36,243 nt of DNA from the UHGV virus genome UHGV-0229041; one strand, 5' to 3'. The notes under the pieces are model-generated. The model saw only the letters and a program-made list of their open reading frames with translations, had not been told where the DNA came from and searched no databases. This document shows, in pieces, positions 1-36,243 of the stretch. The position numbers and the translations under genes were made by a program. The DNA is from a virus. How positions within the stretch are numbered: the stretch's first letter is position 1; every line of letters begins with the position of its first letter.

Positions 1-9771: not shown

Positions 9772-11267
9772 TATGCAGACTCCTCTGAATACTGAAGACG
9801 GAACTGGTTAACCACGGCAAAGACACGCAACTGGTTAACATAGTCAGGCGGGAACAGCGTGTTCAGGCGGTTCGGATCGCTGGCATCACGCTCCACAACC
9901 AGGTACTGCTTAAACAGTTCGTAGTTTTCCACGATCCCCGCACGCTCAAGCTGACGGTAGGTTGCCAGCAGTTCCCCTTTGATCACCGCCGGGGTGACAA
10001 TCGCCTGACCGGGACCAAAGCGGGTACCGTCACTGGCAAGCTTGTGACGCCCGTACTTACTGGTAATGACGGATTTCAGTTTGCGCAGTACATACGCACT
10101 GGTATGCAGCGTCTCGCTGTCGAGGTAGCTGTTATCCGCAACCCCGTAAGCATTTTTCCTGTGCGTGGTGACATCACGCTGAATGCGCAGCACCCCGCTT
10201 TCGACATACGCCGTTGCCACGCCATGAGACAGCAGGGTCTGCTGTTCGGTCATCGTGAACCGTTTCCCCTTCGGCGCAGGCAGCATACCCACCAGCTCAC
10301 CGGTCTGCGTGGGACGTGCCGGATCGTTGCGGATAAACACCGCTGCGCGGGCGGTACGGCTTGCCGCCAGCTCGTCGGCAGGCGTCTGGGTCTCTTTTTC
10401 GTACCCCGCCAGGGGGATGTGCTGCTGGTTAAACTGGTCACCTGCGGTCACCAGTTCTGACAGCGTGCCGATCTTTGCCGTATACACATGACCATACAGC
10501 TGACGCGCATAGCTCCAGCGACCGCTGGTATCGTTCATCTCGGTCACCAGCGTGTTAACGGAGGCCGTGTCGTTGAACGGCAGACCGATATAATCAAACG
10601 GCTCATCCGCCATTGCAGCCACCGCACCGGTGAGAACCGGTGCGCCCGTTCCGGCGGTCCCCGTCGCCACGGCAATCTGTACGCCCGCTGGCAGCACTTC
10701 GCCCCCACCAAAGCCGTAGTAATTGAGGCTGACAGGAATTTCATTCCCGCAAAGCCCCTTATGACGCGCGGTCAGTGTGACCACGCCTGCCGAAGATGAG
10801 GCCGTAAACGGCAGGGCCGGAACGGCATTGATGGCATCCTGGATACTGCTGGCAATCGTCGTGACGTTATCGCCGTTGGTCACCGGTGCCTGCACGCGGG
10901 TACGTCCCACATAAACATTCACCGTGCCGGTTTCGGTTGCTGCTCCGGTCACCGTCAGCGTAACCGTTGCCGCCGCGCCTGTGGCTTCCGGAACGGCAAT
11001 CACATACAGCTCGCCAAACGGGTCGGTCTGGCGATAAGCCTCGACCATACGCGCCAGCTGACTTCCCGCACCACAAATCTGGCGTGCATAGTCTGCCGAC
11101 GGCATCAGCACCAGACTGTTGGCAACAATCTCTGCACCGTTATTGGCGTGACCAATCAGCAACGATGCCCCGCTGTCCTGTGCAGTATTCGCCGCCTGGT
11201 TATCCATTTCCGCATAAAACAGCGGAACCAGCGTATTCGACGGAATGGTGTTAAAGCTTATCGTCAT
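9771..11267 (-). CDS. Contractile tail sheath protein
   Basis: 498 aa, MTISFNTIPSNTLVPLFYAEMDN start, typical sheath size and position. Confidence 0.85.
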   Translation of the reverse strand: MTISFNTIPSNTLVPLFYAEMDNQAANTAQDSGASLLIGHANNGAEIVANSLVLMPSADYARQICGAGSQLARMVEAYRQTDPFGELYVIAVPEATGAAATVTLTVTGAATETGTVNVYVGRTRVQAPVTNGDNVTTIASSIQDAINAVPALPFTASSSAGVVTLTARHKGLCGNEIPVSLNYYGFGGGEVLPAGVQIAVATGTAGTGAPVLTGAVAAMADEPFDYIGLPFNDTASVNTLVTEMNDTSGRWSYARQLYGHVYTAKIGTLSELVTAGDQFNQQHIPLAGYEKETQTPADELAASRTARAAVFIRNDPARPTQTGELVGMLPAPKGKRFTMTEQQTLLSHGVATAYVESGVLRIQRDVTTHRKNAYGVADNSYLDSETLHTSAYVLRKLKSVITSKYGRHKLASDGTRFGPGQAIVTPAVIKGELLATYRQLERAGIVENYELFKQYLVVERDASDPNRLNTLFPPDYVNQLRVFAVVNQFRLQYSEESA

Positions 11268-11421
11268 CGGTGTTCACCTTTTTATTCACGCGCCGGATAT
11301 CACCCGCTGCTTCACGGCGCAGCCAGTAGTTGTTCTCGTCAACATTTCGCCCTTCGGTGGGCAAAAGGTCGCCGCGGGCAGGGTCAGGCACTGACCGCCC
11401 TTTAACAGGTTTCACAAACAT
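11254..11421 (-). CDS. Small conserved tail-region protein (about 55 aa)
   Basis: Manually translated MFVKPVKGRSVPDPARGDLLPTEGRNVDENNYWLRREAAGDIRRVNKK; starts just after the stop of the upstream gene and overlaps the sheath start. Confidence 0.4.
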
Positions 11422-11429
11422 GATGATCC

Positions 11430-11990
11430 TCAGGAAGGAAGGGGTATTTCGGTGTGATGTTCGATATCGCCGTCAGGCCCGTTACCGGGATCGAGATAAT
11501 CAACATCAATCGCCAGCGTTCGCAGTTCATCCAGACTGTTCAGGTCATCCTGCTGGCGGGTATCGTCTTCGGTCAGCTCGCTGATGACCGAAAAATCGAA
11601 CTGATAAATCAGCTCATGACGATTCAGATCCAGCAGCGTGCCGCCGTCATAGGTAATCGGGTTACCGCACACTTCCGGGTTCCAGCCCAGCAGAGCCTTA
11701 AAGAGCATCTGCCGGACATCGTCCACCACATCATACGAGGCAAACTGACCGCGCTCATCACGCCCGTTACTCAGTATGACAACCACGGAGAAGCCCTCTT
11801 TCAGCTCCTGCCAGTAGTCGGTCTGACTTTTGTTTTCTCCCGGAGAATCATCCCCCGGTACCACATATGCCGCCGGGAGTTTCAACTTTCCGACCTCCGG
11901 CAGATTTTTGAACTGGGCCGCGCCTGCCACCCGGTTTTCAAAATACAGACAGCGGGCACGCAGCGCAGCAATAACAGGAGTCAGTTTCAT
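11430..11990 (-). CDS. Tail completion / tail terminator-like protein
   Basis: 186-aa ORF between the head-tail joining genes and the sheath. Confidence 0.5.
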   Translation of the reverse strand: MKLTPVIAALRARCLYFENRVAGAAQFKNLPEVGKLKLPAAYVVPGDDSPGENKSQTDYWQELKEGFSVVVILSNGRDERGQFASYDVVDDVRQMLFKALLGWNPEVCGNPITYDGGTLLDLNRHELIYQFDFSVISELTEDDTRQQDDLNSLDELRTLAIDVDYLDPGNGPDGDIEHHTEIPLPS

Positions 11991-12538
11991 GTTTTTTTCC
12001 TTCTTACAGGACGTAATGACCGCTGTAACTCACGGGACAGTAACTTTTGTGTCCAGTAACGACGCTGGTCGATGACATCAGCCATAAAGTTATTACGTGG
12101 TGCCAGCCGCCAGCGGGATGAATGCTGCTTTTTCTGGCGCTTATCCTTTTTGCTCATCCCGTATGCGGCATGACGCACACCGTAATACAGAAACGCCGGA
12201 TAATACGCAGAACCTTCAGGAAAACGCCGGTTACCCTGCCCGTTTTTCTGGTTAGGGGAAATCCTGACCATCAGGCCAGAACGACGGGAGCTTTTACGGG
12301 GGACGTAATAACCTATAGAACGCGCAAGTCGTCCGGTCTGATAGCCGGGGTTTTCACCTGGAGCAGACCGACCACGTCGCATCACCAGCCGCCGGGCATC
12401 ACGCATATAGACACGCCCGATTTGAACAAATGCCCTTCGGAGCCTGGCACGGTTAAACTCCATCTCCTCCGGTTGTTTGAAATCAACGTGTAAAAATGCT
12501 GTCTGATCCACTGCGTCCTCCCATTTGTTCTTCGGCAC
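11987..12538 (-). CDS. Virion morphogenesis protein, basic (start uncertain; possibly 12463)
   Basis: 183-aa ORF; overlaps the upstream gene by 56 nt if the first ATG is used. Confidence 0.45.
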   Translation of the reverse strand: MPKNKWEDAVDQTAFLHVDFKQPEEMEFNRARLRRAFVQIGRVYMRDARRLVMRRGRSAPGENPGYQTGRLARSIGYYVPRKSSRRSGLMVRISPNQKNGQGNRRFPEGSAYYPAFLYYGVRHAAYGMSKKDKRQKKQHSSRWRLAPRNNFMADVIDQRRYWTQKLLSRELQRSLRPVRRKKT

Positions 12539-12893
12539 CCAGTTCCGTACACTCCAGCAGCAGAAAGCGCCGCGCCCCGTTCAGATCGCGCTGACGTTTC
12601 ACCCGGTACACACTGTCACCGCAGACCACCTCATAATCAGCGGTGATCCCCCGGCGGTAACGAATAGTGATGTAATGGGTGATGGCGTCCCCGGTCTGCG
12701 CGGTTTCCTGCCAGGTGGTGGCACTGGTCTGGATAACCTTCGCCCATGTCCGGAACGTAACCGGGTATTGAGGCTCCACGCCAAAGTTATCCGCGGGCAT
12801 ATCCACCCGCAGGCGGATCAGGACGCGTTTATTCAGTTCACCGGGGTCCGGCAGAATGTAGCTTGCGCTGGTCTGCGCCTGACGAATTTTCAT
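12483..12893 (-). CDS. Head closure / head-tail adaptor protein
   Basis: 136-aa ORF in HK97-like head-tail joining position. Confidence 0.55.
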   Translation of the reverse strand: MKIRQAQTSASYILPDPGELNKRVLIRLRVDMPADNFGVEPQYPVTFRTWAKVIQTSATTWQETAQTGDAITHYITIRYRRGITADYEVVCGDSVYRVKRQRDLNGARRFLLLECTELGAEEQMGGRSGSDSIFTR

Positions 12894-13213
12894 TGCGGAA
12901 AGTACCTGTACGGGCCGACAAGCCAGCCAAAACTCTGCGGCATGTCGAGTTTCTCCACTTCCGTAACCGACGAGCGGTTTTCGTAAAAATGGCTGATAAG
13001 CATCAGCATCCCCAGACGAATATCATCCGGCAGGTGCAGCCCGTCCGGATCGCTGTCCGGAATGGTTTCATCCGGTGCATAGAGCTTCCGGTTCAGATAC
13101 GTTTCCGTCCGCTTTTGTGCCGCACATGCCAGCAGTTGCAGATGGCGGTCATCAGTATCGAAATCCTCATCCAGCCGGAGTTGGGCTTTAATCTCTTCCA
13201 TTGTCAGAAGCAT
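12890..13213 (-). CDS. Head-tail connector protein (gp6-like)
   Basis: 107 aa, acidic N-terminal region, conserved position after the capsid gene. Confidence 0.6.
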   Translation of the reverse strand: MLLTMEEIKAQLRLDEDFDTDDRHLQLLACAAQKRTETYLNRKLYAPDETIPDSDPDGLHLPDDIRLGMLMLISHFYENRSSVTEVEKLDMPQSFGWLVGPYRYFPQ

Positions 13214-13215
13214 AC

Positions 13216-13416
13216 TCAGCCCTCTTTACTGGTCGTGGCTTTTTTCTCTTTTGCCGCTTTACTGCTTTTTGCACTGATTCCGCGCTCTGCTAACCCGGCC
13301 TGAAGTGCAATCTCCTGCACCCGGGCAGGAAGCGCCCCGTCGTCATACTCACCGGCCCGAATGACCTCAACACGCATACCGTCCGGTGACCATTTCAGAT
13401 CTTGTTTCAGGATCAT
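13216..13416 (-). CDS. Small head-associated hypothetical protein
   Basis: 66-aa ORF tightly packed between the capsid and connector genes. Confidence 0.35.
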   Translation of the reverse strand: MILKQDLKWSPDGMRVEVIRAGEYDDGALPARVQEIALQAGLAERGISAKSSKAAKEKKATTSKEG

Positions 13417-13465
13417 GATTCTTCACCCGTCAGAACAGGGGGCGCGGTTCCGCGCCCCTGAGTGA

Positions 13466-14671
13466 TTACGCCGCAGCAATCTTCAGCAGTTTGATGGCCT
13501 GCGAATCGACCAGCATGCCGCCGGTGCGCTTGGTGGTATAAAAACCGACAAACGGTTTATTGGTGTACGGATCGCGAAGAATGCGGGTACCGATACGGTC
13601 AACGATGGTGTAACCCCGTTTGAAGTTACCAAATGCAATGGCTTTCGCATCCGCGGCGATATCCGGCATCTGCTCGTTTTCAGCGATACCGTAACCCGCC
13701 AGAGAGGATGGCTGCCCCAGTTCCAGCCCAGGACGCCACAGATAGTTACCCTCGGTGTCTTTCAGCAGACGAATGGCAAACAGGCTGTTGTTGTTCATCA
13801 TGAACTTCGCGCCAGTGCGGTGTGCCTTACGCAGCGTGTAAATCAGTTTGATAATGGCGTCTGCGGTCACCGCGGTCGCTTCGCCGGATACAATATGCTG
13901 AAGTTTGCCGAACGCCCGGACCTTGTCGGTTTCATCGGTGGATTCATACGCCAGGAACCCTTTCGGCTTCTTGGTGCCATCGCCTGAGGTAAAGGCAATT
14001 TCTTCCTGTTCGGCAAATTCGGTTGCCAGCTCGCTGTTGATCCAGGCCTCCACGTTGAAGAAGGCATCGTCCAGCATTTTCTGGGTAGCCTGCGGGTTGC
14101 CGTAGATTTCCCCCATGAGAGGTTCAATCAGCTCCAGTCTGGAGGTGGCAGTCTGGGATCGCGTATCCGTTTCCCCCACCCATCCGGAAGCCGTACCGCC
14201 CAGATTCACCAGTTTTTTGTAGTCGGAACCGCCAACGGTGATCACCGTGGCTTCCTGACGCATCACAACTTCATCTTTCAGCAGGTTAAGAATGTTGCGA
14301 TCCAGTTCTTCCGGCACGGCGTAGCCACCGTCTTCATCGGTACCCACCTGCAATGCCTTACGCTCCAGATCGCGCAGACCGTCTTCACGGCCTTTACGCA
14401 GGAAGCCCACAAACGCCTCTTTATGCTCGGTGGCCAGTTTATTTTGCGCTCCACCTGCCGGACGTTTCAGCTCAAGCAGCTCTTTTTCAAGGTCGCTTTT
14501 GAGATTTTCCAGCTCGCTGAGTTTCCCGTTCAGGGTTTCCACCTGCCCGGCAAGCTTGCCTTTTTCCTGCTCAATCGCATCCACGCGCTTGTCGTTCTTT
14601 GCTTTGAAGTCGTCAAACTTCTGCTGCAGCTCCTGCGCGACCTGTTCGACATCTTTAATATCAACCGCCAT
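13466..14671 (-). CDS. Major capsid protein, HK97 fold family
   Basis: 401 aa with coiled-coil-like N-terminal delta domain followed by capsid domain; follows the prohead protease. Confidence 0.9.
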   Translation of the reverse strand: MAVDIKDVEQVAQELQQKFDDFKAKNDKRVDAIEQEKGKLAGQVETLNGKLSELENLKSDLEKELLELKRPAGGAQNKLATEHKEAFVGFLRKGREDGLRDLERKALQVGTDEDGGYAVPEELDRNILNLLKDEVVMRQEATVITVGGSDYKKLVNLGGTASGWVGETDTRSQTATSRLELIEPLMGEIYGNPQATQKMLDDAFFNVEAWINSELATEFAEQEEIAFTSGDGTKKPKGFLAYESTDETDKVRAFGKLQHIVSGEATAVTADAIIKLIYTLRKAHRTGAKFMMNNNSLFAIRLLKDTEGNYLWRPGLELGQPSSLAGYGIAENEQMPDIAADAKAIAFGNFKRGYTIVDRIGTRILRDPYTNKPFVGFYTTKRTGGMLVDSQAIKLLKIAAA

Positions 14672-14685
14672 CGTATTTCTCCTGA

Positions 14686-15372
14686 TTAGAAGTTCAGATT
14701 TTTCAGTGCATTCAGTGCAGAGCCCACATCCTCAGCGTCGCGCAGGGACAGTGCGCCATAGCCCCCGGCCATGAATGCTTTGGCCTGGGTACGGGAGAGT
14801 CCGACATCACGCAGGACTCTTTCGATTTTTTTCTGTTCGGGGATTTCCCCGCGGGCCAGTGCGTTCTTGACGTCGCTGATCCGCGCCTCGTCGTTAGACG
14901 GGAACGTCACCAGGCTGACTTCCCAGAGGTCGATTTCTTTCAGCAGAAAGGCTTCTTTCGTCCGGTCGTATTCCCAGTCTTTCAGGACGTACCCAATAGA
15001 AAGGCCGGTTAACGAACCGGCCTTCATGTGTGCATGTGCGCGTTTTGCGAGGGGATCATCATCAATAAGCAACCGTCCCCTGACGTAAAGCCCGACATCG
15101 TCTTCCTTCATTTCAGTGTAAACACCGATGGGTTCATCCATGCGGTGCTGCCAGAGCAGCGCAGGTAACGCTTTTCTGTCACTCCACGCCCGCAGGGAAG
15201 CAGCAAATGCCCCGGACATCACCACATCATCGTGGCTGTCCTTTACACCAAAGACGGAGCCATACCCTTCAAACTCACCGGAGTCACTGACAGATTTCAG
15301 ACTCAGCGGTACATCAAGACGTTGTTTCGTCTGCATTGGCGTTATCCTTCTGCTTACCGGCTTTACTGCCAT
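14686..15372 (-). CDS. Prohead protease (HK97 family)
   Basis: 228-aa ORF between portal and capsid, sequence character of HK97 prohead protease. Confidence 0.85.
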   Translation of the reverse strand: MAVKPVSRRITPMQTKQRLDVPLSLKSVSDSGEFEGYGSVFGVKDSHDDVVMSGAFAASLRAWSDRKALPALLWQHRMDEPIGVYTEMKEDDVGLYVRGRLLIDDDPLAKRAHAHMKAGSLTGLSIGYVLKDWEYDRTKEAFLLKEIDLWEVSLVTFPSNDEARISDVKNALARGEIPEQKKIERVLRDVGLSRTQAKAFMAGGYGALSLRDAEDVGSALNALKNLNF

Positions 15373-16555
15373 CGGAGGGTTTCGTGGTCATGTTCATCGG
15401 TGTGAGATAGACATCACCACCGGGTCGTGGATTCATATCTTCCAGGTCGCGGCAGTCATTGGGAGAGTAAATTCCCCAGTTGATCCCGGTGGCGTAGGCT
15501 TCAAAACGGGACTTCATATCCCCGCGCAGTAACGCCCCGGCGTTAAATTTGGCGTAATAAACGCCCTGCTTACTTTTTCGTACCAGTCCGGTGTTGATCC
15601 GCTGTTCGATGCGGGTCAGATACGGCACCAGTGAATAGTTGATAAATCCCAGCCCCAGCTCTTCGATATTGTTGAAGGTGGCGCGATCGGTGTTCTGCAC
15701 CATGTGCAACGGCACCCGGAACAGACGACAGATTTCTTCAAGCTGAAACTTGCGGGTTTCCAGGAACTGGCTGTCCTCGGCGTTCAGCGCCATCGACTTC
15801 CAGTCCAGCCCCATCTCAAGGATCATCGGGCGGTGAGCATTGCCAAGCCCGGTGTGACGCTCCTCAAAATCTTTCTTCAGGCGCTCATAAGCCTGATCTG
15901 ACAGCGTCTGCTCTGTACGCAACACACCCGACGTCACCGCGCCATTGCTGAACAGTCTGGCCCCGTGCTCTTCGGTCGCTGCCGCCAGCGATATTGCCTC
16001 GCGGGCATAGGCGATGGGATTCAGCCCCACCAGTCCGTCCAGCGTCAGCGTGCGCACATGCCAGATATCCTCCTGGCTCAGTACATCCGTGGAGCCATCC
16101 GGGAATGTGACCTGATAGACCGGCTCCCAGCTACTGTTAAGCTTCGGTACCACACAGCCGGGATCGACGGGCAGCAGTTCAGCCACTTCGCCAAATGCTT
16201 TCACTTTGTAGGCGTAAAAGTTTCCCCGCAGGCACAGACAGGTGACCACCAGCTCCCAGAACTCCTGCGGCGTCATATAGCCATTGGGATGCGTGGAGAT
16301 CAGCTTATGCAGACGTTCGCCAGCGGCTCTCTGCTTCAGACTGCCGTTCAGGTGATACAGGTTGCAGGGCAACATCCCGACCGACTCCGCCAGCACCCTG
16401 ACACAGGAAAAAACCGCCGTCAGTCGCATGGCCCGCTGGCTGCTGATCTGCTTTCCGGTATAGGTGTCGTAGGACAACCCGATAGCATCCGCCAGCTCTG
16501 CTGGCGTGGTCACCGGTGCGTCACTTTTTCGTTGAAATAATCCCGAAAAGAACAC
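15314..16555 (-). CDS. Portal protein (HK97 family)
   Basis: 413-aa ORF downstream of terminase large subunit. Confidence 0.9.
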   Translation of the reverse strand: MFFSGLFQRKSDAPVTTPAELADAIGLSYDTYTGKQISSQRAMRLTAVFSCVRVLAESVGMLPCNLYHLNGSLKQRAAGERLHKLISTHPNGYMTPQEFWELVVTCLCLRGNFYAYKVKAFGEVAELLPVDPGCVVPKLNSSWEPVYQVTFPDGSTDVLSQEDIWHVRTLTLDGLVGLNPIAYAREAISLAAATEEHGARLFSNGAVTSGVLRTEQTLSDQAYERLKKDFEERHTGLGNAHRPMILEMGLDWKSMALNAEDSQFLETRKFQLEEICRLFRVPLHMVQNTDRATFNNIEELGLGFINYSLVPYLTRIEQRINTGLVRKSKQGVYYAKFNAGALLRGDMKSRFEAYATGINWGIYSPNDCRDLEDMNPRPGGDVYLTPMNMTTKPSDGSKAGKQKDNANADETTS

Positions 16556-16737
16556 TATTTACCTCCGCCGACAGACGACTGTGTACGGTCGAGATATCGC
16601 GCCACCAGCCACGACCAGAACAGACACAACGCCCCGGCAACAACAAACCCCGCCGGGGGATAAATCAGCCAGGCACCATACGCCAGCAAAAGCGCCCCCA
16701 GCACGCCCACCAGAGGCGCGAGAATCAGCATGATCAT
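16555..16737 (-). CDS. Small membrane protein (two predicted TM helices)
   Basis: 60-aa hydrophobic ORF between terminase large subunit and portal. Confidence 0.35.
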
Positions 16738-16748
16738 AATTACCTCAG

Positions 16749-18482
16749 TTAAAGCGAGCGGATCCCATAGGACTCAATGTGGTCAGACAGCGTGTCTTCT
16801 TTCTCGTACAGCATGGCTCTGCCAACCGCCATAATCAGCGCAACTGCACCATCGATTTTGTTTTCCGCCTGCTCTTTGACGGGCTTCACTAAATCATCGT
16901 TACCTGGCATGTTTTTGCCGACCACATTGCCGATACACCAGGTCATGATGGGATTGCCGTCATGATGAAAGCGTCCCGATTCAATCGCTGCCTCCAGCTC
17001 TTTCATCGGGTCGGACATATTGGCGAAGTTCTGGACGATAGTAACGGGATTCAGGTCTTCATCAGCAAGGTCATGTGACAGCCCGGTCGCTCCGAAAGGG
17101 TCGATGGGTGACTCACTGACCGGGCTGATTTTGTTCGCCGCTTTGGCCTCCTCGAGGATGTAGCGATAATCCACTTCCGCACCATCGGTAACGGTCAGAA
17201 CGCCCATTTCCACCCATTTCTGAAAGCGTTCGGCTGTCCGTCGATCTTCATTTTTCTCGACGCTGTACACCGTGTCATACGGTACCCAGAAACGCGGGGC
17301 CACACTGTAGTAATGCGTTTTACCGTCAATCTCGCGGGTATAAAGTCGCGCCATGCTGTTCATATCCAGCTTACGCGCCAGGTCAAAGGCCAGAATGCAC
17401 GGCTGCCCCTCGAACTGCTCAAGGGTCAGTGATTTATCCTCGCAGCTCTGCCAGCTCACCAGGTTGAAATACGCCGAACGCGCCGACACCCAGATATTGA
17501 GGTGTTTTGTTTTAAAGACGTTTGCCAGACGGGCGTTATTTTTCGCACGCTGCTGCTGACTTAACAAAAATTCGCGATAAACCGACACGCCAATATTTGG
17601 ATTGGCTTTTTCCAGCACCTGCGGGTCGGTCCAGTCGTCACCTTCATCAACGGTATAGATGATCCCGAACAGTTCATCGTTGGGCACCGAGCCGTTGAGC
17701 ATCTCGATGACTTCCCGCCGCTTGTCGTAGCACGGCCCCTCAATGTTGTACCCGGCAGTAGTAATGGCCCACATCAGTGGCTGACGTCGCGCCCCCATCC
17801 CGGTAAGCATCGTGGTGTAAAGCGCATCGGTGGCGTGCTCGTGATATTCATCCACCACCGCACAGTGGGGTGATGATCCATCACCGGGGTTGCCGATCAG
17901 CGGTTCAAACCGCGCGCCATCCTCCGGACGGTTCATGTTTGAGGCGTTAACCTCAATCCCGAACGCTTCCGTCAGCATGGGTGTGCGTTTACACATCAGT
18001 CGCGCCGGGCGAAAGACTTCCCACGCCTGTTTCTCTGTCGTGGCACCGGAATACACTTCCGCGCCAAACTCGTTATCACAGGCAAAACAATACAGGGCGA
18101 CACCGGCAGAGATTGCCGATTTGCCGTTCTTACGGGGGATTTCGGTATACACCTCCCGGAAGCGGCGCAGCCGGGTACCTTTATTGACCCAGCCAAACGC
18201 ACAGCAGATCACAAAGAGCTGCCACGGCTCCAGCGTGATGGGCATCCTCTTGAATGCCCACTCCCCCTTGGTGTGCGGCAACAGCTGAATAAATTTGGCG
18301 GCCCGTTCAGCCAGGTCCTTGTCGAAGCGGTAACGAAACGACTTACTTTTTTCCGCCATCAGGTCATCAAGATGGCGCTGGCAGGCCTGAATCACAAACT
18401 GGCAGGCCGCAATCTTTCCGCGCACGACATCCCGGGCATACTGATTTGCAGCATTTACGTTGGGGTAAGATTTCCGGCTCAT
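16749..18482 (-). CDS. Terminase large subunit
   Basis: 577-aa ORF with ATPase and nuclease-type regions, overlaps the small subunit stop. Confidence 0.9.
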
Positions 18483-18982
18483 GATTCGATGATTTTCAGA
18501 AACGGGTTAGTGGCTTTCTTCTTCCCCGCCAGGCCAATCAGACGCTGGCGGCTGCTGGGGTCGAGTCCGAGCATTGCCCCCGTGCTGCTCATCTCGGACT
18601 CCTGTTCTTTCTTGGCGGTCAGCTCCGGATTTTTGACCATGCCACCCATTGCACCGGTGATGGTGTTGCCCTGTCTGGCAATATTTTTCACGGCACGTCG
18701 CCAGAACTCATAGGCCACGCACCACCGCTCAAGTACCGCCAGGTCAGTCACGCACAGCAGGCCCTGACCGCAGAGTTCTTTGGTTGTCAGTTGCCACATG
18801 ATCGTGGCGAGAGGGAGATCTTCTTCAGCGAACCACTCCGGTGGCTCAACACCTTTGATGGGCGTAAAAACAGGTTCATCTTTATTCAGGGCTCGCTTGC
18901 CGGGGTTTCCGGCCAGCGCCTTGCGCGCCGTTGGCTTGGGGCGACGCCCGGAACGCCCCGCCGTTCCAGCCATATGCGGCAC
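18479..18982 (-). CDS. Terminase small subunit (P27 family-like)
   Basis: 167 aa, basic N-terminus, directly upstream of the large subunit. Confidence 0.8.
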
Positions 18983-19012
18983 TCCTGGTTAAATTTCATT
19001 TTTCGCGGGTAT

Positions 19013-19072
19013 AAAAAAACGATGGGGCGGGCAGTCCGGAAGACGTCAGGTCACAGGGATTTGACCCGCCCC
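19013..19072 (-). terminator. Terminator-like hairpin with T7 run between HNH and terS; possibly cos-associated
   Basis: Inverted repeat GGGGCGGG (19024 to 19031) and CCCGCCCC (19065 to 19072); minus-strand T7 (plus-strand A7 at 19013 to 19019) follows 4 nt after the stem. Confidence 0.4.
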
Positions 19073-19098
19073 TCCCCTCTGGCAGTGGGAACTGGTTC

Positions 19099-19449
19099 TT
19101 ACTTCAGCCGTTCACGGGCCGTCTTCGCCTTATGACACGGCCAGCACAGGCTCTGCAGATTACTGTCGGCATCAGAGCCGCCATGCGCTTTAGGGATGAT
19201 GTGATCAACGGTTTTCGCTTCACGCACCACACCGGCACGCAGGCACAACTGGCACAGTCCTTTGTCACGCTTCAACACACGCACGCGGATAACATCCCAC
19301 TTCGAACCATAACCGCGCTGATGACGGGATTGTCCTGGCTTGTATTGCTTCCAGCCTTCGCTTTTGTGGCTTTCACAATAGCCTGACGGGTCTGTGGTGG
19401 TATGGCGGCAGCCACGAACACGGCAGGCTTTTGGGATTCGTGATGGCAT
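19099..19449 (-). CDS. HNH endonuclease (packaging-associated)
   Basis: Cys/His-rich HNH region (CxxC, DHIIP, CWPCH); ATG at 19449 with GGAG Shine-Dalgarno; adjacent to terminase as in HK97-like phages. Confidence 0.8.
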   Translation of the reverse strand: MPSRIPKACRVRGCRHTTTDPSGYCESHKSEGWKQYKPGQSRHQRGYGSKWDVIRVRVLKRDKGLCQLCLRAGVVREAKTVDHIIPKAHGGSDADSNLQSLCWPCHKAKTARERLK

Positions 19450-19671
19450 ATGTACTCCAATGAAGAAGCCACCGACATAGCCTCCTCCATTCATCGTGAA
19501 ACTATTTTCATCTACCCAGTAATGAATTCTTTGTAGAGTTGTGATCAATACAACTCACTAATGGAGAGGCTTGTCCAACACGTTGGACAAGTTTCCTGTT
19601 TGATTTACTGGACACTATAGAAGGACAGAATGCCTTCATCACTCGAATAACATCAATTAAGGAGGTTCAAC

Positions 19672-19794
19672 ATGTTTCATTCCACAAATCATCAGGCTGT
19701 AATTATGGCTGCATCAGCTTGTACCACAGACCTTTTCCGCTTCACTTTGAGCCTGATTCATTTCTACCTGACCGGCTCGCCTCTATCTTTTTAA
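19672..19794 (+). CDS. Small hydrophobic ORF (40 aa) with strong Shine-Dalgarno
   Basis: AAGGAGG seven nt upstream of ATG 19672; product MFHSTNHQAVIMAASACTTDLFRFTLSLIHFYLTGSPLSF. Confidence 0.25.
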   Translation: MFHSTNHQAVIMAASACTTDLFRFTLSLIHFYLTGSPLSF

Positions 19795-19974
19795 TCCCCG
19801 CTTTATCCAAATTGCATTGCCAGAATGCCGACAACAGACTGACATTCAAATCCTGACTACCTCCAATAGTCTGACCGTACACCTATATAGTTTTAATTTT
19901 CATCAATCCATTTAACTATCGTTTAATTGTTGTCACATAGGATTCTGCCGTTTTTAACAATGCAGGATAATAAG

Positions 19975-20268
19975 ATGAAAAAAATGTTGTTTTCTGCCGC
20001 TCTGGCAATGCTTATTACAGGATGTGCTCAACAGACGTTTACTGTTGGAAACAAACCGACAGCAGTAACACCAAAGGAAACCATCACCCATCATTTCTTC
20101 GTTTCGGGAATTGGACAGGAGAAAACTGTTGATGCAGCCAAAATTTGTGGCGGCGCAGAAAATGTGGTTAAAACAGAAACCCAGCAAACATTCGTAAATG
20201 GATTGCTCGGTTTTATTACTTTAGGCATTTATACTCCGCTGGAAGCGCGGGTGTATTGCTCACAATAA
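19975..20268 (+). CDS. bor: Bor lipoprotein (serum-resistance protein, Iss family)
   Basis: MKKMLFSAALAMLITGC lipobox and near identity to recalled lambda Bor; opposite strand to lysis genes as in lambda. Confidence 0.9.
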   Translation: MKKMLFSAALAMLITGCAQQTFTVGNKPTAVTPKETITHHFFVSGIGQEKTVDAAKICGGAENVVKTETQQTFVNGLLGFITLGIYTPLEARVYCSQ

Positions 20269-20299
20269 TTGCATGAGTTGCCCATCGATATGGGCAGCG

Positions 20300-20761
20300 C
20301 TATCTGCACTGCTCATTAATATACTTCTGGGTTCCTTCCAGTTGTTTTTGCATAGTGATCAGCCTCTCTCTGAGGGTGAAATAATCCCGTTCAGCGGTGT
20401 CTGCCAGTCGGGGGGAGGCTGCATTATCCACGCCGGAGGCGGTGGTGGCTTCACGCACTGACTGACAGACTGCTTTGATGTGCAACCGACGACGACCAGC
20501 GGCAACATCATCACGCAGAGCATCATTTTCAGCTTTCGCATCAGCTAACTCCTTCGTGTATTTTGCATCGAGCGCAGCAACATCACGCTGACGCATCTGC
20601 ATGTCAGTAATTGTCGAGTTCGCCAGCTTCAGTTCTCTGGCATTTTTGTCGCGCTGGGCTTTGTAGGTAATGGCGTTATCGCGGTAATGATTAACAGCCC
20701 ATGACAAGCAAACGATGATGCAGATAACCAGAGCGGAAATAATCGCGGTTACTCTGCTCAT
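20300..20761 (-). CDS. Rz: Rz i-spanin
   Basis: [48 protein letters not shown], essentially lambda Rz by recall. Confidence 0.9.
20359..20541 (-). CDS. Rz1: Rz1 o-spanin lipoprotein, embedded in Rz in the +1 frame
   Basis: 60-aa ORF with lipobox VVGC and proline-rich tail, fully nested in Rz. Confidence 0.85.
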
Positions 20762-21234
20762 ACCTCAATCTCTCTGACCGTTCCGCCTGCTTCTTTGAAT
20801 TTTGCAATCAGGCTGTCAGCCTTATGCTCGAACTGACCATAACCAGCGCCCGGCAGTGAAGCCCAGATATTGCTGCAACGGTCAATTGCCTGACGAATAT
20901 CACCGCGATCAATCATCGGTAAAGCGCCACGCTCCTTAATCTGCTGCAATGCCACAGCATCCTGGCTTTTCGGAGAGAAGTCTTTCAGAGCAAGCTGCTT
21001 ACGGTAAGCATCCCACCAGCGTGAAAGAAGCTGATAACGTCCGGCAGCTGTTGATTTGAGTTTGGGGTTTAGCGTGACAAGTTTGCGAGGGTGATCGGAG
21101 TAATCAGTAAATAGCTCTCCGCCTACAATGACGTCATAACCATGATTTCTGGTTTTCTGCCGTCCGTTATCCGTTCCTTCTGACCATGCCACCATATCGA
21201 GGAAAGCTTTACGCTGAGGATTAAGATTTTGCAT
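20758..21234 (-). CDS. R: Endolysin (lambda R-type lytic transglycosylase)
   Basis: [53 protein letters not shown], near identical to recalled lambda R. Confidence 0.9.
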
Positions 21235-21538
21235 TTTTCACCCCTGTCAGTCGTTCCCAGAAGTACGTCAGTGCAACCGAACCCATCGCACCACTAATCC
21301 CCGCTGTCGCGAGAATCATGTAAATACTGAATCCACTTTCGATGCTGATCAGGCCACCAATAACACCGGTGAATCCTGATACCACTATCTGAGCCAGAGC
21401 ATTTATCCAGCTCCACGTTGCTTTACTCTGCTTCACATCTATCAGGTAGCGGACCAGACCGCCCCAACCTGCGATGATCAGCAAAACGAGCCAGAACGCT
21501 CCGGCAAGGCTCTCTTTTTCGTGCATATGAATAGCCAA
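21221..21538 (-). CDS. Holin (non-lambda S type), possible dual-start
   Basis: 105 aa with hydrophobic segments, directly upstream of R; N-terminus MAIHMHEKE has two Met codons separated by basic residues. Confidence 0.7.
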   Translation of the reverse strand: MAIHMHEKESLAGAFWLVLLIIAGWGGLVRYLIDVKQSKATWSWINALAQIVVSGFTGVIGGLISIESGFSIYMILATAGISGAMGSVALTYFWERLTGVKNAKS

Positions 21539-21640
21539 TGTTTCGCCGCCGACAAAAGGCCGGGACGTTAAATGTCAGAAATCAGGCTCACGGGGTAATT
21601 TAACGACAAAGCACGGAGTTGATGCTCCCCGCAAGCCTGG

Positions 21641-21666
21641 AATAAAAAAGCCAGCATGTAGCTGGC
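21641..21666 (-). terminator. Intrinsic terminator between Q and the holin (tR-prime-like position)
   Basis: Minus-strand GCCAGC-UACAU-GCUGGC hairpin followed by UUUUUUAUU. Confidence 0.5.
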
Positions 21667-21847
21667 AACAGAGGGTTAAGCAATATCAACTCAACAGCTG
21701 AAGACACCCTGTCTGGGGTACGTTGGAAGGATACTCACCGCCCAGAAACAGAAAAGCCCAAGGCTTAAAACCTCGAGCTTGAATTTGGATTACTGCCAGT
21801 GCGTACAACATTGGCAAAATATCAGATTTATATGAAATATATGCTTT

Positions 21848-22537
21848 TTAATCCAGTTTTGCAATATTTTGCTGTGAAAATGTCGTCTTTTGTTTTGAAC
21901 GTGTTCTCGTTAGAAGCAATAAAGCTTCGCTATCAAGCTGTAGAAAAATGTGCTTCATTGCAACCCAGCGTTCAGTGAATGTCTCAGACCAGTTTTTTGA
22001 TGTCACTCCCACCAGTGACGCCAGTTCCTGGTATTCATAAGCCTCACGCCCTGCCAGTTCGCTCTTCACATCCTGTGCCGCCAGCCAGATCAACTTCTTC
22101 AGGCGTTCCAGTGTCTTACCTGCAATTTTTCTGGTACCCAACAGAGTCTTAAACTCGCTCCATGCCCACTGCGTTATGGCAACCTGATGCTCCCAGCGAA
22201 TATTTTCACTGTAACTCCACAGCAACCATGCTTTCTGATGCTCATCGAGAGACAGAACAGCGCGGCGCCATGAAGAGGTTGAAAACTCGACCGGACTGAT
22301 CAGGGCGACAGATGAACCTTTTGCGTACGACTGCTTACCGGAAATCGGCGGATTATCCAGCATAATAATCTTGCCAGTTACCTCATCCAGAATGCGTCGC
22401 TTCTTTCGTTTGTATGTACCAGTATCAAATTGTGCATGCTCCAGCCAGGCTTCAAGCTGGCCTTTCGTTGCTCCGCTCAAATCAGCGGTAGCCACAATGA
22501 GTTGCTCGCGGACATACTGTAAATATTGGGTATTCAT
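21848..22537 (-). CDS. Late-gene antiterminator Q-like protein
   Basis: 229-aa ORF between ylcG/rusA and the lysis cassette, the Q position; family assignment by position only. Confidence 0.5.
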   Translation of the reverse strand: MNTQYLQYVREQLIVATADLSGATKGQLEAWLEHAQFDTGTYKRKKRRILDEVTGKIIMLDNPPISGKQSYAKGSSVALISPVEFSTSSWRRAVLSLDEHQKAWLLWSYSENIRWEHQVAITQWAWSEFKTLLGTRKIAGKTLERLKKLIWLAAQDVKSELAGREAYEYQELASLVGVTSKNWSETFTERWVAMKHIFLQLDSEALLLLTRTRSKQKTTFSQQNIAKLD

Positions 22538-22671
22538 GCGGCAGCTCCTTTCAGTGTTTTGGCGTAATTCTTCAGTATCCGGTAATCGGTCAAAACAGAA
22601 CCGGGGAAACGATATAAGCGCAGGCGCATCCAGCGGTGGCGAAGACGTTCTGTCACATAAAACTCAAACAT
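22534..22671 (-). CDS. ylcG: YlcG-like small protein
   Basis: Manually translated 45 aa [45 protein letters not shown], resembles DLP12 YlcG by recall; stop overlaps Q start. Confidence 0.5.
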   Translation of the reverse strand: MFEFYVTERLRHRWMRLRLYRFPGSVLTDYRILKNYAKTLKGAAA

Positions 22672-23033
22672 CATTCATTCCCCAGTTCGGTGATGGTCAG
22701 CTCCAGCTTCCCACCTTTGGTAACGGGCATCTTCACAACACGGTAATCAACGACCTGAACATCATCCAGCCAGAAACCTGCTTTGGTAAGTGCGTCAAAA
22801 GCAGCTTTTTGCAGATTATCCAGGTCACGGCGACGGCGATCCGGCATGTGACACTCAATGCGGATTTTCACAGGAATAGCCAGGCCGATATCCAGCATTG
22901 CGTTTTTAATGATTCGGGCGACGTTATCGCGGTATGCCTGCCCCTCTGCGCTGATGTGCGTGCGCCCGCGATTATGGCGGTAATAGCGATTATTGCTCGG
23001 AGGCCAGGGTAATGTGATGCTGTAGGTATTCAC
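22671..23033 (-). CDS. rusA: RusA Holliday junction resolvase
   Basis: [26 protein letters not shown], near identical to recalled DLP12 RusA. Confidence 0.9.
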
Positions 23034-23330
23034 GCCTTAATAACCCCCTCTTTCAGCCAGATAACCTGTGTTCTCGCCATACCTTCCAGCGCGCATTCTT
23101 TTGCATACTCAGCATCGACAAAATGTGTGCGGCGGTCGATTTCGTCGTGACAGGCAGAACATGCAATGGTGGCAATCAGGTCTGGCGGTTTGGTACCGGT
23201 ACCGCACAATCCAGCCAGCCGGATATGTGCCAGTACAGACGTTTCAGAATTGCCATTACATACGCCAGGGATTCTTACCTGGCATTCCCGACCACGCGCT
23301 GCTTTTCTCAAATCAGCCATGATTCCTCCT
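23030..23330 (-). CDS. ybcO: YbcO-like protein (DUF1364, putative nuclease); ATG start at 23330
   Basis: [24 protein letters not shown] with Cys/His cluster, resembles DLP12 YbcO by recall; the ORF-track start 23359 is a TTG. Confidence 0.75.
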
Positions 23331-23483
23331 TGCTGCCAGTCGCAACCATTTTTTATCAACCAGGCTGGCGGTATATCCGAGCAGAGTTGGTATTTCGGAT
23401 GGCTTCAGCTCAGGTTTACGCTTACGACGATTTGGTACTTTGTAGATGTGTCCGTTCATGACACGAATAAGCGGTGTAGCCAT
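23313..23483 (-). CDS. ninE: NinE-like protein
   Basis: Manually translated 56 aa [56 protein letters not shown]; TAATG overlap with the ninB stop. Confidence 0.6.
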   Translation of the reverse strand: MATPLIRVMNGHIYKVPNRRKRKPELKPSEIPTLLGYTASLVDKKWLRLAARRNHG

Positions 23484-23938
23484 TACGCCTCCTGCTTGTC
23501 GCGCAGCAGCTGGAACTCGCAGCTCTGCGGAATAGTCAGGTGGCAGCCAATATTCATCGCCCAGGCTTCAACCTTACACAGGAAGACATACATCTCTCCG
23601 GTATCAAGATCGGAGGTATGGCGTAACGACTGGATAGTAGTGATTTCGCCGGTTACGACATCAACCAGGTCCTTGGTTTCATAACCGAGGTATGTGTGTT
23701 TGAGAGCATCTTTTACCCATGCTGCGGTAGCGAACGATTTCCCCCTGCTGATGAGGTATTCACTGATTTCGCTGTACCACATGTGGCTGAGTGCATTCTG
23801 GGAAAGACTGCGTCTCTCTCGCCACGGTTTAAGCACCATGCGAAAGCATTTGCCTTCCTCCAGATAAGGCTGGATCTGCTGGCCGATAGCGGTGAAGTTA
23901 CCACGATGCAATTTGATGCCATCTTGTAGGAGGTTCAC
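23483..23938 (-). CDS. ninB: NinB recombination protein (DLP12 YbcN-like)
   Basis: 151 aa with RSLSQN motif characteristic of NinB, first gene of the nin cluster. Confidence 0.75.
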
Positions 23939-24129
23939 GATTCACCTCCGCAGAGGTCAAACGCTGGATGCAAAAAATCGCAGGTACATTTCTGCATCTG
24001 TGAAGGGAGAAGAGAGTTTGGATTGTATGTGCGCATAAACGTCCCCGTTTAGCGCAGAAGTCACCGGAGTTGTTCAGGCTCCGGTGACTTAATTATGACA
24101 AGTTGATTATGGAAAATCAAAGCTTGTCA

Positions 24130-24675
24130 TCAGAACAACGAATAATTTAAAAACTCTATAATTTCTAAGATTTTTTCACTTATCGCTGGAATGAAACGTA
24201 AAGCAAAATAGAGCCCCAAAAAACCCAATATTGAGTACGAAACCGTGATAGCGACTCTGTATTTTTTCTCGCCTCGTTTCACTCTCTCCCACTCAGTTTT
24301 AAGAACACTGGAACTATATTCAAAATACTGTCTGACCACATCTGTAATGTTAGATGAGCGATCCATTTTTAAAATGTAATCCTCAATGATTTTCAAAAGC
24401 TGAGACTCTTCATTAGTTAAGTTTTTACTGGATAACCTAAGCTTCACTTTTGCGGAAAGAAAATAAATTTTTCCAGCCACCTCAGGGAGCTTCTCAGGCG
24501 GAGTCGTGCGTAATTGTAAAAAGTTCTCCATCAATTCAGCTAACTCTTCCCTTAAACCATCTATCCACGCTTGCCGAAACTCAGATGTTTTATTCTCCTT
24601 AGTGATAACAAGCCCCACTCCAGCTGCAGCTGCGGCAATAATTGCGGCGACAACTGAGGCTATCCCTGCATCCAT
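24130..24675 (-). CDS. Hypothetical membrane protein of the cargo island (TM helix at each end)
   Basis: 181 aa, ATG with GAGGGG Shine-Dalgarno, hydrophobic N- and C-termini, AT-rich codon usage. Confidence 0.55.
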   Translation of the reverse strand: MDAGIASVVAAIIAAAAAGVGLVITKENKTSEFRQAWIDGLREELAELMENFLQLRTTPPEKLPEVAGKIYFLSAKVKLRLSSKNLTNEESQLLKIIEDYILKMDRSSNITDVVRQYFEYSSSVLKTEWERVKRGEKKYRVAITVSYSILGFLGLYFALRFIPAISEKILEIIEFLNYSLF

Positions 24676-24814
24676 GAATTACCCCTCAAAACAATATGAA
24701 TATGAATATGATTCGATGCCTTCAGCAATTGAAAACTAAAACTCCCTGTAATGTCACATCTGCCCATGAATGTGTTTTCTTCATACAGCTTTGCTGCAAT
24801 ATCTAAATCAGACA

Positions 24815-25141
24815 TTAGTCAGCGGTTCTCCCGCGCCAGCGTTTGTTACTTTCTGATATTCTTTCTGTATCAACGGACTCAACCTCACCTTCTGAAAACC
24901 TAACTGCATTAGCTTTAGCCATTGCCTTCCTAGCATCTTCTTCCGCCTGGCTAAAATGCACCTTCTTTCTTCCCTTGAAACTACCAACGCGAATTTTGGA
25001 AGAGGCCTGCGTCTTGTACTTGCTAATCCGTAATTGTGCCGCCAAATGGGCTTTTGCCTCGGTGCGGTTCGCTGGCTTCTTCTTTACTAATTCAAGGTCT
25101 AAATGGTACTGCTGCTCAGCTCTTAGTTTCTTCGGTTTCAT
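24815..25141 (-). CDS. Hypothetical basic protein of the cargo island (ATG at 25141)
   Basis: About 108 aa, Lys/Arg-rich MKPKKLRAEQQYHLDLELVKKKPANRTEAK; the ORF-track start 25159 is a TTG. Confidence 0.45.
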   Translation of the reverse strand: MKPKKLRAEQQYHLDLELVKKKPANRTEAKAHLAAQLRISKYKTQASSKIRVGSFKGRKKVHFSQAEEDARKAMAKANAVRFSEGEVESVDTERISESNKRWRGRTAD

Positions 25142-25469
25142 AATATCACTCTCAAACAAAGTCCATTTATCATAGAATAAAAGCCCTCTAAGAGCTTTGA
25201 TTTGTATCTATGCTAATTCCCGTCAATTTGTTCTTCATTTTACCTCCAGCTGTTGTGCTGCTGCAGTGGCATTCAATAGTTTTCCTTCTAAGCATCCTAC
25301 AAAATCGGTGACGAGTCATGACCAGTTCACGTAGTGCAATGAAATTACTGCAATCTATTATGACGCAAATGCGTCAATACTCGAATCAACTGATCATCCT
25401 GCCACGACTGAAATCTCAAATAGGCCGTTTCTCAAGTAAGAGATTTTGAATGCATTATTGGCTACTGAA

Positions 25470-25493
25470 ATAAAAAACCCAGCGCCAACTGGG
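25470..25493 (-). terminator. Intrinsic terminator downstream of the secreted-protein gene
   Basis: Minus-strand CCCAG-UUGGCG-CUGGG hairpin followed by UUUUUUUAUUU (plus-strand stem 25478 to 25493, A-run 25472 to 25477). Confidence 0.55.
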
Positions 25494-25512
25494 TTCATAT
25501 GAAATTTTTTTG

Positions 25513-26007
25513 TCATTTCCAATTGCAAGACTGTGAAATTTTTTCCACAACCTTATCAATCTCAGACAAGTCAAACTCAACTACTTGCATAGTTGATCCA
25601 TAAGGTTCAAACCCAAAAATAGCTTTTTTATGCTTAGCCAAGGTCTTTATAAATTGTATTGGTTGTGGAGCAAATGCAGAATCACCGCCTTCCCCACCTC
25701 CCCAAACACTCTTGACCGGCTTTCCGCCATCTAACCGCACTGTAATTCTTGGGTTGTCCGACCCCATATAATCATTGAATGATAAATAGGCATCTGTTTT
25801 GTTATCACTACAACGCAACACCAGTGAAGTTGCACGATCAGTACCTGCTTTGTTATATGAATCTGGTGATAAATTAAGAGCCACAAAGTCAGTCTGGTCA
25901 GTCATTTTATTTATCTCAGACTTTGTTATCCACGGCCCTAACTTCTCTACACCAGCATTTGCTGTAAACGAGGCACTTATGACAAAGGCTAAAATAAATT
26001 TTCTCAT
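25513..26007 (-). CDS. Hypothetical secreted/periplasmic protein with signal peptide
   Basis: MRKFILAFVISASFTANA signal-peptide-like N-terminus; AGGAGA Shine-Dalgarno; two Cys in the mature part. Confidence 0.55.
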   Translation of the reverse strand: MRKFILAFVISASFTANAGVEKLGPWITKSEINKMTDQTDFVALNLSPDSYNKAGTDRATSLVLRCSDNKTDAYLSFNDYMGSDNPRITVRLDGGKPVKSVWGGGEGGDSAFAPQPIQFIKTLAKHKKAIFGFEPYGSTMQVVEFDLSEIDKVVEKISQSCNWK

Positions 26008-26153
26008 AACCCTATCTCCTTGGATTTAAAGAACTAAATATTATCAAGTCTCTTGCCACTAGAAAACCCACTTTATTTCCAAACTCTGACGGCATTCCTG
26101 AAAATCCGCTTCATACTCACTTGCCCCGCCCTATCATCCTGAGTAGCTAACCG

Positions 26154-26327
26154 TTAAACAAACGTTCGCCAGACCTTACCATCAATGACCAGGATTCCTG
26201 CCCGCGCCATTTTTGCCGCAGCCTGATTTATGCTGGTTAATGTCATACCTGTTGTCGCAGCAACGTCCGGCGCACAGAAGCTCTTGTGCGTCTCCAGATA
26301 ATGAATAATTGCCTCTTTGCCCGTCAT
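26154..26327 (-). pseudogene. ren: ren, N-terminal 57 codons only (truncated relative to about 96-aa lambda Ren)
   Basis: MTGKEAIIHYLETHKSFCAPDVAATTGMTLTSINQAAAKMARAGILVIDGKVWRTFV matches the recalled N-terminus of lambda Ren; ATGA overlap with the P stop. Confidence 0.6.
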
Positions 26328-27025
26328 ACAGTTGCTCCTTTCAGTCCGAACTTCGCTTTGATTTCTGCGATCTTCGCCAGAGCCTGTGCACGATTTAGAG
26401 GTCTACCGCCCATGACAGGAAGTTGTTTTACTGGTTCAGGTATCGCCTCACCACGGTTAATTCGCGCGGTCATACAAGTCAGTTCATCGGCAGCCTTGCG
26501 CCGTAATTCCGCATCAGTCAGCGCATTGGCCCGCATGTTCTGATACAGGTTGGTAACCAACCAGTAGTGCGCGTTTGATTTCCATGGATAAGACTCTGCA
26601 TCCGGATAAAGGCCACGCTTCCGGCAATACTCGTAAACCATATCAACCAGCTCGCTGGCGTTTGGCAGCCCGGCGTTAACGGATGCTTCTTCCCGGCACC
26701 AGGCGACAAACTGCCCGGGTGATGGCAGGAATGGTCGATTCTGCCGACGGGCTACGCGCATTCCTGCGTTAACCTGTTCCATTGTGGTGATCCCGTTTTC
26801 CCGGAAAGCCAGAACCCACTGGCGGCGGATTTCGTTCAGTTCATTCTGGTCACGGTTAGCCAGGCTCGCCGGGAAAGTTGCCAGTAACTGGCTGAACACA
26901 CCGTTGATGATCTGCGCTACCTGCTGTACCTGCGGCTTTTCGTCGTACTGTTCCGGCATGTTGTTGGCGATCCGGCGCATCTGCTCACGGTCAAAGTTAA
27001 CCATCTGTGCGGCGATGTTTTTCAT
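26324..27025 (-). CDS. P: Replication protein P (DnaB helicase loader)
   Basis: MKNIAAQMVNFDREQMRRIANNMPEQYDEKPQVQQVAQIINGVFSQLLATFPASLANRDQNE, near identical to recalled lambda P. Confidence 0.95.
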   Translation of the reverse strand: MKNIAAQMVNFDREQMRRIANNMPEQYDEKPQVQQVAQIINGVFSQLLATFPASLANRDQNELNEIRRQWVLAFRENGITTMEQVNAGMRVARRQNRPFLPSPGQFVAWCREEASVNAGLPNASELVDMVYEYCRKRGLYPDAESYPWKSNAHYWLVTNLYQNMRANALTDAELRRKAADELTCMTARINRGEAIPEPVKQLPVMGGRPLNRAQALAKIAEIKAKFGLKGATV

Positions 27026-27951
27026 AAATCCACCCCGTAAATCCAGTCAGTGTTTGTCAGGTCGAGTTTTGGTTTGCTGGCTATCATGCCTGCCTGTTGC
27101 TTGTTACGGTTGATTTCGAGTTGGGTCCACTTGTCGCGGAGTTTGGCCGGACTCAGCACGTTACCTGACCAGAAGTTGTCCTGGCATGCCCAGCGGAACA
27201 GCACGCACATGTCGCGGTGGTTACGTCCGTCACGTTCACGCATCAGGCGGATATCGTTAGCCCACCCTGCAAAATTCGGTTTTCTGGCTGAGGGCGCGAT
27301 GGTCTTCACCATGTCAAACATCCACTCTGCGGCGGTCAGGTCTTCTGCTGTCCCCCACTTGCTGCCGCTCTGAATTGCAGCATCCCGTTTCTCCACAGGA
27401 AAGTCGTTTTCTGGCTGGTCAGAGGATTCGCCAGAATTCTCGGACGAAAAAGGTTTTATATTGTCTTTTGTTAGTTTGTCTTTTGTGTTTACCTGATTCG
27501 GGTAAGTGCCTTTACCTGATTTGGGTAAACTTTTCTTACCTGATTCAGGTAAATTTACCTCTTTCAGGTAAACTTTATTTTTCTTACCTGATTCGGGTAA
27601 TGTTGACCATTCACTGACCACATTATTAATGCCGATATTCCGCCCGCTCTGAATAAAAATCCCACGCTTTACCAGAACACTTTTTGCAGCAGAACACTTG
27701 TGCGGCAATATCCCGGTCAACTCGGAAAGTTGCTCGTTGCTCACCCAATCCAGTTTTTTATTAAAGCCATATGTTTTGCGCATGACAGCCAGGAAGACCA
27801 GAAGCTGGTGCTGTGTTAATCCGGCCAGCATCACAGCTTCCAGCAACTCATTTGCAATGCGCGTATAACCATCATCGAGATCTGCCACGCGCGGCTCCTT
27901 TTGTGCCGCATCCGGCACTGGAAAATTGAATATCTCAGCAGTGTTTGCCAT
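27022..27951 (-). CDS. O: Replication initiator O (ATG at 27951 with GGAGG Shine-Dalgarno)
   Basis: MANTAEIFNFPVP...VADLDDGY resembles the lambda O N-terminus; contains the ori iterons; the ORF-track start 28041 overlaps the upstream gene. Confidence 0.9.
   Translation of the reverse strand: MANTAEIFNFPVPDAAQKEPRVADLDDGYTRIANELLEAVMLAGLTQHQLLVFLAVMRKTYGFNKKLDWVSNEQLSELTGILPHKCSAAKSVLVKRGIFIQSGRNIGINNVVSEWSTLPESGKKNKVYLKEVNLPESGKKSLPKSGKGTYPNQVNTKDKLTKDNIKPFSSENSGESSDQPENDFPVEKRDAAIQSGSKWGTAEDLTAAEWMFDMVKTIAPSARKPNFAGWANDIRLMRERDGRNHRDMCVLFRWACQDNFWSGNVLSPAKLRDKWTQLEINRNKQQAGMIASKPKLDLTNTDWIYGVDL
27489..27600. repeat. Replication origin iterons (five copies of a roughly 18-bp TTACCTGATTCGGGTAA-like repeat) inside O
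   Basis: Copies at about 27489, 27512, 27536, 27555 and 27584, each an internal TTACC...GGTAA inverted repeat. Confidence 0.75.
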
Positions 27952-28037
27952 AATTCCTCCCGCAATGAGTGTGTTACGATTTGCACCTGAAAGTCGGTTC
28001 TGTTCCAGCAGACCGGCTTTCGCCATTTCTGAACCTG

Positions 28038-28583
28038 TCATATCGCCCCCAGCATGGTAGTAACCATCGCCATCAATGGACCAGCCAGATCCGGGTCCAC
28101 ACGAAACATCGACACAATACCTTCACTCATTTCCTTCAGTTTCTGGTGGCGTGGTGCGTTGAGAATGACAGCCTGTTTTGCCTCACTGAGTTCCTTTTCC
28201 ATTTCAGCCAACCTAGCCATGAAGCTATCCTGCTCAACCAGGTAACCGCGATATTCCAGCGGTAGTACCGCCAGAATTGCCGGGGTCAGTTCACGCACGT
28301 TATTTCGGTATTTTTCAGAATCGAATTTGTTATCGAGGAAGCGGAACAGCTTCTGGCGTGCACGGCTGACATCATCAGGGAAATCGATGGTGCCGCCGCC
28401 CTGCTCCCGATACTCATTCACAATGAGTGCGGCAACAACATCCTGATTATCTGCAGCCGACCAGGCGCGAACGGCATCACGGATTTTTTCGTGGCCTGGC
28501 GCCTGTTTTGTTTGAGAACGATTTATCACCGCAGTCGGGCTAAATCCGCTAGTCTGTTGGTATGTAAGTGGTTGCATAGTCAT
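28038..28583 (-). CDS. YdaT-like regulatory protein (cII-position gene)
   Basis: 181-aa ORF between the cro-like gene and O, Rac ydaS-ydaT-like arrangement. Confidence 0.55.
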   Translation of the reverse strand: MTMQPLTYQQTSGFSPTAVINRSQTKQAPGHEKIRDAVRAWSAADNQDVVAALIVNEYREQGGGTIDFPDDVSRARQKLFRFLDNKFDSEKYRNNVRELTPAILAVLPLEYRGYLVEQDSFMARLAEMEKELSEAKQAVILNAPRHQKLKEMSEGIVSMFRVDPDLAGPLMAMVTTMLGAI

Positions 28584-28607
28584 TGCCTTATCAGTTAACG
28601 CCGCAGT

Positions 28608-28841
28608 TTAGGCGGCAGAATTACTCGCGTTAAACAATGGTGCGAGGTCGGGACGAATATCTGCTGGTTTAATCTTTCCACCAGTGGCTGAGACAATTTT
28701 CATTACATAGCGGGCATCAATTCCGCCACCGTGTAGCCAACGCCAAACTGTGGGTTGGGCTACACCGCATAGATCTGCCAGTCGTTTTTGACTACCTGTA
28801 ATACTGATTGCGAGTTGAATGGTTTGATTTGTCATTATCAA
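28608..28841 (-). CDS. Cro-like HTH regulator (YdaS family)
   Basis: 77 aa, HTH GSQKRLADLCGVAQPTVWRW, divergent from cI. Confidence 0.7.
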   Translation of the reverse strand: MIMTNQTIQLAISITGSQKRLADLCGVAQPTVWRWLHGGGIDARYVMKIVSATGGKIKPADIRPDLAPLFNASNSAA

Positions 28842-28945
28842 TTCCTATTGGTATTACAATGAATGAATAATAGCAATGCGTATTAATCCAAGCAATAGCA
28901 AAACGTGTTTTGACCATCAATACGCAAGCGTATAAATTAAAACTT
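28842..28945. promoter_or_regulatory. Divergent cI/cro promoter-operator region (OR-like)
   Basis: Intergenic between divergent repressor genes; contains AATAGCAAT (28869 to 28877), CAATAGCAA (28893 to 28901) and the imperfect palindrome ATACGCAAGCGTAT. Confidence 0.5.
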
Positions 28946-29638
28946 ATGAAAAAAGAAACTCTTGCTGATCGCTTAAACCTAGCGATGGAACAATCTGGAA
29001 TGTCTCAAGGCGCTCTTGCAAAGGCGTCTGGCGTAGCTCAACCCACAATCTGGAGACTGACAAGCGGCAACGCGCGCGGCTCAACAAAAATTGTTGAAAT
29101 AGCTAATGCATTGGGTGTTCGAACAGAATGGCTCTCATCAGGCATAGGCCCGATGAGAAATGACGGTCAACAATCAGGGAAGCCTGCTGTCAGCCATTCA
29201 AAATACTTCAAGATTGACGTTCTTGATATAGAAGTCAGTGCCGGACCGGGTGTCATCAACCGTGAGTTTGTGGAAGTTCTACGCTCGGTTGAGTACTCGT
29301 TTGACGATGCTCGTCACATGTTCGATGGCAGGAAGGCGGAAAATATCCGCATCATTAACGTGCGCGGTGACAGCATGTCAGGAACGATCGAACCAGGTGA
29401 TCTGCTGTTCGTTGATATCACTGTTAAATCTTTCGACGGTGATGGTATCTATGCGTTTCTGTACGACGACACAGCCCATGTAAAGCGTCTGCAAATGATG
29501 AAGGATAAGCTGCTGGTTATCTCTGATAACAAGAGCTACTCACCGTGGGACCCGATCGAGAAAGACGAGATGAACCGGGTGTTCATCTTCGGTAAGGTTA
29601 TTGGGAGCATGCCGCAGACTTACCGAAAGCATGGTTAA
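28946..29638 (+). CDS. cI: CI-type repressor with HTH and S24 LexA-like autopeptidase domain (alternative start 28910)
   Basis: N-terminal HTH MSQGALAKASGVAQPTIWRL; C-terminal VRGDSMSGTIEPGDLLFVD with catalytic Ser motif and downstream Lys. Confidence 0.85.
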   Translation: MKKETLADRLNLAMEQSGMSQGALAKASGVAQPTIWRLTSGNARGSTKIVEIANALGVRTEWLSSGIGPMRNDGQQSGKPAVSHSKYFKIDVLDIEVSAGPGVINREFVEVLRSVEYSFDDARHMFDGRKAENIRIINVRGDSMSGTIEPGDLLFVDITVKSFDGDGIYAFLYDDTAHVKRLQMMKDKLLVISDNKSYSPWDPIEKDEMNRVFIFGKVIGSMPQTYRKHG

Positions 29639-29869
29639 ACGACCTGCATTGCGGGTCACACCGCATATTTATAGCCAAAGCATACCTAGCAATGGACTGA
29701 ATGCAGCTTACAAGATATCATTGTTTTTCAAAGAAAAGGGAACAATACCCTTTTGAAAAGCAGCAATCATTGTCAACGGCACTAATAGTACGCAATGAGC
29801 AAAACTTAGCTGTTTAATAAGCATGCAAATAATGAAGGTATCATCATATTAACAATGTGTTGGTGAAGC

Positions 29870-30193
29870 ATGAACGACAATAACAAGAATACTCGATCGC
29901 CAGAAGAGCATGAAGCTGTAGAAAAAGCGTTATCTGTTACACGAGCAGATATCGCGGAGTATTTTACTTCATTCGAAAAGCAGCATGGCGATATGTTGTG
30001 TCCGCTATGCAAAACATCTCTTTGGGCCATCACGCCTAGAATTGATAGTGATGAGCATGCAGCTATTATCACTTTACCATTGCCTAATGCATCTGGCAGG
30101 GGGGTTTGGGCATATCCTATTATATGCTCTGGATGTGGCTATATAATTCATCTTTCTGCAAGTTTTGTCGTAGGCAAAATCAAAGGAGAATGA
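29870..30193 (+). CDS. Hypothetical zinc-ribbon-like protein, first gene of the rex-position operon
   Basis: 107 aa with CPLCK and CSGCGY Cys pairs; AT-rich; ATGA overlap with the next gene. Confidence 0.5.
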   Translation: MNDNNKNTRSPEEHEAVEKALSVTRADIAEYFTSFEKQHGDMLCPLCKTSLWAITPRIDSDEHAAIITLPLPNASGRGVWAYPIICSGCGYIIHLSASFVVGKIKGE

Positions 30194-30648
30194 AAGTGGC
30201 TACTGTTGCAATAGATGGTTATTCATTCATCACGGTTTCCGATAGTTGCATCTCTGACACAGCGCTTCCACCTATTGAAAATACTTATGGTGACAATATA
30301 TACATACCCAAAATCGTTGAAACCATAGGTCCGGTTTATCGCCAAAAAGACTTAGATCACAGATACATACTTTACGCAGTGGCTGTATCATTAGTGCTCA
30401 CTTTAAGTGTTGTTGTATGGTCTATAGGAGGTAGGTTTATGGTCTACATTCCATTATACGTTGCACTTGCACCTATCGTTTATTGGTTACTGAAGATTTC
30501 CTATGCTTACTGCCTCGTAAAATGTGCTGGCTCCAGTCTCCTAGATGACTTTGATTCTCACCATATTGAGAACAACAGGTTTGTAAAGCGTATTAATAGT
30601 ATTTCATTCAGAGTAGTTGCTATAACAAAAAAACTTTTCTGGAGATAA
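30190..30648 (+). CDS. Hypothetical membrane protein, rex-position operon gene 2 (alternative GTG start 30196)
   Basis: About 152 aa with two central hydrophobic helices; start overlaps the gene 1 stop. Confidence 0.5.
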   Translation: MKVATVAIDGYSFITVSDSCISDTALPPIENTYGDNIYIPKIVETIGPVYRQKDLDHRYILYAVAVSLVLTLSVVVWSIGGRFMVYIPLYVALAPIVYWLLKISYAYCLVKCAGSSLLDDFDSHHIENNRFVKRINSISFRVVAITKKLFWR

Positions 30649-30649
30649 G

Positions 30650-31072
30650 ATGGCAGAAGGGCGTCTAAAAACCGCGGGTAAAAACAGCCTGCCTTTTGCC
30701 ATTACCAGTGTTCTTTGTGGTTACATTAACCACATGGTTCCTGAAATTTTTCCGGAAGGGGAAATGCGCCAATGGGCATATAGCACGATCCCAATGCTAT
30801 CGCTGGTTTTACTGTACATTATTAGGACAATTAAAGATTTTGGAACTATGAGTCTGGCTCGTCTGGCTATTACTATATGTGCTACCCCAGAGAAAAAGCG
30901 CCTCAAACTCATAATGTCTGATAAGCATGTCAGTGAGGAAACAAAAGCTATAGCCGAGGCTCGTTATAATCAAATTATTCAAAAAGAATTAGAAATAGGC
31001 TCCAATGCGGTTGATTATGTAGTAGGTATGCCAATTGTACATAATCAACCCAGACCAACAATTGATGAATAA
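30650..31072 (+). CDS. Hypothetical membrane protein, rex-position operon gene 3
   Basis: 140 aa, GGAG Shine-Dalgarno 5 nt upstream, starts 1 nt after the gene 2 stop; hydrophobic N-terminal half. Confidence 0.5.
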   Translation: MAEGRLKTAGKNSLPFAITSVLCGYINHMVPEIFPEGEMRQWAYSTIPMLSLVLLYIIRTIKDFGTMSLARLAITICATPEKKRLKLIMSDKHVSEETKAIAEARYNQIIQKELEIGSNAVDYVVGMPIVHNQPRPTIDE

Positions 31073-31083
31073 TTCGTAAAAAA

Positions 31084-31110
31084 CCCGGCCACCGTGCCGG
31101 GTTTTCTTTT
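31084..31110 (+). terminator. Intrinsic terminator ending the cI plus rex-position operon
   Basis: CCCGGC-CACCGT-GCCGGG hairpin followed by TTTTCTTTT. Confidence 0.65.
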
Positions 31111-31229
31111 GCCTCCCCTCATCACACAAACCGTTCAAAAAACCACCACACCTCACTTCAGTTATCGCTATGCGATGCAAGTCACAAAATTAATTCTTTT
31201 TGCTATCAAACATTTAATATCAAAACACA

Positions 31230-31275
31230 TCAACCAATAGCAATAAGTATTGATATCACCAATAGCAATAGCTAT
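31230..31275. promoter_or_regulatory. OL-like operator / early-left promoter region
   Basis: Two direct copies of ACCAATAGCAATA (31233 to 31245 and 31258 to 31270) sharing the AATAGCAA core with the OR region. Confidence 0.45.
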
Positions 31276-31471
31276 TATCACCATATCGCAACAACACAAC
31301 GATACGGCAACCACCTGATTCACCGTTGCGATGACCGCTTAGATCCGCAGTTTGAATTTCAGCAGGCTTCGGGGAGTGCGAGGGGTGAAACGGACGCGTG
31401 AACGTCGGTGTGACCAGCTGAAATCAACACAACACTTTATACCTCAGTCGCTTCAACGAGGCGGCTTAGTT

Positions 31472-31762
31472 ATGACAACCGGCGGCCATCCACCGCCTGA
31501 ATACGCGCAGAAGTCTCTATATGTTCAGCAGCCCAGCTTACGGGCAGGAGTTTTTATGGTTCATCAACATTACGGAACGCAGACCGTTAATCGCGGCGCG
31601 GTCATGCCAGGAATGCTGGTCAAACACAAAGATGGTACCTGGACTGCATCAGCTAATTTACGCGGACGGCTTTATCTGCATCGCGGCATCGAGCGCACTT
31701 ATACCCGTGATTTGCTCGTGGAAGTTTTTCTCGACGGACGCGGTAACGGCCTGAATCACTAA
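31472..31762 (+). CDS. Hypothetical early protein upstream of gam (lambda kil position)
   Basis: 96-aa ORF from first ATG with GAGG Shine-Dalgarno; no recognised family. Confidence 0.35.
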   Translation: MTTGGHPPPEYAQKSLYVQQPSLRAGVFMVHQHYGTQTVNRGAVMPGMLVKHKDGTWTASANLRGRLYLHRGIERTYTRDLLVEVFLDGRGNGLNH

Positions 31763-31838
31763 CCCCCCTTTCCTGTTTTCCTAATCAGCCTGGCATTTCG
31801 CGGGCGATATTTTCACAGCCATTTTCAGGAGTTCAGCC

Positions 31839-32135
31839 ATGAACGCTTATTACATTCAGGATCGTCTTGAGGCTCAGAGCTGGGCGCGTCACTACCAGCA
31901 GATCGCCCGTGAAGAGAAAGAGGCAGAACTGGCAGACGACATGGAAAAAGGCCTGCCCCAGCATTTGTTTGAATCGCTCTGCATCGATCATTTGCAACGC
32001 CACGGGGCCAGCAAAAAAGCCATTACCCGTGCATTTGATGACGATGTTGAGTTTCAGGAGCGCATGGCAGAACACATCCGGTACATGGTTGAAACCATTG
32101 CTCACCATCAGGTTGATATTGATTCAGAGGTATAA
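31839..32135 (+). CDS. gam: Gam (RecBCD inhibitor), short GamS form
   Basis: [60 protein letters not shown], near identical to recalled lambda Gam. Confidence 0.95.
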
Positions 32136-32140
32136 AACGG

Positions 32141-32926
32141 ATGAGTACAGCACTCGCAACGCTGGCTGGGAAGCTGGCTGAACGTGTCGGCATGGATTCT
32201 GTCGACCCACAGGAACTGATCACCACTCTTCGCCAGACGGCATTTAAAGGTGATGCCAGCGATGCGCAGTTCATCGCATTGTTGATCGTCGCCAACCAGT
32301 ACGGCCTTAATCCGTGGACGAAAGAAATTTACGCTTTCCCTGATAAGCAGAACGGCATCGTTCCGGTGGTGGGCGTTGATGGCTGGTCCCGCATCATCAA
32401 TGAAAACCAGCAGTTTGATGGCATGGACTTTGAACAGGACAACGAATCCTGCACATGCCGGATTTACCGCAAAGACCGCAATCATCCGATCTGCGTTACC
32501 GAGTGGATGGATGAATGCCGCCGCGAACCATTCAAAACCCGCGAAGGCAGAGAAATCACCGGACCGTGGCAGTCGCATCCCAAACGGATGTTACGGCATA
32601 AAGCCATGATTCAGTGTGCCCGTCTGGCCTTCGGATTTGCGGGTATCTATGACAAGGATGAAGCCGAGCGCATTGTCGAAAATACCGCATACACTGCAGA
32701 ACGTCAGCCGGAACGCGACATCACTCCGGTTAACGATGAAACCATGCAGGAAATTAACACTCTGCTGATCGCCCTGGATAAAACATGGGATGACGACTTA
32801 TTGCCGCTCTGTTCCCAGATATTTCGCCGCGACATTCGCGCATCGTCAGAACTGACACAGGCCGAAGCAGTGAAAGCTCTTGGATTCCTGAAACAAAAAG
32901 CCACTGAGCAGAAGGTGGCAGCATGA
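32141..32926 (+). CDS. bet: Bet (Red-beta single-strand annealing protein)
   Basis: [66 protein letters not shown], near identical to recalled lambda Bet. Confidence 0.95.
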
Positions 32927-33603
32927 CACCGGACATTATACTGCAGCGTACCGGGATCGACGTGAGAGCTGTCGAACAGGGGGATGATGCATGGCACAAA
33001 TTACGGCTCGGCGTCATCACCGCTTCAGAAGTTCACAACGTGATAGCAAAACCCCGCTCCGGAAAGAAGTGGCCTGACATGAAAATGTCCTACTTCCACA
33101 CCCTGCTTGCCGAGGTTTGCACCGGTGTGGCTCCGGAAGTTAACGCTAAAGCACTGGCCTGGGGAAAACAGTACGAGAACGACGCCAGAACCCTGTTTGA
33201 GTTCACTTCCGGCGTGAATGTTATTGAATCCCCGATCATCTATCGCGACGAAAGTATGCGCACCGCCTGCTCTCCCGATGGTTTATGCAGTGATGGCAAC
33301 GGCCTTGAACTGAAATGCCCGTTTACCTCCCGGGATTTCATGAAGTTCCGGCTCGGTGGTTTCGAGGCCATAAAATCGGCTTACATGGCCCAGGTGCAGT
33401 ACAGCATGTGGGTGGCACGAAAAGATGCCTGGTACTTTGCCAACTATGACCCGCGGATGAAGCGTGAAGGCCTGCATTATGTCGTGATTGAGCAGGATGA
33501 AAAGTACATGGCGAGTTTTGACGAGATGGTGCCGGAGTTCATCGAAAAAATGGACGAGGCACTGGCTGAAATTGGTTTTGTATTTGGGGAGCAATGGCGA
33601 TGA
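32923..33603 (+). CDS. exo: Exo (lambda exonuclease, Red-alpha)
   Basis: [50 protein letters not shown], near identical to recalled lambda Exo. Confidence 0.95.
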
Positions 33604-33782
33604 AGCATCCTCACGATAATATCCGGGTAGGCGCGATCACTTTCGTCTACTCCGTTACAAAGCGAGGCTGGGTATTTCCCGGCCTTTCTGTTACCCGAAA
33701 TCCCCTGAAAGCACAGCGGCTGGCTGAGGAGATAAATAATAAACGGGGAGCTGTATGCACAAAGCATCTCCTGTTGAGTTAA
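33594..33782 (+). CDS. Small early protein (lambda orf60a-like position)
   Basis: 62-aa ORF overlapping the exo stop. Confidence 0.4.
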
Positions 33783-33946
33783 GAACGAGCATTGAGATGG
33801 CACATAGCCTCGCTCAAATTGGAGTCAGGTTTGTGCCAATACCAGTAGAAACAGACGAAGAATTTCATACGTTAGCCGCATCCCTTTCACAAAAGCTGGA
33901 AATGATGGTGGCGAAAGCAGAAGCAGATGAGAGAGACCAGGTATGA
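33755..33946 (+). CDS. Small early protein
   Basis: 63-aa acidic ORF in the early-left operon. Confidence 0.4.
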   Translation: MHKASPVELRTSIEMAHSLAQIGVRFVPIPVETDEEFHTLAASLSQKLEMMVAKAEADERDQV

Positions 33947-34022
33947 CAACCACTGAATGCATTTTTCTGGCAGCGGGCTTCATATTCTGTGTGCTTATGC
34001 TTGCCGACATGGGACTTGTTCA

Positions 34023-34238
34023 ATGACACCTCAGCAGGAAAACGCCCTTCGCAGCATTGCACGTCAGGCTAATTCTGAAATCAAAAAAGCCAGACAGCAG
34101 TTTCCGGATAAAAACGTCGATGACATTTGCCGTAGCGTACTTAAGAAGCACCGCGAAACGGTAACGCTGATGGGATTCACACCGACTCATTTAAGCCTGG
34201 CGATCGGCATGTTAAACGGCGTCTTTAAGGAACGGTGA
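34023..34238 (+). CDS. Small early protein (start uncertain; ORF opens at 33957)
   Basis: MTPQQENALRSIARQANSEIKKARQQFPDKNVDD. Confidence 0.4.
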   Translation: MTPQQENALRSIARQANSEIKKARQQFPDKNVDDICRSVLKKHRETVTLMGFTPTHLSLAIGMLNGVFKER

Positions 34239-34336
34239 ACATGAAAAGCAAAATCATCAGGGAGCTACAGGCTCCTTTTTTATTGTTCGCATTCATCCTC
34301 AAGCGTATTAACCAACAATTCAGGGATTAATGGAAG

Positions 34337-34555
34337 ATGGCAGACATCATTGATTCAGCATCAGAAATCGAAGAATTACAGCGCAATACAGCAATAAAAA
34401 TGCGTCGTCTGAACTACCAGACTGTATCCGCAACTCATTGTTGTGAGTGTGGCGATCCGATAGATGAGCGAAGACGCCTGGCTGTTCAGGGTTGTCGGAC
34501 TTGTGCAAGTTGCCAGGAGGAGATCGAACTTAAGAACAAACAATGGGGACTGTGA
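34337..34555 (+). CDS. TraR/DksA-family C4 zinc-finger protein (lambda Orf73-like)
   Basis: 72 aa with CCECGDPIDE and CRTCASCQEE Cys pairs. Confidence 0.7.
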   Translation: MADIIDSASEIEELQRNTAIKMRRLNYQTVSATHCCECGDPIDERRRLAVQGCRTCASCQEEIELKNKQWGL

Positions 34556-34602
34556 TGGCCTCAAAGCAGCAAATTTCAACATCGTCCAACTGAGGTGTAA
34601 AA

Positions 34603-34881
34603 ATGTTCAGAATCATTTTTCCTAACACCTGGTACGTCGACCACCACGGCACTCCCTGCAAAATCCTGCGTTCTACCCACAACAAAGTTCACTACATCCG
34701 AAAAGGCAGAACATGTATCGCCAGCATGTTCCGCTTTAATCATGACTTTGAACCTGTGAATAAAGCTGATGCAGATCGGATAGCAGAAGAGATCGAAACG
34801 GCAGAACACATTAAGAAGTTACGTGACATGCGTTCAAAAAGCAGAGGTAACCATGGAATCATACAGCCTCACACTCGATGA
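34603..34881 (+). CDS. Hypothetical protein
   Basis: 92-aa ORF with GAGGT Shine-Dalgarno. Confidence 0.4.
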   Translation: MFRIIFPNTWYVDHHGTPCKILRSTHNKVHYIRKGRTCIASMFRFNHDFEPVNKADADRIAEEIETAEHIKKLRDMRSKSRGNHGIIQPHTR

Positions 34882-35203
34882 GGCCTGTCAGTTTCTCAAG
34901 ATATCCAGACCTACCGCTACCAACTGGATACGAACAGGCCGCCTACAGGCAACACGCAAAGACCCCACTAAACTAAAATCTCCTTACCTCACAACACGAC
35001 AAGCCTGCATTGCGGCGCTTCAGTCTCCGCTGCATACTGTCCAGGTGAGCGCGGGTGATGGCATAACAGAGGAAAGAAAATGTCACTCTTCCGCAGAGGT
35101 GAAATATGGTACGCCAGTTTCACATTGCCGAACGGTAAAAGATTTAAACAGTCTCTTGGAACAAAGGACAAAAGGCAGGCGACAGAACTCCATGACAAGC
35201 TAA
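34853..35203 (+). CDS. xis: Excisionase (AlpA/Xis-type HTH); true 3-prime end uncertain, ORF overlaps int
   Basis: [42 protein letters not shown] immediately upstream of int. Confidence 0.65.
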
Positions 35204-36243
35204 AGGCTGAAGCATGGCGGGTCAGCAAACTTGGTGAAATACCTGATATAACGTTCGAGGAAGCGTGTGTCAGGTGGCTTGAAGAGAAAGCACATAAAAA
35301 ATCACTGGACGATGACAAAAGCCGGATCGGATTCTGGCTTCAACATTTCGCAGGAATGCAACTAAGAGACATTACTGAATCAAAAATTTATTCAGCAATG
35401 CAGAAAATGACGAACCGGCGTCATGAGGAAAACTGGAGACTCAGGGCAGAAGCATGCAGAAAAAAAGGGAAACCTGTTCCAGAATACACGCCAAAACCAG
35501 CGTCCGTTGCAACGAAGGCTACGCATCTTTCATTTATAAAGGCCCTACTAAGAGCCGCAGAGCGTGAATGGAAAATGCTGGATAAGGCACCAATTATTAA
35601 AGTGCCTCAACCAAAGAATAAACGGATCCGCTGGCTGGAGCCCCATGAAGCACAAAGGCTGATTGATGAATGTCCGGAGCCATTAAAGTCTGTTGTTGAA
35701 TTTGCACTGGCAACAGGTTTAAGACGCTCGAACATCATCAACCTTGAATGGCAACAAATAGATATGCAGCGCCGGGTGGCATGGATAAACCCGGAAGAGA
35801 GTAAATCAAACCGCGCAATTGGCGTTGCGCTGAATGATACTGCATGTCGCGTATTGAAAAAACAAATCGGGAATCATCACCGTTGGGTATTTGTGTACAA
35901 GGAAAGCTGTACCAAACCAGACGGAACGAAAGCGCCAACAGTAAGGAAGATGCGGTATGACGCAAACACAGCCTGGAAAGCGGCGCTGAGACGGGCTGGT
36001 ATTGATGATTTCAGATTTCACGACTTGAGACACACCTGGGCAAGTTGGCTGGTTCAAGCCGGAGTCCCGTTGTCAGTGTTACAGGAAATGGGAGGCTGGG
36101 AGTCTATCGAAATGGTTCGTCGATATGCTCACCTTGCACCTAATCACCTTACCGAACACGCACGGCAAATAGACTCGATCCTGAACCCATCGGTCCCAAA
36201 TTCGTCCCAGTCAAAAAATAAGGAAGGTACTAATGATGTGTAA
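35080..36243 (+). CDS. int: Tyrosine integrase, e14/phage 21 type
   Basis: [48 protein letters not shown] and C-terminal [15 protein letters not shown]...VRRYAHL catalytic region, resembles recalled e14 IntE. Confidence 0.95.

Follow-up and report, generated by a model that had tools for sequence, protein, structure and literature searches.

Lambdoid phages and prophages carry different DNA between the ren gene and the nin genes of the early right operon. In lambda this position holds only 73 bp, with the terminator tR2, and in the DLP12 prophage of E. coli K-12 it is occupied by a 4.1-kb block consisting of emrE-ylcJ-ybcK-ybcL-ybcM. Extra genes that set a phage apart from its relatives, with deviant GC and a terminator of their own, are termed morons, a definition that goes back to Juhala and Hendrix (as summarised in PMC3594210) and is exemplified by phages HK97 and HK022, with HK97 gp15 as the prototype. 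Here we analyse a window of 36,243 nucleotides from the virus genome UHGV-0229041, which carries a lambdoid E. coli prophage of the phage 82/DLP12 type, and find that the segment between its O/P/ren genes and its nin genes (24122-26082) is a hypervariable accessory zone. An initial annotation of the window had already taken this position for a variable lambdoid slot filled with accessory DNA, and the contents of lambda, K-12 DLP12 and other E. coli prophages, some of which combine the first gene of our block with different genes, bear this out. The explanation that we favour, and regard as rather likely when taken as a whole, combines a mosaic of morons, the decay of ren and a proposed role for each of the three genes of the block, which we call g1, g2 and g3 in the order in which they follow ren (Table 1).

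Nucleotide homology to lambda and to renD of DLP12 ends at 26083 in blastn comparisons, and homology to phage 82 (X92588) and DLP12 picks up again at 24121 with 95% identity, resulting in a block of 1,961 bp in place of the limits 23939-26153 that had been proposed. Since the phage 82/DLP12 homology resumes at 24121, the stretch 23935-24121 is backbone and not cargo. The AT-richness claimed for the block holds: its GC content is 39.7% as against 51.2% for the whole window (0.397 vs 0.512) and 0.50 and 0.51 in the 2-kb flanks, and no other stretch of this length in the window is poorer in GC, with 0.15% of sliding windows equally low. The slot and the backbone are those of the DLP12 renD-ylcH block, which likewise lies between a ren pseudogene and the genes ylcH-ybcN(ninB)-ninE-ybcO-rusA-ylcG-Q; the DLP12 block differs in having a wholly unlike gene content and in measuring 4.1 kb as against 1.96 kb. 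All three open reading frames that had been proposed were recovered, on the minus strand and with 164, 108 and 181 codons for amino acids. Each also has a Shine-Dalgarno sequence of its own, as had been reported, namely AAGGAG at 26016-26021 ahead of g1, GAGGGG at 24682-24687 ahead of g3, and a weaker one, GAGAG, ahead of g2. Rfam returned no match at E<=1 when 23800-26400 was scanned. The phage 82/DLP12 backbone is conserved over the final 190 bp ahead of ninB and takes in orf33/ylcH, whose stop codon visibly overlaps the GTG start of ninB. The perfect hairpin of this backbone (24060-24088; dG -20.1, z -5.4) lacks a U-tract, and at the equivalent position the phage 82 record annotates a -35, a -10 and a 'possible regulator-binding site'.

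Table 1. Features of the accessory zone and its borders (positions in the window)
Feature	Coordinates	Strand	Remarks
ren pseudogene	26059..26327	-	PGAP 'protein ren, frameshifted; internal stop'
g1, secreted 164-aa protein	25513..26007	-	VasI/TagO-like sequence, IalB-like beta fold
Intrinsic terminator of the g1 module	25468..25496	-	9-bp stem, U-run
Non-coding spacer, 38% GC	25142..25467	-	two mosaic joints (blastn)
g2, 108-aa basic protein, phrog_14068	24815..25141	-	ATG start; match 3.5e-64
CATATT x3 hexamer repeat	24693..24710	-	just upstream of the g3 ribosome-binding site
g3, 181-aa predicted inner-membrane protein	24130..24675	-	AF2 model, alignment of 62 relatives
Backbone, phage 82/DLP12 sequence	24037..24121	-	promoter-like TTGATT-17-CATAAT site and 12-bp perfect hairpin
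orf33/ylcH-like gene, 33 codons, backbone	23935..24036	-	annotated in AR_0061, phage 82 and K-12

The initial annotation held that ren is reduced to its first 57 codons and that the insert replaced its 3' part. A 57-codon open reading frame is indeed present (26154-26327, with a TAA at codon 58), and its product matches phrog_7054 and phrog_142 (Ren-like), but ren-like DNA continues to about codon 89. By tblastn, lambda Ren aligns through the stop without a change of frame over residues 1-78 (26327-26094), and over residues 76-89 in a second frame to 26062, a 1-bp deletion lying beyond the stop codon. The proposed replacement is thus contradicted by tblastn and blastn homology that runs past codon 58. 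Identity to lambda ren falls from 97% to ~55% toward the 3' end, and no intact Ren frame of ~96 codons is present downstream of P, given the stop at codon 58, the later frameshift and the absence of the last ~7 codons. As these alignments show, ren decayed where it stands, by a stop codon and a frameshift, in contrast to the ren of DLP12, which is broken by IS3, and only about the last 7 codons and the region of lambda tR2 have been replaced. No second ren homolog was found elsewhere in the window. Likewise, neither rexA nor rexB was found in the prophage, in which Ren would have no rexAB to counter.

Of the complete E. coli genomes searched (5,426), 3,669 have matches to the P/ninB flanks, 84 to g1 and 15 to g2 together with g3. 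By this distribution none of the three genes is a core gene. The initial annotation had named conserved core genes at this position, together with an intact ren elsewhere in the prophage, as what would speak against it, and neither was found. Blastn comparisons place mosaic joints at ~25363/25263 and ~24777/24685. g1 alone is shared with strain GB089 and phage IdasGreatGrand, g2 alone (83.6%) with a prophage of FDAARGOS_1277, and g3 alone (74%) with a prophage of Enterobacter kobei, where it is contiguous with ninB. Blastn therefore gives three separately inherited modules where the initial annotation had implied a single island. As a description of this mosaic, it is very probable that the block is made up of three independently assorting single-gene modules and is neither one island nor an operon. 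That one inserted island carries three genes acting as a single system seems exceedingly improbable: they are adjacent on the same strand and occur together, with identical joints and 98.8-100% identity, in the above 15 genomes, but the counts of g1 and of g2+g3 differ, g2 is found elsewhere with the gene for theta, and g3 stands alone in Enterobacter, Klebsiella and many phyla, with no conserved neighbour in 85 loci. Moreover, a terminator and a 326-bp spacer separate g1 from g2.

The g1 protein has a signal peptide (MRKFILAFVISASFTANA) with no lipobox, and two invariant cysteines. It had been counted among three unrecognised genes, but it is recognisable as VasI-like: it scores 26.7 against the Pfam VasI model PF11319 (gathering score 26.5), matching only the C-terminal half of the model; all 25 of its relatives match the same family; and PGAP names it 'type VI secretion system-associated protein TagO'. 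It clearly fails the NCBIfam equivalog TIGR03360, with 14.4 bits against a cut-off of 124.2. Its PHROG match is a family of unknown function, PADLOC-DB 2.0 yielded nothing better than E 0.01, and a profile of the g1 alignment found nothing meaningful among PDB sequences. Structurally, g1 shares the beta fold of Bartonella IalB (PDB: 3dtd), although its sequence does not match PF06776, the Pfam model for IalB. [quoted passage not shown] We nevertheless consider it very unlikely, in view of the TIGR03360 score, the half-model match and the gene contexts: those read are always prophage (the ren-nin slot in E. coli and a tail operon in Klebsiella and Pantoea), with no T6SS cluster beside g1. We also count against it that a 2026 review (PMC13584744) lists the function of TagO/VasI itself as unknown. 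Thus, we infer that g1 does not belong to a type VI secretion apparatus.

The strong intrinsic terminator noted earlier after g1 was confirmed (9-bp stem; dG -12.2 kcal/mol, z -3.0, with a UUUUUUAUUU tail). Relatives of g1 with 55-60% identity lie in a different slot in Pantoea and Klebsiella prophages, between the tail chaperone and tape-measure genes, and there too they are followed by hairpin-plus-T-run sites. On the early right transcript the terminator of g1 is, like tR2 of lambda, the first to be reached after ren, and it consists of a GC stem followed by TTTTTATTT; it is, however, non-homologous to tR2 in sequence and comes after an extra gene, not directly after ren. We propose that g1 would be a moron of the classic type, consisting of a gene and its terminator, and that the lysogen would export its product, a disulfide-bonded protein of the VasI/IalB fold, to the periplasm. 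This protein would most likely alter the envelope, with phage exclusion or a lysogenic-conversion effect as the outcome. The terminator might in addition stop transcription from pR in the absence of N antitermination, as tR2 does in lambda.

In the spacer that follows, homology to GB089 and IdasGreatGrand stops at 25363/25435, and homology to another prophage, in its g2 module, begins at 25263. A hairpin at 25180-25198 in the spacer was no better than shuffled sequences (z -1.7) and a 43-codon frame at 25188-25319 found no support in a PHROG search; both were discarded. We took g2 from its ATG, a TTG start at 25159 being used by neither PGAP nor the PHROG profile. The protein is strongly basic (pI 10.3, 27 K+R), and the PHROG family to which it belongs is one of unknown function; searches against PADLOC (none better than E 0.01), NCBIfam and Pfam recovered only noise. 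Its 44 relatives are nearly all from Enterobacterales, and in seven of the nine prophage contexts that we read g2 is overlap-coupled to a gene for a phage DNA polymerase III theta subunit. g2 may accordingly be viewed as a candidate basic early-region protein belonging with the replication accessory genes of the phage, and its usual theta partner would have been lost here when g3 was joined on. A 51-codon frame (24660-24815) bridging g2 and g3 was rejected as a doubtful fourth gene because it spans two joints, is omitted by PGAP, and both of the substitutions seen in it are non-synonymous.

The three genes are oriented as the pR early transcript, and could therefore be lytic-cycle genes. They might then be delayed-early accessory genes like the nin genes of lambda, dependent entirely on pR and N antitermination for their transcription and aiding phage replication or host takeover, with no part in lysogen cargo or defence. 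Several observations are consistent with this: 1) the genes have the orientation of P and ninB and lie inside the early right operon; 2) promoter-like sites are at or below chance, a scan having recovered 4 sigma-70-like sites against 4.9 expected, with none just upstream of g1, g2 or g3; 3) in the replication-nin zone, g2 is usually accompanied by phage theta; and 4) relatives of g3 occur in prophage contigs among methylases, RecT and theta. An extended -10 (TGATAATAT, 26038-26046) picked by eye lies 30 nt before g1. Against a lytic role stand the strong terminator after g1 and the movement of this gene-plus-terminator unit into tail operons, the occurrence of g3 relatives outside prophages as well, alone, beside integrases and in a defence island, and the AT-rich, patchily distributed character of the modules, which fits the moron definition (PMC3594210). 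We consider both the assignment as delayed-early genes and the exclusive pR transcription unlikely, though not negligible, and retain the reading of the three genes as morons.

The g3 protein has a first transmembrane helix (TM1) at about residues 4-24, a four-helix bundle and a second transmembrane helix (TM2) at about residues 143-165. The AF2 model has a pLDDT of 91.4, with helices at 3-54, 60-81, 88-101 and 111-180. An alignment of 62 relatives revealed that the invariant residues, including E32, F33, R34, W37, W129 and K133, fall within 26-42, 79-80 and 125-136, and form two motifs at the membrane-proximal end of the bundle, TKENKTSEFRQAWI..LR and LK.EW.RVK.GE (KTSEFRQxW / EWxRVKxGE). This points to a bundle whose tip is variable and whose charged, aromatic membrane-proximal end is invariant. 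The family means of K+R are 0.15 in the N-terminal tail, 3.1 after TM1, 4.6 before TM2 and 0.9 in the C-terminal tail. In one relative TM1 is preceded by a lipoprotein signal and collagen repeats, and the N-terminus is therefore predicted to lie outside; apart from this N-terminus, no Pfam domain was found in the extensions of the longer relatives. From this and the model, we infer that g3 is probably an inner-membrane protein whose two ends lie outside and whose four-helix bundle lies in the cytoplasm. The hexamer repeat upstream of g3 has four CATATT copies in one related strain.

The g3 family comprises 5,019 cluster representatives at E<=1e-3 and spans Proteobacteria, Acidobacteria, Nitrospira, Verrucomicrobia and others. 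No family in Pfam, NCBIfam, PHROG or PADLOC reached significance with g3 (none better than E 0.01 in PADLOC), Foldseek recovered nothing at E<=0.001 from the viral structures of BFVD, the alignment profile found nothing meaningful among PDB sequences, and a literature search by protein accession returned no match. The fold matches obtained are generic four-helix bundles, including those of the sensors QseE, NarQ/NarX and TorS and of histidine kinases and chemoreceptors in general; as the identity is only 10-12%, we regard the likeness to sensors as that of one generic bundle to another. Moreover, the sensor bundles are periplasmic, whereas that of g3 is cytoplasmic by its charge distribution, and g3, which ends ~15 residues after TM2, has no kinase, HAMP or methyl-accepting output domain. 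A role as a histidine kinase- or chemoreceptor-type sensor was rejected on these two grounds, the cytoplasmic bundle and the missing signalling domain. LeoBC of PADLOC gave weak matches in 9 of the 62 relatives (best 1.3e-4); a kinship with LeoBC (Eleos) was set aside, the matches being probably an effect of transmembrane composition.

Genes of this family always stand alone; they occupy accessory slots of prophages, adjoin integrases or lie within defence islands. No conserved partner was detected in 85 genome loci (the best neighbour cluster being present in 6 of the 85) or in 68 viral loci, and relatives of g3 are found on 125 IMG/VR contigs. Seven of the eight contexts that we read are prophage slots, prophage edges or defence settings, and one has neither mobile nor defence genes. 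For instance, relatives occupy lambdoid slots beside nin genes in Enterobacter, Klebsiella and Yersinia, and in Limnobaculum, Rhodoferax and Pantoea they lie at the edge of a prophage or beside an integrase; the Marinobacter locus codes for two TIR proteins, SocA_Panacea and DUF4145. Across 80 species the immediate neighbours include GajA/Old/AriA, QatD, OloB, DolB and a defence reverse transcriptase, and several PADLOC candidates adjoin g3 relatives, with PDC-S45 (2e-100) right beside the E. kobei copy. Defence genes make up about a tenth of the g3 neighbours, an estimate taken from the family table with no matched control. We counted against a defence role that the Uliginosibacterium relative lies among ordinary metabolic genes and that tblastn found no g3 among 50,697 genomes of isolated phages. 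On balance a defence role for g3 is a substantial possibility, if short of probable; somewhat more tentatively, the family might represent a new single-gene, membrane-acting anti-phage system that spans phyla, with prophages, integrase islets and defence islands as the vehicles of its spread. In the mechanism that we propose, g3 would act as a one-gene phage-exclusion or abortive-infection protein, in which the bundle, or the periplasmic tail of the longer relatives, would sense the infecting phage and pass the signal to the Ala/Gly-rich transmembrane helices, and these would in turn prevent the DNA from entering or dissipate the membrane potential.

As textbook lambdoid mosaicism, in a slot that K-12 DLP12 had already made familiar, the locus by itself changes nothing; it is an ordinary mosaic of morons, and the g3 family, as a candidate for exclusion, is the only lead in it worth testing. 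Two points reach beyond the locus. The name TagO is misleading for the g1 copies of E. coli, which belong to a prophage moron subfamily never seen with a T6SS neighbour. Further, g3 exposes a family of ~5,000 clusters that has a confident predicted structure and strictly invariant residues, that is placed in genomes as defence genes are, and that carries no annotation in the libraries searched.

In comparison with the small membrane proteins by which temperate and virulent phages exclude others (P22 SieA, lambda SieB/RexB, T4 Imm and HK97 gp15), the functional class in which we would place g3, g3 has no sequence or fold match in PHROG, PADLOC or BFVD, and the likeness is one of gene position and architecture only: g3 is likewise a single small inner-membrane protein in an accessory position of a prophage. 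When set beside the morons of HK97 and HK022, the block bears no sequence relation to HK97 gp15/YebO, and a terminator of its own is shared by g1 only, the hairpin after g3 being backbone. The block nonetheless resembles these morons in being extra DNA relative to lambda, DLP12 and phage 82, with GC deviating from flanks of 50-51%, and the relatives of g1 occupy the very slot between tail chaperone and tape measure that holds gene 15 in HK97 (PMC3594210).

The genes of the region all lie on the minus strand in the direction O, P, ninB (see the table), and an identical 3.3-kb stretch is present in Escherichia coli AR_0061 and 14 further complete genomes; in AR_0061, PGAP places YbcN/NinB, NinE, YbcO, RusA, YlcG and Q, in that order, after the 33-codon gene. 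The segment 24122-26082 has a GC content of 39.7%, below which no window stretch of equal length falls; the window as a whole stands at 51.2% and the 2 kb on either side at 50-51%. Judged from the alignments described below, this segment of 1,961 bp is the accessory block. The initial annotation had proposed an AT-rich cargo island at 23939-26153, carrying three genes and truncating ren. We recovered its AT-rich character, the three ORFs (here g1, g2 and g3) with a ribosome-binding site for each, and the terminator that follows g1, whereas its limits and its reading as one insertion require revision.

Features between the replication and nin genes (window coordinates)
Feature	Coordinates	Strand	Source or annotation
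O	27022-28041	-	ORF
P	26324-27025	-	ORF; replication protein P in PGAP
'protein ren' pseudogene (frameshifted; internal stop)	26059-26327	-	PGAP, AR_0061
g1, 'type VI secretion system-associated protein TagO'	25513-26007	-	PGAP, AR_0061
g2, hypothetical protein	24815-25141	-	PGAP, AR_0061
g3, hypothetical protein	24130-24675	-	PGAP, AR_0061
orf33/ylcH, 33-codon hypothetical protein	23935-24036	-	PGAP, AR_0061
ninB	23483-23938	-	ORF; YbcN/NinB in PGAP

On the replication side, ren is not cut at codon 57 as first supposed: residues 1-78 of lambda Ren align in frame through the stop, residues 76-89 align in a second frame as far as 26062, and nucleotide homology with lambda and with renD, the ren gene of the K-12 prophage DLP12, extends to 26083. 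This homology past the stop shows that ren decayed where it stood, by a TAA at codon 58 and a 1-bp deletion further on; the replaced part comprises only about the last seven codons plus the region of the lambda terminator tR2. In lambda, Ren allows escape from Rex exclusion. Across the whole window tblastn (E<=1) detected neither a rexA nor a rexB homolog, so ren may be dispensable in this prophage, and the absence of Rex fits its decay. Where rex would follow the repressor, the identical AR_0061 prophage has another gene, of 864 bp. On the other side, the cargo does not reach ninB, since the last 190 bp before that gene are backbone: homology to phage 82 (X92588) and DLP12 restarts at 24121 with 95% identity, and orf33/ylcH, whose stop overlaps the ninB start, lies within this common stretch. 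A 12-bp perfect hairpin without a U-tract (24060-24088, minus strand; dG -20.1 kcal/mol, z -5.4) is found downstream of a promoter-like TTGATT-17-CATAAT site with TG; it is conserved both upstream of ylcH-ybcN in DLP12 and in phage 82, whose record labels it a 'possible regulator-binding site'.

Comparison with other loci using blastn resolved the supposed single island into three separately inherited pieces. The first (26082-25363; the tail of ren, g1 and the terminator) is common to strain GB089 and the isolated phage IdasGreatGrand, which carry different genes beyond it. The second (25263-24777), with g2, is 83.6% identical to an FDAARGOS_1277 prophage in which a theta gene comes after g2, and the third (24685-24122), with g3, is 74% identical to an Enterobacter kobei prophage, where it runs straight into ninB. 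Among 5,426 complete E. coli genomes the P/ninB flanks are matched in 3,669, g1 in 84, and g2 together with g3 in 15. On these alignments, the slot here is filled by a mosaic rather than a single insertion. That the slot is a known variable zone, as initially stated, is borne out because its contents differ between lambda (73 bp only, with tR2), K-12 DLP12 (emrE-ylcJ-ybcK-ybcL-ybcM, 4.1 kb) and other E. coli. IS elements (IS1 and IS3 family) lie in or beside the slot in the E. coli genomes H9 and H16-H18/H22, and IS3C sits in K-12 renD, suggesting that the region tolerates or attracts insertions. We rejected as a doubtful gene a 51-codon ORF in the g2-g3 gap (24660-24815, minus strand), because it spans two mosaic joints, has no PGAP call and shows two substitutions that are both non-synonymous. 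This ORF, open in three alleles, starts at an ATG that shares bases with the g2 stop (TAATG) and extends 16 nt into g3.

The 164-residue g1 product has a signal peptide ending in ANA with no lipobox cysteine, and its C66 and C161 are invariant among 25 relatives, which fits an oxidised periplasmic protein. It marginally matches the Pfam VasI model (26.7; gathering score 26.5), over the C-terminal half only, and scores 14.4 with the NCBIfam VasI equivalog, far under the cut-off of 124.2. All 25 relatives also match the Pfam model. No type VI secretion system was seen near g1 copies in the contexts read, and TagO/VasI itself is listed among proteins of unknown function (PMC13584744). The PGAP name overstates present knowledge: g1 belongs to a distant branch of the VasI domain that is carried by prophages, and is not a secretion-system component. 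Relatives at 55-60% identity, in Klebsiella and Pantoea prophages, occupy the tail-operon slot of HK97 gene 15, the first described moron (PMC3594210), and also have hairpin-plus-T-run sites after the gene. We read g1 as a mobile gene-plus-terminator unit, its product predicted to be exported to the lysogen periplasm and its terminator perhaps taking over the place of tR2. Grouped with g1 in one 90%-identity protein cluster (cluster 2) are many 233-aa sequences named 'replication protein P', an association that looks like a clustering artefact, perhaps from a fused gene call, rather than a real relationship.

The g2 product (108 aa, basic, pI 10.3) is a member of phrog_14068, a known phage family of unknown function, and almost all of its 44 relatives come from Enterobacterales. 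The nine contexts read, each a lambdoid prophage, have g2 between replication and nin genes, and in seven the g2 stop overlaps the start of a phage DNA polymerase III theta gene; in the window, homology to the g2 module ends 38 bp after g2 and theta is absent. In these respects g2 resembles an ordinary accessory gene of the early region rather than cargo. Many enterobacterial lambdoid prophages have such a HolE-like theta gene between their replication and nin genes (loci L010, L016, L195 and L106-L110), often coupled to the g2 family.

The g3 product (181 aa) is hydrophobic around residues 4-24 and 143-165, and an AF2 model built on 62 relatives (pLDDT 91.4) places helices at 3-54, 60-81, 88-101 and 111-180, forming TM1, a four-helix bundle and TM2. 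K+R residues average 0.15 before and 3.1 after TM1, and 4.6 before and 0.9 after TM2, and one relative (P0322, 324 aa) carries, on the N-terminal side of TM1, a lipoprotein signal (LAGC) together with collagen-like Gly-X-Y repeats; on these grounds the topology is predicted to be out-in-out with a cytoplasmic bundle. Other members have extensions of 100-150 aa after TM2, without domains; extensions before TM1 or after TM2 would be periplasmic add-ons. Relatives of only ~30% overall identity share 16 invariant and eight nearly invariant columns in three groups: K26, E27, K29, S31, E32, F33, R34, Q35, W37 and R42 (nearly invariant I38, L41); L79 (nearly, R80); and W129, V132, K133, G135 and E136 (nearly, L125, K126, E128, R131). 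From the helix order in the model we infer that the bundle has all three at its membrane-proximal end; its distal half varies. Counted as representatives of 50%-identity clusters, the family yields 5,019 matches at E<=1e-3 and 782 at E<=1e-30, from Gamma-, Beta-, Alpha- and Deltaproteobacteria, Acidobacteria, Nitrospira, Verrucomicrobia and Bacteroidota. It has no family in Pfam, NCBIfam, PHROG or PADLOC, no relative among PDB sequences, no match of its model to viral structures, no copy in 50,697 sequenced phages and no paper found by accession. Just upstream of the g3 ribosome-binding site a CATATT hexamer occurs three times (24693-24710, minus strand) and, in strain Res13-Lact-EA06-22 (NZ_CP062910), four times, so that the copy number of the repeat is polymorphic in what may be a promoter or leader.

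Relatives of g3 lie just upstream of nin genes in lambdoid prophages of Enterobacter, Klebsiella and Yersinia, at an outer prophage edge between icd and integrase (Limnobaculum), in a prophage remnant (Pantoea), at an integrase-adjacent site (Rhodoferax), in a region with two TIR proteins, SocA_Panacea and DUF4145 (Marinobacter), and at one ordinary chromosomal site (Uliginosibacterium). They also occur on 125 IMG/VR viral contigs, where their typical neighbors are methylases, RecT, theta and integrases; for about half of them a contig end is less than 5 kb away. No neighbor is conserved in 85 loci, the commonest neighboring cluster appearing in six; phage integrase is the commonest Pfam family among 148 immediate neighbors, and PADLOC matches (E<=1e-10) include GajA/Old/AriA-type ATPases, QatD, OloB, DolB, a defence reverse transcriptase and several 'PDC' candidates. 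Among the latter, a Trypsin_2 protein matching PDC-S45 (2e-100; locus L007, 5125-5934) is directly upstream of the E. kobei g3 relative in the same replication-nin slot; predicted defence genes thus occupy the slot in other species. Such settings are those of a mobile accessory gene associated with defence, the neighbor enrichment being an observation without a matched control.

As g1-g3 are co-oriented with the early operon and no promoter stands out in a promoter scan, all three could be delayed-early lytic genes read from pR, the main rival reading, which we consider rather unlikely. We tentatively favor, at somewhat less than even chances, g3 as a one-gene membrane device against superinfecting phages, in which a variable sensing part would be coupled via the invariant juxtamembrane site to the Ala/Gly-rich TM helices. 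We regard the anatomy, joints, distribution, topology argument and fold as established. In a locus that is otherwise ordinary, only the g3 family, absent from every library searched, may represent new biology; it offers one lead of moderate value that is cheap to test. DLP12 likewise carries moron-type mosaic cargo in its ren-nin slot, and the present locus is a new instance of this arrangement.

Follow-up and report, generated by a model that had tools for sequence, protein, structure and literature searches.

A mobile prophage cassette encoding a predicted periplasmic protein of the VasI/TagO family

Vibrio cholerae VasI, for which export is predicted, is dispensable for Hcp/VgrG-1 secretion, is required to kill amoebae and contributes to the killing of E. 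coli (PMC3166118). This is the sole genetic phenotype described for the family, and it concerns T6SS killing, not phage resistance (PMC3166118). A 2026 review lists the function of TagO/VasI as “Unknown” (PMC13584744). Where the name TagO appears in papers on EHEC and STEC, it denotes the chromosomal T6SS-2 gene, and our literature searches for phage-borne VasI, DUF3121 or PF11319 found nothing. Among phage genes, a close described system is HK97 gene 15, the first-named moron, a superinfection-exclusion gene located at the junction between the tail chaperone and tape-measure genes (PMC3594210). Here we describe a cassette that has the hallmarks of a moron and whose predicted product belongs to the VasI/TagO family. 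The phage protein family to which it belongs is already catalogued as PHROG 1848, which lists no function.

The window, by which we mean the whole stretch of 36,243 nucleotides that was analysed (UHGV virus genome UHGV-0229041), carries a lambdoid prophage integrated in E. coli at tRNA-Thr beside proA. The gene had been described as prophage-encoded, and this was borne out; the isolated phage IdasGreatGrand also carries the cassette, and we found no paper mentioning that phage. On the minus strand, genes for a CI-like repressor, a Cro-like protein, YdaT, O and P are followed by a disrupted ren and the 164-aa ORF, and these by two hypothetical ORFs, the ybcN-ninE-ybcO-rusA-ylcG-Q genes, the lysis genes and the HK97-type head genes. 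Of 5426 complete E. coli genomes, 81 carry the cassette at ≥99% identity; 272 E. coli genomes match the query region, mostly just at its ren end, and 81 of these 272 have the cassette. All copies of 98–100% identity lie in the E. coli O-P-ren context. A search of the whole window against Rfam returned nothing at the gathering score. The positions of the features discussed below are collected in Table 1.

Table 1. Coordinates of the cassette, its parts and its surroundings within the window.
Feature	Position	Strand	Description and basis
Mobile unit	25469..26021	(-)	DNA homology, 76–79% identity, to copies 5' of tape-measure genes elsewhere
ORF	25513..26007	(-)	ATG start, 164 aa plus stop; translation
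Sec-type signal peptide, codons 1–18	25954..26007	(-)	MRKFILAFVISASFTANA, predicted cleavage ANA-GV; heuristic basis
Shine-Dalgarno AGGAGA	26015..26020	(-)	7 nt 5' of the ATG
Predicted extended -10 element TGaTAATAT, weak -35	26038..26046	(-)	Consensus-level inference
Intrinsic terminator	25468..25496	(-)	9-bp stem, 4-nt loop (25496..25475), then U-run
Low-GC island	24000..26150		About 34–44% GC vs 49–58% in the flanks; between ren and ybcN
Disrupted ren	26059..26327	(-)	RefSeq: frameshifted, internal stop; 3' end abuts the cassette

The initial annotation had singled out a 164-aa minus-strand ORF with a signal-peptide-like start and an AGGAGA Shine-Dalgarno, and each of these features was recovered. 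The protein sequence quoted there is the translation of the ORF in Table 1, and PHROG 1848 matches it over its full length (E = 2.7e-70). Compared with three homologs, the ORF gave dN/dS values of 0.10–0.13 at a dS of about 1.2; because dN/dS is about 0.1, it is a real gene under purifying selection. Its first residues fall into a basic n-region (MRK), an h-region (FILAFVISASF) and a c-region (TANA, whose positions -3 and -1 are both Ala), after which comes a Gly. In a Kyte-Doolittle plot with a 9-residue window the h-region reaches 2.8, and the remainder of the protein has a maximum of 1.03. The residues themselves vary among the 24 aligned homologs, but each of the 24 has this n/h/c layout and ends it in small residues, mostly Ala, at -3/-1. 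Residues 1–17 are unstructured in the AlphaFold model. We looked for a lipobox Cys at the signal peptide, found none, and dropped lipoprotein as an identity for that reason. We infer from the sequence that the product is an exported, non-lipoprotein, periplasmic protein; the mature form would have 146 aa, with a computed mass of about 16.1 kDa and a pI of 5.9. The RBS region, GAGATAGGGTT, is homologous to the GGGATAGGGAT of other cassette copies.

At its other end, the gene is followed by its own transcription terminator, one of the marks of a moron. The initial annotation had placed a GC hairpin and U-run at 25470-25493, which was essentially correct: the hairpin begins sixteen nt past the stop codon and is followed by UUUUUUAUUU. 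It has a dG of -12.2 kcal/mol (z = -2.0 vs shuffles). Nearly all homologs have a terminator directly after the stop, with stem sequences that differ (CCCAGC/GCTGGG, CCTCGC/GCGGGG, CCCTC/GAGGG and CCCGC/GCGGG). Across 16 distinct homolog terminators, all 112 of 112 stem cells pair, compensatory double changes occur at 3 of the 7 stem pairs, and the covariation score was reached by 0 of 500 shuffles. One lineage (57% identity; L015, L082-L086 and L088) has no terminator after the stop. There, a small ORF starting MKKYIFLIFILVLAVGGF, in the stretch just past the VasI-like gene (about 6513-6890), overlaps the stop codon of that gene (ATGA); it apparently encodes a membrane protein, and this arrangement suggests a two-gene variant of the cassette.

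Upstream of the RBS, the predicted extended -10 element is offset from the ATG (-39) in the same way as the corresponding element of the homologs, and most distinct homolog sequences have TGnTAGGAT or TGnTAACAT at -39 to -47 from the ATG. The canonical TG spacing is missing from the lineage carrying GGGTAGGAT, and a strict two-hexamer scan of 26008-26153 called no canonical sigma-70 promoter. On this sequence evidence, the cassette probably has its own promoter. This putative promoter/5'UTR module, of the form CCCTGnTA...T ... GGGATAGGGAT-ATG, also precedes unrelated cargo ORFs in the tape-measure slot, including one for a 157-aa lipoprotein as an example of further envelope-directed cargo, and was never found on the opposite strand of the examined loci. 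Specifically, GATCCCTGnTA...T, about 25 nt and then GGGATAGGGAT-ATG lie 5' of ORFs for the 157-aa lipoprotein, a 113-aa protein and a 110-aa protein (L002 8505-8615; L003/L004/L093; L068 about 6540; L090). These cargo genes lie in the tail chaperone/tape-measure slot, and each ends in its own terminator. The AGGGAT of the RBS recurs as its reverse complement, ATCCCT, on the 5' side of the -10. The module may double as a shared lysogen promoter and a recombination linker that shuffles morons.

The extent of the mobile unit could be mapped to the base. When the window was compared by blastn with copies in the tape-measure slot, similarity started at 26015-26021 and stopped at 25469-25474, and so spanned exactly the Shine-Dalgarno, the ORF and the terminator. 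Similarity to copies in other slots was confined to this interval, as the description of the locus as a self-contained cassette would have it. Because the DNA homology is limited to RBS, ORF and terminator, the cassette is a mobile unit, and with its borders at 26021 and 25469 it provides a clean example of a moron.

In 5.8 billion proteins the close family forms 30 clusters, and every one of them comes from Enterobacterales. We inspected the context of homologs of 45–81% identity in Klebsiella, Pantoea, Salmonella, Citrobacter and Serratia genomes, together with 80 IMG/VR viral contigs, 3 GTDB genomes and one relative of 45% identity; the scan of GTDB representative genomes yielded only 3 close loci. 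These diverged copies belong to a siphovirus tail module and have a tape-measure ORF of 730–1220 aa beside them or close by, which in most cases begins 40–110 nt further downstream. One or two small cargo genes separate the VasI-like gene from the tape-measure ORF in some Klebsiella prophages. On the 5' side of the diverged copies there is a DUF6246 tail gene and then variable cargo (Ant antirepressor, Arc, KilA-N, YafO toxin, SocA). Viral contigs were also searched for more distant short-form relatives: the P0032 query found none, and the P0033 query found one locus, again with a tape-measure neighbour.

Related phages differ in whether the gene interrupts an otherwise direct junction of two genes. 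Erwinia phage vB_EhrS_49 lacks the VasI-like gene, and its DUF6246 gene directly precedes the tape-measure gene; in Klebsiella phage ST11-VIM1phi8.1, the same junction is filled by 4.3 kb of cargo in which the VasI-like gene comes last. DUF6246 is encoded in 322 phage records, 2 of which have a close copy of the gene, and close copies occur in only 3 phage records, two of them encoding DUF6246. Since related phages lack it, the gene is accessory.

In all contexts the gene lies inside, and is co-oriented with, early or late operons, and homologs of as little as 45% identity still adjoin the tape-measure gene. This would suit a lytic-cycle function such as envelope conditioning, lysis timing or the prevention of progeny re-adsorption, with the gene belonging to the pR delayed-early operon here and to the late tail operon elsewhere. 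In lambda, tR2 lies downstream of ren, and the hairpin of the cassette would then be a tR2-like terminator overcome by antitermination. Because it is co-oriented with the O-P-ren and nin genes, the window gene could simply be delayed-early. However, most phages with the same tail module do without the gene, its terminator travels with it into an unrelated slot, and a promoter-like element is conserved on its 5' side. We therefore regard a lytic-cycle function as quite unlikely.

The moron reading also agrees with base composition: the gene has 37–42% GC vs 49–58% in the P/O and nin genes. It lies in a low-GC island that contains, besides the cassette, two unrelated ORFs that are not always beside it. 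These ORFs, at 24130-24675 (-) and 24815-25159 (-), appear to be a separate cargo module, because many E. coli copies of the cassette lack both (breakpoint 25363). A functional operon of the gene with the two downstream ORFs was rejected, because the E. coli copies stop matching downstream, at 25363 or at 25430-25435. One of the two encodes a protein of 181 aa whose N- and C-terminal segments are hydrophobic and which matches nothing in PHROG, Pfam or PADLOC; the other encodes a very basic protein of 108–114 aa (PHROG 14068, which has no assigned function). Both mosaic breakpoints fall inside an unusually long non-coding gap of 350 bp (25160-25512). A second terminator-like hairpin, of 8 bp with a weak T-tail, lies at 25180-25198 (-), just 5' of the 114-aa ORF. 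On the other side, the abutment of the cassette on the 3' end of ren suggests that its insertion, or a later deletion, destroyed ren. The sole ORF remaining in the ren remnant has 57 aa (26154..26327).

Low GC, an own terminator, a conserved promoter-like element, presence or absence among related phages and occupation of different slots together identify the cassette as a moron. It is a typical rather than an exceptional prophage cargo gene. Distant VasI-like genes also occupy classic prophage-cargo positions. We noted three such loci, of 25–28% identity, in Brucella phage BiPBO1 (L100 3012-4429), Klebsiella phage 3LV2017 (L099 5001-5429) and Escherichia phage 500465-2 (L098 4235-5465), the last of which has a record that appears to include the host genes flk, fabB and mnmC. 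The gene of BiPBO1 is directly downstream of, and co-oriented with, a CI-like repressor gene; distant genes also neighbour attR in P2-like prophages, one of them at a distance of about 180 bp; and the third of the loci encodes a 297-aa form, with genes for a zinc-ribbon protein and a hok-like toxin ahead of it.

The product had been assigned to no known family, and this did not hold. Residues 56–163 match Pfam PF11319 (VasI; formerly DUF3121) with 26.7 bits against a gathering cutoff of 26.5, a marginal pass. A profile of the subfamily, searched against 1.84 billion proteins, matched 3829 cluster representatives at E <= 1e-3, of which 1231 also reach E <= 1e-10. Nine of ten sampled matches carry PF11319 at the C-terminus, scoring up to 66.9 bits, and one also weakly matches IalB. 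In some of them PF11319 stands behind cytochrome c, DUF2939 or zinc-ribbon modules; in P0060, P0065, P0101 and P0125, the VasI domain is the C-terminus of much longer bacterial proteins with such fusions. This hints that the VasI domain is a general periplasmic binding or sensor module and not a T6SS-specific part. The database name overstates what is known.

All of 18 diverse sequences have Cys66 and Cys161; among them are relatives of 15–30% identity and E. coli T6SS-2 TagO. D93 and F145 are conserved alongside these cysteines in the family sample. The protein has the traits of the PF11319 family, namely predicted export, a Cys pair and a C-terminal C.W(K) motif. The sequence pattern would fit a periplasmic disulfide between Cys66 and Cys161. 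The subfamily has in addition an invariant motif, GFEPYGSTMQVVEFDL (FEPYGSTMQ), which is specific to it. Phages from six or more host genera share the protein in strongly conserved form; this conservation and the invariant GFEPYGSTMQVVEFDL argue that its partner is a conserved one on the host side and not a fast-evolving one of the phage.

IalB was the best structural match of the predicted structure. A sequence search of the PDB gave chance-level matches alone (E >= 0.15), Foldseek found nothing in the PDB at E <= 0.001, and the matches among BFVD viral structures were all uncharacterised phage proteins, among them RB16, KP15 and Vibrio VH7D. The PADLOC defence models did not match the 164-aa ORF. 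From profiles and model together, the product is a VasI/TagO (PF11319)-family protein with a predicted IalB-like fold, in a short-form branch specific to prophages. We are highly confident of the identity, that is, of a moron with a predicted exported, VasI/TagO-like product.

Periplasmic lysozyme or other enzyme inhibition was among the functions first suggested for the gene, as for proteins of the Ivy, MliC/PliC or PliG type. The product is small, predicted to be periplasmic and disulfide-bearing, and we have no other pointer in this direction; structural and sequence comparison revealed no likeness to Ivy, MliC/PliC or PliG. With no fold match, we rejected a lysozyme inhibitor, and enzyme inhibition in general seems extremely unlikely.

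The natural reading of a prophage gene with a predicted exported product, in a discrete unit with the hallmarks of a moron, is a role in lysogenic conversion of the envelope. Receptor masking or superinfection exclusion, as first suggested for the gene, may be part of it. In our preferred reading, temperate phages carry the cassette as a horizontally mobile unit in which a putative promoter and the RBS precede the ORF and the terminator follows it. In the repressed prophage it would be transcribed from its own extended -10 promoter, and during lytic growth by read-through from pR or from the late operon as well. Sec would export the product, which would be cleaved after Ala18 and take up a beta-rich, VasI/TagO-IalB-type fold in the periplasm, stabilised by the Cys66-Cys161 disulfide. 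This soluble protein would bind a conserved envelope or periplasmic component of Enterobacterales and thereby hinder incoming injection machines that cross the envelope of the lysogen, most likely those of superinfecting phage. Taken as a whole, we give this explanation a probability of roughly 0.5. The step of blocking entry, as HK97 gp15 does from the same genomic slot, is an analogy of position alone, and we put it forward tentatively. Against it stand that no exclusion protein is known to have this fold, that no PADLOC model matches the ORF and that the phenotype of V. cholerae VasI lies in T6SS killing.

A related possibility is a shield against T6SS spikes and effectors, or against the envelope toxins of competitors, in which the protein would serve as a periplasmic decoy or an immunity-like factor. 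Its predicted location, its status as prophage cargo, its kinship to a T6SS-associated family and the strong conservation of the cassette across hosts would all agree with such a role. On the other hand, the gene is unpaired with an effector gene, and among solved structures its product resembles none besides IalB and a Vibrio flagellar-motor ring component, and we consider such a shield to be quite unlikely as well. More broadly, lambdoid phages, siphoviruses with the HK97 slot, P2-like phages, Brucella phage BiPBO1 and Pasteurella phages may repeatedly have captured a VasI/TagO periplasmic core that the prophage deploys as a shield against, or a modulator of, phage tails or T6SS spikes. This broader idea is doubtful, and we offer it as speculation. 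If it were true, the 146-aa phage protein, which is easily assayed, would for the first time allow access to the binding partners of the VasI/IalB fold and hence to the role of VasI in T6SS killing.

What the locus adds is of modest novelty: VasI/TagO-like periplasmic domains are recurrent cargo of temperate phages, unconnected to T6SS loci. Should the protein block phage entry or T6SS attack, it would represent a new fold among prophage-encoded envelope defences and make the unknown function of VasI/TagO and IalB easier to study. Should it block neither, the cassette would be one more prophage cargo gene without an assigned role.

Compared with VasI/TagO (V. cholerae VCA0118 and E. coli Sakai ECs_0222), the phage protein shares predicted export, the C-terminal domain, the two cysteines (RC..N.T ... 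C.W) and D93/F145. It is shorter (164 aa vs 227 aa for VCA0118 and 247 aa for ECs_0222) and is 18% identical to the E. coli T6SS-2 TagO, ECs_0222, in just the C-terminal 100 residues. P0038, P0040 and ECs_0222 have the N-terminal Cys-helix module, C..RL.C[FY]D, which neither the window protein nor any short-form relative has. The TIGR03360 equivalog model gives 14.4 bits against a cutoff of 124.2, with model positions 84-187 alone matching. None of about 100 loci examined had a T6SS cluster around the gene; they were prophages or viral contigs, unlike the location between clpV/vasH and tssA (cf. Sakai T6SS-2). We therefore rejected an identity as T6SS TagO proper, for the low TIGR03360 score, the missing N-terminal module and the lack of a T6SS locus, and a recent capture of the host's own T6SS tagO, for the identity of only 18%. 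The phage VasI-like genes are distant, short-form relatives without T6SS linkage in the examined loci.

The host genera that carry the gene commonly have T6SSs. The phage protein might accordingly act like VasI/TagO and boost or tune the T6SS killing of the lysogen, raising its competitiveness, a role for which its membership in PF11319, the T6SS-2 cluster of E. coli with a TagO of its own and the V. cholerae VasI phenotype in killing (PMC3166118) can be cited. The limited identity, the missing module, the TIGR03360 score, the genomic locations just described and the subfamily-specific FEPYGSTMQ motif all speak against a T6SS helper, which we judge unlikely.

IalB (PF06776; PDB 3dtd, Bartonella henselae) shares 9% identity with the window protein, which has no match to the IalB HMM, and unlike the prophage-borne window gene it is a chromosomal gene of alpha-proteobacteria. 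By analogy with Bartonella IalB, the best structural match, the product might be a virulence or adhesion factor acting on eukaryotic cells, and Zheng et al. speculated that VasI is a possible adhesin (PMC3166118). The mechanism of IalB is itself unknown, the phage protein has no outer-membrane anchoring or secretion signal beyond Sec, and the hosts of the gene include environmental and commensal bacteria as well as plant-associated ones, Pantoea among them; together with the 9% identity, this makes virulence or adhesion very unlikely.

For the preferred reading, a moron whose product would protect the lysogen at the envelope, HK97 gene 15 is a close parallel. Both are autonomous cassettes with an own terminator and a probable promoter, and the slot of the diverged copies is that of HK97 gene 15, whereas the window copy lies in the ren/nin region. 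The proteins themselves are unrelated: HK97 gp15 is a small inner-membrane, YebO-like protein, and the window protein is a predicted soluble periplasmic, beta-rich domain.

What the first reader, a model, noticed from the sequence alone, without database searches (positions are those of the whole stretch)
29639..31112. Three-gene membrane/zinc-ribbon operon in the rexAB slot downstream of cI
Seen in sequence: three translationally coupled ORFs follow cI on the same strand (ATGA overlap at 30190 to 30193; 1-nt gap with GGAG Shine-Dalgarno before 30650), end at a hairpin plus T-run terminator (31084 to 31110), and sit just before the OL-like repeats. The DNA is visibly more AT-rich than the flanking phage backbone. 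Gene 1 has two Cys pairs (CPLCK, CSGCGY); genes 2 and 3 have hydrophobic helices. Established knowledge: in lambda the cI-to-OL slot holds rexA-rexB, an abortive-infection system expressed from the lysogen, and this slot is a recognised hotspot for prophage defence cargo. None of the three proteins resembles RexA/RexB or any family I recognise, so this is a candidate undescribed lysogen-expressed exclusion or abortive-infection module.
Basis: partly seen in the sequence, partly recalled or inferred. Interest (0 to 1): 0.8.

Follow-up and report, generated by a model that had tools for sequence, protein, structure and literature searches.

The report
Orphan three-gene cargo behind prophage repressor
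A lambda-like E. coli prophage carries, in the variable slot behind its repressor gene where phage lambda keeps its rexAB exclusion genes, a rare three-gene operon for a zinc-binding protein and two membrane proteins that match no known family, which makes it an untested candidate for a new anti-phage system.

Summary
Three tightly packed, co-oriented genes follow the repressor gene cI: g1 29870-30193, g2 30196-30648 and g3 30650-31072. They end at a strong terminator just before the OL/PL region, and they have about 40% GC against about 50% in the flanks.

- **Cargo block:** prophages with the identical cI protein lose homology exactly at the cI stop codon and regain it at 31075-31084. The block is therefore 29640-31074.
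- **Hotspot:** in other E. coli prophages the same slot holds a SIR2 protein, HipA+DUF3037, a GevT/GevA-type pair, an MqsA/SecB set, other unknowns, or nothing.
- **Real genes:** gene order is conserved at 40-55% identity in Klebsiella prophages, phage PHB10 and IMG/VR contigs, and dN/dS is 0.05-0.30.
- **No known family:** nothing matched in Pfam, NCBIfam, PADLOC or PDB.
- **g1:** it gives a confident four-cysteine zinc-ribbon model with no structural neighbour. Its relatives always sit just downstream of a repressor gene where the upstream sequence could be read, and they have interchangeable partner genes.

Function is untested. My best guess, at about 0.4, is a Rex-like module expressed in the lysogen, with a cytoplasmic zinc-ribbon sensor or regulator and a membrane effector. 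One correction: g2 probably starts at GTG 30196, not at the ATGA overlap.

The parts
28910..28938 (+). PRM-like promoter (TTGACC-17-TAAATT). It ends 7 nt before the cI ATG, so the cI mRNA would be leaderless as in lambda. It is the presumed promoter of the cI-g1-g2-g3 transcript.
   Evidence: Consensus scan. Such sites are not enriched over shuffles, so this is an inference.
28946..29638 (+). cI-type repressor gene (HTH + S24 peptidase), the left border of the slot
   Evidence: Pfam PF00717 at 1.5e-18 and PF01381. RefSeq WP_001295669.1.
29640..31074 (+). Cargo block: the stretch that differs between prophages sharing the same cI and the same kil-gam flank
   Evidence: Homology to seven other prophage loci stops at 29637-29639 and resumes at 31075-31084, or at 31319 in the SIR2 locus L031. 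GC is 0.40 here and 0.50 in the flanks.
29639..29869 (+). 231-nt spacer inside the cargo. It holds only a weak 5-bp hairpin (29650-29665) and a weak promoter-like site (29693-29721).
   Evidence: The spacer is not conserved between cassette versions. No Rfam match.
29870..30193 (+). g1: 107-aa acidic cytoplasmic four-cysteine zinc-ribbon protein (C44, C47, C86, C89)
   Evidence: Cysteines invariant in 36 sequences. AlphaFold2 pLDDT 92.3, pTM 0.80. No structural neighbour. 32 cluster representatives among 1.84 billion proteins. dN/dS 0.09-0.32.
30196..30648 (+). g2: 150-aa inner-membrane protein with a soluble N-terminal segment of about 55 aa carrying the IENxxGD motif, followed by a two-helix hairpin whose second helix is nearly invariant. 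An alternative ATG lies at 30190.
   Evidence: Start codon. dN/dS 0.07-0.34.
30650..31072 (+). g3: 140-aa membrane protein with two N-terminal hydrophobic helices and a helical C-terminal half
   Evidence: The AlphaFold2 model is all-helical but of low confidence, pLDDT 62. dN/dS 0.05-0.15.
31080..31112 (+). Intrinsic terminator (10-pair stem plus T-run) shared by all cargo variants. It is the analogue of lambda's terminator after rexB.
   Evidence: The same ACCCGGCC...GCCGGGTTTTT hairpin follows the cassette in 14 of 16 loci, and the other two have an equivalent GC-rich hairpin with a T-run. This stretch is the only part of the query that matches other phages.
31198..31278 (+). OL-like operator repeats and a PL-like promoter (TTGATA-17-TATTAT), the right border of the immunity region

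Best explanation
I read the block as a mobile cargo operon, transcribed with cI in the lysogen, that encodes a membrane-associated anti-phage module built on the same logic as lambda RexAB but from unrelated proteins.

Proposed mechanism: g1 is a cytoplasmic zinc-ribbon protein that acts as sensor or regulator and binds the conserved cytoplasmic N-terminal segment of g2 (the IENxxGD motif). g2 and g3 form an inner-membrane hetero-oligomer. On infection by another phage, g1 releases or activates this membrane complex, which depolarises or permeabilises the membrane and aborts the infection.

What is shown:
- gene structure, conservation and purifying selection;
- the exact cargo boundaries;
- the hotspot nature of the slot;
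- the zinc-ribbon and membrane character of the proteins;
- the modular pairing of g1 relatives with different partner genes.

What is inferred:
- co-transcription with cI;
- the g1-g2 contact;
- the g2-g3 complex;
- the anti-phage role and the membrane-damage step.
For: - **Hotspot.** The slot is bounded by the cI stop codon and a shared terminator. It carries alternative cargo behind the identical cI protein WP_001295669.1 or close variants. The alternatives are SIR2 (PADLOC PDC-S25, 1e-234), HipA+DUF3037 (PDC-M66A/B), a hypothetical+ASCH pair (PDC-M11A/B, deposited as GevT toxin/GevA antitoxin in phage PhiR47_2), hypothetical+MqsA+SecB, hypothetical+DUF6414, or nothing.
- **Transcription layout.** The genes share cI's strand. 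No strong terminator lies between cI and g1, and a strong one follows g3. In homologous loci the gap from the repressor gene to g1 is mostly 31-126 nt.
- **One unit.** g1-g2-g3 order and tight junctions are kept in 11 or more distinct versions at 40-55% identity, behind at least two unrelated repressor types. All three genes are under purifying selection.
- **g1 properties.** g1 is acidic, which argues against nucleic-acid binding. Its model is a confident zinc ribbon.
- **Constant g1, varying partners.** In relatives the partner is a single-pass membrane coiled-coil protein, a two-gene membrane pair, or soluble proteins. That is the pattern expected of a sensor or regulator coupled to interchangeable effectors.
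- **Shared motif.** The motif [ILV]EN..G[DNS] lies at residues 26-32 of every g2 and of three independent enterobacterial single-pass partners. Background is 2 hits in 72,482 six-frame residues. hhalign gives E 2-4e-4.
Against: - There is no functional or expression data of any kind.
- Nothing matched any PADLOC model, including defence candidates.
- The promoter calls are not above chance.
- The profile-profile support for the shared g2 motif is weak, at 36-48% probability.
- No complex could be modelled, and the g3 model is poor.
- A position in a hotspot is only guilt by association. Such slots also carry non-defence cargo.
- Small membrane proteins next to repressor genes are also typical of injection blockers, which do not kill the cell.
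Confidence: 0.4

Rival explanations
1. Superinfection exclusion at the inner membrane. g2/g3 block DNA entry of incoming phages, as do P22 SieA, T4 Imm and HK97 gp15, without killing the cell. g1 would be an assembly or regulatory factor.
For: The operon encodes two small inner-membrane proteins with very conserved membrane helices, which suggests a specific contact with a membrane partner. It is placed next to the repressor gene and is probably expressed in the lysogen. From general knowledge, prophage exclusion proteins of this size are common.
Against: The conserved component of the wider family is the cytoplasmic g1, not the membrane proteins. Some g1 modules have only soluble partners (L009, L038). 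The bulk of g2 and g3 outside the membrane is predicted to be cytoplasmic, whereas known injection blockers usually act at the periplasmic face.
Confidence: 0.2
2. Non-defence cargo. The operon could be a toxin-antitoxin-like addiction module that stabilises the prophage, with g1 as antitoxin and g2/g3 as membrane toxin. It could also be a lysogenic-conversion function that changes host envelope physiology.
For: The small first gene followed by tightly coupled downstream genes resembles type II toxin-antitoxin operons. Slot-mates include toxin-antitoxin-type sets, namely MqsA/SecB and the pair deposited as GevT/GevA. Zinc-ribbon antitoxins exist, for example MqsA (general knowledge), but the structural matches to it here are not significant.
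Against: There is no homology to any toxin or antitoxin family. Toxin-antitoxin modules in prophage hotspots often act in defence anyway, so this rival overlaps the main explanation.
Confidence: 0.2
3. Regulator of the prophage's own lysis-lysogeny decision. The membrane complex could tune repressor or cII-type protein stability, or couple envelope signals to induction.
For: g1 relatives lie immediately downstream of a repressor gene in six of the seven groups of loci examined outside the main cassette.
Against: The repressors upstream are of unrelated types (an S24-type cI and a short HTH protein of about 128 aa), so a specific partnership with the repressor is unlikely. The same repressor works with entirely different cargo or with an empty slot. 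Adjacency is explained by the hotspot itself.
Confidence: 0.08
4. The ORFs are chance reading frames in AT-rich junk DNA.
For: There are no database families, and the search for homologous proteins returned only 1-5 homologous clusters per gene.
Against: Gene order is conserved and dN/dS is 0.05-0.34 across many loci. The cysteines and motifs are invariant. The g1 structure model is confident.
Confidence: 0.01

Closest known systems
Lambda RexA/RexB
   Same: It occupies the same slot (between the cI stop and the terminator before OL/PL), on the same strand as cI, and is presumably on the same lysogenic transcript. It has the same broad logic of a soluble cytoplasmic protein plus polytopic inner-membrane protein(s).
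   Different: There is no sequence similarity. There are three genes instead of two. The soluble protein is a 107-aa zinc ribbon rather than the much larger RexA. The membrane part is two small proteins with two helices each rather than a single four-helix RexB (general knowledge). The phenotype is unknown.
Prophage superinfection-exclusion membrane proteins (P22 SieA, T4 Imm, HK97 gp15, lactococcal Sie2009)
   Same: These are small inner-membrane proteins expressed from a resident phage, often encoded next to the repressor or integrase gene.
   Different: No homology was detected. Those are single proteins without a cytoplasmic zinc-ribbon partner, whereas here the zinc-ribbon gene is the conserved element of the family.
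Other cargo of the same slot: SIR2 (PADLOC PDC-S25), HipA+DUF3037 (PDC-M66), hypothetical+ASCH (PDC-M11, deposited as GevT/GevA), MqsA+SecB set
   Same: They share identical insertion breakpoints, the same terminator and the same orientation.
   Different: The proteins are entirely unrelated, and the window's three proteins hit none of the PADLOC models.
Generic zinc ribbons (TFIIS / Rpa12 C-terminal ribbon, NrdR N-terminus, MqsA N-terminus)
   Same: g1 has two CxxC knuckles on beta hairpins. These are the only structures that Foldseek ranks near g1.

Membership tests
Lambda RexAB abortive-infection system | Proteins homologous to RexA and RexB | tested here: not met
   No match to any RexA or RexB model, and no significant match to any other family, in Pfam, NCBIfam, PADLOC or PHROGs at E up to 1.
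Lambda RexAB abortive-infection system | Location between cI and the terminator before OL/PL, on the cI strand | tested here: met
Lambda RexAB abortive-infection system | Exclusion of specific phages with membrane depolarisation | not testable with these tools
   Needs plaque assays and membrane-potential measurements.
Known or candidate defence systems in PADLOC-DB v2.0.0 | Significant match of at least one component to a PADLOC model | tested here: not met
   g1 and g2 give 0 families. g3 gives only a 15-bit chance-level hit to Cas3d. Homologues and partner proteins of relatives also give nothing significant.
Prophage cargo ('moron') in a recombination hotspot | Present or absent, or replaced, between identical flanks in related prophages | tested here: met
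   Breakpoints lie at 29637-29639 and, in six of seven loci, at 31075-31084. At least six alternative contents and one empty slot were seen. The block is in only 5 of 5426 complete E. coli genomes.
Prophage cargo ('moron') in a recombination hotspot | Base composition different from the backbone | tested here: met
   GC is 0.40 in the cassette and 0.50 in the flanks, in the window and in all enterobacterial homologous loci.
Prophage cargo ('moron') in a recombination hotspot | Own promoter and terminator | tested here: inconclusive
   The terminator belongs to the backbone. Only weak promoter-like matches lie in the spacer, at chance level. The spacer is not conserved.
Zinc-ribbon fold (g1) | Four Cys in two CxxC knuckles on beta hairpins | tested here: met
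   C44, C47, C86 and C89 are invariant in 36 sequences. The model has strands at 52-54, 67-70, 78-86 and 92-96, with pLDDT 92.
Type II toxin-antitoxin module | Homology of either component to a known toxin or antitoxin family | tested here: not met
   The MqsA-like structural hit has E 0.34 and is not significant.
Type II toxin-antitoxin module | Toxicity of the downstream gene(s) relieved by the upstream gene | not testable with these tools
   Needs expression experiments.
PHROG phrog_4293 (unknown function) | Match to the family profile | tested here: inconclusive
   g1 matches at E 6e-5, but only over residues 81-106. The relative in L027 matches at E 7.8e-7 over residues 17-55. These are partial matches, and the family has no known function.

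The most novel reading that the evidence does not exclude
The g1 zinc-ribbon family, about 32 clusters at 50% identity and with no structural neighbour, may define a new modular family of systems in the prophage immunity region, from Enterobacteria to Pseudomonas. In this reading one constant small sensor or adaptor protein is wired to interchangeable effectors. The effectors seen are a pair of two-helix membrane proteins (this window), a single-pass membrane coiled-coil protein, and a soluble phrog_5954-type protein. The system would act as a previously unnamed abortive-infection or exclusion system.
Probability: 0.35. Interest if true: 0.75.

Novelty: new variant of a known kind. Interest (0 to 1): 0.6.

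Why it matters
The slot downstream of cI is where lambda's rexAB, the first abortive-infection system described, resides. This work shows that in a common family of E. coli prophages the slot behaves as a cassette exchange site with base-precise borders.

The three-gene cargo here is one of the contents that no current defence catalogue recognises. It is small (1.4 kb), conserved as a unit, and built around a protein with a confidently predicted but unmatched fold. That makes it a cheap and well-defined candidate for experiment.

If it protects against phages, it would add a new sensor/effector family. It would also give a handle on how small zinc-ribbon proteins control membrane effectors. 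If it does not, it would be a clean example of non-defence cargo in a hotspot that is otherwise rich in defence genes.

Tried and rejected
- **Family searches.** The three proteins, and every member of the g2 and g3 alignments, gave nothing significant in Pfam, NCBIfam, PADLOC or PHROGs. The 15-bit Cas3 hits of g3 are far below the 69-bit cut-off and were rejected as chance.
- **PDB by sequence profile.** Nothing was found.
- **g3 structure.** The model has pLDDT 62, too poor for a fold search.
- **Species-representative genomes.** A scan with the g1 alignment found no relative. A more divergent alignment had no searchable conserved stretch.
- **RNA.** An Rfam scan of 28000-32500 found nothing. 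The spacers upstream of g1 are not conserved between versions.
- **Literature.** No paper mentions the RefSeq accessions, and the DefensePredictor supplements do not list them. The source of the 'GevT/GevA' names could not be found. Brenes & Laub 2025 is not held in the library.
- **Type C partner proteins.** A link between them and the ENxxG motif was rejected (hhalign E 0.19; no motif).
Full report
**1. What is there**

The window is a lambda-like prophage of E. coli. The stretch examined (28600-32100) matches the chromosomes of strains MB15 and O157:H16 Santai at 99.9-100%, and in Santai the prophage lies next to tRNA-Thr and proA.

In window orientation the immunity region reads as follows:
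- replication genes O and P, a YdaT-type cII-slot gene and a cro-type gene on the minus strand;
- cI (28946-29638; HTH + S24 peptidase) on the plus strand;
- three ORFs on the plus strand;
- a terminator, then operator-like repeats with a PL-like promoter;
- kil, gam, bet and exo on the plus strand.

The three ORFs are g1 (29870-30193, 107 aa), g2 (30196-30648, 150 aa) and g3 (30650-31072, 140 aa).

Two details need correcting. First, g2 almost certainly starts at GTG 30196. That start aligns with the start of every homologue, is the RefSeq start, and has GGAG 7 nt upstream. The ATG at 30190 is only 1 nt from that GGAG. Second, the terminator is part of the phage backbone rather than the cargo, as shown in section 3.

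**2. The genes are real and form one unit**

Searches of 5.8 billion clustered proteins returned only 1-5 related clusters per gene. The genomic contexts of those relatives show the same g1-g2-g3 order in several places:
- two different Klebsiella prophages (L003, L006);
- Escherichia phage PHB10 (L008);
- 14 IMG/VR contigs besides two copies of the window's own version.

Amino-acid identity to the window is 40-55%, and tblastn confirms all three genes in every locus. The junctions stay tight: g2 starts 2-6 nt after the g1 stop, and g3 overlaps g2 by 1-11 nt or, in the window, follows after 1 nt. For pairs that are not saturated, dN/dS is 0.09-0.28 for g1, 0.14-0.30 for g2 and 0.05-0.15 for g3. 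Invariant columns include the four cysteines of g1, P-IEN-x-GD and GG..M.YIPLY.AL.P..Y in g2, and LP...CGY...P...P.G....WAY...P.L in g3.

**3. The slot is a cargo exchange site with exact borders**

I searched 28600-32100 against 5426 complete E. coli genomes. Only five carry the whole stretch. Many others match the cI side and the kil-gam side with something else in between.

Pairwise alignment against seven such loci puts the left breakpoint at 29637-29639, the cI stop codon. The right breakpoint is at 31075-31084, the foot of the terminator hairpin, in six of them; in the SIR2 locus L031 homology resumes only at 31319.

Behind the identical repressor protein WP_001295669.1 or close variants, the slot contains:
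- a 543-aa SIR2 protein (PADLOC PDC-S25, E 1e-234);
- a HipA-family kinase plus DUF3037 (PDC-M66A/B);
- a 353-aa protein plus an ASCH protein (PDC-M11A/B). A pair of the same sizes and layout is deposited as 'GevT toxin / GevA antitoxin' in this slot of phage PhiR47_2;
- a hypothetical protein plus DUF6414;
- a hypothetical protein plus an MqsA-family antitoxin plus SecB;
- two other unknown proteins;
- or nothing at all.

The same ACCCGGCC...GCCGGGTTTTT terminator follows the cassette in 14 of the 16 loci examined, and the other two have an equivalent GC-rich hairpin with a T-run. It is also the only part of the query that matches other phages in GenBank. In every locus the cassette has lower GC than its flanks, by about 10 points in the enterobacterial loci.

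**4. What the proteins look like**

- **g2.** It has a soluble N-terminal segment of about 55 aa and a two-helix hairpin (residues 55-108). The short connecting loop and the basic C-terminal tail suggest that both ends are cytoplasmic.
- **g3.** It has a basic N-terminus, one moderately and one clearly hydrophobic helix, and a helical C-terminal half. Its model is all-helical but of low confidence.
- **Profile searches.** Profiles of g2 and g3 hit nothing in Pfam or PDB.

**5. The wider g1 family**

More distant g1 relatives were traced in phage and IMG/VR sequences. In all but one group of loci (L029) the g1 relative lies directly downstream of a repressor gene and is followed by the same kind of terminator. 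The partner genes differ.

- **Type A** is the window's three-gene form.
- **Type B** has one partner of 156-170 aa, with an N-terminal segment, one membrane helix and a coiled coil. Examples are L027/L028, L030 and L040. The Pseudomonas loci L029 and L010 (phage Aurca01) are more divergent.
- **Type C** has two soluble partners, the second matching PHROG 5954. It occurs in Yersinia phage vB_YenM_30.14 (L009); L038 has the same layout with a visibly similar second partner (not scanned against PHROGs).

The motif [ILV]EN..G[DNS] sits at residues 26-32 in every type A g2 and in the three enterobacterial type B lineages. It occurs only twice in the 72,482 residues of the window's six-frame translation. 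Profile-profile comparison aligns exactly this segment, though weakly (E 2-4e-4, probability 36-48%). I take this as suggestive evidence that the N-terminal segment of the partner is the element that goes with g1. The motif is absent from the Pseudomonas and type C partners.

The upstream repressors are of at least two unrelated types, an S24-type cI and a short HTH protein of about 128 aa. The adjacency therefore reflects the slot and not a partnership with a particular repressor.

**6. How it most likely works**

*Layout.* A PRM-like promoter ends 7 nt before the cI ATG. No strong terminator lies between cI and g1, and a strong one follows g3. This matches the lambda cI-rexA-rexB transcript (plus general knowledge of lambda).

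*Function.* Given the layout, the defence-rich hotspot, a constant small cytoplasmic protein and interchangeable, mostly membrane-anchored partners, I commit to a Rex-like exclusion module expressed in the lysogen. In this model g1 senses infection or holds the effector in check through the N-terminal segment of g2, and g2/g3 form the inner-membrane effector that collapses membrane integrity. My confidence is about 0.4.

*Rivals:*
- a non-lethal block of DNA entry (0.2);
- a toxin-antitoxin-like addiction module or another host-conversion function (0.2);
- regulation of the prophage's own lysis-lysogeny switch (0.08);
- chance ORFs (0.01, refuted by the conservation data).

Only the gene structure, conservation, slot behaviour and protein architecture are shown. 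Expression, protein contacts and phenotype are inferred.

**7. Comparison with known systems and novelty**

The module shares position, orientation and two-part logic with RexAB. It fails the homology test for RexAB and for every family in the libraries searched, so it is not a member of that or any other named family tested. It is not recognised by PADLOC-DB 2.0.0. I found no paper that mentions its accessions.

I rate it a new variant of a known kind: hotspot cargo in the prophage immunity region with a soluble component plus membrane components. It is built from orphan protein families, one of which has a fold without neighbours. It is rare, occurring in 5 of 5426 complete E. coli genomes, 3 of 50,697 phage records for the whole g1 family and about 300 contigs in the large assembly collection.

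Interest is 0.6. It is a well-delimited, cheap-to-test candidate in a verified hotspot, but there is no functional evidence, and many such candidates exist.

Noticed in passing
window 31250-31762: No N-type antiterminator gene lies between the PL-like promoter (31250-31278) and kil (31556-31762). There is only a leader of about 270 nt. The cro and cII-slot genes are of the YdaS/YdaT type. How early-left antitermination works in this prophage family is unclear. Rfam found nothing here.
   Followed up: partly
window 28910-28948: The PRM-like promoter (TTGACC-17-TAAATT) ends 7 nt before the cI ATG at 28946, so the cI mRNA would be leaderless as in lambda.
   Followed up: no
window 30042-30069: A 10-of-12 promoter-like match (TTGATA-16-TATTAT) lies inside g1 and faces g2-g3. 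It recalls lambda pLIT inside rexA. Promoter-like sites are not enriched over shuffles in this AT-rich DNA, so it may be chance.
   Followed up: no
window 29132-29159 (minus strand): A terminator-like hairpin with a 12-pair stem and a T-rich tail lies on the minus strand inside the cI coding sequence.
   Followed up: no
L009 3905-4904; L038 3001-3932: These loci hold a variant module in which the g1-type zinc-ribbon gene is followed by two soluble proteins and no membrane protein. In L009 the second matches PHROG 5954 (unknown function), and in both it carries a W-H-Y-H-I-G motif.
   Followed up: partly
L033 1367-2877 (NZ_CP148445.1): Here the same cI-downstream slot holds a hypothetical protein, an MqsA-family antitoxin and a SecB chaperone. 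This resembles toxin-antitoxin-chaperone systems but sits inside a lambdoid prophage.
   Followed up: no
L032 1389-2388 and L037 1362-2912: Other slot contents have no PADLOC match: a small hypothetical protein plus a DUF6414 protein, and a 340-aa plus 168-aa pair of hypothetical proteins (only the DUF6414 and 340-aa proteins were scanned). These are further uncharacterised cargo of the same hotspot.
   Followed up: no
L001 1875-2689 (NZ_CP007592.1; window about 25513-26327): In the nin region of this prophage RefSeq annotates a protein as 'type VI secretion system-associated protein TagO' next to a frameshifted ren pseudogene. That is an odd annotation for a lambdoid prophage.
   Followed up: no

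Follow-up and report, generated by a model that had tools for sequence, protein, structure and literature searches.

The window analyzed here, the whole 36,243-bp stretch of virus genome UHGV-0229041, is a lambdoid prophage whose map runs opposite to that of lambda. It is a lambda-like E. coli prophage. Its cro-cI segment (28600-29640) is 100% identical to E. coli O157:H16 strain Santai. Of 5,426 complete E. coli genomes, 719 (about 13%) carry at least 80% of the cro-OR-cI stretch. A further ~1,500 complete E. coli genomes match the cro-OR-cI segment only in part, probably through a shared cI C-terminal domain.

The minus strand carries O- and P-like replication genes (the O-like gene at 27022-28041), a gene for a YdaT-family protein at the cII position (28038-28583; PHROG "CII-like activator"), and cro (28608-28835), which encodes a 75-aa YdaS-family HTH protein. 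The pairing of a YdaS-family cro with a YdaT-family protein (28038-28835) is a right operon of the CP-933P/Rac type, not of the lambda Cro/CII type. On the plus strand are the cI repressor gene (28946-29638; 230 aa) and three cargo open reading frames (ORFs) of 107, ~158, and 140 aa that lie between cI and OL (29870-31072). An intrinsic-terminator-like hairpin on the same strand (31080-31105; 10-bp stem with six GC pairs, followed by a T run) ends the cI-cargo transcription unit directly upstream of OL. The first early-left ORF, for a Kil-family protein, starts at 31472 or 31556 on the plus strand; gam, bet, and exo come after it, and int lies at the window end.

The cI and cro genes are adjacent and divergent, and the cI product combines an HTH with a LexA-like S24 peptidase (Pfam HTH_3 and Peptidase_S24). 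Its N-terminal HTH contains SGVAQPTIWRLTSG, while Ala99-Gly100, Ser143, and Lys180 are all present in the C-terminal S24 peptidase domain. The solved structure closest to the N-terminal domain is that of the 434 repressor (E about 1e-5). The recognition helices of cI (GVAQPTIWR) and cro (GVAQPTVWRW) are nearly identical, with AQPT[IV]WR in common, as would be expected if both proteins read the same sites.

The cargo ORFs occupy the position of rexAB or BstA. Across 29870-31072 there was no Pfam match, no credible PADLOC match, and one uninformative PHROG match. Judged by its sequence, the middle ORF (~158 aa) looks membrane-spanning, and a promoter-like site lies within the cargo region at 30042-30069. 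The genes at this position are wholly different in relatives, with BstA in BTP1 and other genes in coliphages, among them an ASCH protein in 4A7; PhiR phages have genes annotated as HipA/HipD or GevT/GevA. The cargo ORFs are possibly an unknown superinfection-exclusion or defence module.

Five copies of a ~22-nt repeat, TTTTCTTACCTGATTCAGGTAA, occur at 27484-27600 inside the O-like gene with a spacing of 19-29 bp, each containing a TTACC-N7-GGTAA dyad. Their appearance is that of lambda-type ori iterons lying within O. The YdaT motif footprinted in CP-933P, TTGATTN6AATCAA, has a perfect copy at 24103-24120 and a copy with one mismatch at 28824-28841, over the cro start codon. Allowing up to two mismatches, there are six matches in the window against 2.1 expected. 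YdaT helices vary, and the location of the motif in the window differs from that in CP-933P (PMC9986795).

Promoters and repeats on either side of cI

PL was found by promoter scan on the plus strand (10/12 matches), with -35 TTGATA at 31250-31255, a 17-nt spacer, and -10 TATTAT at 31273-31278. Its hexamers are conserved in relatives, and it reads into kil-gam-bet-exo. PR was read by eye on the minus strand, with -35 TTGCTT at 28895-28890, a 17-nt spacer, and -10 TATTAT at 28872-28867. The promoter scan did not report it because its -35 matches the consensus at only 3/6 positions. Across 30 aligned OR sequences, the TTG of this -35 and all of the -10 vary little or not at all. PRM, also found by promoter scan, is on the plus strand with -35 TTGACC at 28910, a 17-nt spacer, and -10 TAAATT at 28933-28938; TTTGAC and TATAAAT of this region are conserved in the same 30 sequences. 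Transcription from PRM is predicted to begin at the cI ATG or right next to it, and the cI mRNA is thus probably leaderless.

Between PL and the Kil-family ORF (31285-31471), we detected no N-like gene and no obvious nut site. In this the prophage differs from BTP1 and ST104, which have an N/nut system after PL, with P22-type boxA/boxB. Conservation of the ~190-nt PL leader extends to phages of another immunity type (Turner). A put-like antiterminator RNA in the leader (31285-31475) was considered and rejected, as the predicted fold is no better than that of shuffled sequences (z = -0.35) and the leader does not obviously resemble the sequence that follows PL in HK022. An Rfam search (evalue mode, 26000-36243) returned no match, and the OL region and PL leader therefore match no curated RNA family.

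The sequence-only reading had described a 13-bp direct repeat between the terminator at the rex position and the first early-left ORF. We find both the repeat and its placement as described: ACCAATAGCAATA occurs exactly twice in the window, at 31233-31245 and 31258-31270 on the plus strand, between the hairpin and the Kil-family ORF, and has no other exact copy. With a spacing of 25 bp, the similarity between the two copies reaches over 19 nt (89% identity). A first-order Markov model predicts 0.03 exact 13-mer repeats within 50 bp per window, and 8 of 300 simulations contained one or more.

An 8-mer core, AATAGCAA, is present in four copies when both strands of the window are searched: two at OL (31236-31243 and 31261-31268) and two in the cI/cro gap (28869-28876 and 28894-28901). 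The earlier reading had correctly placed the core twice in this gap, with coordinates about one base off (28869-28877 and 28893-28901). All four copies thus fall in the two expected control regions, and they are 25 bp apart in each. The chance expectation is 1.28 copies, and 6 of 100 shuffles reached four, so that the count of the 8-mer taken alone is weak evidence.

Another short sequence near PL, TATCACCA, occurs at 31254-31261 and 31276-31283, 22 bp apart, and resembles the lambda half-site TATCACC. We rejected it as an operator, since it is adjacent to the -10 and is replaced by TATTATCAAT or other sequences in relatives that keep the operators. The pair is probably a coincidental promoter-adjacent sequence.

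Sixteen-base-pair sites and their symmetry

Searches for repeats and inverted repeats returned a third copy in OR at 28919 and an inverted copy at 31189-31207. When the sites are aligned, the predicted functional unit is a 16-bp dyad, with the ideal form AATAGCAA joined to TTGCTATT, and not a direct repeat. The 13-bp direct repeat of the earlier description is thus refined to a dyad in which AATAGCAA would be one strong half-site. Six sites of equal length in the window share this partly two-fold-symmetric consensus. Their outer AATA…TATT is nearly invariant, and their twelve half-sites follow A-A-T-A-[G/C]-[C/G]-N-A; a half-site matrix reads A-A-T-A-[G/C]-C-N-A. The look of direct repeats comes from the strong half being on one and the same side in OL1, OL2, OR1, and OR2. 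Two other units suggested by eye, a 20-bp palindrome ATAGCAA-N6-TTGCTAT and a 12-14-bp CAATA-NN-TATTG, each fit only some of the sites, whereas the 16-bp frame AATA-N8-TATT fits all six window sites and those of relatives.

Both repeats are operator-like sites in this frame. OL1 (AATAGCAATAGCTATT, 31261-31276) is a near-perfect palindrome, symmetric at 14/16 positions, and has the highest score in the window with the position weight matrix (PWM) described below (21.2). It fills the PL spacer, and its last four nucleotides are the first four of the PL -10. Its position is conserved in relatives, where the outer AATA/TATT is kept and the inner bases vary. OL2 (AATAGCAATAAGTATT, 31236-31251) lies 25 bp from OL1 and ends two bases into the PL -35. 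An alternative overlapping register, AATAAGTATTGATATC (31242-31257), scores 10.4 against 19.8 for the 25-bp register. In relatives, both registers, which are 6 bp apart, score well, and Proteus and Morganella loci use the one 19 bp from OL1. Because the two registers overlap, the exact boundaries of OL2 are uncertain.

Further sites, which the sequence-only reading had not listed alongside these two, lie in both control regions. A distal OL3 (AATTCTTTTTGCTATC, 31192-31207) is situated 44 bp from OL2, with its strong half, GATAGCAA, inverted. Its PWM score is 12.6, although it is itself a training site. The block AAATTCnTTTnGCTATCAA at this site is conserved in Salmonella, Kluyvera, and Enterobacter loci despite differing flanks. 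Between OL3 and OL2 is a remnant half-site, AATATCAA (31216-31223, plus strand), which is degenerate here (16-mer score 4.5); at the same position, relatives have a full and often perfect palindrome, AATAGCAATTGCTATT (loci L013-L030). At 31211-31226, 25 bp upstream of OL2, there is no motif match. Relatives have up to five OL sites, comprising the distal AAATTCnTTTnGCTATCAA block, AATAGCAATTGCTATT, OL2 in two registers, and OL1.

OR sites are found at the same uniform spacing of 25 bp. OR1 (AATAGCAATGCGTATT, 28869-28884; score 20.3) overlaps the PR -10 in the register that OL1 has on PL. It lies at -77 from the cI ATG in most of 30 relative loci, among which only its three central bases vary. 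OR2 (AATAGCAAAACGTGTT, 28894-28909), 25 bp from OR1, reaches 2 nt into the PR -35 and borders directly on the PRM -35. OR1 and OR2 together sit on PR in exactly the register of OL1 and OL2 on PL. OR3 (AATACGCAAGCGTATA, 28919-28934), also missing from the earlier list, is built around the core palindrome ATACGC-AA-GCGTAT and spans the spacer and -10 of PRM; in relatives it lies at -27 from the cI ATG. The distance from OL1 to OR1 is 2,392 bp.

A candidate fourth OR site (AATTCCTATTGGTATT, 28840-28855) lies in the PR leader, at about +5 to +20 of the transcript, and overlaps the cro Shine-Dalgarno sequence. The GTAT of its right half does not vary among the 30 aligned sequences. Since the left half falls on the Shine-Dalgarno sequence, conservation of the site has in part another cause, and we hold it with lower confidence.

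A symmetric PWM was trained on the six window sites (OL1-3 and OR1-3). The eight best matches in the window all fall at 28834-28934 or 31192-31276. The three best scores (21.2, 20.3, and 19.8) exceed the best of 200 shuffles (17.6), a comparison that is partly circular because these three are training sites. This circularity is limited to the window's own sites, and does not extend to other loci or to the candidate fourth OR site, which was outside the training set and scores 18.2. Both AATAGCAA and the top PWM matches are found only at OL and OR and are otherwise absent from the prophage. The motif is therefore restricted to the immunity region and not spread over the phage genome.

Relatives with the same and with different recognition helices

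The same operators are found in phages with the same helix. In the coliphages PhiR30_1, 4A7, 4C10, 1W, and Perceval, cI is 97-100% identical to that of the window, and OR and OL are the same, with different cargo between them. The Salmonella P22-like phages BTP1 and ST104 have a cI that is 86% identical with an identical HTH, and keep OR1-3 and OL1/2/3. Their substitutions are mainly in central bases, for example GCG to TAG or GAG in OR1. In OL1 of both phages the strong half is on the other side (AATACTCA followed by ATGCTATT), which is the behavior of a dyad; the strong half of OL1 is also on the opposite side in Kluyvera and Proteus.

BTP1, ST104, SE1, ST160, 4A7, 4C10, 1W, Perceval, and PhiR30_1 all have the same helix and the same OL/OR operator set as the window. 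By inference from these sequences, the four Salmonella phages and the listed coliphages would form one immunity group with the window prophage. Operators are unannotated in the records of these Salmonella phages and coliphages, and the text of the BTP1 paper makes no mention of operators.

We observed that OL2 of BTP1 (L003 4051-4066) reads AATAACAAAACGTATT, while that of ST104 (L004 4052-4067) has AATAGC. An A at half-site position 5 is rare, being present in 4 of 170 half-sites. Single-base differences are present in OR1 and OR3 of BTP1 as well. Spontaneous induction of this phage is known to be very high (PMC5322425), and it is conceivable that the rare A of its OL2 (AATAAC) contributes to this.

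A search by the cI N-terminal domain, with one genome per species, gave 38 loci. The QPTIWR helix is carried by 30 of these, from about 20 enterobacterial genera that include Kluyvera, Citrobacter, Enterobacter, Yokenella, Pluralibacter, Raoultella, Siccibacter, Buttiauxella, Proteus, Providencia, Serratia, Morganella, and others. All but two of the 30 QPTIWR loci (28/30) carry sites near -77, -52, and -27 relative to the cI ATG, together with a cluster of two to five sites 0.86-3.25 kb downstream of the cI ATG. The exceptions, L029 and L035, have fewer or shifted sites. In the alignment of OR (30 sequences), the conserved columns are the outer bases of the operators and the promoter hexamers, while the spacers vary.

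Loci with other helices lack these sites. None of the 16-bp sites is present in the Gilliamella (QPAIQK) and Gallibacterium faecale (QPAIAK) loci, and they are likewise absent from Turner, Klebsiella ST15-VIM1phi2.1, and HK022. Upstream of the cI homologue, three Gilliamella loci (L040, L041, and L043; helix ISQPAIQKL) have AATAAC-N4-GTTAT[TC] and GATAAC…GTTATA palindromes where the QPTIWR loci have AATAGC…GCTATT.

The Turner group offers a natural swap. Turner and its relatives match the window only from mid-cI onward (query position 638, window 29187). They have the cI C-terminal domain in common with it, and the flanks on both sides of OL agree at almost every base, yet their HTH is different, and a block of roughly 95 bp at OL/PL is replaced by AAAACAAC/GTTGTT palindromes, which also fill the Turner OR. 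PhiR26_1 likewise has the OL flanks without the operators. The window motif is absent from the Turner immunity region, and the Turner motif from that of the window. At two separate genomic locations, the operator motif therefore changes in step with the DNA-binding domain. Across heteroimmune relatives, the operators thus covary with the DNA-binding domain of the repressor.

A probable lambda-type switch and its known counterparts

We consider it very likely that the two repeats represent OL1 and OL2 and belong to a lambda-type immunity switch with three or more left-operator sites. Such sites flank cI on both sides, over the divergent promoters PL and PR as well as PRM. The operator interpretation of the sequence-only reading is supported in that the repeats lie over a good sigma-70 promoter into kil-gam-bet-exo (PL, TTGATA-17-TATTAT, where promoter prediction had been proposed as a check) and share their motif with three equally spaced sites in the cI/cro gap. 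Its proposal that the motif defines immunity specificity also agrees with what we see, since the motif tracks the repressor recognition helix across phages.

From this arrangement we infer binding by CI and Cro, an order of affinities, cooperativity, PRM activation, and looping. Each 16-bp site would be bound by a CI dimer and, during lytic growth, by Cro. In the lysogen, CI on OL1 and OL2 would cover both hexamers of PL (-10 and -35) and shut off kil-gam-bet-exo-xis-int, and CI on OR1 and OR2, which have the same geometry, would silence PR; the dimers on each pair would probably bind cooperatively and block RNA polymerase at both promoters. As OR2 abuts the PRM -35, CI bound there may activate PRM in a lambda-like positive autoregulation. 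OR3, over the PRM -10, would serve negative autoregulation and is likely the first target of Cro. After DNA damage, RecA-stimulated self-cleavage of CI at Ala99-Gly100 would release all sites. Looping between OL and OR across the 2,392 bp is possible, of the type that CI has been shown to mediate in lambda and HK022 (PMC8053113).

Might the repeats be chance or compositional features of AT-rich intergenic DNA, or duplicated promoter elements without a repressor role? The OL region does have a GC content of 39% against 51% for the window, the number of 8-mer copies is of little significance against shuffles, and in OL1 and OR1 the outer TATT is also part of a -10, so that some conservation is promoter-driven. 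However, the 13-mer repeat is far rarer by chance than observed, sites are also found in promoter spacers and upstream of the -35, the 16-bp pattern recurs at fixed offsets in 30 loci with diverged flanks, and it is gone when the recognition helix changes. These observations make a chance origin extremely improbable. An equally slim prospect is that the unit is a direct repeat of 13-19 bp, read head-to-tail like iterons or RDF sites. It would account for the single orientation of AATAGCAA in OL1/OL2 and OR1/OR2 and for the constant 25-bp period, but not for the palindromy of OL1, the perfect AATAGCAATTGCTATT palindromes of relatives, the strong half on the other side of OL1 in BTP1, ST104, Kluyvera, and Proteus, or the inverted OL3 in the window itself. 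Furthermore, the repressor is a 434/lambda-class HTH protein, and repressors of this class bind dyads.

It is also quite unlikely, if slightly less so, that the sites are genuine but serve a regulator other than CI, such as a host factor, the YdaT-family analogue of CII, or Cro/YdaS alone. With its matching helix, Cro would be expected to bind in any case, and the one-mismatch YdaT-type motif at 28824-28841 adjoins the candidate fourth OR site. Against this, the junction of the Turner-type swap falls inside cI, at the boundary of its N- and C-terminal domains (window 29187), so that the operator change tracks the DNA-binding domain of cI plus cro. The characterized YdaT motif is different and is located elsewhere, at the end of ydaS (PMC9986795), while sites for a host factor would stay constant across immunity types. 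Thus, CI-bound operators are the preferred reading. Within it, we regard as rather doubtful a four-plus-four arrangement, with a conserved PR-leader site on the ribosome-binding site of cro, a distal site of OL lying 44 bp upstream, and mutually exclusive OL2 registers at 19 and 25 bp. If true, the PR-leader site would act as a CI/Cro roadblock or a block of the translational region, and alternative cooperative pairings or a looped complex unlike the lambda octamer could form.

The set is, as far as its sequence can tell, a standard lambdoid operator set in kind, with every sequence-testable defining feature found. Conceptually, it holds nothing beyond the lambda paradigm, and its value is practical. 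A specificity this common (~13% of complete E. coli, as well as Salmonella BTP1/ST104) seems undescribed in the searched literature. Six of these operator 16-mers had no match in the non-subscription papers searched, and matches to the 8-mer AATAGCAA were swamped by sgRNA scaffolds. The operator code AATAGCAA plus TTGCTATT, paired with helix QPTIWR, would describe a very common enterobacterial immunity type and make immunity groups predictable from sequence. It also offers natural pairs of helix and half-site for recognition-code work (QPTIWR-AATAGC vs QPAIQK-AATAAC), and the basis of the high spontaneous induction of BTP1 becomes testable at the operator level.

Lambda has the same general plan. 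Common to both are tripartite operators on each side of cI, over PL and over PR/PRM, with the PRM -35 adjoined by an O2-type site and the PRM -10 covered by an O3-type site; a cI that is likely leaderless, encoding a repressor with HTH and S24 domains and an Ala-Gly site; a terminator and cargo genes between cI and OL; and an OL-OR distance of about 2.4 kb. The window sites, however, are 16 bp long (AATAGCAA joined to TTGCTATT) with a uniform 25-bp spacing, whereas those of lambda are 17 bp (TATCACCGC…). OL3 is 44 bp away, and there is a possible fourth OR site in the cro leader. Also unlike lambda, Cro belongs to the YdaS family, a YdaT-family protein occupies the CII position, and no N gene follows PL.

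The 434 repressor has Gln at the start of its recognition helix, as does the window cI. Operators of both phages have invariant outer 4 bp and a variable center, but those of 434 are 14 bp (ACAA-N6-TTGT) with ACAA in place of AATA. The similarity to 434 is distant, and the immunity is therefore certainly different.

CP-933P of E. coli O157:H7 is likewise a lambdoid switch with YdaS as Cro and YdaT as the CII analogue. Its PaaR2/YdaS/YdaT switch has a leaderless repressor gene (PMC8630535, PMC9986795), four equally spaced OR palindromes, and three OL sites at a PL-like promoter (PMC8630535). Its consensus, GTTTAGTAA, lies in 18-bp palindromes that have been footprinted, while the window sites are predicted from sequence, and PaaR2 is a different protein.

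HK022 has a cI homologue that is 40% identical to the window cI. Its OL3 is 53 bp from OL2, a further operator lies past OR, and OL and OR are looped together by HK022 CI (PMC8053113). The annotation of ST104 suggests HK022 as the same immunity, which we reject, as cI is only 40% identical and the operators differ. HK022 sites are TGAAC-N5-GTTCA, and its specificity is thus different; its recognition helix differs as well. The predicted operator specificity of the window prophage is distinct from those of lambda, 434, P22, HK022, and CP-933P.
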